Origin: Octopus sinensis
Lineage: Eukaryota
Length of the DNA stretch: 64,000 nt
Direction: 5' to 3'
NCBI RefSeq assembly: GCF_006345805.1
Contig: NW_021832715.1
Coordinates: 38,897 to 102,896, forward strand
Part shown: positions 1 to 64,000 of the stretch, in pieces
How positions within the stretch are numbered: position 1 is the first letter of the stretch
How the letters are laid out: every line of letters starts with the position of its first letter
Notes under the pieces: generated by a model
The model's database searches: none
Seen by the model: only the letters and a program-made list of their open reading frames with translations
What the model was told of the DNA's origin: nothing
Made by a program: the position numbers and the translations under genes

Positions 1-293
1 TAATTCATTTATATTCTAAAAAATTTTATCACTACTTTTTAATTTTTAGAATCTGTAAAATATATATCGCATGCATGTTCTAATAATTCATTCTGATTCC
101 AATCTACTCCAGACCCGACAAACTTCCTGTTTTGAAGTGATTTAAATGGAAACCTTCCAACAAATTTCATGTTATGTTCCAAACATCAACATAATGATGA
201 ATTATTTTACTAAATTCTTCATTCTTTTCAAAATTAGTTGAAACAACAAACATAGTAATAAAAGAATTAACATCTGTTCTAATTAAGTAAAGC

Positions 294-521
294 TTAACCC
301 TTTAGTATTCAGATTTCTTTGTCAAATGTATTAACTAATTAATTCACATCGTTTTGAACTAATCAGGCATTATTTTGTAGCTTCAAGATTTCAAAGTGTG
401 TTTTTATATTTTTAGAATGGTATTGTAAGGCAGGTGTGAAAAGTTAGATCAGGTCAATTTTAATTAAGAACAGGGAGACTATTTGGGCCGGATATGGTTA
501 GATTAAATGCTAAAGGGTTAA
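294..521. mobile_element. piggyBac-type MITE (family F), TTAA-flanked
   Basis: ttaa-CCCTTTAG at 294 and CTAAAGGG-ttaa at 521 form terminal inverted repeats with TTAA flanks. Similar internal sequence at 18347, 40758 and 61478. Confidence 0.8.
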
Positions 522-1313
522 AGAATCTTTTAACTCAACCAATAAAAAAGAAACTTATGAATCCGTATACTAAACGATGTAACTTACTACCCCTTCACTT
601 TGTCTATACATACTGAACCGGGCAAAAGATTTTCTTTTTATCATATTTACATTTGTCATCCAAATGGATTCTAGTCATATGAATGATATTGAAGCTATTT
701 GCAGCTGAAATAGTATAAGCTTTCTAGTAAGCGTTGGTCACACAAATTTTATGCATTCATTTAGACAATTTCTACTTCCATTCTCACACTCTAAGGACTC
801 TTATATTAAAACAAAAGTGAATGCATTTTCCTCATACATCTCTGCACACAAACTTTGCTTACACCTCATGTTCTTTCTTTTACTTATAAAGCTATTATAA
901 TGTATATTGACTCCTCTATCTATTGACTTTGACCTACATTATGAATGGGATTTTTAGGAATAATTCTGTAGTCCGTGAGATCTAGTTTATGCTTCAATGT
1001 GGGCTGCGAAGACAAATGAGTTGGACATCACTGAAATAGAGGCTCAGCTGTTGAATACACTAACCTTTCTATTATCGTACTTAGTGCCTCTACATTAAAC
1101 AGTCATGTTATTCTCTTTTCATAGTACAATGCATTCCTAAATACTCATTGTAGTCTCTGCTCACTTTTAACACTTTTACATTGAGTCTAAGATTAATTTA
1201 TAATCTAATATGCTGCCTAAATTTCAATTTTCTTTAATCAAAAATTTAAAAGGGTTAATAAAGTAAGAACCCCCCCCCCAAAAAAAAAACTGACTTTTTA
1301 TTATTAAGATATC

Positions 1314-1568
1314 TCTCTTTTACTCTCTTTTACCTGTTTCAGTCATTTGACTGCGGCCATACTGGAGCACCGCCTTTAATTGAGCAACTCGACCCCGGGT
1401 ACTTATTCTATCAGTCTCTTTTGCCGAACCGCTAAGTGACAGGAACATAAACACACCAGCATCGGTTGTCAAGCGATGTTGGGGGGTCAAACACAGACAT
1501 ACAAACATACATGCACATACACACACACACACATATATATATCTATATATATATACAACGGGCTTCTT
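1314..1568 (-). mobile_element. Family A SINE, 3' half only (5'-truncated)
   Basis: Matches the 3' half of the full copies at 10342 and 40808 and stops just past the internal microsatellite. Confidence 0.85.
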
Positions 1569-1979
1569 ATGTGGAACACAATCAAAATGTCTTACATAAA
1601 AATGCGTTTAATTTAAATATGAACATCTTAAAATGAGATTTTATGTAATAGAATCAGATACTACCCCAGGAGGGAGTTGACATTATCATGAAACATTCAT
1701 TTTTATATTGCATAGGTTGGATGGTTTGGCAGGAGCTGTCCAGGCTCAAATTGTCTGTTTTGATATGATTTTTATGGCTGGATGCCTTTCCTAATACCAA
1801 CCATTTTACAGAGTGTACTGGGTGCCTTTTTATGTGACACTGTCACAGGTGCTTTTTACATGGCAGAGGCACAGGTACTTTTTATGTGGCACTGGCACAA
1901 AAGGTTAAAACGTTCCTTACAGTATTTCTACTCCTGAAATTTTAAAATATAAAACAGACCTGCTTCTACATTTGATACC

Positions 1980-2208
1980 TATTTCTTTACTACCCACAAG
2001 GGGCTAAACACAGCGGGGACAAACAAGGACAGACAAAAGGATTAAGTCGATTACATCGACCTCAGTGCGTAACAGGTACTTATTTAATCGACCCTGAAAG
2101 GATGAAAGGCAAAGTCGACCTCGGCGGCATTTGAACTCAGAACATAATGCAGACGAAATACGGCTACGCATTTCGCCTGGTGTGCTAACATTTCTGCCAG
2201 CTCGCCGC
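1980..2208 (-). mobile_element. Family B SINE (tRNA-like head, Deu/Nin-like central domain) with 17-bp TSD
   Basis: Minus strand reads ggcggcgagctggcaga...gcctttcatcctttc..gtcgat..aagtac. Direct repeat cttctacatttgatacc at 1963-1979 and 2209-2225. Confidence 0.9.
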
Positions 2209-2569
2209 CTTCTACATTTGATACCATTATCAGTAAACAGTGCCAATAATAATTTTTTTTCTTTAGGACTTTCAATGATAATGAAGGGTCCTCGGTTGGT
2301 TTCTCACAATAAATAATTATGTGATCAATTGAACTACACCCTCATTACATTAATATGTGGATGAGTATTCCTGACATGTGTAACTTCCAGGCAGAAACAG
2401 TATTATGTAGATTAGAAAACTGGGTTGTTTAATTGCAGCTATTATCTATCCATTAGGCTTCCACACAGTTTCTGTTCATCCAATTCCACTCCCAAGCCTT
2501 GTTTGATTTGAGGCTCTGATAAATGAAGATTCCACTGTCAACCTTTCTCCATTCTGTATAGTTAGCTAC

Positions 2570-3221
2570 ATGTTCTCTTTCTCCCTCTCTTTCCCCTCCC
2601 TCTCTCTACTTTTCTTTCTCCCCTATCTCTCTCTTTCTCCCCCTCTCTCTGTCTTTCTCCCCCTCTCTCTGTCTTTCTCCCCCCTCTCTCTGTCTTTCTC
2701 CCTCATCTCTCTGTCTTTCTCCCCCATCTCTGTCTTTCTCCCTCATCTGTCTTTCTCCCCATCTCTCTCTCTTTCTCCCTCCATCTTTCTCTCTTTCTCC
2801 CTCCATCGTTCTCTCTTTCTCCCTCCATCTTTCTCTCTTTCTCCCTCCATCTTTCTCTCTTTCTCCCTCCATCTTTCTCTCTTTCTCCCTTGTTTCTCTC
2901 TCTCTTTCTCCCCTGTGTGTCTCTCTCTCTTTCTCCTCCATCTCTCTCTCTCTTTCTCCGCCATCTCTCTCTCTCTTTCTCCTCCATCTCTCTCTCTCTC
3001 TTTCTCCTCTATCTCTCTCTCTCCTTTCTCCTCTCTATCTCTCTCTCTCTCTTTCTCCTCCATCTCTCTCTCTCTCTTTCTCCTCCATCTCTCTCTCTCT
3101 CTTCTCCTCCATCTCTCTCTCTCTCTTTCTCCTCCATCTCTCTCTCCCTCTTTCCCTCTTTTTCTCTTTTCTCATTCACTCTCTCTCCTCTCTCTTCTCT
3201 CATTTTCTCTTTCTCTCTCTC
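2570..3221. repeat. Pyrimidine-rich (CT)-based minisatellite/microsatellite array
   Basis: Tandem ~20-bp units such as ctctttctccctccatcttt and ctctctttctcctccatctct. Confidence 0.95.
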
Positions 3222-3488
3222 TAAATTTTGTATATAGAATTTGTGTTACTTTGAGACATCAAAAACAAACTATCCTCTGAACTTCACACAACCATCCCAT
3301 CTGATCTAGTCTGCTCCCAAATGGCTCACATAGAATCAAACTTTCCCATTCATCATTAGATTCAATATGTGAGAAAAAATGGATAGCAGGAAGGGCTGGC
3401 ATGTTATTCTTTTGATAGTTTTTCATTGAACTGCAGCCTTGTTGGAACAGTTCCTTCAAAGGTTGTAGTTGGTCATATCATTCCCAGT

Positions 3489-3820
3489 GGAAATGCATAG
3501 CTCAGTGGTTAGATCGTCAGGCTCACAATCATGAGGTAATGAGTTCGAATCCCGAACCGGGCTGCATGTTGTGTTTGTGAACAAGACACTTTATTTCATG
3601 TTGCTCCAGTTCTCTCAGCCGTAGAAATGAATTGTGATGTCACTGTATCAGTCCTTGCCTTTCCCTTGGATAACATCAGTGGTGCGAAGAGGGGAATCTG
3701 GTATGCATGGATGACCACTGGTCTTCCATAAACAACCTTACCCATACTTGTACCTTGGGGGGAACTTTCTAGGTGCAATCTCATGGTCATTCATGACTGA
3801 GGCAGGTCTTTACCTTTACT
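3489..3820 (+). mobile_element. tRNA-derived SINE (separate family)
   Basis: A-box-like tagctcagtggttag and B-box-like gagttcgaatccc, followed by a non-tRNA body and a (ttta)-type tail. Confidence 0.7.
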
Positions 3821-4214
3821 TTTATGATCCTCAATATTATTTCAATTTGTCTTTGCTTTTTTTATCAATCTTCATTTGTTGAACCACTAGATTACATAGC
3901 ACTACATTGGTATTTAGACTGGTGTAGGCATAGGCACACATAATATGGCAAGCTTTTTCTCAGTTATCATCTGTCAAATTTCTCTTCTAAATCACTGGGT
4001 AGTCTGAGGCTGTGATGGAATGCCCTTGAACATAGTTGCCATGCAGTAGGATTGAACCTTGAGCTACATAATTATGAAGTAAACTTAACTGTGCCTATAG
4101 ATGCATAATCTTCTTAATCCTTTTTGCCCCTTGTGAAGCATAGGGCCTCAACAGTTGTTTTCCACTTTTTGCGGTCATTGGCTTATTTCTTGGCTGCTTT
4201 CCATTAGATGCATA

Positions 4215-4935
4215 ATATTATTATTAAAACTATAACATGTTATGTTCATTCGCAGGGTTGTTCTCTTTAGCTTTGATGGCAAGTCTCTTCAAAATTCATA
4301 AATCTCTCTTAGGGTTCTTGCTGAATACAAGTTGACACTTTCTTGCAGGTCAACAATATGAGTCTCAATTCCAATATTCTCTAGCCACCTATGTAGTAGT
4401 TTGGGTGTTGTGACAAGTGCATAAACCACCGCAAGAACAATTTTCACCGTTATATTTTTTTCACCTGGTCTTGATATATCTCAATGTTCTTAATTTCTTT
4501 TATTTCCACTCAACTAACATGTGGTGTGGCTGAATCTATGATCTTATTCTGTTTTTCTGTCCTCTACTGTCATACGTGGTATACTTGCTTCAATAAGGGC
4601 GGCGAGCTGGCAGAAACGCTAGCACGCCGGGTGAAATGCGTAGCCGTATTTCGTCTGCCGTTACATTCTGAGTTCAAATTCCACCGAGGTCGACTTTGCC
4701 TTTCATCCTTTCGGGGTCGATAAATTAAGTACCAGTTACACACTGGGGTCGATGTAATCGACTTAATCTGTTTGTCTGTCTTTGTTTGTCCTCTCTGTGT
4801 TTAGCCCTTTGTGGGTAGTAAAGAAATTGGTATACTTGCTTCAATATTATGGTCAGTCTCTTTAAAGAAATCCTGTAATTATCATTCACCATCATAGCCT
4901 CTGGCTTCTGTTCATACCATTTTTCTATTGCTGTA
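4215..4935 (-). pseudogene. Degenerate 3' fragment of an R4/Dong-like RLE non-LTR retrotransposon, interrupted by a SINE
   Basis: Hand translation across frameshifts gives KWYEQKPE...TDHNIEASIPD...IIDSATP...YQD...ALVTTPKLLHRWLENIGIE...DLQESVNLYSARTLREI, matching the known RLE C-terminal pattern. (TAA)n on both sides. Confidence 0.75.
4596..4827 (+). mobile_element. Family B SINE nested in the RLE fragment, 19-bp TSD
   Basis: tggtatacttgcttcaata at 4577-4595 and 4828-4846 flanks a complete element. Confidence 0.92.
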
Positions 4936-6035
4936 ATATTAATAGTATTATTATTATTATTATTATTAGAATATGTAGTAAATTGTCAGTTATTGCAGCT
5001 TTGGATGAAATGCCATGGGGTATTTCATCCAGTTCTTTACATTCTAAGTTCAAATTGTGCTGTGATCAACTTTAGTCTTCATCCCTCAGGGGTTGATAAA
5101 ATAAAGTGCAAGCCAAGTTTTGGAGTTAATTATATTTAACTATTTCCTTCCCTCCCAAAATGACTATTTGTATCTGTCTTTGGAATGATAATTGAACGAA
5201 CAAAGGAAAATAGAAACAGTAACTCTTTTACTTTTGTTTATAGAGTGGAAATGAAGACATGGAACGGTGCATTGATTAATACACGTGCACACAGCTCTGT
5301 TTTTCACTGCAGAACATAAGTTACACTTTGTTTGGCTTTCGTTATTTACCATTGCTGTAAAATATAAATGGTGGAACAGATATCGTCAATATGATTTTAA
5401 ATCAGATTAGCTTTATGGCGAGAGAGTAAAAAAGAAAAAAATTAAGAAAAAAACATATTGCAAGAAGGAGAGAGAGAGAGAGAGAAAGAAAGAGTATGTG
5501 GTGAGACAGACAGCCTTATAGCTTGTAAGAGAGAGAGAGGGAGGGAGAGATAGTGGGAGAGCACAAGGAAAGATTAACTATTTGTTTGGTCTGTTGATGT
5601 AAAAGTAAATAGAAACACTGTACTATGCAAGTAATGCTAGCTGTAAGTGCATAAAAGCTAGTACTTTACTTTCTTTGTAGTATCTTGGCAGGGCACCAAA
5701 CAGTTCAATAAAAATGCACTAGCAGAGTACACTATAATAAGTGTACTTATACTTGCTCTGCTGTTCAATGTTTAAGCAACATCAGTCACTTTGGTGAAGA
5801 TCTGTTGTTATTGTTTTACTTAGTTAAGACCTTATTTGATTCCAACATATAAAACCATATAGTCTTTGAATGTGTGTGTGTGCATGTTTTGTGTTTTTTT
5901 CTATATGTATGCACATATTTTCTGCTTTTGCATGTATGTGTGTGTGTGCTTTTATTTGCAATGTTAAAACAATCTGATCTAAGAAACATAATCTTAATTC
6001 AAGCTGATAGTGTAATTATTATTATTATTATTATG

Positions 6036-6572
6036 TGACAGAGCAGTGGATGCCATCAAAGTGACACTGGGGTAAAATATACGAAGCCCAGTATACCCAT
6101 CATGACTACCTATCTGATAAGGGTACACTAGACACATGCATCACAACCATATGTGCGTGACATAGTGACCTCATATCAAGATAAACAGCACATGACCTTG
6201 CAGATGGGGCCCAGTTAGAATTTTCTTCTGGCCGAGTAACCCATCCCGCTCAAAAGGTCCCTGAATAAGGATTAAGGATGTTGAATGAAACACCCATGTT
6301 TCCAGAGGTGAATTATTCAAGGCCCAAAGAATTCCTCTCAACACATGGCTATGATGCTCCCCCACTACTTCTGCTCGTGATCAGAGATGCACATATTGTC
6401 AGCCACTAAGGGACATGCTCAACTGGTTAAGGTCAAACAACTGACAAGCAAGAGCAGAATATTTGCTGTAGCCCATCTTTTATATCAAGACAAAACAATG
6501 TCCATGATAACGCTTCCAATCAGTTAAGATCAGAAGCCATGAGAGCCACTGCCTGGTACTGCATCAGGGCAT
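6036..6572. repeat. Unclassified interspersed repeat
   Basis: GC-richer block directly after (TTA)n, recalled as a recurrent octopus repeat. Only one copy in the window, so not verifiable here. Confidence 0.35.
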
Positions 6573-7559
6573 CAGGGCTCAGTCCCACTGTGTGCCATCT
6601 TGGACAGGTTCCTTCTACTATAGCCCTAGGCAAACTAAAGACTTGCAAGTGGATTTGATAGATGGACACTGAAAGAAGTTTGACACACATGTGTGTGTGT
6701 ATGTATATACCTTTACATGTGTGTGCTTGTGTTTCATTGTCTTAACGTCACATTGTAACTGTAAATGAGTGTCAAAATTGCATAATGTCCTTCATTTTCC
6801 AGTCTTCCCTGAAAACATGTCTGGCCATGAGGAAATATTAGCTTGTTTGGAAACAAGTGGGAAGGGTTAGTGATAGGGAGGACATCCAGCCATAGAAAAT
6901 CTGTTTCAAATTTCACCTGACCCATGCGAGCTTGTGAAAGTGGATATTATAATGGTGATGATGGTGACATAATGTAACCAGGAGTACATTACTCAAAGTT
7001 TGGGGTGGCACAGCTAAGCAGTGGTATGTATAAATACAAGGTTATATTAACAGTTGAAATATGCTTGGGGCATATTTGAACCCATAAGAAAGCCGTTCAC
7101 TGTGTTTTGTCATGGAGAAAATTTCTCTTACTGTAGACAAATGGTGTAAATACTCCCTAATCAGTTCATAACATCACCTATTCAAACTGTGGGATGCAAG
7201 CATTTCAAAGTGGTTATCTTCTCTTCATCCAAAAAAAAACCAAAAAAAAAACCAGACAGGATGTTCTATAAGCTGATAAGAGAGGTTGTCCATCTTATGA
7301 TATTCTCAAAGTGTCGTTTCATTTTTTTCAAAGATGATTATGTCAGTATAAGTAGTTTTGGCTACTATCTCTAGCCTGTCAAAGTACTGTTGTTGACTCA
7401 GTTTTTATGTAGTTCTTACAGTATTTATAACAACCATTAACTCTGCACATTAACATACGGTTAACTCATAGATTTAGTATTGTAATGTCTTTTCTACTGT
7501 GTAGCTATAGTAATTACATTGACAATTAGAATTATGAAAGGGCTGAAAATACAAGCCAT

Positions 7560-8128
7560 GAAACAAACTGAAAATGTGTATGTACATATGCATTTCTGTG
7601 CATGTGTGTGTATGTGTATATAAAGTATATATAAAGTATATACTTGATGCATAGATTTATATATGTATGCATGTATATACATGCGTGTATGTATGTGTGT
7701 GTGTTTACATACACATATCATCATCATCATCGAAAGCGGACGTTAAACGATGATGATGATGATATGTGTATGTATGTGTTTCTATATGTTTATATGTGTG
7801 TGTTTACATATATATGTGTGTTTCTATATATATGAAAATGTATGTACATATGCATTTCTGTGTATGTGTGTGTATGTATATATAAAGTATATACTTGATG
7901 CATAGATTTATATATGTATGAATGTACATATGTATATACATGCCTGTATGTGTTTACATATATGTGTATGGATGTGTTTCTATATGTTTATATGTGCATG
8001 TTTACATATATATGTGTGTACGTATATGTGTGTTTCTATATATATGTTTATATGTGCATGTGTGTGTGCTTTTATGTGTCTGCATATGTATAATATATGT
8101 ATGTATGTAGATAGATAGATAGATATAT
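7560..8128. repeat. Compound TA/TG microsatellite containing a ~90-bp tandem duplication
   Basis: aaaatg..tatgtacatatgcatttctgtg...cttgatgcatagatttatatatgtatg occurs near 7571 and near 7836. Confidence 0.85.
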
Positions 8129-8632
8129 ACTCTTGTTAGAACACAGAAAATTAACTTCAATAGCAATCTGATTAATTAATAGTTTATGTGGTTAGAACAC
8201 ACTAGAAAAGTGGTTAGCTAATTGAAAAGCAATCATAAAACAATTATTTATGCTGCTTTCTCGTGTTAACTTGCTTTACCTGAACTGTAATGAAAATTAA
8301 TGTTCTTTTATGAAAGAATATAATTGAAAATGAGCAGTTACTCTGTTTCATTGCCTGTGCCTACATACATACACGCATGCATGTTCATGTGTGCACAGCA
8401 CGAACACACGCACGCACACACACACACGCACGCATGCACACACACACACACATGTATATATGTGCACATATATGAAACAGAAATTCAAATGGCTAAACTT
8501 CAGCTGCTTTTAGCAAATCTCTTTATTATTTTTTTTTTTTTTAGCTAAAGCATCCTTCACATGTTGATATCTCTCCTCTGTGAGATGAAAATCTCCAAAC
8601 TGGAACAGATTGAGAAGCAGCAACAAGCCCGT

Positions 8633-9020
8633 GGAGGTGCAATGGCCCAGTGGTTAGGGCAGGAGACTCGCGGTTGGAGGATCGCGGTTTCGATTCCCAA
8701 ACTGGGCGTTGTGTGTGTTTATTGAGCAAAAACACCTAAAAGCTTCAGGAGGCTCCGGCAGGGGGGTGGGGTGGCGACCCCTGTTGTACTCTTTCGCTCC
8801 AACTTTCTCTCAATCTTTCTTCATGTTTCTTGTCCCCGACTTCCTACGCAACCGCTAAGCCTGGATGCGCATTCATCCATCCGTCGATGCTCTCGGTGTC
8901 GGGGGTTGACGTGCTCTCTCTTCTGCGGGTCTTACGAATAGCAAAGGAACACATTTTGGACTTCTCCCACTAACGGGATGAAGACCGCTTCGCTCAACAG
9001 CAGTAACAGCAGCAGCGACC
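8633..9020 (+). mobile_element. Family C SINE, tail variant 1 (probably OR1/OR2-type tRNA-derived SINE)
   Basis: Head ggaggtgcaatggcccagtggttagg...gtttcgattccc and body are shared with the 9327 copy; the 3' part differs and ends in (CAG)-like repeats. Confidence 0.75.
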
Positions 9021-9326
9021 CCTAAGCTGTTTATAATTATCCATTGTACATTCTAAGTTAGATACACTTTGCTTAAATATGCTTGATTCTGTTATGTTCT
9101 TGTGAGTCTTATAGTCATATGCTCATGTACACACACATACAGACACACACACACACATACAAACACACACACACACACTGTTCAATTTGGATTGGTAATA
9201 TTGTTTCTTGCTTGTGTGTATATCCATGCACTGTGGCTGTGATTATTTAACCCCAGATCAGCTCCTGTCATAAATCTGTGATCGAAGATATTTCAACCAT
9301 GACTGTCCACATTTATATATATATAT

Positions 9327-9634
9327 GGAGGCACAATGGCCCAGTGGTTAGGACAGCAGACTCGCGGTCTTAGGATCGCAGTTTCGATTCCCAGACCGGG
9401 CGTTATGAGTATTTATTGAGCGAAAACACCTAAAGCTCCACAAGGCTCCGGCAGAGGGTGGTGGCGATCCCTGCTGTACTCTTTCGCCACAACTTTCTCT
9501 CACTCTTTCTTCTGTTGGCCTGCTCGCTTAGCCAGCGGGGTGGCATCATTTGAAGGCTAAAACAATGCGAAGCGCTTTGTGACCAGCGATGTGTAGCAAC
9601 ATCTGATGGCCTGGTCGGTCACAGTGATCACGGT

Positions 9635-9637
<3 letters not shown>
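9327..9637 (+). mobile_element. Family C SINE, tail variant 2
   Basis: Same head, tail ending gtcacagtgatcacggtga, flanked by (TA)n. Homologous to 46656-46933. Confidence 0.85.
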
Positions 9638-9672
<35 letters not shown>

Positions 9673-9807
9673 ATCAGTAGTTAAGAAGTTTACTTTGCAA
9701 CTGCATGCCTTTAGGTTCAGTCCCACTATGCAGCATCTTAGTCTCAAGCCAACCAATTCCTTGAGAGTTAATTTAATAGATGGAACATGTGAAAACCTAT
9801 TGTTTCA

Positions 9808-10195
9808 TGGTTGTGTGGTAAGAAGCTTACTTCCCAACCACATGGTTCCAGGTTCAGTTCCACTGCATGGCATCTTAGTCAAGTGTCTGCTTCTTTAGCC
9901 TTGGGTTGACCAAAGCCTTGTAAATGGATTTGGTAAATGGAAACTGAAAGAAGCCTGTCATATATGTATGTGTGTGTGTGTGTGTGTGTCTTTGTGTCTG
10001 TATTTGTCCCCCAACACTGCTCAACAACTGGTGTCGGTGTGTTTACATCCCTGTAACTTAATGATTTGGCAAAAGAAATCAGTAGAATAAATACTAGACT
10101 TAGAAAAAAAAGGTACCGGGGTCGATTCATTTGACTAAAAGCTCTTCTAGACAAAGCCCCTGCATGGCTGTGGTCTAAATACTGAAACAAGAAAA
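9808..10195 (+). mobile_element. Family A SINE, diverged
   Basis: Head, CORE-like segment (cttagtcaagtgtc), internal microsatellite and actgaaacaag tail. Confidence 0.75.
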
Positions 10196-10341
10196 AGATT
10201 TTTAAAAAAATGTGTGTCTGTGTGTCTCTTTGTGTTTGTCTCCATCTCACACTACCTGACAGTTAATGTTGGTTTGTTTACTTCCTTTAACTTAGCATTT
10301 CAGTAAAAGAGACTAATAGAATAAGTTTAAAATATGTACCA

Positions 10342-10755
10342 TACTCTCTTTACTCTTTTGCATGTTTCAATCATTTGACTGCAGCCATGCTGGAGCACCA
10401 CCTTTTAGTCGAGCAAATCAACCTCAGGACTTATTCTTTGTAAGCCTAGTACTTATTCTATCAGTCTCTTTTGCTGAACCGCTAAGTTATGGGGACGTGA
10501 ACACACCAGCATCAGTTGTCAAGCGATGTTGGGGGGACAAACACACACACACACACATGTATATATGTAAATATATACACATACATATATATGACAGGCT
10601 TCTTTCAGTTTCCGTCTACCAAATCCACTCACAAGGCTTTGGTCGGACCGAGGCTATAGTAGAAGATACTTGCTCAAGGTGCCACGAAGTGGGACTGAAC
10701 CCGGAACCATGTGATTGGTAAGCAAGCTACTCACCACACAGCCACTCCTGCGCCT
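10342..10755 (-). mobile_element. Family A SINE, full length (~410 bp; tRNA-like head, CORE-like segment, internal microsatellite)
   Basis: Minus strand starts ggcgcaggagtggctgtgtgg and ends in a gagtaaa-type tail. About 20 full or partial copies in the window. Confidence 0.9.
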
Positions 10756-11245
10756 ATGATCAAATTATTTGACTAAATCCTTCAATACAGTGCACCAGCA
10801 TGGCCACAGTCCATTGACTGAAACAAGTAAAAGATAGATGATAAGAGGTATCTGGCTCTACCTCATCCAGTCCATCCTTAACCTTTAAAGTGGTCTTGTG
10901 AAATTTGAGGAAGAATTGGTTGCTATATCTAGCGAATCAAGCAACTACTTGGATGTCACCTTGTTGGTCCATATTTGTTTGTTGTGTGTCAGATATATTT
11001 GGGGCAGGGGTGTGTATATGTGCTTGTTGCCTGTATGTCTTTTAAATGTGCAAGCTACCTACACAAGCTATAATGTATCTTCCTATTTATTCTTAAATCT
11101 TTGCTTAAGACTGCTTCAATGTAGAAGAAACGAATGGGCTGTTTGATTCAGCGTCAAAATTTATTGGATATGGGAAGAAATTCCACATAATGTGCTTTCA
11201 TATAGCACATGTTATCTGCTAATGGTGCTAGTATGTGTGTGTGTT

Positions 11246-11302
<57 letters not shown>

Positions 11303-11959
11303 GCATACATGCATATGTTCATAGCAAGATTTGCATTTTGTGTGCATGTGTGTGATATTCAGAGCTTGTCGCATATTGCATGCATGTATGGCAGTCTTTG
11401 ACACATTCAGAACTAATAATACAAACAAACATGAACACAACTGTTTCTATGCATGTGTGTGTATGTGTTTGAGTTTGTCTCCTTCTCTGTGTTTGTGAGA
11501 CATACTCAATTCACGCACACGCGTGCACAGACATAAATCCAGTATGCGTGACTGTTGTGTTCGCATGTATGTGTGTGAGTCTGTAGCTAATATGAAACTG
11601 TTAGCTCTCTTTTAGCAGTATTAAAGAAGAGAATGTTGCATTTCCTTCCATGTGACATCTTTATTGCCTCATTTTAGAATTCCATCTCTTTGATGTTTCA
11701 GGTTCATTTCTTTCATTAGTTCTATCTGTTAGTCTTTTTTTTTTTTTTTGGTCATTTTCATTTCACACCACCAATCCATTGATAAAAAAGCTCTTTCCCA
11801 AAAAAAAAAAATGAAAAACTCAAGAAAAAAATCTTAGTCAAGTCTGTGACAACACTGTTTAATGTAGAGAACAAAAAATAAATTAATCAATGCTGACTCC
11901 CACTCTACCTTCCACTCTTGCAATAAGGCGAGGCAAAACATTAATTCAATGTTTAAATT

Positions 11960-12415
11960 TGTTTAAAGCAGTTAGGTGGGGGGGGGGAATAGACAATTTC
12001 GAAATCTCAATTAAAACTAGAATTATATAATCAGTAAGGAGAAGGGAAAAGAAGAAAAACACTAACTCACACACTCAATCTTTAAATCTGATCAAAGTAG
12101 GGAGGGGAGACAATTCTGAAATCTCAATTAAAATTAGAACTACACTGGTAGTAAGAATTTAAAAGAAAAAAAAAAGGAAACAAACATTAATTTGGTCTAT
12201 AAATCTGATCGAGCTTGAGCGCAGGGTAGGTTAGGATGTTATGATCTAAATTAAAATTAAAACCTTGCATAGAGTGAAGAGAGGTTAAACGTTAACCGGA
12301 TGTTTAAATCTGATCAAGACAAGGAGGGGAAACAATTCTGAAGTCTCATTTAAAATTAGATTGCTATGAGGGAAAGAAACTTAAACATTACTAGGATACC
12401 TTATTTAAATCTGAT
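11960..12415. repeat. Degenerate ~105-120-bp minisatellite, 4-5 units
   Basis: taaatctgat recurs near 12083, 12201, 12304 and 12406, and gacaattctgaaatctcaattaaaa-like blocks recur three times. Confidence 0.7.
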
Positions 12416-12644
12416 ATGTGGTTAACAAGATGATGTGTTGTACATTTTACCAAGTTTCTATTTTGCTATCAAGTATGTTAACATACACTTTACCATTATT
12501 TCCATGCAGAAGGCAACTCTGGGTCAATTGCACCATCAGTCAGGTTTATAAGGTCACTTTGAATTCATCCACAAAATTTCTCTTTACTTCTCTAGTCATT
12601 CTATGATCTTCAGTAACCAACAATGCATTATTATGGAGTTGCAA

Positions 12645-13019
12645 AGACCTGTTGAGGCAATTGAAATCGAAATCGATCAAAGATCAATGGAAATTGTAGT
12701 TGTGATACCAGTGCCGGTGGCACGTAAAAGAACCATCCGAACATGGCCGTTGCCAGCGCCACCTCGACTGGCCTCCGTGCTGGTGGCACATAAAAAGCAC
12801 CAACCGATCATGGCTATTGCCAGCCTCCCCAGGCCCCTGTGCCGGTGGCACATAAAAAGCACCCACTACACTTATGGAGTGGTTGGCGTTAGGAAGGGCA
12901 TCCAGCTATAGAAACACTGCCAGATCAGACTGGGCCTGGTGCAGCCTCCTGGCTTCTCAGACCCCAGTCGAACCCATGTTAGTATGGAAAGCGGACGTTA
13001 AACAATGATGATGATGATG
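12645..13019 (+). mobile_element. Family D retroposon (modular body, ggaagggcatccagc domain, (GAT)n tail)
   Basis: Tandem ggtggcacRtaaaa modules, then ggcgttaggaagggcatccagc, ending gcggacgttaaacaatgatgatgatg. Confidence 0.85.
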
Positions 13020-13020
13020 T

Positions 13021-13265
13021 TTAACACTTTGCCTGACCAAGGTGTTTTCATTAGTTTGTCCTCAACATCCATCTATGCTTGTTTTTCTGACTTTTAATCA
13101 GCCCTTGTTTTGGACATTCCAAGTAATATAAAACATTCCTTTCATAAATCCCAAGTTATTCTAGAAGTTGAAAAAAACTGGGAATACGTTTCATATTTGA
13201 TGCATAGATGCCAAGGAAAAATATCTTATGGATCCCATATGATATATGGCACAGGCAAAGGGTTA
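13021..13265. mobile_element. TTAA MITE, first of a tandem pair
   Basis: ttaacactttgc...gcaaagggtta termini. Homologous to 13291-13930. Confidence 0.65.
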
Positions 13266-13290
13266 TATTAAAACTGGGTTTTATCCACTC

Positions 13291-13930
13291 TTAAACCCTT
13301 TGCCTATCAAAAGCATTTTTGTAACTTTGTCCCAAAAGTCCATGCTTGTTTTCAGGCTTTTAGTTAGCACATATTTAATGTTTTCGAGTAATACTCTTTA
13401 CTCTTTTCAGTCATTTGATTGTGGCCATGCTGGAGCACCACCTTTAGTCGAGCAAATCGACCCCAGAACTTATTCTTTGTAAGCCTAGTACTTATTCTAT
13501 CGGTCTCTTTTGCTGAACCGCTAAGTTATGGGGATGTAAACACACCAACATCGGTTGTCAAGCGATGTTGAGGGGGACAAACACACACACACTCACATAT
13601 ATATATACATATATACGATGGGCTTCTTTCAGTTTCCATCTACCAAATCCACTCACAAGGGTTTGGTCGGCCTGTGGCTATAGTAGAAGACACTTGCCCT
13701 AGGTGCCACGCAGTGGGACTGAATCCGGAACCATGTGGTTGGTAAGCAAGCTACTTACCACACAGCCACTCCTGAGCCTACAAAACATAATATAAAACAT
13801 TCATTTTACAGATCCCAAGTTATTCTAATGGTTGAAAAAAAAATGGGAGTGTGCATCATATATGAGGCATGGATGCCAGGGAAATATGTCCTGTATATTA
13901 CATGTGATACAAGGTCACGCAAGGGGTTAA
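13291..13930. mobile_element. TTAA MITE, second copy, interrupted by a family A SINE
   Basis: ttaaaccctttgc...gcaaggggttaa termini. Both halves align to 13021-13265. Confidence 0.7.
13392..13780 (-). mobile_element. Family A SINE nested in a MITE
   Basis: Full-length match to the 10342 copy. Confidence 0.9.
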
Positions 13931-15600
13931 ACCCATTTTTGCTTTCATCAAGTAGAGTAATCCTCAGATCAAAGCCAATCAAACCATCATCATTCCAACT
14001 TTTTGTAATGTCTCTGATTAACTGATATTTTTTGTATCATTATTTACTTTTAAGACTATACATTGTGGGTTAGAGAGAGATTTGGTTGTTGTTCCTAGCA
14101 TGACAACCCCTGAGTTACATTCCACGTCTCATGGAACTCCTAAAAAAACATGTCTTTATTAATCTTTTTCTTTCTCTTTCATAAAGTTAAGTGTCATGAG
14201 ATTAAACAATCATAAAATCGTTGATTTGGTAGTGCTAAATCTATCAGCCATCACAAAGAAATTTTGTCTTTAACCAAAACCTTGCCAACATTAATTTCCT
14301 CTGCAATCCCTATTTAGAGGTTGTTTCTCATGCAGAGTCTCCTTATCTCTTAGGGATGCCAGTATTTTGAATATTCTAAGCATTTATAAGAAAATTACAA
14401 ATATAAAATTTATCACAGAAATAACTAAAAAATGCAATTTTGTATAATTAGACTATCTATCATGTTTTAACTTTGCAACTTCTTGTAGTACTCTAGGATG
14501 TTGGGAAATGGTTTTCAGCTATTTTTTTTACCTGTGGATCCCTTTGATTCCTGTTTCATTTGGATGAACTCTCATATTTTATAATTAAATATTAGTAGGA
14601 ATTGTATTTTAAAAATTGTTAAAATATTGAATTGTTGAAGTACAACCAGTTTTACTGTACATAAATTTTAATTATGAAGCCTTACATGGACCCTGGTACC
14701 ACTAGCATAGGGGAATCCCAGTTTGGAAAACTATAGCTTAGGGGCTCCTTCATTGGTTCTTGAATAATTCAGTCTTGTAAAAACTTAAATTACAGGCAGA
14801 TATAATACTAAACATTATTTGCTCTGTTTAATTTTAATATCATCGTCCTGAGTTTTGAGTTCAATCCAATGGTATGATGTTACTGTTTTAGCACCCTGAT
14901 TGAGCAGACAGACCCACTATCTCAAAGGTGTTCCAGCTTTTTTAGGGATGTTGAGAATTATCTAAAGTGTTCTATACTTTTTCCATTTTCCTTTCAAGCT
15001 CTATGATCAGTTGTACTAGAAGGATCATTCCATAGATAAATGCCTTGCGTTAATTATTCCAGGTCCTTAGATTCATAGTTGAAATCCTTTTAAGGTCATC
15101 TTTGCCTTTCATCTCACTTCATAATGCACTAATAAAATATTGGGGTTGATTCTTTTCACTCTTTCATCTCTCTCTCTCTCTCTCTCTCTCTGTATCTCTT
15201 TCTCTTTCCCTGCCTTTCTCTCACTCACCCTCTCTTTTTAGACAGTGGGGTGGGATTCGAGGATGTGATTTTTGCAGGGTGAGTGCTCGTGTTCAGATTT
15301 AAGTATAGATAGGTGAAGCAAACTAATGTGAATTGACTGTGAAATATAGGTATGGTAGAGAAAGAATAAAAAGACGAGGAATGAGGAGGAAAAATCTTGA
15401 GATGAGTGAGATCTGGGTCTGCTTCATCAGAGCTGATCTGAGCCTAAATGCCTAGAAAATAATGATCATATCTCTAACAATTTTACTACATATATTAGCT
15501 GATATCTTTAATGTTATTTCCTTTTATTATCTTTAACTGCTTTTTCTTGCAGCCTCCCTCCCTGATCTCTCTCTCTCTCTCACACACATACCTTACTTAC

Positions 15601-15633
15601 ATTGCTCAGCCTTTTATGCAAATTAATAATTTT
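15601..15633 (-). CDS. Candidate 33-nt exon (KIINLHKRLSN), phase 0-0
   Basis: Acceptor tattttcag, donor AAT|gtaagt, a single open frame. No homology support. Confidence 0.3.
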
Positions 15634-16159
15634 CTGAAAATATTTTTAAAAAAATGTATTTCCCTGTATTTCTTATGAAAGAAGAAATTCTCTGTGCACG
15701 TGTGTGTGTATCTATTTCTGCTTCATTATGCCTAATCCATGTTCTAAAAATAAATGTAAGCATACTAGTTAGAATAGTAACCAAAATATTTCAAAAGTGC
15801 TTATCTAATATTATAGATAATAGATTCCGCTTACTATTCTGCAAATATAGAAAAAAAGTCAATCATACTTTTTCCTTTTTCTTTAAATCCCATTATTATC
15901 ATTATTATTATTACTATTACTACTACTAGTAGTAGTAGTGTTGAGTTGGCAGAATCATTAGTGTCAATAAAATGCCATGTAATCTTTCTGGCTCTTTATA
16001 TTCGGAGTTTAATTCTTGCTGATGTCAACTTTTTCTTTCATCTCGCCAGAGTTGATAAAATAAAGTACCAGTCAAGTACAAGGATTTATGGTATACAATC
16101 CCTGCCTCTCTCCTTGAAATTGCTGGCTTTACAGCCAAATCAGAAACCATTATAATTAT

Positions 16160-16455
16160 CATTTTCATATACACACAACAGATCAGACTGTTGGAAAAGA
16201 AAAAAAAATGCTAACATCGGGCTACAACAAGTAACCTTAGATGCCAAGAACCCTCCTATGTATTCTAGCTGTCCCTAATAACACTGTTTTCTGCAGCTGT
16301 TCTAAACTGGGTTTTATGCCTATTTTTTCCTGTACCCATCAGTTCGAATCTTTAGGGATAGTTCCCAATGCACCTATAACTACTGGGATACACTTTACTT
16401 GCACTTTCCATAGTCTCTGTAATTCAAAAGCTAGTTTCTGGCTCTTTGCTATTTC
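16160..16455 (-). pseudogene. 3' end of an R4/Dong-like RLE retrotransposon
   Basis: KLAFELQRLWKVQVKCIPVVIGALGTIPKD..EKIGIKPSLEQLQKTVLLGTARIHRRVLGI*, the typical RLE C-terminus. 5' truncation abuts a (GAT)n-like tract. Confidence 0.88.
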
Positions 16456-17149
16456 ATCGTCATCTTCGTCGTCATCAACATCGTCAACATCATCAACATC
16501 ATCACCAACACCACCAAGGTAGAAAGCTGGCAGGATTGTTAGCATGCCAGACAAAATTCCAGAGGTTGACTTTGCTTTTCATTGTTTTGGAGTCGATAAA
16601 ATAAGTACCAGTGAAACACAGGGGTTGATGTAATCAACTAGACCCCTCCAACCAAAATTCCAGGCCTTGAACCTTTAGTAGAAAGGACTATTATTAATTT
16701 TTAAAGATTTCCTTGATATCTACTATGTTTACACATTATCCACCAGGCTCTAACTACCCAGATATCTATGGTAGATAAGATATAATGTTCTTAATATAAA
16801 AGATGGTCCAGGTGGCAAGCTGGCAGAATTATTAGCACACCAGGCAAGATGCCTAGCAGTATGTTGTCCTTCTCTATGTTGTGAGTTCAAGTTCTGCCAA
16901 GGTTGATTTTTTTTTTTTTTTTTTTTTTTTTTTCCCTCCTTTCATTCTTTCAGGATCAATAAAATAAGTACCAGTTGGGCACTTGAGTCAATCTAATCAA
17001 CTTGGCCCCCTCCCTCAAAATGCTGGCCTTGTGCCAAAACTTGATACCAATATATAAGTTGATTATATGATGTTGAAAAGCAGAAGGACTGGATAAATTC
17101 TTGAAAAAAAGAGCACGTTCACATGAGTGAGATATGAAAATGCTATCAA

Positions 17150-17430
17150 ATTTGAGTTGATAGATCTTTTTGTAAAACATGCTCAGTGTCCATTTTCTTT
17201 CCTACACTTCTTTTGATCATGGATTTTGCCTGGTTTCATATCTATGAATTTCTTTGTTCCTTTCTTTATTACCCTGAGTTTTTCTATGATAACAAGTATT
17301 AGTGTGGTTTCTCATTTTCCACATTTTGGTAATCTCTATATCTAGGTCTTTGTACTTGGGTACTTTTTTATTAAGTCCTTTGACTACGATATTGTTGTCC
17401 ATGTAGACAGCCAAAGCAATTAGAAAATAA
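17150..17430 (-). pseudogene. Second diverged R4/Dong-like RLE 3' fragment
   Basis: AVYMDNNIVVKGLNKKVPKYKDLDIEITKMW, then after a frameshift LVIIEKLRVIKKGTKKFID. Confidence 0.75.
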
Positions 17431-18346
17431 ATTTCATCAATATGATTTTTTATTCTTATATCTCTTATATACTGTTGGTATTATTATTATTATCATTCAG
17501 TAGTTTTATTTTTATAACGTGCTTTCACTTCACTACCGAGTGCAGCTCTGTGTGCCTTGGGTATGTGTTGTGATGCTCTGATGGTTACTGTATTGAAAGT
17601 GTTCTGCATATTATTATTATTATTATTACTACTACTACTATTAAGGTGGCAAGCTGGCAGAGTTGTTAGCATGCCATATGAAATGCTTAGCGGTATTTCA
17701 TCTGCCACTATATTCTGAGTTCAAATTCTGCTGAGGTCAAGTTTACCTTTCATCCTTTTGGGATTGATAAATTAAGTACCAGTTAAGTACTGTAATCAAT
17801 GTAATCGACTAGTCCAGTCCTCCCATATTTCAGGCCTTGGGCCTATAGTAGAAAGGATTATTATAGCTCTGTTGGTAGAGCTTTAGACTTTTAATCTCAA
17901 GGTTGTGGATTCATGTCCCTTTGCATGAAGACTTTCATTTTTGAAGGCAGTGATCTGGCAGAACCATTAGTATGCCAGAGAAAATGCTTAGTGGTATTTT
18001 GTCCATCTTTATGCTCTCAGTTCAAATTCCAAGGTTGACTTCGTCTTTATCCTTTCGGGGTTGATAACAGAAGTACTAGTGAAGTAGAGAAGTACATGTA
18101 ATCAGCTAGTCTCCTTCTCTCACAAAATTTCAGGTCTTGTGTCTAAAGCATAATTATTAATTTTATTATTGTTATTCTTGTTATTATCATAATAAAATGG
18201 AGCAATGGTTTTAATTCTGATTTCCCTACCACTCCACAATTGTATCTATTTTCATTCAGTTTTGTCCCGTCATCACTGTTTGTTACCTGCCACTCCTATT
18301 TTACCAAAGTGGTTGGCTATCAGGTTGTCTGTGAGATATCATAATC

Positions 18347-18731
18347 TTAACCCTTTATTCATAGTGTTTTGAATTATTCATTCTCTTAGCTTTGAGATCT
18401 TGATATTAATTGATCATTTTTGGAATGACATTGTACAGGAGGTGTGACAGGCCAAATCAGGATAGTTTGAACATAAAACAGGTAGAGTGTTTTGGTCAAA
18501 TACAACCAATTTAAATGCAAAGGGGTTAACATATTAGTTACCATATTTCTCTTGAAATACATTGTCCTTGTTTCAATTAATTAAAAAAAAAATAAAGACT
18601 ATCTTAGTAAAATAATTTTATCATTATTAATCTGGTGTTTGGAACTTAAAACAAAATTTTGTGGATAGTTTTAACTTAGTTCTCTAAAGAGCTAGGGGTA
18701 GTCTCAGGTGGCTTAGTATCAAAATGATTAA
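18347..18731. mobile_element. Two abutting TTAA MITEs sharing the TTAA at 18526-18529
   Basis: ttaaccctt...aaggggttaa (family F-like), followed directly by a second AT-rich MITE-like element ending ttaa at 18731. Confidence 0.55.
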
Positions 18732-18809
18732 AACAGATTCAAATACATATTTCAACAATTTATTTGTATCATTTTTTCTCCTTCATTTCCCTCATCTTGC
18801 TCTTTATAT

Positions 18810-19001
18810 CATCATCGTCGTTTAACGCCCGTTTTCCATGCTAGCATGGGTTTGACGGTTTGACCGTGGTCTGGGAAGCGAGGAGGCTGCACCAGGCTTC
18901 AGGTTGATCTGGCAGTGTTTCTACAGCTGGATGCCCTTCCTAACGCCAAACACTCTGTGAGTGTAGTTGACATTAGGAAGGGCATCCAGCTGTAGAAACA
19001 C

Positions 19002-19002
<1 letters not shown>
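18810..19002 (-). mobile_element. Family D 3' fragment with terminal fold-back
   Basis: (CAT)n-gtttaacgcccg tail, ggatgcccttcctaacgcc domain, then an inverted copy of that domain. Confidence 0.85.
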
Positions 19003-19039
<37 letters not shown>

Positions 19040-19611
19040 ATATGGTAGTTGTTGTTCACTGGAGTTACTATTTCTTTCTCTCCCTCTCCCTCAAATACAC
19101 TCTCTTACTCTTTCACTCACACTCCTCTCCTCCTCCTCCTCCTCCTTTTAGCATTGACTTATTGTCGATGTGAGTTAATCAGTAATGGCGATGTGGTGGG
19201 GAGGCTACTCACACAATATCTCCTTTCCTTCAACCAAACTTAAAACTTGAAATAGGGACTAGCAACCTCTTCTTAGCTAGCATGTTACAAAAAAATGTAT
19301 TACAAATGTTAAAGAACATGATGGACATGGCTGGAGCAATGTGTTGTACAGCAAAGAAACTTTTTTTTAAAAATAAACAAAATAGCTTAATTAAATTTCC
19401 TATAAATTTTTGGTGTGAGTTGCAAAAAGTATCATTGAAATGAATACATAGTTAATGATGGAAACAGATAATTAAGCTAATGATACTCTGGAAAAGTTAA
19501 AACGAGAGAAAATAAAACACTAAATTAAAAATTGTCAATGATTATGTTGTTGAAGATAATACATGCAGTAACAACAAGGATGTTTTATTGCTAGAAATGT
19601 ATTAATTGTAG

Positions 19612-19920
19612 CTATGTATAGCCTAGTGGTTAGGGTGTTGCACTCATAATCATGTGGTCAAGGTTTCGATTCCCAGATTGGCAATGTGTTGTGTTCTTGA
19701 GCAAAAACACTTCAACTGTAGAATGGATAATCCTGCAATGGACTGGCATTCCAGTAAAGGGGAATCTTGGGAATCTTCACTCAGAAGGTGTCAATCTCTG
19801 TAATGCCTCAGCTCAAGGCTATAGAATATGACATTTACTCAAGATGTCACAGAACAGAATCAAAACCAGGACTTTTTGATTCTGAAGTGAACATCTTAAT
19901 CATTCAACCATAAGGTGCTC
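19612..19920 (+). mobile_element. Degenerate tRNA-headed SINE with a V-domain-like segment
   Basis: tagcctagtggttagg...gtttcgattccc head; cctgcaatggactggcattccag resembles the V-SINE core. Confidence 0.5.
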
Positions 19921-20328
19921 ACATGTATACATGCTTATGCATGTATACATACATTATATACATAGATATGTGGTAAGAAGTTTGCTTCATAACGACATGG
20001 TTCTGGGTTCAATCCCACCGTGAGCCACCTTGGGCAAGTGTCCCCTGCTATTCACAAACCAAAGCTTTGCGAGTGGACTTAGTGGATGGAAACTGAAAGA
20101 AGCCCATGATGTGTTACTGTTCTTTTACCTTGACATTGCATGATAGTTGTAAACAAGTCTTTGTTATGCAAGCAGTGTTTCTCATTTTCAATCTTCTGTG
20201 GAAACCTGTTTGGAAGTGTTACCTTTCTTGGAAAGAGCTTGGTGACAGGAAAAACATTCAGCCATAGCAGATCTACCTCAAAATTCCATCTGACCAATGC
20301 AAGCATGGAAAAGTGGACATTAAAATGA

Positions 20329-20384
<56 letters not shown>

Positions 20385-21287
20385 CAACAACAAAGCCATT
20401 TATGGCTCAACCAGTATATTGTTGTCAAATGTTTCAATAATCAAATAATTTCATTATAAAAATATTGGCGCTGCCATTATACTATCAGAGGCATTGGTTT
20501 CTCCTTGCATAAGTGAAAGACTGTCAGCTCTCAGCTACGGGTCACTTGCTTGATTCTGTGTCCATTTATGTGAACACATGAATCAATTATAGAAATGCAT
20601 TCTATTATCGAGACATCACAAACCACTCTTCTTTATGTTGCAATGGTTTAAACTCGACAGATGAACAATAGTATTATTAAATTGATACAACTGCATAATG
20701 TCATAAAGGTTATGCAATATTATTGATTGCGACAATCAATAATTTAGATATCAGTATGATCAAAAACAATGGTGATTGATGTAGTTTGACTTTGATAGGC
20801 TGGACAGTGGTTACTGGGAAGATAGATACAATGGAATATATAGCAGAATATGTACCAAAGAAGAGTAAATAACGTAGCTGACACTCTAGTGGACAATCAC
20901 TGGAATAACAGGTGCTTGATGTGACATTTGAATTCACCACCTGTCATGTGTAGATGGCTTGAAGAGACCACCTGTCATGTGTGGGGAGGATGAAAGTTCT
21001 GTCAACATTATTTTCAATAGGAAACTGCTGTTTTGAAACTCCTAGATATTTAGTTTTGTAAGCGTAAAGCTTTTTACCATGAGTGACCTTTCAGAATAGC
21101 AACTGGGAGCAATGCGATGATTAATTACTATCATTATAATAAAGGGTTTGCGTGTGCACACGCATGCACACACACACAGACCACATACCATTGTTTTTCT
21201 ACACTCACTTTCCCATCCTTGTATGGGTCAAACAGAATTCATTAGGGAAGATTTTCTACACTGTTGCTCTTCATGTCATCATGTATG

Positions 21288-21338
<51 letters not shown>

Positions 21339-21425
21339 TATAGGAAGAGTTTACAAAAAAACAAAAGACAGGTGGTGTACAAAACAAACAGATGTATTAG
21401 TATAACGTTCAGGAATAGAAAAAGT

Positions 21426-21461
21426 CTTTTACGTTTCGAGCCTATGCTCTTCTTCAAAAAG
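21426..21461 (-). ncRNA. Minimal type-I hammerhead-like motif (C3U core variant)
   Basis: Minus strand: cttt-UUGAAGA-a-gagc(auag)gcuc-GAAAC-GUA-aaag. Stems I and II pair. Confidence 0.6.
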
Positions 21462-22006
21462 GGACATAGAAAAAACAAGGAGAGAAAAAAAAATGTGTGT
21501 AGTGGCTAACGATCTATCATATATATATATGTGTGTGTGTGTGTGTAAAATACTTCAAATGTAAATGAATAATTCTGCAATGGACTGGCATTCCAGTCCG
21601 GGGGAATCTTGGGAATCTTCACTCAGAAGGTGTCAATCTCTGTAATGCCTCAGCTCAAGGCTATAGAATATGACATTTACTCAAGATGTCACAAAACAGA
21701 ATCAAAACCAGGACTCTGTGATTCTGAAGTGAACATCTTAATCATTCAGCCGTAAGGTGCTCGCTATAAACATGTATACATACATTATATTTCTGTGACA
21801 GTTAGAGGTTGGGAAAGCAACCAAGGGATAGTGCCTATCCAATATACTGCTGGTAGATCTTTTGCCCTTTTCTGTAATATGTTACTACATGTGTATATTG
21901 TCTTCTAATACTTTCTGATGCTTTGGAATAGACACACTGGAAGAATGTCTGTCTACCGGATGATGTATGTCGTTTTGTATCCTCTCCATTTTCTTATCTG
22001 CCGTAT

Positions 22007-22033
<27 letters not shown>

Positions 22034-22056
<23 letters not shown>

Positions 22057-23070
22057 CTCGTACCAAGTTAATTTGTTCGTTACTCTGTTCATTTCTTCAA
22101 ATCCCGATTGTTTTAAGTCTACTGTCCCCAATCAAAATCTTCGCAGCCCGCCATTCGTTCGCGGTTTAAATTCTTAAAAATTTTTTAAAATGCCTCGGTA
22201 TGAAGATATTTCGTTCGTCCTCCGCCATTACTTTCAATCAAAACTTCCGTCTTTCCAACCCACTTCCGGTGAACCTATATAAATAATCACCTCGTGTGCT
22301 TATCTTTCATTCACCCCTTCTTGACCACACAGCGATGATCATAGCAAGCAAGCTAAGAATTCTCATTTCATCTCTTCCTGACTCTTGTACTACACACATA
22401 CATTTGCTGCTAACCTTAAATGTTCGAATCTATTCACTAACTCTGCTTGTTCTTAAAATATAACCCTTTAATTTGTTTATCCCCTCGGTACCAGTTAATT
22501 TGTTCGTTACTCTGTTCATTTCTTCAAACCCCGATTGTTTTAAGTCTACTGTCCCCAATCAAAATCTTCGCAGCCCGCCATTCGTTCGCGGTTCGCCCGC
22601 CCTCCCACCCCCACCACCCATACCGGAGAACACTCTGTTTACACCATCCTCACCAGATATCCCCTCTACCACCGCCACCACTACGTGTGTCTGTTCCTCC
22701 TACCCCTCCTCCTCAATATACTTTCTCATTATGTATTTTACCCCTGCCTCTCTCCCCCTGGACAGAAGCAGCTAGCGCTGCAGCTCATCAAACGTCCCAC
22801 TTAACCTGTTATCTTATGTTCCTCCTGTTTTGAAATGTGTCACTGCCTCAACCGGCTATCTCCTTCCAGCCCCCTCCCCCACTCTTGATATCCTACGTTT
22901 TACTTCCTACTTTTCATTCTGTCTAGAACCTGCCACCAACCCTACCTGTCATCGTTTCTCTTTACCCCAAACCTTCCCCACTGGTGCTCCCCTATATTAC
23001 ATGCACCCCCCACCACTCTCTCTCCCTCTGCCGGAACCCTCCCCCCCCTGCCGCAATGCAACGAAAAAAG
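22034..23070. repeat. Unclassified CpG-rich insertion with an internal ~120-bp direct repeat
   Basis: tatcccctcg..ttaatttgttcgttactctg...cattcgttcgcgg near 22031 and near 22478. Begins at a (TA)n tract. Confidence 0.6.
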
Positions 23071-23072
23071 GC

Positions 23073-23301
23073 AATAACCGATCGTGGCCGATGCCAGACC
23101 CCTCTGGCACCTGTGCAGGTGGCACGTAAAAAGCACCCACTACACTCGCGGAGTGGTTGGCGTTAGGAAGGGCATCCAGCTGTAGAAAATCTGCCAGATC
23201 AGACTGGAGCCTGGGGCAGTCCCTGCTCCCCAGACCCCGGTCATACCGTCCAACCCGTGCTAGCGCGGAAAACGGACGTTAAACGATGATGATGATGATG
23301 A
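23073..23301 (+). mobile_element. Family D 3' portion
   Basis: ggtggcacgtaaaaagcacccactac...ggaagggcatccagc...ggacgttaaacgatgatgatg. Confidence 0.85.
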
Positions 23302-23390
23302 TAGGTGGGGTTGTGATAAGAAGTTTGCTTCCCAACCACATGGTACTAGGTTATGTCTTTCTGCATGGCACTTCGGTCAGCTATTCTTTA

Positions 23391-23543
23391 TTAACCCTTT
23401 CGATACCAAACCTTAGTCACTATTTATGTTCCTAACACTAGCTTAATGATAACTAAGTTACTTTATTAAATTCTTTGTTATATTTAAAGTAATTGAAAGA
23501 AACACAGAGCATTTCAAAATAAATACAGTAATGAAAGGGTTAA
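23391..23543. mobile_element. piggyBac-type MITE (family E), internally deleted, opposite orientation to the 35-kb copies
   Basis: ttaaccctttcg...gaaagggttaa; body is the reverse complement of 35539-35767. Confidence 0.8.
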
Positions 23544-24100
23544 ACAAAGATGGTCATGCTTAATTAAGGTTAAACAGAATTAAAACAACAACAAAACTAA
23601 TTTTGAGACTCCATCCCCACCCCTCATTTTTCTTTTGCAACTGTGGATCTTGAAGCACAATCCCTTTTAGATAGAAAAAAGTTAAAAGGTGCCCATGGAA
23701 CTCAAATCCTCATCTACAAAATAAAATTTTTGTTGGTAAGAATAAAGTTTCTAAAATGGATATATTTGAAGGATTGCTTTGGCTCAGTGGTAGAATGCCT
23801 GCCTTGTCCATAGGAAGTGTAGTTTCAAATCACACTGTCATTGACTTTTTCTATCTAAAAGGTTTTCCAACAAAATACTTATTTGCTGTTTAAAGCTTTG
23901 TGTGCTTCCAGATCCATTCTTCTAATAAGAGATTATTTCATGTTCTCTCAAAGGTTTATAATTTTAATATAATTTTTTTGTTCCCATGACACTCTATAAT
24001 ACATCTGTTTTTACTTTTTTCTTTTATTATTATGTCATCTTTATATAACTTGTAACATGTACTAAATGTAACAAATTGAGATCTCAATCATCATCATTAC

Positions 24101-24147
24101 ATCTCAATGTGGTTGTTTAAATCTGTTAGAAATAATTGTCTATCTCC
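24101..24147 (-). CDS. Candidate 47-nt exon (GDRQLFLTDLNNHIE), phase 0-2
   Basis: Acceptor gtggtttcag, donor GAT|gtaatg, a single open frame. Confidence 0.3.
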
Positions 24148-24939
24148 CTGAAACCACATATATTTAAAACATTTGATAATGAGGTCTGGGGACAATAACT
24201 GTGTTTGAGATAAAAAAAAATAAAATGAGGTGGTTATGAGTGAAATAACTTTTGATCATTGTTTTGCTAGAAAATGGCTGATTTGGGGCTAAATGACAAC
24301 AATTTATGTAATAAAAACAAACTTCCTGCTTCTTCTAATGAATCTATCCAATCAGAATGAAAAATAATTAAAAAATAAAACAGTAAACACCTCCACCACC
24401 AGCACTACTACTATCATAATAACTATGATGACAATTAATAATAATTAAACATAATATATCTTCATTATCAATAATAAAGAATATAATTATCTCATTGATG
24501 GTAGTGCTTCCTTAATTGGAAGCTTATTTAAGCATGTTAAAGTTAATGACAGCTGTATAAAATCCATTTTCTCATAGTGGTGCAGGCATGGCTATGCGGT
24601 TAAGAGCTGTGCTGTTGTGTGGTTTTGGGTTCAATTCTACTGTATGGCACATTGGGCAAGTGTTTTCTCTTATAGCTTCTGGACAACCAAAGTCTTGCGA
24701 GTCTAATTTGGTGGGCTAAAATTGTGTTGAAGTTCGTTATATAATTAATCAACATATGACGTAAAAAAGCGTCTCTGGTGCAATAAACATTATTAAATAT
24801 GTATACTAATGTATATGTATTGTGTATTTTCTGGTGGCTGCAATGGCCTAATGAAATATATAACTCCCATGTCACCAGTGTTAAAACACCTTAGGTTCAT
24901 GGGCAGGCAAGATAACTCTCCTTCAGCCGCATTTGGAAA

Positions 24940-24984
24940 TGATGGACATTGATGTTTCGTCATTTTTGTGACTTGTCAGCATTA
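24940..24984 (-). ncRNA. Near-canonical type-I hammerhead ribozyme motif (G8A)
   Basis: Minus strand: aug-CUGACAA-guca(caaaaa)ugac-GAAA-ca(ucaa)ug-UC^-cau. All three stems form with a GUC triplet; one core mismatch, at a CpG. Confidence 0.6.
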
Positions 24985-25302
24985 CACACTCTCATAGGTT
25001 GAAGGCAAATCACCAAGCCAGTTCATGACTTTTATGTTCATAGCTTGTAAAGTCATGAGCTGGTATGCCCGTAATTTGCATACCTATGAGAAAATTTAGA
25101 TATGAAGTATTTAATATTTATAATTAATCAAACTTCAGAGAAATCAGAGGTAAAATATTTATTTTGTATGTTTATAGCCGTTTCATAATATGTATACAGT
25201 TACATCATTGATGCTAAAGCATCCTACACACTTTTAAGCATATAAAGTATACATATAGAGCTTACAATGAGTTTTATTCAATTACAGGATTCCTTATTAC
25301 TG

Positions 25303-25342
<40 letters not shown>

Positions 25343-26382
25343 CACAGAACTTTTGTATTGGCTTGTGAGATCTATTCAAAGAATTATGCTGAATAAAACT
25401 GAATGCAAATTTGGTTACTGTCACTACGCCATGTTTAATAAAACAGTTTTACTATTTCTTTTTTCTTTTTTTTTATAATATTTAAATGTTAAAAAAACTT
25501 TTCAAATAATATAGTAGAAGAAGATAGAAAAAATATCATAAAATCTCTAACTCTTGACAGTTGAGGCAGAACTCTAACATGTTTGAATTGAAATGATGCA
25601 GAGATATCCATAGATCTTTTTTAGTTCTTCATTACTCTCTGTTCCTGTTCAAATGAAATGAAGAAGTAGCTACTATTGTAAGACAAACAAAGCATTTTAT
25701 TTATAAAATCACATTGTCACAGCTTTAAAATGTCTGATTCCATACATCACAATACTTCAAGCAGATTTCACAAGCAGGTTTAAAAAAAACAAACATTTTA
25801 CATACAAAATAACACTGAAATGGAATTTTGAAAGATTCAGTTACATGCAGTTAGATGACTTACTAATGTTTCCGAGAAGACTAATTTGGAAATAACAAAT
25901 TGTTTTTATCCTACTGTAAAAATTGATTCTTAATACAAAGCTTATAAACTGTGTTGATTATTTCTGTATATAATTCAAGTTATCACACCAATTCAGTGTT
26001 TATTCTTCTTAAGCATTTTTATCCAGCGGTATTAGTAAAATCTACACTTCACTGAAGAGATTTTAATAAGATTGAAACATATCCTGAGATGCCACCCACC
26101 TTCCAAAATCAGAATTACTTACTACTCACTGCCTACATTGCATTTGTAGTTACTTTTTTATTAATGAAAATTTCTGGACAAAGAAGGAATGGGTTGTCAA
26201 CCATGAAACTAATGATTATTCACCCTTATTAAATCAGAAATTCTGATTAAAAACATTTTGTCCCACAAAATTGAATATATTAATGTCAATTTGACTGTTT
26301 AGGACAAAGATTTAATTCTAACCATCACACATTCATGATGGTTTTTACCTTAACTTATATCAAAAACTTACATATCCATTTA

Positions 26383-26840
26383 GGTGCAGGTGTGGCTATG
26401 TGGTAAGAGGCTTGCTTCCCAACCACATGGTTCTGAGTTCAGTCTCCTTGCATAGCACCTTGGGCAAGTGTCTTGGGCTGACCAAAGCTTTGTGAGTGGA
26501 TTTGGCAGACAGAAAACTGCAAGAAGCCCATCATGTATATATTTCTGTGTGTGTGTGTGTGCATATATTTTCCTCATTCTAGCATGGAACATAAACATTA
26601 AATGATGATGGTGATGATTTCTGTGTGTGTCTTTGTGTCTATATTTGTCCCCGCACCATCACTTGTCAATTGATGTTGGTGTGTTTACGTCCCCATAACT
26701 CAGCAGTTCAGCTAAAGAGACCAATAGAATAAGTACTAGGCTTACAAAGAATAAGAGCTGGGGCTGATTTCTTTGACTAAAACCCAAAGTGATGTTCCAG
26801 TATGGCCACAGTCAAGACTGAAACAAGTAAAAGTATAAAA
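26383..26840 (+). mobile_element. Family A SINE, composite/diverged
   Basis: ggtgcaggtgtggctatgtggtaag head, an inserted D-like tail remnant, then the family A 3' half. Confidence 0.75.
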
Positions 26841-27461
26841 GAACCATAACTTCAAACCTATTCCCTTCGTATTCATATACAACCACTGAAACACATAAAA
26901 ATTTTCTTCAATTCCACTAGTTAATTATCACAATTATTCTATTAGGTGCATTAATACACAAACACAACAAACAAAAAAAAAATTGCTAGTCTATAAGTAT
27001 AATTTTTTTTTAAAATTTAGACTTTACATGCATTTTTGAAAATGGAATTAGTTGAATGGATTCTTTAACCTTTTTGACACCTACTCACATGTGACTGCCT
27101 TTAGTTCTCTAAGATAAAACCTCAAAATTTTTTAAATGCTCATATTTACATTAAAACATTTCATCATAGCTTAGTTTTTTTTGGGTTTTTTTTGTGGGGT
27201 GAGTACATAAAACTAAGTTCTAGGCTTTAGGTTAATCATGAAAAAATAAGGGTCTATTTTAATACTTTTGTTGCCATATTTATGTTGAAATATTTCTTTT
27301 AACTTTGAAAGTCATGAATTTAATAGAATAACTTTAACATTAAGCTGGTCTCTGGAGTATAAATTAACATGAAATTTTGATCAGTTTTAATTAAGATCAT
27401 TTTAAGGCCAGAGGTTTGTATCACAGATCAAGGAGTGGTCTTGTGTATTGGTATTAAAATC

Positions 27462-27888
27462 ATCATCATCATCGTTCAACGTCTGCTTTCCATGCTAGCA
27501 TGGGTTGGACGATTTTTGTTGAGGGCTGGCGAACCAGATGGCTGCACCAGGCTCCAGTCTTGATTTGGCAGAGTTTCTACAGCTTGATGCCCTTCCTGAC
27601 ACCAACCACTCTGAGAGTGTAGTGGGTGCTTTTTACATGCCACCGGCATGGGGGCCAGTCAGGCGGTACTGGCAACGACCTCGCTCGAATCCTTTTATAC
27701 ATGCTACCAGCACAGGTGCCAGAAGGCGACTTTGGTAATGATCATGCTCAAATGGTGCCCTTTTACATGTCCACTGGCACGGAAGCCAGTTGGCTGCTCT
27801 GGCAACGATCACGCTTGGATGGTGCTCTTGGCACCCTACTAGCACGGACACAAGTGCCAGAAAGCGACGCTGGTAACGATTACGTTTA
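27462..27888 (-). mobile_element. Family D retroposon with about four internal ~65-bp modules
   Basis: (CAT)n tail and repeated ttttacRtg.cacc.gcac..gccag...ctggcaacga modules. Confidence 0.88.
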
Positions 27889-30202
27889 ATTAAAACATTA
27901 CATCAGTTTTCTGTAAGAACTTTTTAAACTAAAGTTCCAAAGAGAACTTAATAAGGGAAAAAGTGGGTTATTTTACTATACCCTTCCAAATTCTTGATTA
28001 TGTTAAAAAAGAAAAAGCTAAAATACTATAGGCATTAGGAAAATATGGCTACAAAATTGTAAATCCAGATATTTTTGCATAAATTATTGGAAATCGTTGT
28101 TTTGAAACAGTCTTTGCAGTTCAAACTATTCGACTGAAAATAACTAAAATACATATCTAACCTTTTGGTCTTTTGGTAGGCTGATAAAATCTAAGTATCA
28201 TGTCTTGTTTACCATTACAATGTAATGATGAAGAAAATTTAATTTCAGAAGCACAAGTTCATACTATGACCTTAACTTCACGTCTCTTTTAGTGTCAATT
28301 TCGAATTCTTACATTCTCAGACATTGCAAATTGATTGTTAATACAATCCAATAGATTGCATTCAAACATTTATCTTTTCTAGATACTTTCAACATTTTTA
28401 CCAATAAGAGAAAAGTATTCGTTTCTATTGACCAGGAATATAATAATTGGTTCGCATCATGAATAGAATTGATTAAAGAGAGAAACGGTAACAACAATAA
28501 CGATGATAATAGTGGTGGAGATATAATGTCTGCGAATGATAAATATCAATGTGATGATGCATATGGAAGTGTTACATGAAAAACAGAAATAAAACTAAAG
28601 TGCATGAGCATTACACACGCACATACCTACAACAACCGACGTCATTTAAGAATTTTATGAAGGAAAGCAATAACTGTGGGAGGAGGAGGTTATAAAGTTC
28701 AAGTAGTTTCTCTCTTTCTTCCCTTTCTTTTCTCTCCCTCTTTTATTCTTTTCTCTTTTTTTTTTTTTCGCTCTTTTCTCTCTAAGTATTTATCTATGTC
28801 ATGTATGTCTCTTTATGTCTGTTTGTCTCTGTTGCAAAGACTGATTTCTCTAATGCTCCTAGCATTACTGCAATGAATTCATCCGACGGCAGAACTTCTA
28901 CATGGTTGCTTGACCTGCTAGAAATAGCTAGCAAATCTAAAATCATTATCTACTTTTTCCCCACCTTTTAAAGAATGAGCGGGCACATTGAATAAAATTC
29001 AGGTTGGGTGTAGGGAAGATGAGATGGTTACCACAACACCTTCGATAGATAGGTCCACTTTCTCAGGAGCTAAATAACTCCGTCACTATAAATTTGCCAA
29101 ATCTGGTATTGTTTCTGCCCCTAAACATCTTTAATGCACTTGTTCCACCACCCCTTCCCTCACTCCTCCCTCCATGTCTTAACTACCCTATTATTCCCCA
29201 CCTCTTAGACTCTTCTTGTGAAAATGTATTCCATTGAATGAACAAGGGAGTTTCTATGAAATCTTGCTAGAAATAGTCACAAATCTCCCTTAAATAGCAC
29301 CTTACTGTCTTAGATACATTAACCAGTGGGATGGCCACAGTTGGAAGGCCTTTTAATTATAGGTTTCCTGGATTAGGGTTTAGTTGAGAGGATCAAAGGT
29401 CAAAACAGCATCACCCAAATCAATGGTTTATGCAATATTATAGAAAATTATAGTTGTGTAACCATAAAAATACATAGTATTATAATATTTGGGTAATGGT
29501 CAATAAATGCCAGTCATAAACTGAGGTAGTTGATTTAATTGAGAATGTTTCACATTTATGAGTTTTATACTGTAGTGATTCTATGTTGTGTCAAGGTATG
29601 CGATATTTTACTGGATAATTATTAATTTCATTTCCACTTATGAATGCGTGATTATAATTTCTGTAAGCTCTGTGGCTCTCTTGTAGAGAAGAACTAAGTT
29701 TATCATACTTCAGCTGGTTTTTGAATACAAGACATTTAGTTGAATTGACACTGCAAATAATAGGCATTTTTCTATTCCTTGAAGTTACCGATTCTGATTT
29801 ATCAGGACCTCACACATACAGGTACAAAAGCGCACACATGAAATCAGTTCTTGGACATTGGTCTTATACTGTCACTTTGGAATTTATTGCATTCGTTAAG
29901 TGTTCTTCTGTAGCCCTGAGCAGAAGAAAGATGATTTCAGCTTACACAGCATTCATTATTTCAAGACACATTAAGGCTGTGAACAGACATTCAAGTGGTT
30001 TTATTCACATCTAGTCTTCAATGAAAACCTGTCCAGCCATGGATCAATATGGAAAGAGCTAAGTAATATTTCAACAGGAATAGGATCTAGCTGTACAAAA
30101 TCTGCTTTAGTGAATTCTTTCTAACCTATGCAATCATAGAAAAGTGGACATTAAGATCACAATATTGTAAAAGGTCAAGGGTCAGCTGAATTAGTGGGTT
30201 TA

Positions 30203-30580
30203 AGGCACAGGAGTGGCTGTGTGGTAAGTAACTTGCTTCCCAACCATATGGTTCTGGGTTCAGTCCCACTGCATGGCACCTTGGGCAAGTGTCTTCTACT
30301 ATAGCCACAGGCCGACCAAAAGCTTGTATGTAGATTTGGTAGACGGTAACTGATATATGTGTGTGTGTGTGTGTGTGTCTGTCTGTGTTTGTCCTCCCCC
30401 CGCCATCTCTTGACAACAGATGCTGGTATGTTTACATCCCCGTAACTTAACTGTTCAGCAAAAGAGACCGATAGAATAAGTACTAGGTTTACAAAGAATA
30501 AGTCCTGGGGTCGATTTGCTCGACTAAAGGCAGTGCTCCAGTATGGCCGCAGTCAAACGACTGAAACAAATAGAAGAATA
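30203..30580 (+). mobile_element. Family A SINE, full length
   Basis: ggcacaggagtggctgtgtggtaag ... gactgaaacaaatagaag. Confidence 0.9.
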
Positions 30581-31175
30581 GTAGTGTAGCTAATGAAGGA
30601 GCAAGGGGAGTGATTGCTCCTACGCAGCACATTTTTCAAAATTGGTACCTTTTATAAAATGTATAATCAGTGAGTTAAAAATTGTTTGGTCTGTGTCATG
30701 ATGCCTTTTTATGTACTCACTCCTTTCCAACTTTGGAATCAGACTATGCCCCTGGCTGTGAACAAAATGCAGTGTGGTACTTAGTTTTATAATGCTGTAG
30801 ATTTGAAGGATGTTATTGATTAGAAGTCAGTGGTTTTAGTTCAAGGATAAAACTGTTACTATTAGCTTTCCTTGATTATATCAGCATGTACCATGCTTTT
30901 GCTAATGATTTCTAGGTGCCCATGCAATCGTCAGCAAATGTAGACTTACACCATGTACATGCAGCATGAGACAGCTAGAGGAAGAAGGGACAGCATTGAC
31001 TCTGGGCTGGTACTTTATTTATCAAACCAGAATGATAATAACAAAGTTTACCTCAGCAGGAGTTGAAGTAAGTCAGAGCATAGAGCCAGAAGAAATATCA
31101 TTGTGCATTGTATTTCATACTGTCATTACTCAGCTAAGCATATGCACACACACACACTTGCACACTTGCACACTT

Positions 31176-31216
<41 letters not shown>

Positions 31217-31273
31217 CTAAAACACGTGTACATACACATGCACACATATATTCTAACACATGTATATATATAT

Positions 31274-31325
<52 letters not shown>

Positions 31326-31534
31326 ACATGTATATGCACATATACAAATGTACATGTACACAGACACACACACACAAAGAACAAGTTCATGCCAGCTGCA
31401 TTAATTTGCTTTAATTTATAGCTTGGTAAATTCCAGAAAAACTTTTAATGCTCCAATTATAAACATCAACTTAAATGCTCTGGCACGACACATCATTCAT
31501 TTTAATCACCTATATATATATGTATATATATATA

Positions 31535-31929
31535 TATTCTTTTACTTTTTTATTTGCTTCAGTCATTTGACCACCTTTAGTTGAACAAATCTATCCCAGG
31601 ACTTATTCTTTGTAAGCCTAGTTCTTATTCTGTCGGTCTCTATTGTTGAACTGCTAAGTTAAGGGGATGTAAACACACCAGCATCAGTTGTCAAGCAATG
31701 TAGGGGGACAAACACAGACACACAAACATTTATATATACATACACACATATACATACATACACATATATGAAAGGCTTCTTTCAGTTTCCATCTACTTAA
31801 TCCACTCACAAGGCTTTAGTCAGCCTGAGGCTATAGTAGAAGACACTTTCCCAAGGTGCCACATAGTGGGACTGAACCTGCAACCATGTGGTTGGTAAGC
31901 AAGCTACTTACCACACAGCCACTCCTGTG

Positions 31930-31935
<6 letters not shown>
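31535..31935 (-). mobile_element. Family A SINE
   Basis: Full-length match, flanked by (TA)n on both sides. Confidence 0.88.
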
Positions 31936-31965
<30 letters not shown>

Positions 31966-32544
31966 AACTATACCATTCTGTGGTATTCCAATATGGCTTT
32001 AACAGTAATGGCTAATAAAAACTTGAGAACATATCTATGAAGCAAGCCGATTACATCTTCCACAAATGATTCTGTCTGATTTGTTTACTCATTTGCTTTT
32101 ATGTAACAGACATATATATCTGTGTGTGGTTGAGAAATTTGGTTCCCAATTACATGATCTTGGGTTCAATCTCAGTTCATGATACCTTGGACAAGTGTCT
32201 CCTACTAAAGCCATGGGCTAACCCATGTGAGCGGATTTGGTAGAAAGAAAGAAGCCTGTTGAAAGACATGCTTGAGAAATGGTGACCACCTTTGTTCATC
32301 ATCCAGAAATTTCTGAGGTTACTTCAGCCACAGTTCACACATGTGCATCTTTACCCATCACATACCTGAGTTCTGGATTTTCTAATGACCTGGAGGTAGT
32401 TAAGCTAGTGACTTTACTGTCAAGCTGACTCTAAAGCATGAATTTCAGTTCTGACATATGTTAAGTAAAGATTAAATGGAACAGTTCATTTAGTGTATGC
32501 TTGGTCAACTGAGTTTTGTTGTTCCCCCAAACTTGAGTTATATA

Positions 32545-32998
32545 CTCTTTACTCTTTTACTTGTTTAAGTCATGTGACTGTGGCCATGCTGGAGTACCGC
32601 CTTTAGTCGAGCAAATCGACCCCAGGGTTTATTCTTTGTAAGCTTAGTACTTATTCTATCGGCTTCTAAGTTACGGGGATGTAAACACACCAGCATCGAT
32701 TGTCAAGCGATGTTGGGGGGGGGGAGACAATCACAGATACACAAACATACACACACACTTACATATATACACACACACACACACATATATACACACACAC
32801 ACACACATATATATACACACACACACATATACGACGGGCTTCTTTCAGTTTCCGTCTACCAAATCCACTCACAAGGCCTTGATCGGCCCAAAGCTATAGT
32901 AGAAGACACTTGTCGAAGGTGCCACTTAGTGGGACTGAACCCGGAACCATGTTGTTGGTAAACAAGCTACTTACTACACAGCCACTCCTACGCCTATA
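32545..32998 (-). mobile_element. Family A SINE with expanded internal (CA/TA)n
   Basis: Full-length match to the family. Confidence 0.88.
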
Positions 32999-33906
32999 TA
33001 TACATCTATAGATTCTATTATATTTCTGATTATGAGTAAACAGGGTATGGTCGATCAAAGGGCTGACTGAATGAAACTGTTGTCAAAGAATGTAATATCT
33101 GTTTATGTAACATCAAAGACAACACATTTGTTAGTATATGTCAGCAGTGCATAGGCCACTTTCACTTTGAAATGCTATACCTATGCACCCTCCTCATATG
33201 TGGGAATTTCAACAGCAAATTTTGTAAACATTTTGTGATGGTCCTTGCAAGAACTCTGACAGCTGCTGTCTTCTTTTTTCATAATACCTTCTCGGTTTGT
33301 ATTGTTTAAGCAATCAACTCACTCACTGTTCACCTCTTGGAGAATGGTGAAGCTACTAAAGAGTATATCTGTGTTGCTGTTGTTTTAATTTTAGCAGGCA
33401 TAGCTGTGTGGTTAATGAGTTTGCTTCCCAACCATATGGTCTCACATTCAGTTCCACAGCATGGTACCTTAGGCAAGTGTCTTCTTACATGGCTCTGAGT
33501 TGACCATTACCTTGTGAGTGCATCAAACTGATAAAAGCTCTTAGCGTATAAATACATGTGTTGTGTTGTGAATGTTTGTCTCACCTTGTTTTCATGTAAT
33601 GTTTGATAGACATCATGTAGAGTTTTAAATGAATGTCATTCATTTCCAATGTTCTTCGAAGATACGTCTAACCAGGGATAAATATCATATTACTTGGAAA
33701 CAAGTAATGATTAGCAACAGGAAAGGTATCCTGATGTAGAAAATTTACCTCAATAAACCCCATCCCAATCCATGCAAGTATGGAAAAGTGTACATTAAAC
33801 TGATGCTAATGCGGAATAAACAGCAGGAAAGAGTCGTAACTTGCTGGTCTGATTTTACGTCTTGTATATTGGAAAGAATCTAGCTTCTTTTTCTCACTGT
33901 ATATAT

Positions 33907-34137
33907 ATTCTTTTACTACCCACAAGGGGCTAAACACAGAGAGGACAAACAAGGACAGACAAATGGGTTAAGTCAATTATATCGACCCCAGTGCGTAACT
34001 GGTACTTATTTAATCGACCCCGAAAGGATGAAATGCAAAGTCGACCTCGGCGGAGTTTGAACTCAGAACGTAACGGCAGACGAAATACGGCTACGCATTT
34101 CGCCCGGCATGCTAACGTTTCTGCCAGCTCGCCGCCT
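33907..34137 (-). mobile_element. Family B SINE
   Basis: Full-length match to 4596-4827. Confidence 0.9.
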
Positions 34138-35050
34138 ATATCATTCTTATATCACTGTATATCATTCTTCAGGTACATGCTTTAAAGAACTGCACAGTTC
34201 ATTAGGAATGCATCATTAAGTGTAGTAGCAATGGTGCAGTAATCTTGGTGCAGCAACATTGCGTTGATATATTTGCCACCATTTTTGGTGAACTTGTGAA
34301 AAATATTCGATAAGGTCAAACTACTTTCACTATTTATTATTGATTTCAGCTTGTCTTGATTTTAGAAGAGATTACACACACACACATGCACACACATATG
34401 CACACATAAATATCACATACACACATATATCGGCTATACCAACATACTCGCCCCCCCCCCACACACACATAGGCCCAAAAATATGCACACACCACATGCA
34501 TACACGATACACGCATCCCTCTCTCCAACAAAGACCTGTACAACCCCACTCATAGATACATCTTTAAGCCACCCTTATTCCTATACATGTACTCCACATG
34601 CATACACCCCCTTGCACACATTGCTAATCCTCAAGCAAACATACTCCCCCCCCAATACCATACACACACACACACACACACAGTAATACTGACAAACTAA
34701 CACACAGACACGTATATAGGCAACTATGCATGCACGGCCAACATATACATGCACAAACTAATATTTACATACATACTATGTACACACATATATTTCCTTC
34801 ACACATGCATACGACTTTACTCACTCACTCACTCACATATGTGCACATATACACATGCATCACACACACACACACACACACACACATGTATGAACAGAGG
34901 TGTCTGTAAGACTGAAGGTATTAGGCTCACAGAGATATAGATTAATGCAGACACACAGACAGCTTAAGGTCAATGCATAGAACATGAGAAACAGATGGGT
35001 TTATTGATTGGGTAGAATTGAATTTCAGATAGATTGATAAATTGACATGT

Positions 35051-35087
<37 letters not shown>

Positions 35088-35291
35088 TGGAGGAGGAGGG
35101 TGGCATGCTTATGTGAGTATATGCAAATTATACACTAATGAAGACTGAAAACTTACATATGTATGGTGATGATGATGATGGTATTTTTTTTTTTTGTTTT
35201 TTTTAGATTCTCAGTTAAGGCAGGCTATAAATCTGTAAGGAAATAGCATAATCAATCAGTGTCCCTCACTCCTCACACCAGGTTCCCAGCT

Positions 35292-35515
35292 TTAACCCTT
35301 TCGTTACCGTATTTCTGTTGAGATGCTCTGTGTTTCTTTCAATTAATTTTAGAAATAACAAAGAATTTAGTAAAATAACTTCGTTATCATTAAGCTAGGG
35401 TTAGGAACATAAATTGTGACTAAGGTTTGGTGGAAGATTTTAATTCAAAATTTATGGAAACAAGACGTTTGTACTACATAGTCAGTTTCAGCCAGGTTAG
35501 TATCAAAAGGGTTAA
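35292..35515. mobile_element. piggyBac-type MITE (family E), copy 1 of a tandem pair
   Basis: ttaa-ccctttcgttacc ... aaaaggg-ttaa. Confidence 0.85.
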
Positions 35516-35538
35516 GAATTGTTTCTCTATTATATATT

Positions 35539-35767
35539 TTAACCCTTTCGTTACTGTATTTATTTTGAGATGCTCTGTGTTTCTTTCAATTATTTTAGAA
35601 ATAACAAAGAATTTAATAAAATAACTTAATTATCATTAAGCTGGTGTTAGGAACATAAATTGTGACTAAGGTTTGGTGGAAGATTTTAATTCAAAACTTA
35701 TGGAAACAAGATGTTTGTACTACAGAGCCACAGCCGGTTTCAGCCAGGTTGGTAACGAAAAGGTTAA
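35539..35767. mobile_element. piggyBac-type MITE (family E), copy 2
   Basis: ttaa-ccctttcgttac ... ggtaacgaaaagg-ttaa; highly similar to copy 1, 23 bp apart. Confidence 0.85.
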
Positions 35768-38700
35768 AACGTTATCCATATGTATGTATGTATGTGTGTG
35801 CGTGTGTGTATGTATGTATGTATGTGTGTGTGCGTATATATATATACAATGTTGTGTGTAATTTAGTTTACACTCATGCATCATGGTTTCATCAGGTCAG
35901 TTCTTTTAGTGGACTGCACTTTATGTAAAGCTTGCCCTGTTTACTTTACTAATGATCAAATGTATATTAGACTTTACAGAAGTATGTGTAACTCAAGGTT
36001 GTATTCAGTACTTTGATGGTCAATGCAAACCCTTTGGTCCCTATGTGTGTGTGTTTGAAGTATGATGATGTGCTGCTGTGTGTTTTTTTTTTTTGTTTTT
36101 GTTTTTGTTTGTTTTTATATCCTGCCTCATTTAATTACCTGACTTTATCATCTTTTTGCATAATGTATGGTAAATGATTGTCCAAGGATCAAGAATGAAA
36201 CTTGGAATGGTGACATAATGAGTCTTTGCTTTACAACAAAGAAATAAATTATTCTGAAATGCATTCACATGCCTTGATTGGCTGAGTTTGTTTTGCCTAA
36301 AACCCTTGATCAGACACATTTTAGTTATACCCGAGCTGTTTCTTTCATCCCTTTTCTTTTTCTTTCTTTTTTTTTTTCTCTTTTTTTTGCAACATTTATT
36401 TAAATATAACATGCTGGTGTGTTTACATCCCCGTAACTTAGCAGTTCGGCATGAGAGACTGATAGAATAAATACTAGGCTTACAAAGAATAAGTCCTGGG
36501 GTCGATTTGCTCAACTAAAGGCAGTGCTCCAGCATGGCCACAGACACATGACTGAAACAAGTAAAAGAGTAAAGAGGTTTTTTTCAATCTCCCTTTCCCT
36601 TTTTGAGGTGTTATAGAATGATTTGATAATGATTTTAGTTGCTATTTCTAGCAAGTCGGGCAGCGATGCAGTAGTTCTCTCACTGTCTGAGTTTGTAGGA
36701 CTGTGTCTTGAGTGTTAGCTGAATGTTCAGTTGCTCTTATTGATGCTTAAGTTACTATATTGTATAAATAGCTAAAAACACTTTTAAATCATTCACACAC
36801 ACTGTAGTTTCAAATGGGTGCCATGAGGAAGTAACAACTAAACTTCAAGCTAAATAGTTAGCTTCTTGTATAACCACTCAACCTGCTAGTGATAACTGCC
36901 TATTCACCTTCAACTCACATGGTGTTGTCTTAAAAAGAAAAAAAAATCACATCGGATAATGTAATCTTTGATACACTTCAAATAAAAGATGGGATGAATC
37001 TCTTAGGTCTGTTTGATCAGAACTAGTATGTAGCTCAACGACAACAATGAAACCGCTGTTAGTACCAACAAGGGATACTGCATCATCCAGGGGAATATGT
37101 TGTTAGTTTTCTGAAAGTTCAGTGAATTCTTCCAAGATGATGAGCAGTCAAGGGACAGAAAAAATAGTCTACAGTTGAAGAAATATAAAGATTACAAATA
37201 ATTTACTCTGCTTTTAACCTTATAATGCTTATTGCTAATAATTTTTAACTCTTTAAATATTATGTTGTTATAAGGTGTTGGTGGAAACGAATAAAAAGTA
37301 AAAGCTTGGACAAGCTCCAAAGATTTTTACATTTGAAGAATGTTATTGCATGAAGACAATTATGGCTGTTGCAATATTATCGATATTTGAATAAATAATA
37401 TATAAATGTAAAAAAAAAAAAAAATTTTTTTTTTCTTTTCACATCGTACACACTCCTTCCTTTTAGCTGTATAACACCTATTTTTAATAATTCCTGGTAC
37501 TTCAAATAATATGGAAAGGAAACATCAAAACTGTAGTCTTGGATAAGCTCCAAAGACTGAACTTTTGAGTAACATTATTACATACAGGCAATTATAATAT
37601 CTGGCAGATGTTGCAAATTTTTCAGTTCTAAGTTTTATATATATATATATATATATACATACATCATACACACACATATATATTGATAAGTTAGGCTCTG
37701 TTTGATTAATATAGACTTAATAGACTTAAGATAAACCATGTTATTAAAACACCTAATAAAGCTATGCGAGTCTGGCATCTAAGAGACCATAATTTCAACC
37801 CAGACAGTTTCAGCACCAGACTCTCTTTTAGAGAAAGACTAAACAAATAGATAAATGTTCCAACACTTATCTTCTGAATATTTTGTTGTTCAGGCCATTG
37901 CTGTGAGGGCTAAAATGTATTGTTAGGTATAGTACACACACTGAGACAGAAGGGTGTCATGTCTGCATATATGGTTGATGTGTTAGACATGTCAACTATG
38001 TGTGTGTGTGTGCTTGATAGTATTAAACACACTGGAAATTGTGGTGGTTAGTACTATATTAGAGGAGTGCCAGGAGTAATGAGGGCATGCAGTAACTAAA
38101 TTAACGAGCTTATAACTTTCCCCCCCAAGAGCCAAACAGCATGGTATCTTCTGTCCCTGAAGGGCAAACCTGGTTCAGGATGCTGTGAGCTAGATTATTA
38201 GTTTTGTAGTGGACATGCACAAAGAAGCTATACAAAATGGTATTTTTTAAAAAAAAAAAAAAAAGAAAATCATTAAAACTGTGGGATAATTATAATGGAT
38301 TAAATACTGTTTGATATTCACTTGTGTTCCTTAGTCTTGATTTAAAAATTTTGTTGATTTTGACATATTTTTCTCCTTCTGGGTGAACCAATTAAGATAG
38401 AAGCACCAGTTGAAATTTTCAGGTCTTTTATATCTGCGACATACACCACTTTACACACACCAACCTCATGCCAAAACCTAAATGAATAAATTTCAAAAAA
38501 TTGTGGCCTGGTGTCATATTCTGTGTCTGGAATTGTTAATCATTACTTCTTTAAACTAGTGTCTGTATCTTATAGTCATGGCTAAGAAAATGTGACATTT
38601 AAAAGTTGATGACCATGATAGGCAGAAGAATTGCATAAGTAAGATGTGTTAATGGGAATGGTTTTAGAGAAATGGCAACATTCAGTCAGGCAGCAGATGT

Positions 38701-39658
38701 AAATACAATGAGCTTCTTAGAGTTCCTGGCAAGACAAAACTGACATTGTTTGGGACATAGCCACAAAACATTCTTCAACCTATATTATAAAGCCAGCCTA
38801 ACAGGCAATTCTTGTACAAGACTTTTTCTGTCCAGAATAATAATGTCTTTGATTCTACACACCACACAAGACACACTGACTACCCAGACTCGTACACTTG
38901 CATAAATACACACACATGCACATATATTCCCACAACATACCATACCAATAACACACTCAATGCATGCAAGGCACTCAGTTCAATGCAACATGCATAATAC
39001 ATGCAACAAATGAAACACAAAAATACACAACACTCACACATATACTACACACTGTGCATGCACATGTACACACACAAACATACAAATTGCACACACACAC
39101 ACACATTTATACACACAACTTGTATATGCACAATACAACCTTCATATATATGCACACTTATGCTTGACACAGATGCAAGCATACACAGCCTACAGGCATA
39201 CATAATGCACTCAGACATACACAGCAGGCACACACAGACGCACGCACACATACATACACAATATATACACACACGTGAACACAGCTTGTACATATATAAT
39301 ATTCGCGTGCAACACATACACATAGACAACACACATATATTACCGAATATGATTATATTACAATCAATGAAAAAAAAATCAAAAATCCTTAAATAATTTT
39401 AGTTTCATTTTACAATATATATTCAACTTGGCATTATAAAATTGACATTACTGATTATATTTGTAATTGTTAGTATCACCATCATCATAATCATCATCAT
39501 CGTCATTGTCATCATCATCATCCTGAATTGTTATCATTGTTAGCTTTTATGATGATTCTCTGATGTAAGAGGTCAGCTAATCGTTGTAAAAGACATCAGT
39601 GTATGTGTACGATATTATTCTCTTGTTTGGAAGAATCGGAAAGTGTTCTGTTACTTAC

Positions 39659-39702
39659 AAGTTGCTCTTCATTCAAAGACTTCATTGTAACTAAACTTTC
39701 AC
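39659..39702 (-). CDS. Candidate 44-nt exon (xESLVTMKSLNEEQL), phase 1-0
   Basis: Strong acceptor tactctttcttctgtgttag and consensus donor CTT|gtaagt, open frame, in non-repetitive DNA. The best exon candidate in the window. Confidence 0.5.
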
Positions 39703-39899
39703 CTAACACAGAAGAAAGAGTACATTTAATTGTTCATTAAGTTCAAGCAAGCCTACTTGCTATTTATTTTCTTTCTTTCTCTTCTCTCTAAATTGTTTCT
39801 TTGTTGCCTCCACAACTCTCTTATTATTCTTTCCCTATTAATTTGTTTTCTTATTCTTATTGTCTCTTGTTTTATTAATTCTGCTTTGTTATTCTCCCA

Positions 39900-40320
39900 T
39901 GGTATTCTACCTTCTGTTTTCTTATTCTGCTATTTTTCCTTATTCTTTCTTCTATTTCTACCTTTCTTCTATCCCCACCACTTCTTTTTCTTATTTTGCC
40001 TCATCCTTATTATTCCCTCTTTTAATTCCCACTTCACATTATCCCTCTTTATCCTACCCTCCATCTTATTTCCACCTCTTCACCTCTCCCCTTTCGGCTT
40101 ATTTTCCCCCTCATCTAATTTCCTCCCTCTTCTTATTCCCCCTCCTCCCATCATTGCCTCCCTCTGTCTTATTCCCCCACTATCTTATCACCCCATATCT
40201 TATTCCCTCCTGTTCCTTTCCTTTTTTCTCCTTATCTTTCCTCTTCCTTATCTCTCCCCTTCTTTACTCCATCATCACATTTTTTTTTTTTTTATTCCTT
40301 CTTCATATTCTGCCTCCTTA
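39900..40320. repeat. Pyrimidine-rich low-complexity tract
   Basis: Almost entirely C/T with scattered A. Confidence 0.85.
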
Positions 40321-40757
40321 TAAATTTTAATGTAAAATGCTTCCTTCATATTCTGGTATTTAAAAACAAAAATAAAAAAAAATTGTTTTTACTTTCACAA
40401 GTTCTAAGTGCAGCTGAAACTGATCTAGTGTCGGGGTGGATTAATAGGATTTATTTGGCATGAATGTGCCATGAATTAACCCAAAATTTGACAGTGTGAT
40501 ACTGCAAATAATTTTCTTATTTAATCAATGGTTTGCAGGCATAATTGTGTGGGTAAGATGTTTGCTTTGCAACTATGTGGTTCAGAGTTTCAACCCATTG
40601 TATGGCACCTTATCTTGGGCAAGCAAATTTCTTTGACTGTAACCCATATGGAGGTGTGTGTTTGTGTGTGTGTGTATACAATGTATTCATCCATCAGAGC
40701 AACAAGGACCATCCAATCATTCTCAAGGATGACTAATGACTTGTGCACTGACTTTAT

Positions 40758-41416
40758 TTAACCCTTCAGCATTTAAACTGGCCATATTCTGGCCAAAATA
40801 TTTTACCTCTCTTTTTACTCTTTACTCTTTTACTTGTTTCAGTCATTTGACTGCAGCCATGCTGGAGCACCGCCTTTAATCGAGCAACTCGACCCTGGGA
40901 CTTATTCTTTTGTAAGCCCAGTACTTATTCTATCGGTCTTTTGCCGAACCGCTAAGTAACGGGGACATAAACATACCAGCATCGGTTGTCAAGCAATGCT
41001 AGGGGGACAAACACAGACACACAAACACACACACGCATATATATATACATATATACGACGGGCTTCTTTCAGTTTCCGTCTACCAAATCCACTCACAAGG
41101 CTTTGGTCGGCCTGAGGCTATAGTAGAAGACACTTGTCCAAGGTGCCATGCAGTGGGACTGAACCCGGAACCATGTGGTTGGTAAACAAGCTACTTACCA
41201 CACAGCCACTCCTGCGCCTATGTGAAGAAAAACCTGTGTTTTTTTATGTTCATATCAGCTCCATTTTGCCTCTCACACTTAGACTACAATGTCATTCTAA
41301 AAATATACAATCACATCATCAAAATCTTGAAGCTACGAGATAATGCATGTTTAGTTCAAAAACAAAGTAAATGAATGTTACATTTGGCAGAGTAATCTGA
41401 TTGGTAAAGGAGAGTT
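40758..41416. mobile_element. Family F MITE interrupted by a full-length family A SINE (40808-41221)
   Basis: ttaacccttcagcatttaaactggcc... resumes after the SINE as tatgttc...acaatgtcattctaaaaa, the reverse complement of 294-521. Confidence 0.75.
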
Positions 41417-42102
41417 GTGCACGATGAACTCTTTCAGCTATGATCGTCTTTAATCCAGTGGCAACGCCGGGTCAATACAGTTGAGGCTAGAGCTGGGTGC
41501 AGAGGATGACCAGACCAAGATGTCTTACTTGCCTCATCTTGCGCTCTGTGCTCCACAATGCATTACTGCTGCTACCTTTCCCTCTGCTGAGCCATGAAGA
41601 TTTCTTTCATGAAGTCTGCCAGATCCAATTTTCACATGCATTGGTAGGCAAGCTATAATATGCTAATTAAACAATAGTTGGGACCTTGAAAGGTGTAACC
41701 ACCCTTGGTCAGAGTAGAGTTGAGAACAGTAGTGTATAAGAAGTCAAACTCCCACACCAGAGTCCCGCTATCAAATGCAGATTAGTCATACTCAAGACAT
41801 ACAATATCTTTGTACTCAGGACTTACAATATCTTTCACTTTGTATAGTAGTAAAATATTTAAGCACTGTGAGAGAAAATAGAAAAACCGTTGTTTAATGA
41901 ATGGAAGTATATTTGAGATATTTTTTCTCTATTGAATTACATATGCTCCCTTGTCTGTCAGAAATACTGTGATTGGCCTACTGGAAGCCTGCTGTAGTTA
42001 ACAACACTTTTGTTTACTAGTTGCAGTATAAAATGAAAAAAAAGATAAATGAATAAAATTAATGCACTAAAACCTCCATTGCTATCCAACAAGAATTTTT
42101 AC

Positions 42103-42182
42103 TTTGCACATTGTCAAAGGAAATCATGTTGACACTAAAATCTAAAGTTTCTTCTGTGAATAATCTAAATGCTGCTGGAGAA
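42103..42182 (-). CDS. Candidate 80-nt exon (SPAAFRLFTEETLDFSVNMISFDNVQ), phase 2-1
   Basis: Acceptor ttctgccttttatgtcag, donor AA|gtaaaa, the only open frame, and in phase with 39659-39702. Confidence 0.35.
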
Positions 42183-42943
42183 CTGACATAAAAGGCAGAA
42201 TGATGACGACAAATGGATAAGGCATTTATCCAATTTTGCATTTAGCTTTCAAAATCTGTTTTGGCATTGTTATAACTAATCACTTGACCAATCACCTATG
42301 ACCCAACAAACATGACATTGGTGGTGGTTATTTGACAGAAAGAAATAAAAAAGAGAGAGAGAGAGAAAAGACTTAAAAACAAACAAAAAAAATATTGAGG
42401 TATTTAATACTATTGCAAAACAATGGCTTGACTGCTGTCTGTCTTGTCTGTTTTACTGAATTAAAGAACTACTATATCAAGACTAATTAGATGTCACTAA
42501 ATCTGTTGAAACATTTTTTTTTCCTCTTTTTTATTTCTATCTTTCTTTTTCAAGAAGTGCAATCTAATTTTTGTATTGACAATTTAAAACTGCTTTTTCC
42601 AAACATTATAATGTTTGCAGAATCTTTAAAATACGTTCTGTTCTCTCAGGGGAATGCACCCATTAGAATTGTTATATATGTTTGTTAATCCTTTCCTTTT
42701 TACCCTCATAAAATTAAATTTCACAAGAGAGCAACCAAATAATAATGAAAGCTATCATCATCATCATCCTGTTCATTTTTCTATGCTGCCCTGGGTCTGA
42801 TAGAATTTGTTAAGGCAGATTTTCAATGGCCTTTTTTCTGTTTTTTTTTTCAAGCAAAGTAATATTTTCCCATGGCTGGAGATGTTTTCATGAAAGATTG
42901 AAAATGAATAACAGTGTGACAATCACACCTGTTTACAAATACC

Positions 42944-43169
42944 TATTTCTTTACTACCCACAAGGGGCTAAACACAGAGAGGACAAACAATGGCAGACAA
43001 ATGGATTAAGTCGATTATATCAGTGCGTAACTGGTCCTTAATTTATTGACCCCGAAAAGATGAAAGGCAAAGTCAACCTTGACTGAATTTGAACTCAGAA
43101 CGTAACGGCAGACGAAATACTGCTCAGCATTTCGCTTGGCGTGCTAACATTTCTGCCAGCTCGCTGCCT
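42944..43169 (-). mobile_element. Family B SINE with 14-bp TSD
   Basis: tgtttacaaatacc on both sides. Confidence 0.9.
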
Positions 43170-46039
43170 TGTTTACAAATACCATGCAATATGAAGACAA
43201 CAAAACACATAAGAAAAGCAATTTAAAGACATCCGGATCTGTTGTTTGATCTGGTACTGCTCAATTTCACAGATTTGCCCAGACCCTGGCACTAGGGTTT
43301 GGTGACTTCACTAGTGCTGCTATCATGAAAAAAAGAAACCTAGTACACTCTGAAGTGGCTGGCATTAGGAAGGGCATCCTGTTATAGAAACCATATCGAT
43401 GCTGACGTTAAAGTTTAGTGCAGTTGTCTGGCTTGTCAATTTATCTTGAACCATCCAACTCATGCTAGCATAGGAAAAGGAACATTAAATGATGTTGCAC
43501 TGAGGTTTAAAGTAGATCTTGCAGGTTAGAATGGCGTAATTATTCTTTTTAAAAAATGTATAATGTAGGCCAAAGTTAAGGGATAAATGGGTTAATATAC
43601 ATTATAACAACTTTAGGAAAGTCTATGAGGTGTTATCTAAATGCAGAGATATGTGGGAAAATGAAAATAGAATTTCAAAGACCATTGCTATCACAAGAAT
43701 CCATTCAGAGGATTAAGTGCATAAATAAAAAGAATCCATTTTGCTCAGTGTGTATAGACAAAGTGAAGGGAAAATAGGCCAGGTCTTTTAGCACATGGAT
43801 TTATAAGCTTCTTTTTTCATTGGTTGACATAACAAGATTCCTTAAGGTACATCTACTTTACTAATTGATACAGTGTTAATCATTACTCTAGCTGGGTTCC
43901 AATTCTGAAAACATACTAGCAATATACATTTCATAGAATATTCTGCTATTAAAGAAACGTGTGTGGTTGTATGGCAAACTCTCCTATGGAGATGAAAGTT
44001 TGCAGAGCCCTCATCTGCAATTTCAGCACAGCTTGAAATAAAGTGTTTTGCTCAAGAATACAATTCACTGTAAGCCATGTTTGTCAACTTTGTCCTAGTT
44101 TGATGGAAGCATATTTTGGTTGCATACATAAGCTAGAATAGTATCACTCCTTCTGCTCAAAGCTTGTATTTCAAGAGGGAAAAGGTGAGAAGTAAAGATT
44201 CAATGTTTTTTTCTTTTACTTCTTTCAGTTATAGGACTGTGGTCATGCTGGGGCACTGCATTGAAGGGTTTTAATTGAATGAATTAACTCCAGTAATCAT
44301 TTTCAACTCTCGTAGTTATTCTATTGGCCTCTTTTTTTGTTTGGTTATGTAGTAAGAAGCTTGCTTCCCAACCAAATGGTCCAGGGTTCAGTCCCTCTGC
44401 ATGGCACCTTGGGCAGGTCTCTGCTACTATAGCCTTCGGCCGACCAAAGCCGTCTGAGTGGATTTGGTGGATGGAAACTGAAAGAAGCCCATTGTATATA
44501 TGTGTGTGCATTCCCATAACTTAGTGGTTCGTCAAAAAAGATTGATAGAATAAGTACCAGGTTTTAAAAAAGAAGTACTTGGGTTGATTCATTCAACTAA
44601 AAAAAAAAAAATTCTAGGCAGTACCTAGCATGGTCATAGTCTAATGACTAAAACCAGTAAAATATAAAAGATAGATAAGATAAAACCATCAGTTGTGATG
44701 CAATAGTGGAGATGTATACACACATACATATATAAATATACGCACACACACTGAGCTTCCACACAGTTTCCAGCTATCAAATTCACTCATAAGGTATTGG
44801 TTAGTCTGGGGCTATAGTAGAAGACACTTGCCCATATGTCAGGTAGTAGGATTGAACCTGATACCTTTTGGTTGCAAAGTAAATTTCTTAAGCATATAGC
44901 CATGCCTAGCTCTATATTTATCTATTTGTACAGAAAGACAAAAACTAAAGTTGACCTTGGTGTGATTTGAACTCTGAGTGCAGAGAGCAAGAACAAATAC
45001 TACAATGCATTCTTGCTGATATTCTAACAATGCTATCAATTCACTGTCTATTGATCAAAAAATTTTAAAAAAACATCTTAACGCAAGCTTAAAAAAACAG
45101 ATGTAAAATAGTGAAAACAAAAAGCTGTCGTTAAACCTGATTAAAAATTCAATGTAGTTTGTTCATATTAACAATTGTTAGTGTTCGTCACAAAACTGAC
45201 TCGATTTCTGTTGATTTTGCTTGTTACTGTAATTAAAAATAAATACTCTGATAATGATCTATAGTTGAATTTAACCCTGAGACTCGTTGATCGTTTTGAC
45301 CTTTGTCAGAAATTGATACACCAAAGCTTGTTGAGAGGTGGGGTGTAGGAGCGAAAAGCAAATGAATTTTTAAAACATTTTTTGGGGTGTCAAAATTTGT
45401 TATTTTACCCACTTTCTTCCGATATTTTAGATCAGTAAACAGATAAGAATTATCAAGACATTTACAAATCAGTTTTTTTTTTTTTTTTTCTAAAAGCCTT
45501 CTTTTATAAATGTTTCCTTTTGATTTTATGTTGGTGAATTGGAAGAAAATACAAATCATGAGAAATAGAATAAAAAAAGAAGTGTGGGTGAGATATTAGA
45601 TTAGTCAACTAATTCTTGGAGATTATGTAAAAATTCAATCAGTATTATTTTGATGTGATAATCTTTTTTGAGTTTGTTTTTTTTTTTTTGTTTTTTGTTT
45701 TCATCAAAGACAATCTAAAATTTCTAAGAAGGTTTCTGTAGCAAAAAATGTAAATATGTAATTCAGAAATTATTTATTTAATAATGTAAAAATAAAATTG
45801 AATTTATTTGCACACTTATAACACTATTCATTTTGTTTTTCTTTATATTCTTAATCATTTTACCTGTTGATATATTATTTAACCAGGTAAAATACAAGAT
45901 CTGAAAAAGCTAGTCATAATTTGTCAACAATTAATTTAGAGGATTGTTCACATAGTTCATTTTACCATTTTTGATGAAGAATCTAATGTTTAAGGACCTT
46001 TCTGTTATATGGGAAAGAAAAAGCACAAGACAGGCTTCT

Positions 46040-46198
46040 GATTTCGAATTCTGCTGAGGTCAACTTTGCCTTTCATCCTTTCGGAGTCGATAAATAAAGT
46101 ACCAGTTTCACACTGGGGTCGATGTAATCGACTTAATCCGTTTGTCTGTCCTTGTTTGTCCCCACTATGTTTAGCCCCTTGTGGGCAATAAAGAAATA
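46040..46198 (+). mobile_element. Family B SINE, headless (5'-truncated)
   Basis: Begins at the B-box region and ends aaagaaata. Confidence 0.85.
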
Positions 46199-46655
46199 TA
46201 TTTCATCTTTTGAAGTATCAACATCTGATGAAAGTTACTTGGGTTATCTTCTCACACCTGTTGCATTATAGCTGTAGATATTTCTATATATGATTAAAAT
46301 TCAGTGGTGATAAACTCTGAATACCATCATGGTCATGTCTTTAAGAAGCTTGCTTCACAGTTACATGGTTTTTGTTGAATTCTGTGTAGAAGCTTGGTCA
46401 TTCCAATTTTATGATAGAGAAGACACTTGACCAAATTTTTGTGCAAAAAATTAGGTAGATAAAAATTGAACAACAGCCTGACAGATATAGGGGGTTGGTA
46501 GAAATGGCAAAGAAGATTCAAATAGAATTCCTTTTGGTCACATTTCTTTATTCTTGTGTAAGCTTTACCTTTCACTTTTTCTAAGGTTGACGAAACAAGT
46601 ACCAGACAGAATTTTGGAATTGGTCTCCAATAACAGAAACTAGTAAATGAATAAA

Positions 46656-46933
46656 TCACGTGATCACGTGACTGACTAGACCATCAGATGTTGCTACACA
46701 TCACTGCTCACAATGTGTTCGCATTGTTTTAGCCTTCGAATAATGCCACCCCGCTGGCTAAGCGAGCAGGCCAACAGAAGAAAGAGTGAGAGAAAGAGTG
46801 GTGGAAAAGTACAGCAGGGATCACCACCCCCTGCCGGAGTCTCGTGGAGCTTTTAGGTATTTTCGCTCAATAAACACACACAATGCCTGGTCTGGGAATC
46901 GAAACCTCGATCCTACAACCATTGCGCCTCCAC
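46656..46933 (-). mobile_element. Family C SINE (tail variant 2), A-box deleted, 11-bp TSD
   Basis: aaatgaataaa at 46645-46655 and 46934-46944. Confidence 0.88.
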
Positions 46934-47629
46934 AAATGAATAAAAAACCAAATTAAAAGTTATTTCATATCATTATTGAACATCCTTACTTCATGCTGGC
47001 TTTGGTTGGATTGTTTGACTATAGCCAATGTGTCCAAGGATTGCATCAACTTCCAACTGTCTATTTTGGCATGGTTTTTACTGCTGGTTACCTTTCCTAA
47101 TGTGAATCAGCATGGATTGGGTGCTTTTTTTCATGCCACCCACACTATGGAGGATGTCATTCAGCTTGCAGCAGGACTACGAAACCTGGGGTAAGTGGGA
47201 TAGTCACATTCAAGTTAGTGTGTAAGGGTATTACTATAAGCTGGGCCAACCCTTAAAACCCTTGAACTCAGTACCATTTCAGTCTCCAATGACTACTACA
47301 AATAAATAAATACTGATGTCTCAAAATTATTCTATACGTTTGCCTTTTATTTATTTCAGTCATTGGACTGCAGCCATGCTCAGGCATTGCACTGAAGGAT
47401 TTTAGTCAAACAAATTGAACCTAGTACTTAGTTTTAATCAGTCTCTTTTATTCTGAACTGCTGTGTTTTGGAGATGTTAAACCAACACCAATTGTCAAGC
47501 ACTGGTGAGGGACAAACACAGAAATCACATATATACATATACACACATATATATTGTGACAGTGACTGTCTAACAAATTCGCTCAGAAGCATTGGTTGGC
47601 CCCTGTTATGGCAGAAGGTACTTGCCTAA

Positions 47630-48000
47630 TCATCATCATCATCATTTAATGTCCGCTTTCCATGCTAGCATGGGTTGGAGGATTTGACTGAGGTCTGGCG
47701 AATCAGACTCCAATCTGATCTGGCAGAGTTTCTACAGCTGGATGCCCTTCGTAACGCCAATCACTCCGAGAGTGTAGTGGGTGCTTTTACGTGGCACCAG
47801 CACAAGGGCCAGTTTGGTGGTACTGGCAACGGCCATGCACAAATGGTGCTTTTTATGTGTCACCTGCACAGGAGCCAGTCCAGCAGCACTGGCGACGACC
47901 TCGCTCGAATGTTTCACATGCCACCAGCACAAGTGCTAGTAAGGCGACGTGGTAACGATCACGCATGAATAGTGTGCTTAATGTGCCATCGGCACTGCAA
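47630..48000 (-). mobile_element. Family D retroposon with a modular body
   Basis: Same tail, domain and tandem modules as the 27462 copy. Confidence 0.85.
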
Positions 48001-48464
48001 AGCAAGTGATTTAACCACACTGCCATGTTTGTGCATATACAAACAAATAAATAAATAAATAATGAATGGTTGACTGCAACAATTGATACTTCCCTTGCAT
48101 TATCTTTTTCATCATAAGGCAAAGCAAAAAAAAGGAAGTTTTTTTTTTTTTATCCTTAAAGACTTTTTAATTGCATTTAAATGGAGTTGCAACAGGGATT
48201 AATTAACTAGACATCAATTAATGATAGAAGCAAAGCCATGTATTCGGTTACTTAATGATGCTGATGGTAATAAGAGATACTAATTAATATGCAGTAAAGC
48301 AGTGAGAGCTTCTACGTAGCTAACCTACTAGAAATAACAGTCAAACCTCCCTCAAATCAAACCCTACTATTTTAATTAAGGAAAGAGCATTTTGGCTACT
48401 GTTGCTATTCACATTTCCCTAACAACACTGGGTAATGATAGCTGGAACAACTCTTATATAATGC

Positions 48465-48742
48465 AGTTCTATATTTAAGAGATGTGGTATTATGTATATT
48501 ATTTACATTATTTACATTATTTACATTTGAGGGATATTTGTCCTCATCTTGTTTGTTGTTAACATGTTTCGGCGGATATACCCTCCAGCCTTCATCAGGT
48601 GCCTTGGGGAAATTTCGAACCAGTGTTCTCATTCCTAAGGTATTTTTCGATGTTGTTGTTGTTATTATTATTATTAAGGTCACTGTCTGGAGTTGAACTC
48701 GGGGTTAGTAGCCCATGCTCTTAACCACTACGCCATATGCCC
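48465..48742 (-). mobile_element. tRNA-headed short element containing a hammerhead core
   Basis: Minus strand: gggcatatggcgtagtggttaagagc...gagttcaactcc head, (AAT)n(AAC)n, cac-CUGAUGA-a-ggcugga(ggguaua)uccgcc-GAAAC-augu, then a (tgtaaataa)n tail. Confidence 0.65.
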
Positions 48743-48894
48743 AAGGGCATATAATGGTTTAGTTATGATTGACCTTGGGTTGAGTAGCATTCTTACTAAC
48801 CTTAGTAGAAAAAAACTAATACATGTACATGGGCATATGAGCATTTATGCATAGATACGTATGTAGTGTTCATAAAGTTCACATAGTCTGTCTT

Positions 48895-49265
48895 TTATTA
48901 CTTTACTTGTTTTCATCATTAGACTGCGACCAAGCTGGGGCACCATCTTGACCAATTTTTAGTCAAATGAACCAACCCCAGTTCTTATTTTTTCCTTTTA
49001 AGTCTGATATTTATTCTATCATTCTCTTTTGCCAAACCACTAAGTTATGAGAATGTAAGGAAACCAATACCCGTTGTAAAGCAGGGTGGAGGACACACAC
49101 ATACATATATGACAGGTTTCTTTCACTTTCCATGTAGCAAATTCACTCACAAGGCTGTGATTGGCCCAAGACTATAGTAGAAGACACTTGCCCAGGGGCC
49201 ATGCAGTGGGACTGTACCTGGATCCTTGTGGTTGGGAAGCAGACTTCTTACCATACAGCCATGTC
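48895..49265 (-). mobile_element. Family A SINE, diverged
   Basis: All family segments are recognisable. Confidence 0.8.
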
Positions 49266-49645
49266 TGTATTTGTTTCATATTATTTTCATAATTACTTTT
49301 AAAATATCCATATCTGCACCTCTTTCATTTTAAATTGAATCTCTGTGAATTGGAAAAAAAAAACGTATATAGTGTTATCAACAGATCAATAGTAATTATT
49401 AATATTGATCCAGACCAATTTATTTGAAACCATTTTAAATGTGAGGTGGAGAACCTCATTTTAGTACCACTTTACAAGAAATGTATTGCAACTACATAAG
49501 AACCTGTGAAGCAGATATGTATGTATGTGTGTATATATAATGAAGTCTGACTCTTTCAGGCTTGTGAAAGTGGACATTAAAACAATGATTTTGTGTGTGT
49601 GTGTGTATGTGTGCTGATGTATTTTGACAAAGGGTGTAAATATCT

Positions 49646-49877
49646 TTTTCTTTACTACCCACAAGGGGTCAAACACAGAGAGAACAAACAAGGATAGACA
49701 AACGGATCAAGTCGATTACATTGACCCCAGTGCATAACTGGTACTTATTTAATCGACCCCGAAAGGATGAAAGGCAAAGTCAACCTCGGTGGAATTTGAA
49801 CTCAGAACGTAGCGGTAGACGAAATACCGCTAAGCATTTCGCTCGGCGTGCTAACGTTTCTGCCAGCTCGCCGCCTT
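49646..49877 (-). mobile_element. Family B SINE with 15-bp TSD
   Basis: agggtgtaaatatct on both sides. Confidence 0.9.
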
Positions 49878-51059
49878 ATAGGGTGTAAATATCTGCAAGA
49901 AAACACGGTAAACCTATGCGTTTTTTCAAATGAATTACCCTATTGATATTTGTTCTGCCTTCAGTTTACAACTCCCTTGTCACTGTCAGAGCTGCAATGA
50001 ACCAATAGTTGGTCAATAGGATACCTGTAGCCAACAATGCTATTATCAATTACTAATTGCAATATATGCGTGATGCCATTTTAAATAATGTTATAAAATA
50101 TGCATGGTATTATCAATGTCATAAATATATCTGCTGAGGTAATAATAATAATAATAATAATAAATGTAGTGAAGATGGATCTGCTGTTTATGGTTGTCTA
50201 CACAATTCCATACATAGCTGGAACTTAATCCATTTTTAGAGAAGACATCAATCACTTTGAGAAGACACATGACCATGTTAACTTGCTATAAATCATTAAG
50301 GAGGTGTGTGTGCGTGTGTGTGTGTGCGCATTGACTTGCTTTAAATTACTGAGTAGACAATAATGAATTAGGTGTCCATTGATTGTGGAAATAAGTATAT
50401 AACACATCTCTATCCTTGCCTTGCTAGAAATAGAAATTTATTACATCTGAAAAGAATGAATTATATAATTTGAATTACTAAGACAGTAATATTCACATCC
50501 CATTATTTTTATCCATTTTTTTCTTTTATGCCTTCCTTTTTTTTTTTTTTAAAAAAAAAAAAAGAAATCTTTTTTCATTCCTGGAAAAAGAAAAATTGTT
50601 GGCTTGTTAGATTCCCCCCCCCCCGCCTCTCCTCCCTCTTTCTTTTCCTTAGACTTCCTTTTTTTTCTTATTTTCCTTTTCTGCATTTCCCCTTGTTTTT
50701 CCTTTTCTTTTCATACTCCCTTCTCTTTTCTCATTCTTTCATCTCTCTCTCTCTCTCTCTCTCTCTCGATCTGAATTATCACTTGCCGATTGTAATTTTT
50801 TTCTCCTGTCTTTTTTTTTTCTTCTGTTTGTTTTTTGGTCTCTTGTCTGTCTTCAAATGTTTTTTTTTTATTTCTTCTCTTTTTGTTCTAACTCCTGTCT
50901 TTTACAGTATTTTTTCCTGCTAGTTATTTATTTCTTTTGTGTGTGTGTATATGTGCATACATTATAAATCTCAATCTAAGGTTTGCTGTTTTTCTTCTAA
51001 AATTCCAATATTGATTATATATATATATATATACATACACATGTTGCTTTTGTATATTA

Positions 51060-51098
<39 letters not shown>

Positions 51099-51179
51099 CT
51101 ATATATATATATATAAGTACCACTGGGGATTTTTTTTTTTTCCTCTGTCTTCCCTTCTTGGGATCTTTCCTTCTCCTAT

Positions 51180-51214
51180 GTTTCCGACGAAGAGCTCCGC
51201 TTGAAACGTTAAAC
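51180..51214 (+). ncRNA. Minimal type-I hammerhead-like motif (U4C variant) in a ~200-bp (TA)n-flanked element
   Basis: guuu-CCGACGA-a-gagc(ucc)gcuu-GAAAC-GUU-aaac. Confidence 0.6.
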
Positions 51215-51307
51215 CCTCCTTCTTCCCTTCTTTCCTGAGCGTCCAATAATACTTTATTTGTTCCACGTCCTTGCGTTTTTGTGTTTTTTTTGTTTTCTTG
51301 TTTGGAT

Positions 51308-51345
<38 letters not shown>

Positions 51346-51852
51346 CATACATACACATGCACACACCTTGTTATGTGTTTCACTTACTAGACTACAGCCA
51401 TAATGGGCTACCACCTTGAAAAATTTTAGTTGAACGAATCAACCCCAGTATAAAATATTTCAAATTTTGGCACATAGTTTTATTTAGATTGTTATGGCTG
51501 CCATTTCAGGCATGTCAAACCTCTATGCATATATTCCTTGCTGACTCTTTGTATGTGTGTGTGTGCATGCATGCGTGCATATATATATACATATATATAA
51601 TGTACACACGCAGTTAATATTGGCTCTAATTTTTATAGTTTCTAGCAATTGACAATAAAACTGACAAACTTTAGCTCTTATGAATGGGATTTATTATATT
51701 GTATTGTTGTATTAATGGCAATGGATTGGCAGAACCATTTCAATAGAGCAGAATACTTGGTAGCATTTATTCTATTCTGAATTCAAATCCCACCGGGTTC
51801 AATTATGCCTTTCACCTTTTCAAGGTCAGTGAAGTTCCAGATCTCTCTCTCT

Positions 51853-51890
<38 letters not shown>

Positions 51891-51895
51891 CTTTC

Positions 51896-51946
<51 letters not shown>

Positions 51947-52536
51947 GAGGTATATGTATTTATATATTTGCTGGTAAGAATAGAGTTTCTAAAATGGAAA
52001 GAGAAATTAGGAAGATTGCTTTGGTCTACTGACAGAACAGCTCTCATGTTTACAGGAGATATGGGTTCAACTTTTCACAGGCAGCCTTTGACTTTTCCTA
52101 CTCAGAAAGGATTTCTCAACTCAATATATTTACTTGCTATTATTTATAGCTCTCTGTACTTTGAGACCCTTTTTCTAAAATAGATAGATGCAGTCATGGT
52201 TGTGTGGTAAGATGTTTACTTCCCAACCACGTGGTTCCTGGTTCACTTCCTCTGCTTGACACTTTAGGCAAGTGCCTTCTATTGTACCCTTGGACTGACC
52301 AAAGCCTTGTGAGTAGATTTGGAAGATGGAAAGTTGTGTTTGTTTCTGTATCTGTGTTTGTCCCCTACCACCACTTAACTGGTTGTGGGTTTGACAAAAG
52401 AGACCACTAGAATAAATACCTGGCTTAAAAGGTAAGTACCGGGATTAATTCAGTCAATTAAAATTCTTCAAGGTGATGCGCCTGCATGATTGTTGTCTGA
52501 TGACTGAAGTAAGTAAAAGATAAGACAAGAGAGGTG

Positions 52537-52573
<37 letters not shown>

Positions 52574-52599
52574 GTATATATATATAATATGTATATATG

Positions 52600-52658
<59 letters not shown>

Positions 52659-52765
52659 GTATATAAAATTCTTCAAGGTGATGCGCCTGCATGATTGTTG
52701 TCTGATGACTGAAGTAAGTAAAAGATAAGACAGAGAGGTGTATATATATATATATATGTATATTG

Positions 52766-52796
<31 letters not shown>

Positions 52797-52808
52797 TGTA
52801 TATATATA

Positions 52809-53577
52809 TGTGTTTGTGTGTCTGCATTTGTCCCCCCAACATTGCTTGACAACCGATGCTGGTGTGTTTATGTCCCTGTCACTTAGCGGTTCGGCAAAAG
52901 AGACCGATAGAATAAGCACTGGGCTTACAATGAATAAGTCCCAGGGTTGAGTTGCTTGATTAAAGGTGGTGCTCCAGCATAGTCGCAGTCAAATGACTGA
53001 AACAAGTAAAAGAGTAAAAGAGAGAGAGTAAAGAGTACACCGTTCGAAAGCTAGACCTGCCAAAGTACATCCGACATTCTACACAAGACACTTTAAATTC
53101 AAGATCTCTGTTGCAGTGTGTGCCAGATGATGATTGGTGAAATGCAAGGAGATGCACTCAACCTCTATGTCAGCATACAAAAACAAAACAAAGAAGATAG
53201 AGGCAAGTGATGGCAATGATGAGAATTATTTATCAAGCAAAAATATTGGGATCTCTATTAGTTTTGAAGAAGAGCATTCTATTGTTGAATTAACTCAGGG
53301 GTTCTCAACCATGAAGATATGTATGGATTACTATTTTATTCTGGTGGACACCCATAGCCATTTGATGTTTAAAAACTAGTTTTGTAGAAACTTTCAAAAT
53401 ACTAAGTTTGTTTATTTTTTTTTTTACACATTTATAGGTGCTTACCAGCTACATGGTTCTGGGTCCAGTCCCAGTGCATGGCACCTTGGGCAAGTGTCTT
53501 CTACTATAGCCTCGGGTCGACCAAAGCCTTGTGAGTGGATTTGGTAGACGGAAACTGAAAGAAGCCCATCGTATATA

Positions 53578-53631
<54 letters not shown>

Positions 53632-54399
53632 TATATACGATGGGCTTCTTTCAGTTTCCGTCTACCAAATCCACTCACAAGGCTTTGGTCGACCCGAGGC
53701 TATAGTAGAAGACACTTGCCCAAGGTGCCATGCACTGGGACTGGACCCAGAACCATGTAGCTGGTAAGCACCTATAAATGTGTAAAAAAAAAAATAAACA
53801 AACTTAGTATTTTGAAAGTTTCTACAAAACTAGTTTTTAAACATCAAATGGCTATGGGTGTCCACCAGAATAAAATAGTAATCCATACATATCTTCATGG
53901 TTGAGAACCCCTGAGTTAATTCAACAATAGAATGCTCTTCTTCAAAACTAATAGAGATCCCAATATTTTTGCTTGATAAATAATTCTCATCATTGCCATC
54001 ACTTGCCTCTATCTTCTTTGTTTTGTTTTTGTATGCTGACATAGAGGTTGAGTGCATCTCCTTGCATTTCACCAATCATCATCTGGCACACACTGCAACA
54101 GAGATCTTGAATTTAAAGTGTCTTGTGTAGAATGTCGGATGTACTTTGGCAGGTCTAGCTTTCGAACGGTGTACTCTTTACTCTCTCTCTTTTACTCTTT
54201 TACTTGTTTCAGTCTTTGACTGCGACTATGCTGGAGCACCACCTTTAATCAAGCAACTCAACCCTGGGACTTATTCATTGTAAGCCCAGTGCTTATTCTA
54301 TCGGTCTCTTTTGCCGAACCGCTAAGTGACAGGGACATAAACACACCAGCATCGGTTGTCAAGCAATGTTGGGGGGACAAATGCAGACACACAAACACA
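52809..54399. repeat. Spacerless 1,591-bp palindrome (inverted duplication) centred at 53604/53605
   Basis: ORFs 53134-53379(+)/53830-54075(-) and 53442-53678(-)/53531-53767(+) are identical mirrored pairs. The only difference seen on spot-checking is a 1-bp indel near 52993/54215. Confidence 0.97.
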
Positions 54400-54582
54400 C
54401 ACATGCATATATATATACATATATATGACGGGCTTCTTTCAGTTTCCATCTACCAAATCCACTCACAAGGCATTGGTCGGCCCGAGGCTATAGTAGAAGA
54501 CACTTGCCCAAGGTGCCACGCAGTGGGAATGAACCCGGAACCATGTGGTTGGTAAACAAGCTACTTACCACAAAGCCACTCC
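54172..54582 (-). mobile_element. Family A SINE, full length (its 3' half is mirrored in the left palindrome arm)
   Basis: Full family match. Confidence 0.9.
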
Positions 54583-54854
54583 GTGTATTTCCAAGCCAGG
54601 ATAGTGTTTTTATCTTCTTATTGTTAAGGCAGCAAGCTGGCAGAACTTTTAGCATGCTGGGTAGAATGCTTAGTGCCATATCATCCATTTTTCGCATTTT
54701 GAATTCAAATTCGATTAAGGTTGATTTTGCTTTTCATCCTTTTGGGATTGAAGGTACAGGTACCAGTTAAGCAGTGGGGTTGATTTAATCAACTTATTTT
54801 TCCCCACAAATTGCTGGCCGTATATCAAAATTCGAAACAATTAATTCTTTCGTC

Positions 54855-55017
54855 ATTATTATTATTATTATTCATTATTATTATTCATTATTATTATTAT
54901 TATTCATTATTATTATTATTATTCATTATTATTATTATTATTATTATTATTTATTATTATTATTATTTATCATTATTATTATTATTATTATTATTTTATT
55001 ATTATTTATTATTATTA

Positions 55018-55062
<45 letters not shown>

Positions 55063-55134
55063 TATTATTTATTATTATTATTATTTATCATTATTATTTA
55101 TTATTATCATTATTATTATTATTAACATAACTAG
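54855..55134. repeat. Imperfect (TTA)n microsatellite, ~280 bp
   Basis: Direct reading of the sequence. Confidence 0.95.
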
Positions 55135-55894
55135 TGCTCCATTTAGTATTCTTGGCTTTTAGTTTCATGCTTCACATCCTAATAATTACAATTTCACAAT
55201 TCTTGAACTTTCACTGATTTTCTTTCTCCTTTTTTATTTTTTCTTTATTTATTTTTGTGTTTGAGCAGTGGTTTTGCTCAGAAGGGGATTAGGATGTCTA
55301 TTAGAGTGCAAACATTTTCGCTTCAGTCCTTGATAATTATATTTGGATGTTTTTATTCTCTCTTTTATTTTTTTTTTCCTCGCTTTTGTTTTTATTTTCA
55401 CATCAAAGTATCAGCACATTGCCCTATGGACGTAACTGTTGATTCATTCAGGTCTGTAAATATATTTAGATTGCTAAGGACTACACAGCCATAAATGATA
55501 AAGTCAATTTTCTCATTTCACTGGTTGCATAATCTGTACTTGGTATTAGCATAATTTTTACATTATTTTTTATGGAATTATCATTGACTAGGTATCATTC
55601 CTATGTAGATAAAAATCAGGCTTGTTGTTTCTGCTTTTACCCCAGAGCTTTGACACATCATTGGTTTTCAGTTTGGTTTACTTCATTGCTATCAAGGTTT
55701 TTAAGCTATTGGCCATAGAGTGGTTTTTGTTTTCTTTTTCTCCATTTTTTTCCTTTAGGATATTTTAACATTCTGTTTTGTCTTTCTCTTTCTTTTTTTT
55801 ATTCAACCTTGGCTATTTTTTTGTCTTTATTGAACTCCTTTTCTTTAGTGTAGTTAGTTTCCAGTTCTTTATTGTTTTCTTATATATATATATA

Positions 55895-56180
55895 TCATCA
55901 TTCATCATCATCGTTTAACATCCGCTTTCCATGGTAGCATGGGTTGGACGATTTTGACTGAGGGCTGGCGACCAGATGGCTGCACCAGGCTCCAGTCTTG
56001 ATCTAGCAGAGTTTCTACAGCTGGATGCCCTTCCTAACACCAACCACTCTGAGAGTGTAGTGGGTGCATTTACGTGCCACCGGCACGGGGCCAGTCAGGC
56101 GGCACGGGACCAGTCAGGCGGCACTGGCAACGACCTCGCTCGAATCTTTTACTTACCACACAGCCACTCCTGCACCTATG
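55895..56180 (-). mobile_element. Chimeric SINE: ~27-nt family A 5' end joined to a family D body
   Basis: Minus strand ggtgcaggagtggctgtgtggtaagta runs directly into aaaagattcgagcgaggtcgttgcc. Confidence 0.75.
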
Positions 56181-56518
56181 AGTGTATGTGCTTTTTTGTG
56201 TTGGCCTCTTGATCTTGTCGTCACATGCTGATCGTAAACAGAGTACCATTGTCATACAAGCGGTGCTGTTTGTTTGTAATCTTTATTGGAAACATGTTTA
56301 GGCAAGTTGAAATATTAGTTTGTTTGGAAAGGGGTGCATCTGGTAACTGATGGAGCATCCAGCCATAAGATAACCTACCTTACTGAATCCCATCTGATGT
56401 ATGCAAGCATAGTAAAAAAAAAAGGTGTTATAATAATGATGATGGTGATGATGATCGTTTTCACTTTGTAGTAGCTTTCTAGTTCTCCCTATGAATGAGG
56501 CAGGTGTATTCTATATAT

Positions 56519-56747
56519 ATTTCTTTACTACCCACAAGGGGCTAAACGCAGAAGGGACCAACAAGGACAGACAAAGGGATTAAGTCGATTACAAGACCCC
56601 AGTGCGTAACTGGTACTTAATTTATCAACCCCGAAAGGATGAAAGGCAAAGTTGACTTCGGCGGAATTTGAACTCAGAACGTAATGGCAGACGAATATGG
56701 CTATGCATTTCACCGAGCATGCTAACGCTTCTGCCAGCTCGCCACCC
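56519..56747 (-). mobile_element. Family B SINE
   Basis: Full length; tattctatatatat on both sides. Confidence 0.88.
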
Positions 56748-56809
56748 TTATATTCTATATATATCAACTTTGAGATGGTGGCTCCAGAACTCTGTTAGAA
56801 GTTTCCTGC

Positions 56810-57095
56810 TTTCCCATCTCTCCATCTTTTCTACCCTCTGTACCTGTGAGGGTTGTGGCATCAGTCCTCAAACACCCACTCCGTAAGGTCCTATCAGAAG
56901 CAAATGTCATTAGTCTTTTTAGTTGGATTCTCAAGCATGACCAACTGAGATTATCCAACCATCTCATTTTGGGGCTTTCCCTGGGTCTCCAGTCAGTTGG
57001 TTTGGCTTGAAGAATGTCCTGCAGTTGTTTTCTGCAACATTCTAATCGCATGTCTATTGTTCTGCAGATATGACCTCTCAATGCAGATGAATAGC
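56810..57095 (-). pseudogene. 3' end of an RTE-clade LINE ORF
   Basis: LRGHICR...ILQAKPTDWRPRESPKMRWLDNLSWSCL...FASDRTLRSGCL matches the RTE C-terminal W.GH..R...RP.GRP..RW.D...A.DR..WR pattern. Confidence 0.8.
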
Positions 57096-57780
57096 AGCTT
57101 ATCATTGTGTGACAATTGCAGCATGGAAGGTGTTTATAAGCCATTTAAGAAACACACAAAAACCATTAGATTCACTTCAACATTTAAATTTAATTTGTCA
57201 AAATATTTTTGTCGCTTTGAGACCGCGACCTGTTCACTGACAAAGCTTCATGCTGCAATTGTTTTCGTTCCAGCACACAATCTCAGATCAAGTCACTCAC
57301 TATGCAAGTACATCTCCGTAATTGTGTGACAGTTGTAAGCAAATGTTACTGTCATATAAGGGAAGTCTTTTGTGTAGCAATCTTCCATGAAAACATGGTT
57401 GGTCATGGGAAGAAAAATTACTGTACTTGAAAACAAGAAAAAGGTTGGCAAGATGAAGGGCATCCAGCCATGCAAAAGTCTGCCTCAGTAAATTCTGTCT
57501 TGCCCATGCAAGCATGGAAAAGCGGACATTAAATGATGTATGTGTGTGTGTTTGTATGTGCATAAATGTGAGTGCCATTTTGTTTGTCTCTACACTGCTT
57601 GGAAACCAATGTTCCTTTGTTTACATGCGTGTATCTTAGTAATTCGGAAGAAGAGACTGATAGCATATGTACCAGACTTAAAAATTGGATACTGGGGGCC
57701 AACTTGTTCAACTGAGCCCTCTAAGGAAGTGCTCCAGCATGGCTGCAATCCAATGACTGAAACAAGTAAAAAAATATATA

Positions 57781-57825
<45 letters not shown>

Positions 57826-58464
57826 ATATTCGGAATGGTCATATTGCCAGTTTAGCCAACAAATATTTAAACGTATATATATATATATTAAAGACATTCG
57901 CTATATCTGAGTTTTCAGTTCAGTCATACTGGATAACATCTTGCACAAGATCAGTGGAAACTGTGTAGAAGCCCATCATATATATATTTGTGTGTGTGTA
58001 CATGTTTGTGTTTGACTCTCATTCATGGCAAGCAATGTTGGTTTATTTACATTCCTGTAACTTAGTTGCAATAAGAAACTGAGGAACATGACTAAATAAC
58101 AAATTTAAAACAAAAATGTACTACTGTATTTTTGATCATCCAAATCCTTCAAGGTGGTGGTCCAATGTGGCCTCAGTCCAGTATCTGAAATAAGTAAAAG
58201 AATTGTGTGTGTCTGTATATTGTGTGTGTGCATGCATGCATGCACACGTGTGTATGTATATATGTGTATGTGTGTATACCTGATATACATGTGTGTATGT
58301 ATATATGTGTGTGTGTGCATATGCATGTGTGTGTGTGTATGACAGCAAGGTGTGATTTGGCTGCTCTTTCTAGCAGATCGAAAAACCATGTAACTTCTCA
58401 TTCCCTCATTGATTGCTTCCTTTTTACTTTATGGCAGTTCTTGCAGCTAAACTACATAAATAAA

Positions 58465-58600
58465 TTACCAAACTGTTGTTGTTGTTCTACATTCCTTTGG
58501 TGGTCTGTCTACACTATTGCTATAGAAACCATAGACGTGAAGATTCTGACACCTGGTCAACCAATTATCTTTTCGCATACAATGTCCATGTCGTGGTTGG
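58465..58600 (-). pseudogene. Old RTE-like C-terminal fragment
   Basis: RHGHCMRKDNWLTRCQNLHVYG...RPPKEC; weak motif match. Confidence 0.35.
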
Positions 58601-59057
58601 TGCCTTTGGATGAGGAAGTGTGATGGATGTGGAGGCCTGGGGGGGAGGGGTGCAGTTTACGGCTAGGGTGAGTGCAATCAAGTGCTGTGCTTAATTCAAA
58701 GCTTGTCACAAATAAAGGAGGCCTTTCAATTTCTAGGTTAAATTAGAGACAAAACCTTTCACTAGTGCCCTCGTTACTGCTGCTTGTGCCACTGCTGCTG
58801 CTACTACTGTTGTTGTTGCTGTTGTTGCTAGCTGATGCTTTTAATGGCGCTGATACTGGTGGTGGTGTTGCTGATACTTACAACCAGTATTAAGTACTGT
58901 GGTTACATTGAATAAGACTGGCTGTACTGTTTCTTTCTTTGGCATATCTTCTCACTTTCCCTTTACACACACACACATGCGCGCGCGCGTGAGTTTTAGT
59001 TCTGTTTTGTAATAGTTTCATTCACTAGAATAATATAGCACACAGGAATAATAATCT

Positions 59058-59478
59058 CTCTTTTACTCTCTTTTACTTGTTTCAGTCATTTGACTGTGGC
59101 CATGCTGCAGCACCACCTTTACTCGAGCAACTCGACCCTGGGACTTATTCTTTGTAAGCCCAGTACTTATTCTATCGGTCTCTTTTGCCGAACCGCTAAG
59201 TAACGGGGACATAAACACACCAGCATCGGTTGTCAAGCAATGCTAAGGGGACAAACACAAACACACATATATACACATACATATATATATATAGAAATAT
59301 ATACATATATATATCGGGCTTCTTTCAGTTTCCGTCTTCCAAATCCACTCACAAGGCTTTGGTCGGCCCGACGCTATAGTAGAAGACACTTGCCCAAGGT
59401 GCCACGCAGTGGGAGTGAACCCGGAACCATGTGGTTGGTAATCAAGCTACTTATCACACAGCCACTTCTGCACCTATA
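59058..59478 (-). mobile_element. Family A SINE, full length
   Basis: Full family match. Confidence 0.9.
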
Positions 59479-59489
59479 ATAATAATAAT

Positions 59490-60745
59490 CTTTTCTACTA
59501 AAGGCACAAGGCCTGAAATTTTGGGGGAGAGAGTCTAGTTGATTAAATCAACCCCAGTGTTTCACTGGTAATTAATTTATCAACTCCAAAAGGATGAAAG
59601 GCAAAACTGACCTTGATGGAATTTGAACTCGAAACATAAGAATGGACAAAATGCTGCCAAGCATTTTACTCAGTGTGCTAACTATTCTGCAAGTCTGCCA
59701 TCTTCCATGTCAGCTCATCGATCCTTTCTACTATAGACATAGGCCTGAAATTTTGGAGGAAGAAGTTAATCAATTACATCGACCCCAGTACTTGACTGGG
59801 CCTTATTTCATTGACCCTGAAAGGATTAAATTTGAACTCAGAATGTAAGGCCAGAAGAAATACTGCTAAGCATTTTGGTCCAGTACAATAACAATTCTGC
59901 CAACTTCCCGCCTTTCACAGTTTTAAATTTTGGTACAAGGCCAGCAGTTTTTGAGGGAGGGAATGTTGATTATAGTGTCCCTTGTACTTGACTGGTATTT
60001 ACTTTATTAACCCCAAAAGAATGAAATGTAGAGTCACCCTTGGAATTTGAACTCAGAATGTAATGATGGACAAAATACTTAAAATGCTTAGCAGCATTTT
60101 GTCTGGCATGCTTATGATTCTACCTTAATATTTCTTTCTACTATAAGAACAATGTCCGAAATTTTAATGGGGTGGTTTCTGATTTAGACACAATGCCAGC
60201 AATCTTTGGAGGAAACAGAATTAGTCAATATCATCAACTTCAATGTTTGACTAGTACTTTATTTTGTCCCTGAATTGCATAGAAGACACAGCCTGAAGAA
60301 ATATCTCGTATTTAACTTAGGCACAAGGTTAGCGATTTTAAGGGGAAAAGCTCATCAATACCTATTTCTTTACTACCCACAAGGGGCTAAACATAGGGAG
60401 GACAAACAAGGACAGACAAACAGAATAAGTCGATTATATCGACCCCAGTGCATATCTGGTACTTAATTTATCGACCCCGAAAGGATGAAAGGCAAAGTCG
60501 ACCTCGGCAGAATTTGAACTCCGAACGTAGCGGCAGACGAAATATTGCTAAGCATTTCACTCAGCGTGCTAACGTTTCTGCCAGCTCACCGTCAATTGCA
60601 GTACTTGACTGGTACCCTATTTTATTAATCCCCAAATGAATGAAAACAAAGTTGACCTCAGCAGGATTTGAACACAGAGCATCAGAAAAAAATATTTTCT
60701 GGTAATTAATCTGACCTCTTGCATTCTAACTATTCTGCCACTACT
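59490..60745 (-). mobile_element. Head-to-tail cluster of about six family B-related SINE copies of differing age
   Basis: The motif cccagt..ttgactggta..tattttatt.acccc.aaaggatgaaa...atttgaactcagaa recurs near 59550, 59780, 59980, 60230, 60440 and 60600. Confidence 0.75.
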
Positions 60746-60749
60746 ACTA

Positions 60750-61010
60750 CTAATAATTAAAATAATAATAATAAGAATATTTGATCTAACTACTGTTAAA
60801 TGACGTCTCTGGAGGAGCATTGACAGATGTTATAGTCAGGAATGTGCTGCATGTGAATCCAAAGGTACAATTTTCAGTGATTTGATAAAACTAATAATAA
60901 TGATAAATGAGTAATGTTAGACATAACTACTGTTAAATGAAGACCCTGGAGGGGAATTAACAGATGTTATTGTCAGGAACATGGTACAAATTCAGAAAGA
61001 TTCAGTTGTT
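60750..61010. repeat. Diverged 137-bp tandem duplication
   Basis: aactactgttaaatga..ctggagg...acagatgttat.gtcaggaa at 60788 and 60925. Confidence 0.8.
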
Positions 61011-61477
61011 AGTGAGGTGACTGTATTACTGATTATAAATATGCAGGAGTTAAAAACTGGTTATTGATTTTTCTCAGAAGGCGATAAATTTCTTTGAAAA
61101 GGATATAACAATATATAAACAGACAAAGCAGAGAAAATATTTATGGTCGAGGTTTGGTAACAAAGGCTAAAATTGGCAGCAGTGTGTTAAAGACTTGTGG
61201 TTCTTACAGCCAATACTACAAAGAAACCAGAATAATTCTGATTTAGATGCAAGACTAACAATTTGAATTGAGGGGTTTAGTAGAACACATCAATCTCTGT
61301 ACCAGACTGGCACTAGTATTTCATTGTATCGACCCTGGAGTGATGAAAGGCAAAGTTCTTCTCAGAAGGATTTGAACACAGAATGTAATACGCTGCATCA
61401 AATACAAGGCATTTTGTTGTCCAAAATTTTTAATGGTTCTGTCAAACTACCAGCCAGAAATTGACAGCAATGCATTA

Positions 61478-61700
61478 AAGACTCTTTAAAACATCCAGAT
61501 TACTCTGTCAAATATTATGCTTTATTTATTCATATTGTTTTAAATCAATCCTGTATTAACTCCTGGCTTCAAGATTTCGATGATGTAATTGTTTAGCTTT
61601 AAAATGACATTGTAGGGTAGGTGTGAAAGGCAGGATCTAGTTGCTTTGAATATAAAACGGAATATTTAGGTTTGATATGGCTGGTTTAAATGCTAAAGGG
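61478..61700. mobile_element. Family F MITE, degraded termini
   Basis: Internal similarity to 294-521. Confidence 0.65.
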
Positions 61701-62150
61701 ATGGATAAAGACCCTTTGTAGTTCTTTATAACTGATTTTCACAAAACAATGGCAAAATAATAATAATAATATCTATAAATACCATGTAAACGATAAAGGC
61801 ACACAGATAAAACAGTTATTACATGATTCAGTGGATGAGTTTGGAAATTATAGTTTCTATGTGTTTATTATATCAATGGCGTTTCTTTTTATTATTTATA
61901 TATAAGTTAATCGAAAACTTAACAGATGTCTTTTTATTTTGTTATGCCTTTTTAGCAAGTTTGTTTTATTAGGAAAAACTTTTTTTAAAGAAATTGCTTG
62001 TTTGAGTAATTTCTTGTGAATGATGATTGCATTGTGAGATTGCATGAATATCTGGGAGTATAAGGATATTTGGCTTTATCATAGTTGCTTTATAAATCTA
62101 TTGAGCCAACAGAAATTTGGATACAATACCCAGATAAAATTTACAGTAAG

Positions 62151-62183
<33 letters not shown>

Positions 62184-62861
62184 GTGCATATAATTATTCA
62201 CATTTCTGTTATGTGCTCTTTGCCATTTGAGTTTTTTTTTTTCATTTTTTTCTTTTCTTATTGATGTGTCTTGTTTTCCTTTACGTTTTTCAATGTATAT
62301 TATATTTTATATAAAAATCATGTAACTGTGCACACAATATCGCTGAGCAGATAAACAATTAACTAATCTTATCTTTCCTGCTTTTCCTGGCCTAGCATGT
62401 CTTGAAACGGTTATGAGCATTGCCCGATAACATCCAATAATAAAACTTCTATGCAGATAATTCTGGAAGTAGAAATTGGATCAATATATCAATAGATAGA
62501 TCAATGGATCAATAAATATCTGCAATCCTGCAATTGCCTTATCACTATTTCTCTTATTTTTAGAAGTGAAGTGTTATTTTACCAAAATATTGATTTCTTT
62601 TATCTACCTACCATACCAATGGTGTATGTGTGTGTATGCACACACACACACACACACACACACAATGAATTTAATTGAACCTGAGTATATTACTGGCATG
62701 GCTTCCCACCCACATAGTTCTGGGTTCAGTGCCTTTGTGTAGCACCGTGTGCATATGTCTTCTACTATAGCCTTGGGCTGGCTAGAGCCTTGTAAGTATA
62801 TTTGGTAGACAGAAACTGAAAGAAGCCAATTCACTGTGTGTGTATGAAAGAAGCCCAAGAA

Positions 62862-63448
62862 GGCGGCGAGCTGGCAGAAACGTTAGCACACCGGGCGAAA
62901 TGCTTAGTGGTTGTCTGCCATTACTACGTTGTGAGTTCAAATTCCGCCAAGGTCGACTTTGCCTTTTATCCTTTTGGAGTTGAATTAATAAGTACCAGTT
63001 ACACACTGGAGTCGATATAATCGACTTAATCCATTTGTCTGTCCTTGTTTAGCCCCTTGTGGGTAGAAAAGAAATAGGTATTTCGTCTGCCGCTACATTG
63101 TGAGTTCAAATTCTGCCGAGGTCGACTTTGCCTTTCATCCTTTTGGGGTTGAATTAATAAGTACCAGTTACGCACTGGAGTTGATGTAATCAACTTAATC
63201 CGTATGTCTGTCCTTGTTTGTCCTCTCTGTGTTTAGCCCCTTGTGGGTAGTAAAGAAATAGGTACTTCGTCTGCCGCTACATTGTGAGTTCAAATTCCGC
63301 TGAGGTTGACTTTGCCTTTCATCCTTTTGGGGTTGAATTAATCAGTACTAGTTATGCACTGGGGTCAATATAATTGACTTAATCCATTTGCCTGTCCTTA
63401 TTTGTCCGTCCCCTCTGTGTATAGCCCCTTTGTGGGCAGTAAAGATAT
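62862..63448 (+). mobile_element. Family B SINE with one head and three tandem bodies
   Basis: Junctions aaagaaata-ggtaYttcgtctgcc at 63077 and 63261 (period 184 bp). Confidence 0.92.
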
Positions 63449-64000
63449 AAGAAACTGAAAGAAGCCCATTGTGTGTGCATGTGTATGTATATAAAGAGTA
63501 TGAGGAGTTTAATTCATTGATGATCTAAACCAATAGGTACCCTGCATAAGTGCTATAATTGGTCACCTGTTAGGTGCCAAATGCACAGCTGAGGCTGGAG
63601 CTAGGGATCTGTAGTAGGCTTCTGAGTCATACACTGGATATTCCATCATCAGAGATGAGGTGTGTATGCAGGAAGGTTCCAGACAGGGAATTTACTGTAG
63701 ATAGAAGAATATAGACAGAAGAATAATAAATTTCACAAATCATCATGTTCTGAAGGCTAAGGAGGTTTGTCCTTATTTCCATGAAGGTATATGTCCTTAA
63801 GTAAATCCAAGCAGTATTTTAAGTTATGCATTCAGATTGAAGGAATAGATCTTGCAGTTAGCATTCTTGTAGACAGTGTATGAAAAATTAACAGCAGGGG
63901 TATATACTTTCAGACAGTTTATATATACCCTTGCTGCTCACACAAACACTAACTGCTAGATCTATTCCTTCAGTCTGAATGCATCACTCAAATTACTGCT

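What the first reader, a model, noticed from the sequence alone, without database searches (positions are those of the whole stretch)
52809..54399. Spacerless 1.6-kb palindrome with breakpoints in SINE-internal (AT)n tracts
Seen: arms of 796 and 795 bp are reverse complements with no spacer. Even the interruptions in the central (AT)n mirror each other (c53596/g53613, g53571/c53638). The centre is the internal microsatellite of a family A SINE whose 3' half is missing, and the left end also lies in an (AT)n tract. Established: long spacerless palindromes are very unstable and usually decay or gain a spacer. Inference: either a very recent fold-back/template-switch inverted duplication primed by self-complementary (AT)n, or an assembly/library chimera (fold-back read). 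At the one indel, the left arm keeps the family sequence seen in other copies and the right arm lacks a base.
Basis: partly seen in the sequence, partly recalled or inferred. Interest (0 to 1): 0.8.

Follow-up and report, generated by a model that had tools for sequence, protein, structure and literature searches.

The report
Spacerless 1.6-kb palindrome at TA repeats
An octopus genome window holds a genuine-looking, essentially perfect 1.6-kb DNA palindrome, part of a small three-junction rearrangement whose joints all lie in (TA)n repeats; it is either a very young copying accident or a sequencing or assembly error, and this sequence alone cannot say which.

Summary
The symmetry axis lies between 53604 and 53605. 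The arms are 52809-53604 and 53605-54399. They are exact reverse complements except for one missing base in the right arm.

- The right arm runs on into a complete SINE, so it is the template and the left arm is the copy.
- Just left of the palindrome, the last ~76 bp of another SINE plus its (TA)n tail is duplicated in tandem.
- All three junctions lie in (TA)n tracts, which are among the longest TA-rich tracts in the window.
- All differences between copies are indels, with no substitutions.

SINE copies elsewhere in the window are 77-93% identical to the reference copy, so the duplication is very young (under about 0.5 My) or not real.

The anatomy is a 939-bp insertion into a long (TA)n tract, made of one direct and one inverted copy of the neighbouring DNA. 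This fits serial template switching (MMBIR/FoSTeS-like) better than a simple fold-back read. However, I could obtain no independent reads, haplotype or orthologous locus, so an artefact remains nearly as likely. If real, it is an ordinary member of a known class.

The parts
52190..52536 (+). Divergent SINE copy ('SINE-B'), complete, without an internal TA microsatellite. It forms the left context of the rearrangement.
   Evidence: blastn against the family copy: head is 80% identical; sequence read.
52461..52536 (+). A1: the last ~76 bp of SINE-B, and the template of the direct duplicate.
   Evidence: 98.8% identical to 52664-52744, with one 1-bp indel (AA vs A) and 0 substitutions.
52537..52665 (.). 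t1: a 129-bp (TA)n tract with G interruptions. It is the longest TA-rich stretch in the window and the presumed break or stall site.
   Evidence: TA-tract census; 5% GC.
52666..52740 (+). A2: direct (tandem) copy of A1. The junction with t1 reads ...TATA|TAAAATTC, with about 2 nt (TA) of microhomology.
52741..52808 (.). t2: a 68-bp (TA)n junction tract between the direct copy and the inverted copy. Its last 21 nt (ATATATATGTATATATATATG) equal the internal microsatellite of SINE1 read on the opposite strand.
   Evidence: the gapped self-match begins at 52781.
52809..53604 (+). Left arm, the inverted copy. It holds the SINE1 3' half (52809-53039), unique DNA (53040-53438), the SINE2 5' part (53439-53570) and half of the central (AT)n.
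   Evidence: Its outer end is not joined to a SINE1 5' half, so it is the derived copy.
53571..53638 (.). t3: the palindrome centre, CG(TA)12 C (AT)8 G (TA)12 CG, with the axis at 53604|53605. There is no spacer and no adapter sequence.
53605..54399 (-). Right arm, the template. It is the mirror image of the left arm and lacks one base (between 54214 and 54215) relative to the left arm and to the SINE family consensus.
54400..54427 (-). t4: the internal (TA)n(TG)n microsatellite of SINE1, and the site of the outer template switch. It carries 8 bp (CATGTGTG on the SINE strand) that are absent from the left copy but present in the closest family member.
54428..54585 (-). 5' half of SINE1. It lies outside the palindrome and shows that the right arm continues into an intact element.
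   Evidence: blastn: full-length SINE1 at 54600-54170; family alignment.

Best explanation
A very recent complex structural variant, made by serial template switching at self-complementary (TA)n tracts. It is a replication-based MMBIR/FoSTeS-type or fold-back repair event and has no function.

Inferred ancestral order: SINE-B(+) - long (TA)n - [SINE2 5' part, unique DNA, complete SINE1], all on the minus strand.

Inferred sequence of events:
1. A fork stall or break occurred in the long, cruciform-prone (TA)n tract.
2. The extending 3' end slipped back about 205 bp and recopied the SINE-B tail plus (TA)n. This gave the direct duplicate A2-t2.
3. Its (TA)n end then annealed to the internal (TA)n of SINE1, 0.8 kb downstream on the opposite strand, and copied back toward the break. 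This gave the inverted left arm.
4. Within the (TA)n tract it switched back to the original strand and continued. This gave the right arm and flank.

Net result: a 939-bp insertion (52666-53604) made only of local sequence, with one direct and one inverted segment and a spacerless palindrome centred on (AT)n.

What is shown: the anatomy, the polarity, TA tracts at all junctions, and the extreme youth of the copies. What is inferred: the order of switches, the in-vivo origin, and whether the SINE2 3' half was lost in the same event.

The three small indels between copies are best read as long-read consensus errors, or microsatellite slippage for the 8-bp one. On that reading the copies are effectively identical.
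For: - Perfect arms with 0 substitutions. Other SINE copies are 77-93% identical to SINE1.
- Using the octopus TE clock in PMC13282606 (JC 0.09 ~ 25 My), 0/795 substitutions gives an age under about 0.5 My.
- The right arm is contiguous with the complete SINE1 and the left arm is not.
- The adjacent tandem duplicate of 52461-52665 also differs only by a 1-bp indel outside the TA tract.
- All junctions lie in TA tracts. Four of the five longest TA-rich tracts of the window lie at this locus, and t1 spans 129 bp.
- Templated insertions from both sides in both orientations are the textbook signature of iterative template switching (established knowledge; ODIRA-type switching at short inverted repeats in PMC10766183; cruciform-forming (AT)34 as a break site in PMC12972899).
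- A single fold-back or missed-adapter read cannot give 0.8-kb arms plus a separate left junction inside more than 60 kb of gapless contig. There are no N runs and no adapter at the centre.
- An overlap-layout mis-join would need overlaps made only of 28-130 bp of (TA)n.
Against: - No independent molecule, haplotype, individual or orthologous locus could be examined.
- Long perfect palindromes with an AT-rich centre are the least stable configuration in vivo, so the prior for seeing one is low.
- All three differences between copies are indels. If two non-microsatellite indels and 0 substitutions were real mutations at a roughly 8:1 substitution:indel ratio, the probability would be about 1%. 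The locus therefore carries long-read-type consensus errors, as expected in a noisy, poorly polished region.
- Inverted-repeat chimeras are 0.2-7% of ONT ligation reads (PMC12870357, PMC13141652). Assemblers sometimes emit sequence supported by one read or by none (bioRxiv 10.1101/2025.04.22.649783).
- 40 kb of Octopus vulgaris sampled elsewhere shows no comparable palindrome, so this is not a frequent natural feature.
Confidence: 0.5

Rival explanations
1. Sequencing-library or assembly artefact. On this view the true genome has only SINE-B - (TA)n - right arm. The extra 939 bp (direct copy A2-t2 plus the inverted left arm) came either from a chimeric or fold-back long read used as layout backbone, or from mis-joining or gap-filling inside low-complexity (TA)n. 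Polishing then made the false copy look clean, because reads from the true copy map to it.
For: - Fold-back or inverted-repeat reads are a documented artefact of ONT genomic libraries: 0.55-0.6% of reads in PMC12870357 and 0.18-7.33% in PMC13141652.
- The O. vulgaris reference was built from 27.5x ONT R9.4.1 ligation reads, with FFPE-repair and end-repair, using NextDenovo and HyPo (PMC10700109). The window's species is only placed in Octopus.
- Published palindromes have turned out to be assembly errors before, as in Adineta vaga (PMC8494291).
- The differences between copies are indels only, with one private to each arm. The presumed template arm is the one that departs from the family consensus. 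This is the pattern of independent noisy consensus over the same underlying sequence.
- A perfect spacerless palindrome is biologically disfavoured.
Against: - The structure has three junctions and short arms in the interior of a gapless stretch of more than 60 kb. A fold-back read gives one junction and arms as long as the molecule.
- No adapter or spacer sits at the centre.
- Overlap-based assemblers cannot join on 28-130 bp of (TA)n.
- It is the only near-identical duplicate of >=150 bp in the 64 kb, although there are 26 TA tracts. It is therefore not a systematic TA-tract artefact.
- At least one read with the whole structure is probably needed, and such a three-switch molecule is more easily made in vivo than in vitro.
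Confidence: 0.38
2. A heterozygous inversion plus false retention of both haplotypes. Because (TA)n is its own reverse complement, the two TA tracts flanking the 0.8-kb segment can recombine as inverted repeats and flip it. The assembler then strung allele 2 (A2-t2-inverted segment) and allele 1 (segment in original orientation) in tandem.
For: - t1 and t2 differ in length and interruption pattern, as microsatellite alleles would (129 vs 68 bp).
- The 1-bp and 8-bp indels could be allelic differences.
- Tandem retention of both haplotypes is a known class of false duplication (general knowledge; similar cause proposed for A. vaga in PMC8494291).
Against: - It needs both a real inversion and an assembly error.
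- Bubbles of under 1 kb lie inside single long reads and are not normally laid out in series.
- No substitutions occur in 795 bp between the supposed alleles.
Confidence: 0.05
3. An older genuine palindrome kept identical by arm-to-arm gene conversion, or a fold-back-type transposable element with long terminal inverted repeats.
For: Large sex-chromosome palindromes keep more than 99.9% arm identity by gene conversion (general knowledge). Fold-back elements are palindromic.
Against: - There is no spacer and the centre is AT-only, which is the least stable design.
- The arms are a patchwork of two SINE fragments and unique DNA, cut exactly at SINE-internal microsatellites.
- The left arm lacks the SINE1 5' half that the right arm continues into, so the arms do not define an element.
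- There is no other copy in the window, no open reading frame with a Pfam match and no assessable target-site duplication.
Confidence: 0.03

Closest known systems
Fold-back / inverted duplications made by replication template switching (FoSTeS/MMBIR; ODIRA, PMC10766183)
   Same: The inverted copy lies directly next to its template. Junctions sit at short self-complementary or microhomologous sequence. A direct duplication accompanies it. All inserted DNA is templated from within about 1 kb.
   Different: It is very small (0.8-kb arms) and has no spacer. Described fold-back inversions usually keep a short unique spacer between the arms. Microhomology cannot be measured because every junction is buried in (TA)n.
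Human palindromic AT-rich repeats (PATRR11, PATRR22, PATRR17)
   Same: It is a near-perfect spacerless palindrome of several hundred bp per arm with an AT-rich centre. It would be expected to extrude a cruciform and be fragile.
   Different: PATRR arms are AT-rich throughout. Here the arms are 40% GC SINE and unique DNA, and only the central 68 bp is (AT)n. There is no evidence of polymorphism or translocation here.
Fold-back / inverted-repeat chimeric long reads, and whole-genome-amplification palindromes (PMC12870357, PMC13141652, Pacasus bioRxiv 10.1101/173872)
   Same: It is an exact reverse-complement continuation with no intervening sequence. Fewer than half of such reads have adapter at the junction.
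   Different: Those artefacts are single-junction and tend to be symmetric over the whole read. This structure has three junctions, short arms and normal flanks on both sides.
Cruciform-forming (AT)n fragile sequences (Flex1 of FRA16D, PMC12972899)
   Same: A long (TA)n tract (129 bp, plus the central 68 bp) is the apparent site of breakage or stalling.
   Different: Breakage was not observed here. Only the rearrangement product was seen.

Membership tests
Spacerless perfect palindrome | Two arms that are reverse complements and meet at a single axis with no spacer | tested here: met
   Axis at 53604|53605; 610 bp ungapped and 795/796 bp with one indel; hairpin energy z = -39.6.
Template-switch (MMBIR/FoSTeS/fold-back) inverted duplication | The inverted copy lies adjacent to its template, and only one arm is contiguous with ancestral flanking sequence | tested here: met
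   The right arm continues into the complete SINE1. The left arm abuts a (TA)n tract and a copy of the SINE-B tail.
Template-switch (MMBIR/FoSTeS/fold-back) inverted duplication | Microhomology or self-complementary sequence at every junction | tested here: met
   All three junctions (52665/52666, about 52781-52809, and 53604/53605) lie in (TA)n. The exact length of the microhomology cannot be determined.
Template-switch (MMBIR/FoSTeS/fold-back) inverted duplication | The structure is present in native DNA: independent molecules, or segregation as an allele | not testable with these tools
   No reads are available. Exact-protein look-ups, homologue searches and a metagenome DNA scan found no second copy of the locus.
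Long-read fold-back / missed-adapter artefact | A single junction, arms extending to the read or contig end, and often adapter at the centre | tested here: not met
   There are three junctions and 0.8-kb arms. More than 52 kb and more than 9 kb of non-palindromic gapless flank lie on either side. The centre is pure (AT)n with no adapter.
Long-read fold-back / missed-adapter artefact | No reads span both arms and both flanks, and depth on the arms is halved | not testable with these tools
PATRR-type palindromic AT-rich repeat | Arms that are AT-rich along their whole length | tested here: not met
   The arms without the centre are 40.4% GC; only t3 is AT-only.
Fold-back transposon / long-TIR element | Multiple copies with the same termini, and target-site duplication | tested here: inconclusive
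   There is no second copy in the 64-kb window. Both ends lie in (TA)n, so a target-site duplication cannot be read. The composite SINE/unique make-up of the arms argues against this family.

The most novel reading that the evidence does not exclude
The palindrome is a real, germline-transmitted allele. SINE-internal (TA)n microsatellites act genome-wide in octopus as seeds for fold-back inverted duplications. If transcribed, such a locus would be a new-born long hairpin-RNA gene whose arms carry SINE sequence. That would make it a ready source of endo-siRNAs against this abundant SINE family, and it would show that cephalopod germlines tolerate kilobase spacerless palindromes.
Probability: 0.06. 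Interest if true: 0.6.

Novelty: new member of a known kind. Interest (0 to 1): 0.3.

Why it matters
If real, this is a clean natural example of how self-complementary (TA)n tracts, here supplied by SINE tails and SINE-internal microsatellites, drive multi-step template switching. It would capture a perfect kilobase palindrome before it decays, which is useful for studying palindrome birth and stability in a repeat-rich cephalopod genome.

If it is an artefact, it flags a class of interior, three-junction false duplication at TA tracts. Standard fold-back filters, which look for symmetric single-junction reads, would miss it.

In neither case is there evidence of a function or of a new kind of element.

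Tried and rejected
1. Independent copies of the locus.
- Exact-product look-ups failed for the 81-aa ORF in the unique core and the 153-aa ORF spanning the left junction.
- A homologue search with the unique-core ORF found nothing.
- An exact 24-mer scan of JGI metagenome contigs gave 0 hits.
- An exact look-up of ten ATG-ORFs of >=100 aa from the window found none in the collection. I did not run a positive control for stop-codon handling.

2. Species or assembly identification.
- A SINE-ORF search places the window in Octopus.
- SINE copies match an O. vulgaris locus at up to 95.8%.
- The species and the sequencing technology of the window remain unknown.

3. Recurrence. Two O. vulgaris loci (40 kb) show no comparable palindrome. 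The sample is too small to be informative.

4. Coding or RNA function. There were no Rfam hits in the window, no Pfam hit for the arm ORF and no convincing exon in the six-frame scan.

5. Rejected readings.
- Two independent SINE insertions in opposite orientation: the arms share 399 bp of unique DNA and are identical.
- An adapter-containing missed-adapter read: the centre is pure (AT)n.
- The 20-nt extension of the palindrome as proof of an exact breakpoint: the same 20-mer occurs in t1.

Full report
**Observation**

The palindrome is there, exactly as described.
- Extending base by base from candidate centres gives 610 perfectly complementary positions on each side of the axis 53604|53605, and at most 7 for neighbouring centres. 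The repeat finder reports the same 100% arm pair.
- A gapped alignment of the left side against the reverse complement of the right side shows a single difference between 52809 and 53604. T52994 has no partner between 54214 and 54215. The arms are therefore 796 and 795 bp, with no spacer and no substitution.
The centre reads CG(TA)12 C (AT)8 G (TA)12 CG.
- The central 300 nt fold into one uninterrupted hairpin of -188 kcal/mol, against -30.6 +/- 4.0 for dinucleotide shuffles (z = -39.6).
- A self-blast of the whole window finds no other pair at >=95% identity and >=150 bp.

**What the arms are made of**

The window comes from an Octopus genome. A SINE-derived ORF hits 'hypothetical predicted proteins' of Octopus vulgaris, and window SINEs match a SINE in an O. 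vulgaris locus at up to 95.8%. The window has no N and is 36% GC. It is packed with a ~400-bp SINE that carries an internal (TA)n(TG)n microsatellite. There are 37 blast segments, and copies are 77-93% identical to the reference copy (alignment).

Read on the + strand, each arm consists of:
- the 3' half of one SINE ('SINE1', 52809-53039);
- 399 bp with no other copy in the window (53040-53438) and no Pfam match;
- the 5' part of a second SINE ('SINE2', 53439-53570) up to its internal microsatellite, which is the palindrome centre.

Neither arm continues into a SINE2 3' half.

1. Polarity. Beyond the right arm the sequence continues through a 28-bp microsatellite (54400-54427) into the 5' half of SINE1 (54428-54585). 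A complete SINE1 therefore lies on the minus strand at about 54170-54585. Beyond the left arm there is no SINE1 5' half, only (TA)n. The right arm is the resident sequence and the left arm is the copy.

2. A second duplication. Immediately to the left, a divergent SINE ('SINE-B', 52190-52536) ends in a 129-bp (TA)n tract (52537-52665). Its last ~76 bp then occur again (52666-52740), followed by another 68-bp (TA)n (52741-52808). The two 76-bp copies differ by one 1-bp indel (AA vs A) and by no substitution.

3. The whole derived block, 52666-53604 (939 bp), is an insertion into a long (TA)n tract. It is made only of local sequence: one direct copy of what lies to the left and one inverted copy of what lies to the right. 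All three junctions are in (TA)n. In a census of 26 TA tracts in the window, four of the five longest lie at this locus.

4. The self-match extends to 52781-54426. The last 21 nt of the left TA tract equal the SINE1 microsatellite, and the right side has 8 extra bases (CATGTGTG) that the closest family member also has. Because the same 20-mer occurs in the neighbouring TA tract, I place the outer breakpoint only within 52781-52809.

**Age and the nature of the differences**

There are no substitutions in 795 bp, which gives a 95% upper bound of 0.38% arm divergence. With the octopus TE clock used in PMC13282606 (JC 0.09 ~ 25 My, 0.065 ~ 18 My), that is under about 0.5 My. The SINEs themselves are 7-23% diverged.

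The only differences among the duplicated copies are three indels:
- one base missing from the right (template) arm, where the left (copy) arm keeps the family consensus;
- eight microsatellite bases missing from the left arm;
- one A in the tandem copy.

Two non-microsatellite indels with no substitution are unlikely as real mutations. They are what residual long-read consensus errors look like in duplicated sequence, where short reads cannot be placed. I therefore treat the copies as effectively identical. This says the locus was built from noisy long reads. It does not say whether the duplication is real.

**Mechanism**

The simplest account of the anatomy is serial template switching at (TA)n.
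1. A fork stalls or breaks in the long TA tract. Cruciform-forming (AT)34 is a documented break site (PMC12972899).
2. The 3' end slips back about 205 bp and recopies the SINE-B tail and TA tract.
3. Its TA end then pairs with the SINE1-internal TA tract on the opposite strand, 0.8 kb downstream, and copies back to the break. This makes the left arm.
4. Inside the TA tract it returns to the original strand.

Because (TA)n is its own reverse complement, each switch, including the strand switches, has built-in homology. Any join inside C(AT)nG is automatically a perfect palindrome, so the perfect symmetry of the centre needs no special explanation. This matches the known MMBIR/FoSTeS picture of templated insertions in both orientations, and ODIRA-type switching at short inverted repeats (PMC10766183). 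The steps and their order are inferred. Only the product is observed. Whether the SINE2 3' half was deleted in the same event cannot be told without an outgroup.

**Artefact alternative**

This must be taken seriously, for several reasons.
- Fold-back or inverted-repeat reads make up 0.55-0.6% of ONT genomic reads (PMC12870357) and 0.18-7.33% in ligation libraries (PMC13141652). They are nearly absent from HiFi.
- One octopus reference was assembled from 27.5x ONT R9.4.1 ligation reads with NextDenovo and HyPo (PMC10700109).
- Assemblers can emit sequence supported by one read or by none (bioRxiv 10.1101/2025.04.22.649783).
- Celebrated palindromes have proved to be mis-assemblies before (PMC8494291).
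- A spacerless palindrome with an AT centre is the least stable design in vivo.

Several points count against a simple artefact.
- A fold-back or missed-adapter read gives one junction and arms as long as the molecule, typically at a contig end. Here the arms are 0.8 kb, there are three junctions, and the structure sits between more than 52 kb and more than 9 kb of gapless flank.
- The centre holds no adapter.
- Overlap-based layout cannot join reads on 28-130 bp of TA repeat.
- The other TA tracts of the window show nothing similar.

Most routes to an artefact therefore still need one read that carried the whole structure. A three-switch molecule is more easily made by a cell than by library enzymes. 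I weigh real at about 0.5 and artefact at about 0.4.

A hybrid reading gets about 0.05. In it, a real (TA)n-mediated inversion is heterozygous and both haplotypes were retained in tandem. It would explain why t1 and t2 differ like microsatellite alleles.

**What I could not do**

No independent evidence on this locus was reachable.
- Exact look-ups of ORFs in and across the palindrome failed.
- A homologue search with the unique-core ORF found nothing.
- A metagenome DNA scan gave 0 hits.
- Two O. vulgaris loci fetched as a small control (40 kb) contain no comparable palindrome.
- The species within Octopus, and hence the sequencing technology of the window, remains unknown.

**Verdict**

If real, it is a young, non-functional structural variant of a known mechanistic class, with an unusually clean spacerless product. 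If not, it is an instructive assembly error. Interest is modest. The decisive test is read-level support across both flanks, depth over the arms, and the state of the orthologous site in other individuals and species.

Noticed in passing
window 22051-22166 and 22478-22593 (TA tract at 22004-22053): This is the only other near-identical local repeat in the window. It is a 116-bp direct repeat, 97.4% identical (2 indels, 1 substitution), with copies 427 bp apart. The first copy starts right at the end of a 50-bp (TA)n tract. It could be a partial tandem duplication at another TA tract or the terminal repeats of a small element.
   Followed up: partly
window 54850-55125: A long imperfect (ATT)n/(TTA)n microsatellite of about 270 bp lies a few hundred bp to the right of SINE1.
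   Followed up: no
window 12680-12905, 23000-23280, 27480-27900, 47669-47965, 55958-56210: A second interspersed repeat family, GC-richer than the SINE, recurs at least five times. It gives similar spurious ORFs (...LQLDALPNANHSESVVGAF...). One copy has no Pfam match. It is probably another SINE or non-autonomous element.
   Followed up: partly
window 56767-57144 (-): A 126-aa ORF with a ...RPRESPKMRWLDNL... motif is reminiscent of the C-terminal tail of LINE ORF2 proteins, but it has no Pfam hit. It is probably a decayed retroelement fragment.
   Followed up: partly
window 1-64000: The six-frame scan, Rfam and a few Pfam checks found no convincing exon, Rfam family or protein domain anywhere. 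The window is repeat-dense intergenic or intronic DNA, with 37 blast segments of one SINE family and 26 (TA)n tracts.
   Followed up: partly
L001 1-6926 and L002 (O. vulgaris GCA_951406725.2): The O. vulgaris annotation contains several small 116-161 aa 'hypothetical predicted proteins' that are SINE-derived ORFs, such as P0001 and P0003. These are likely annotation false positives.
   Followed up: no
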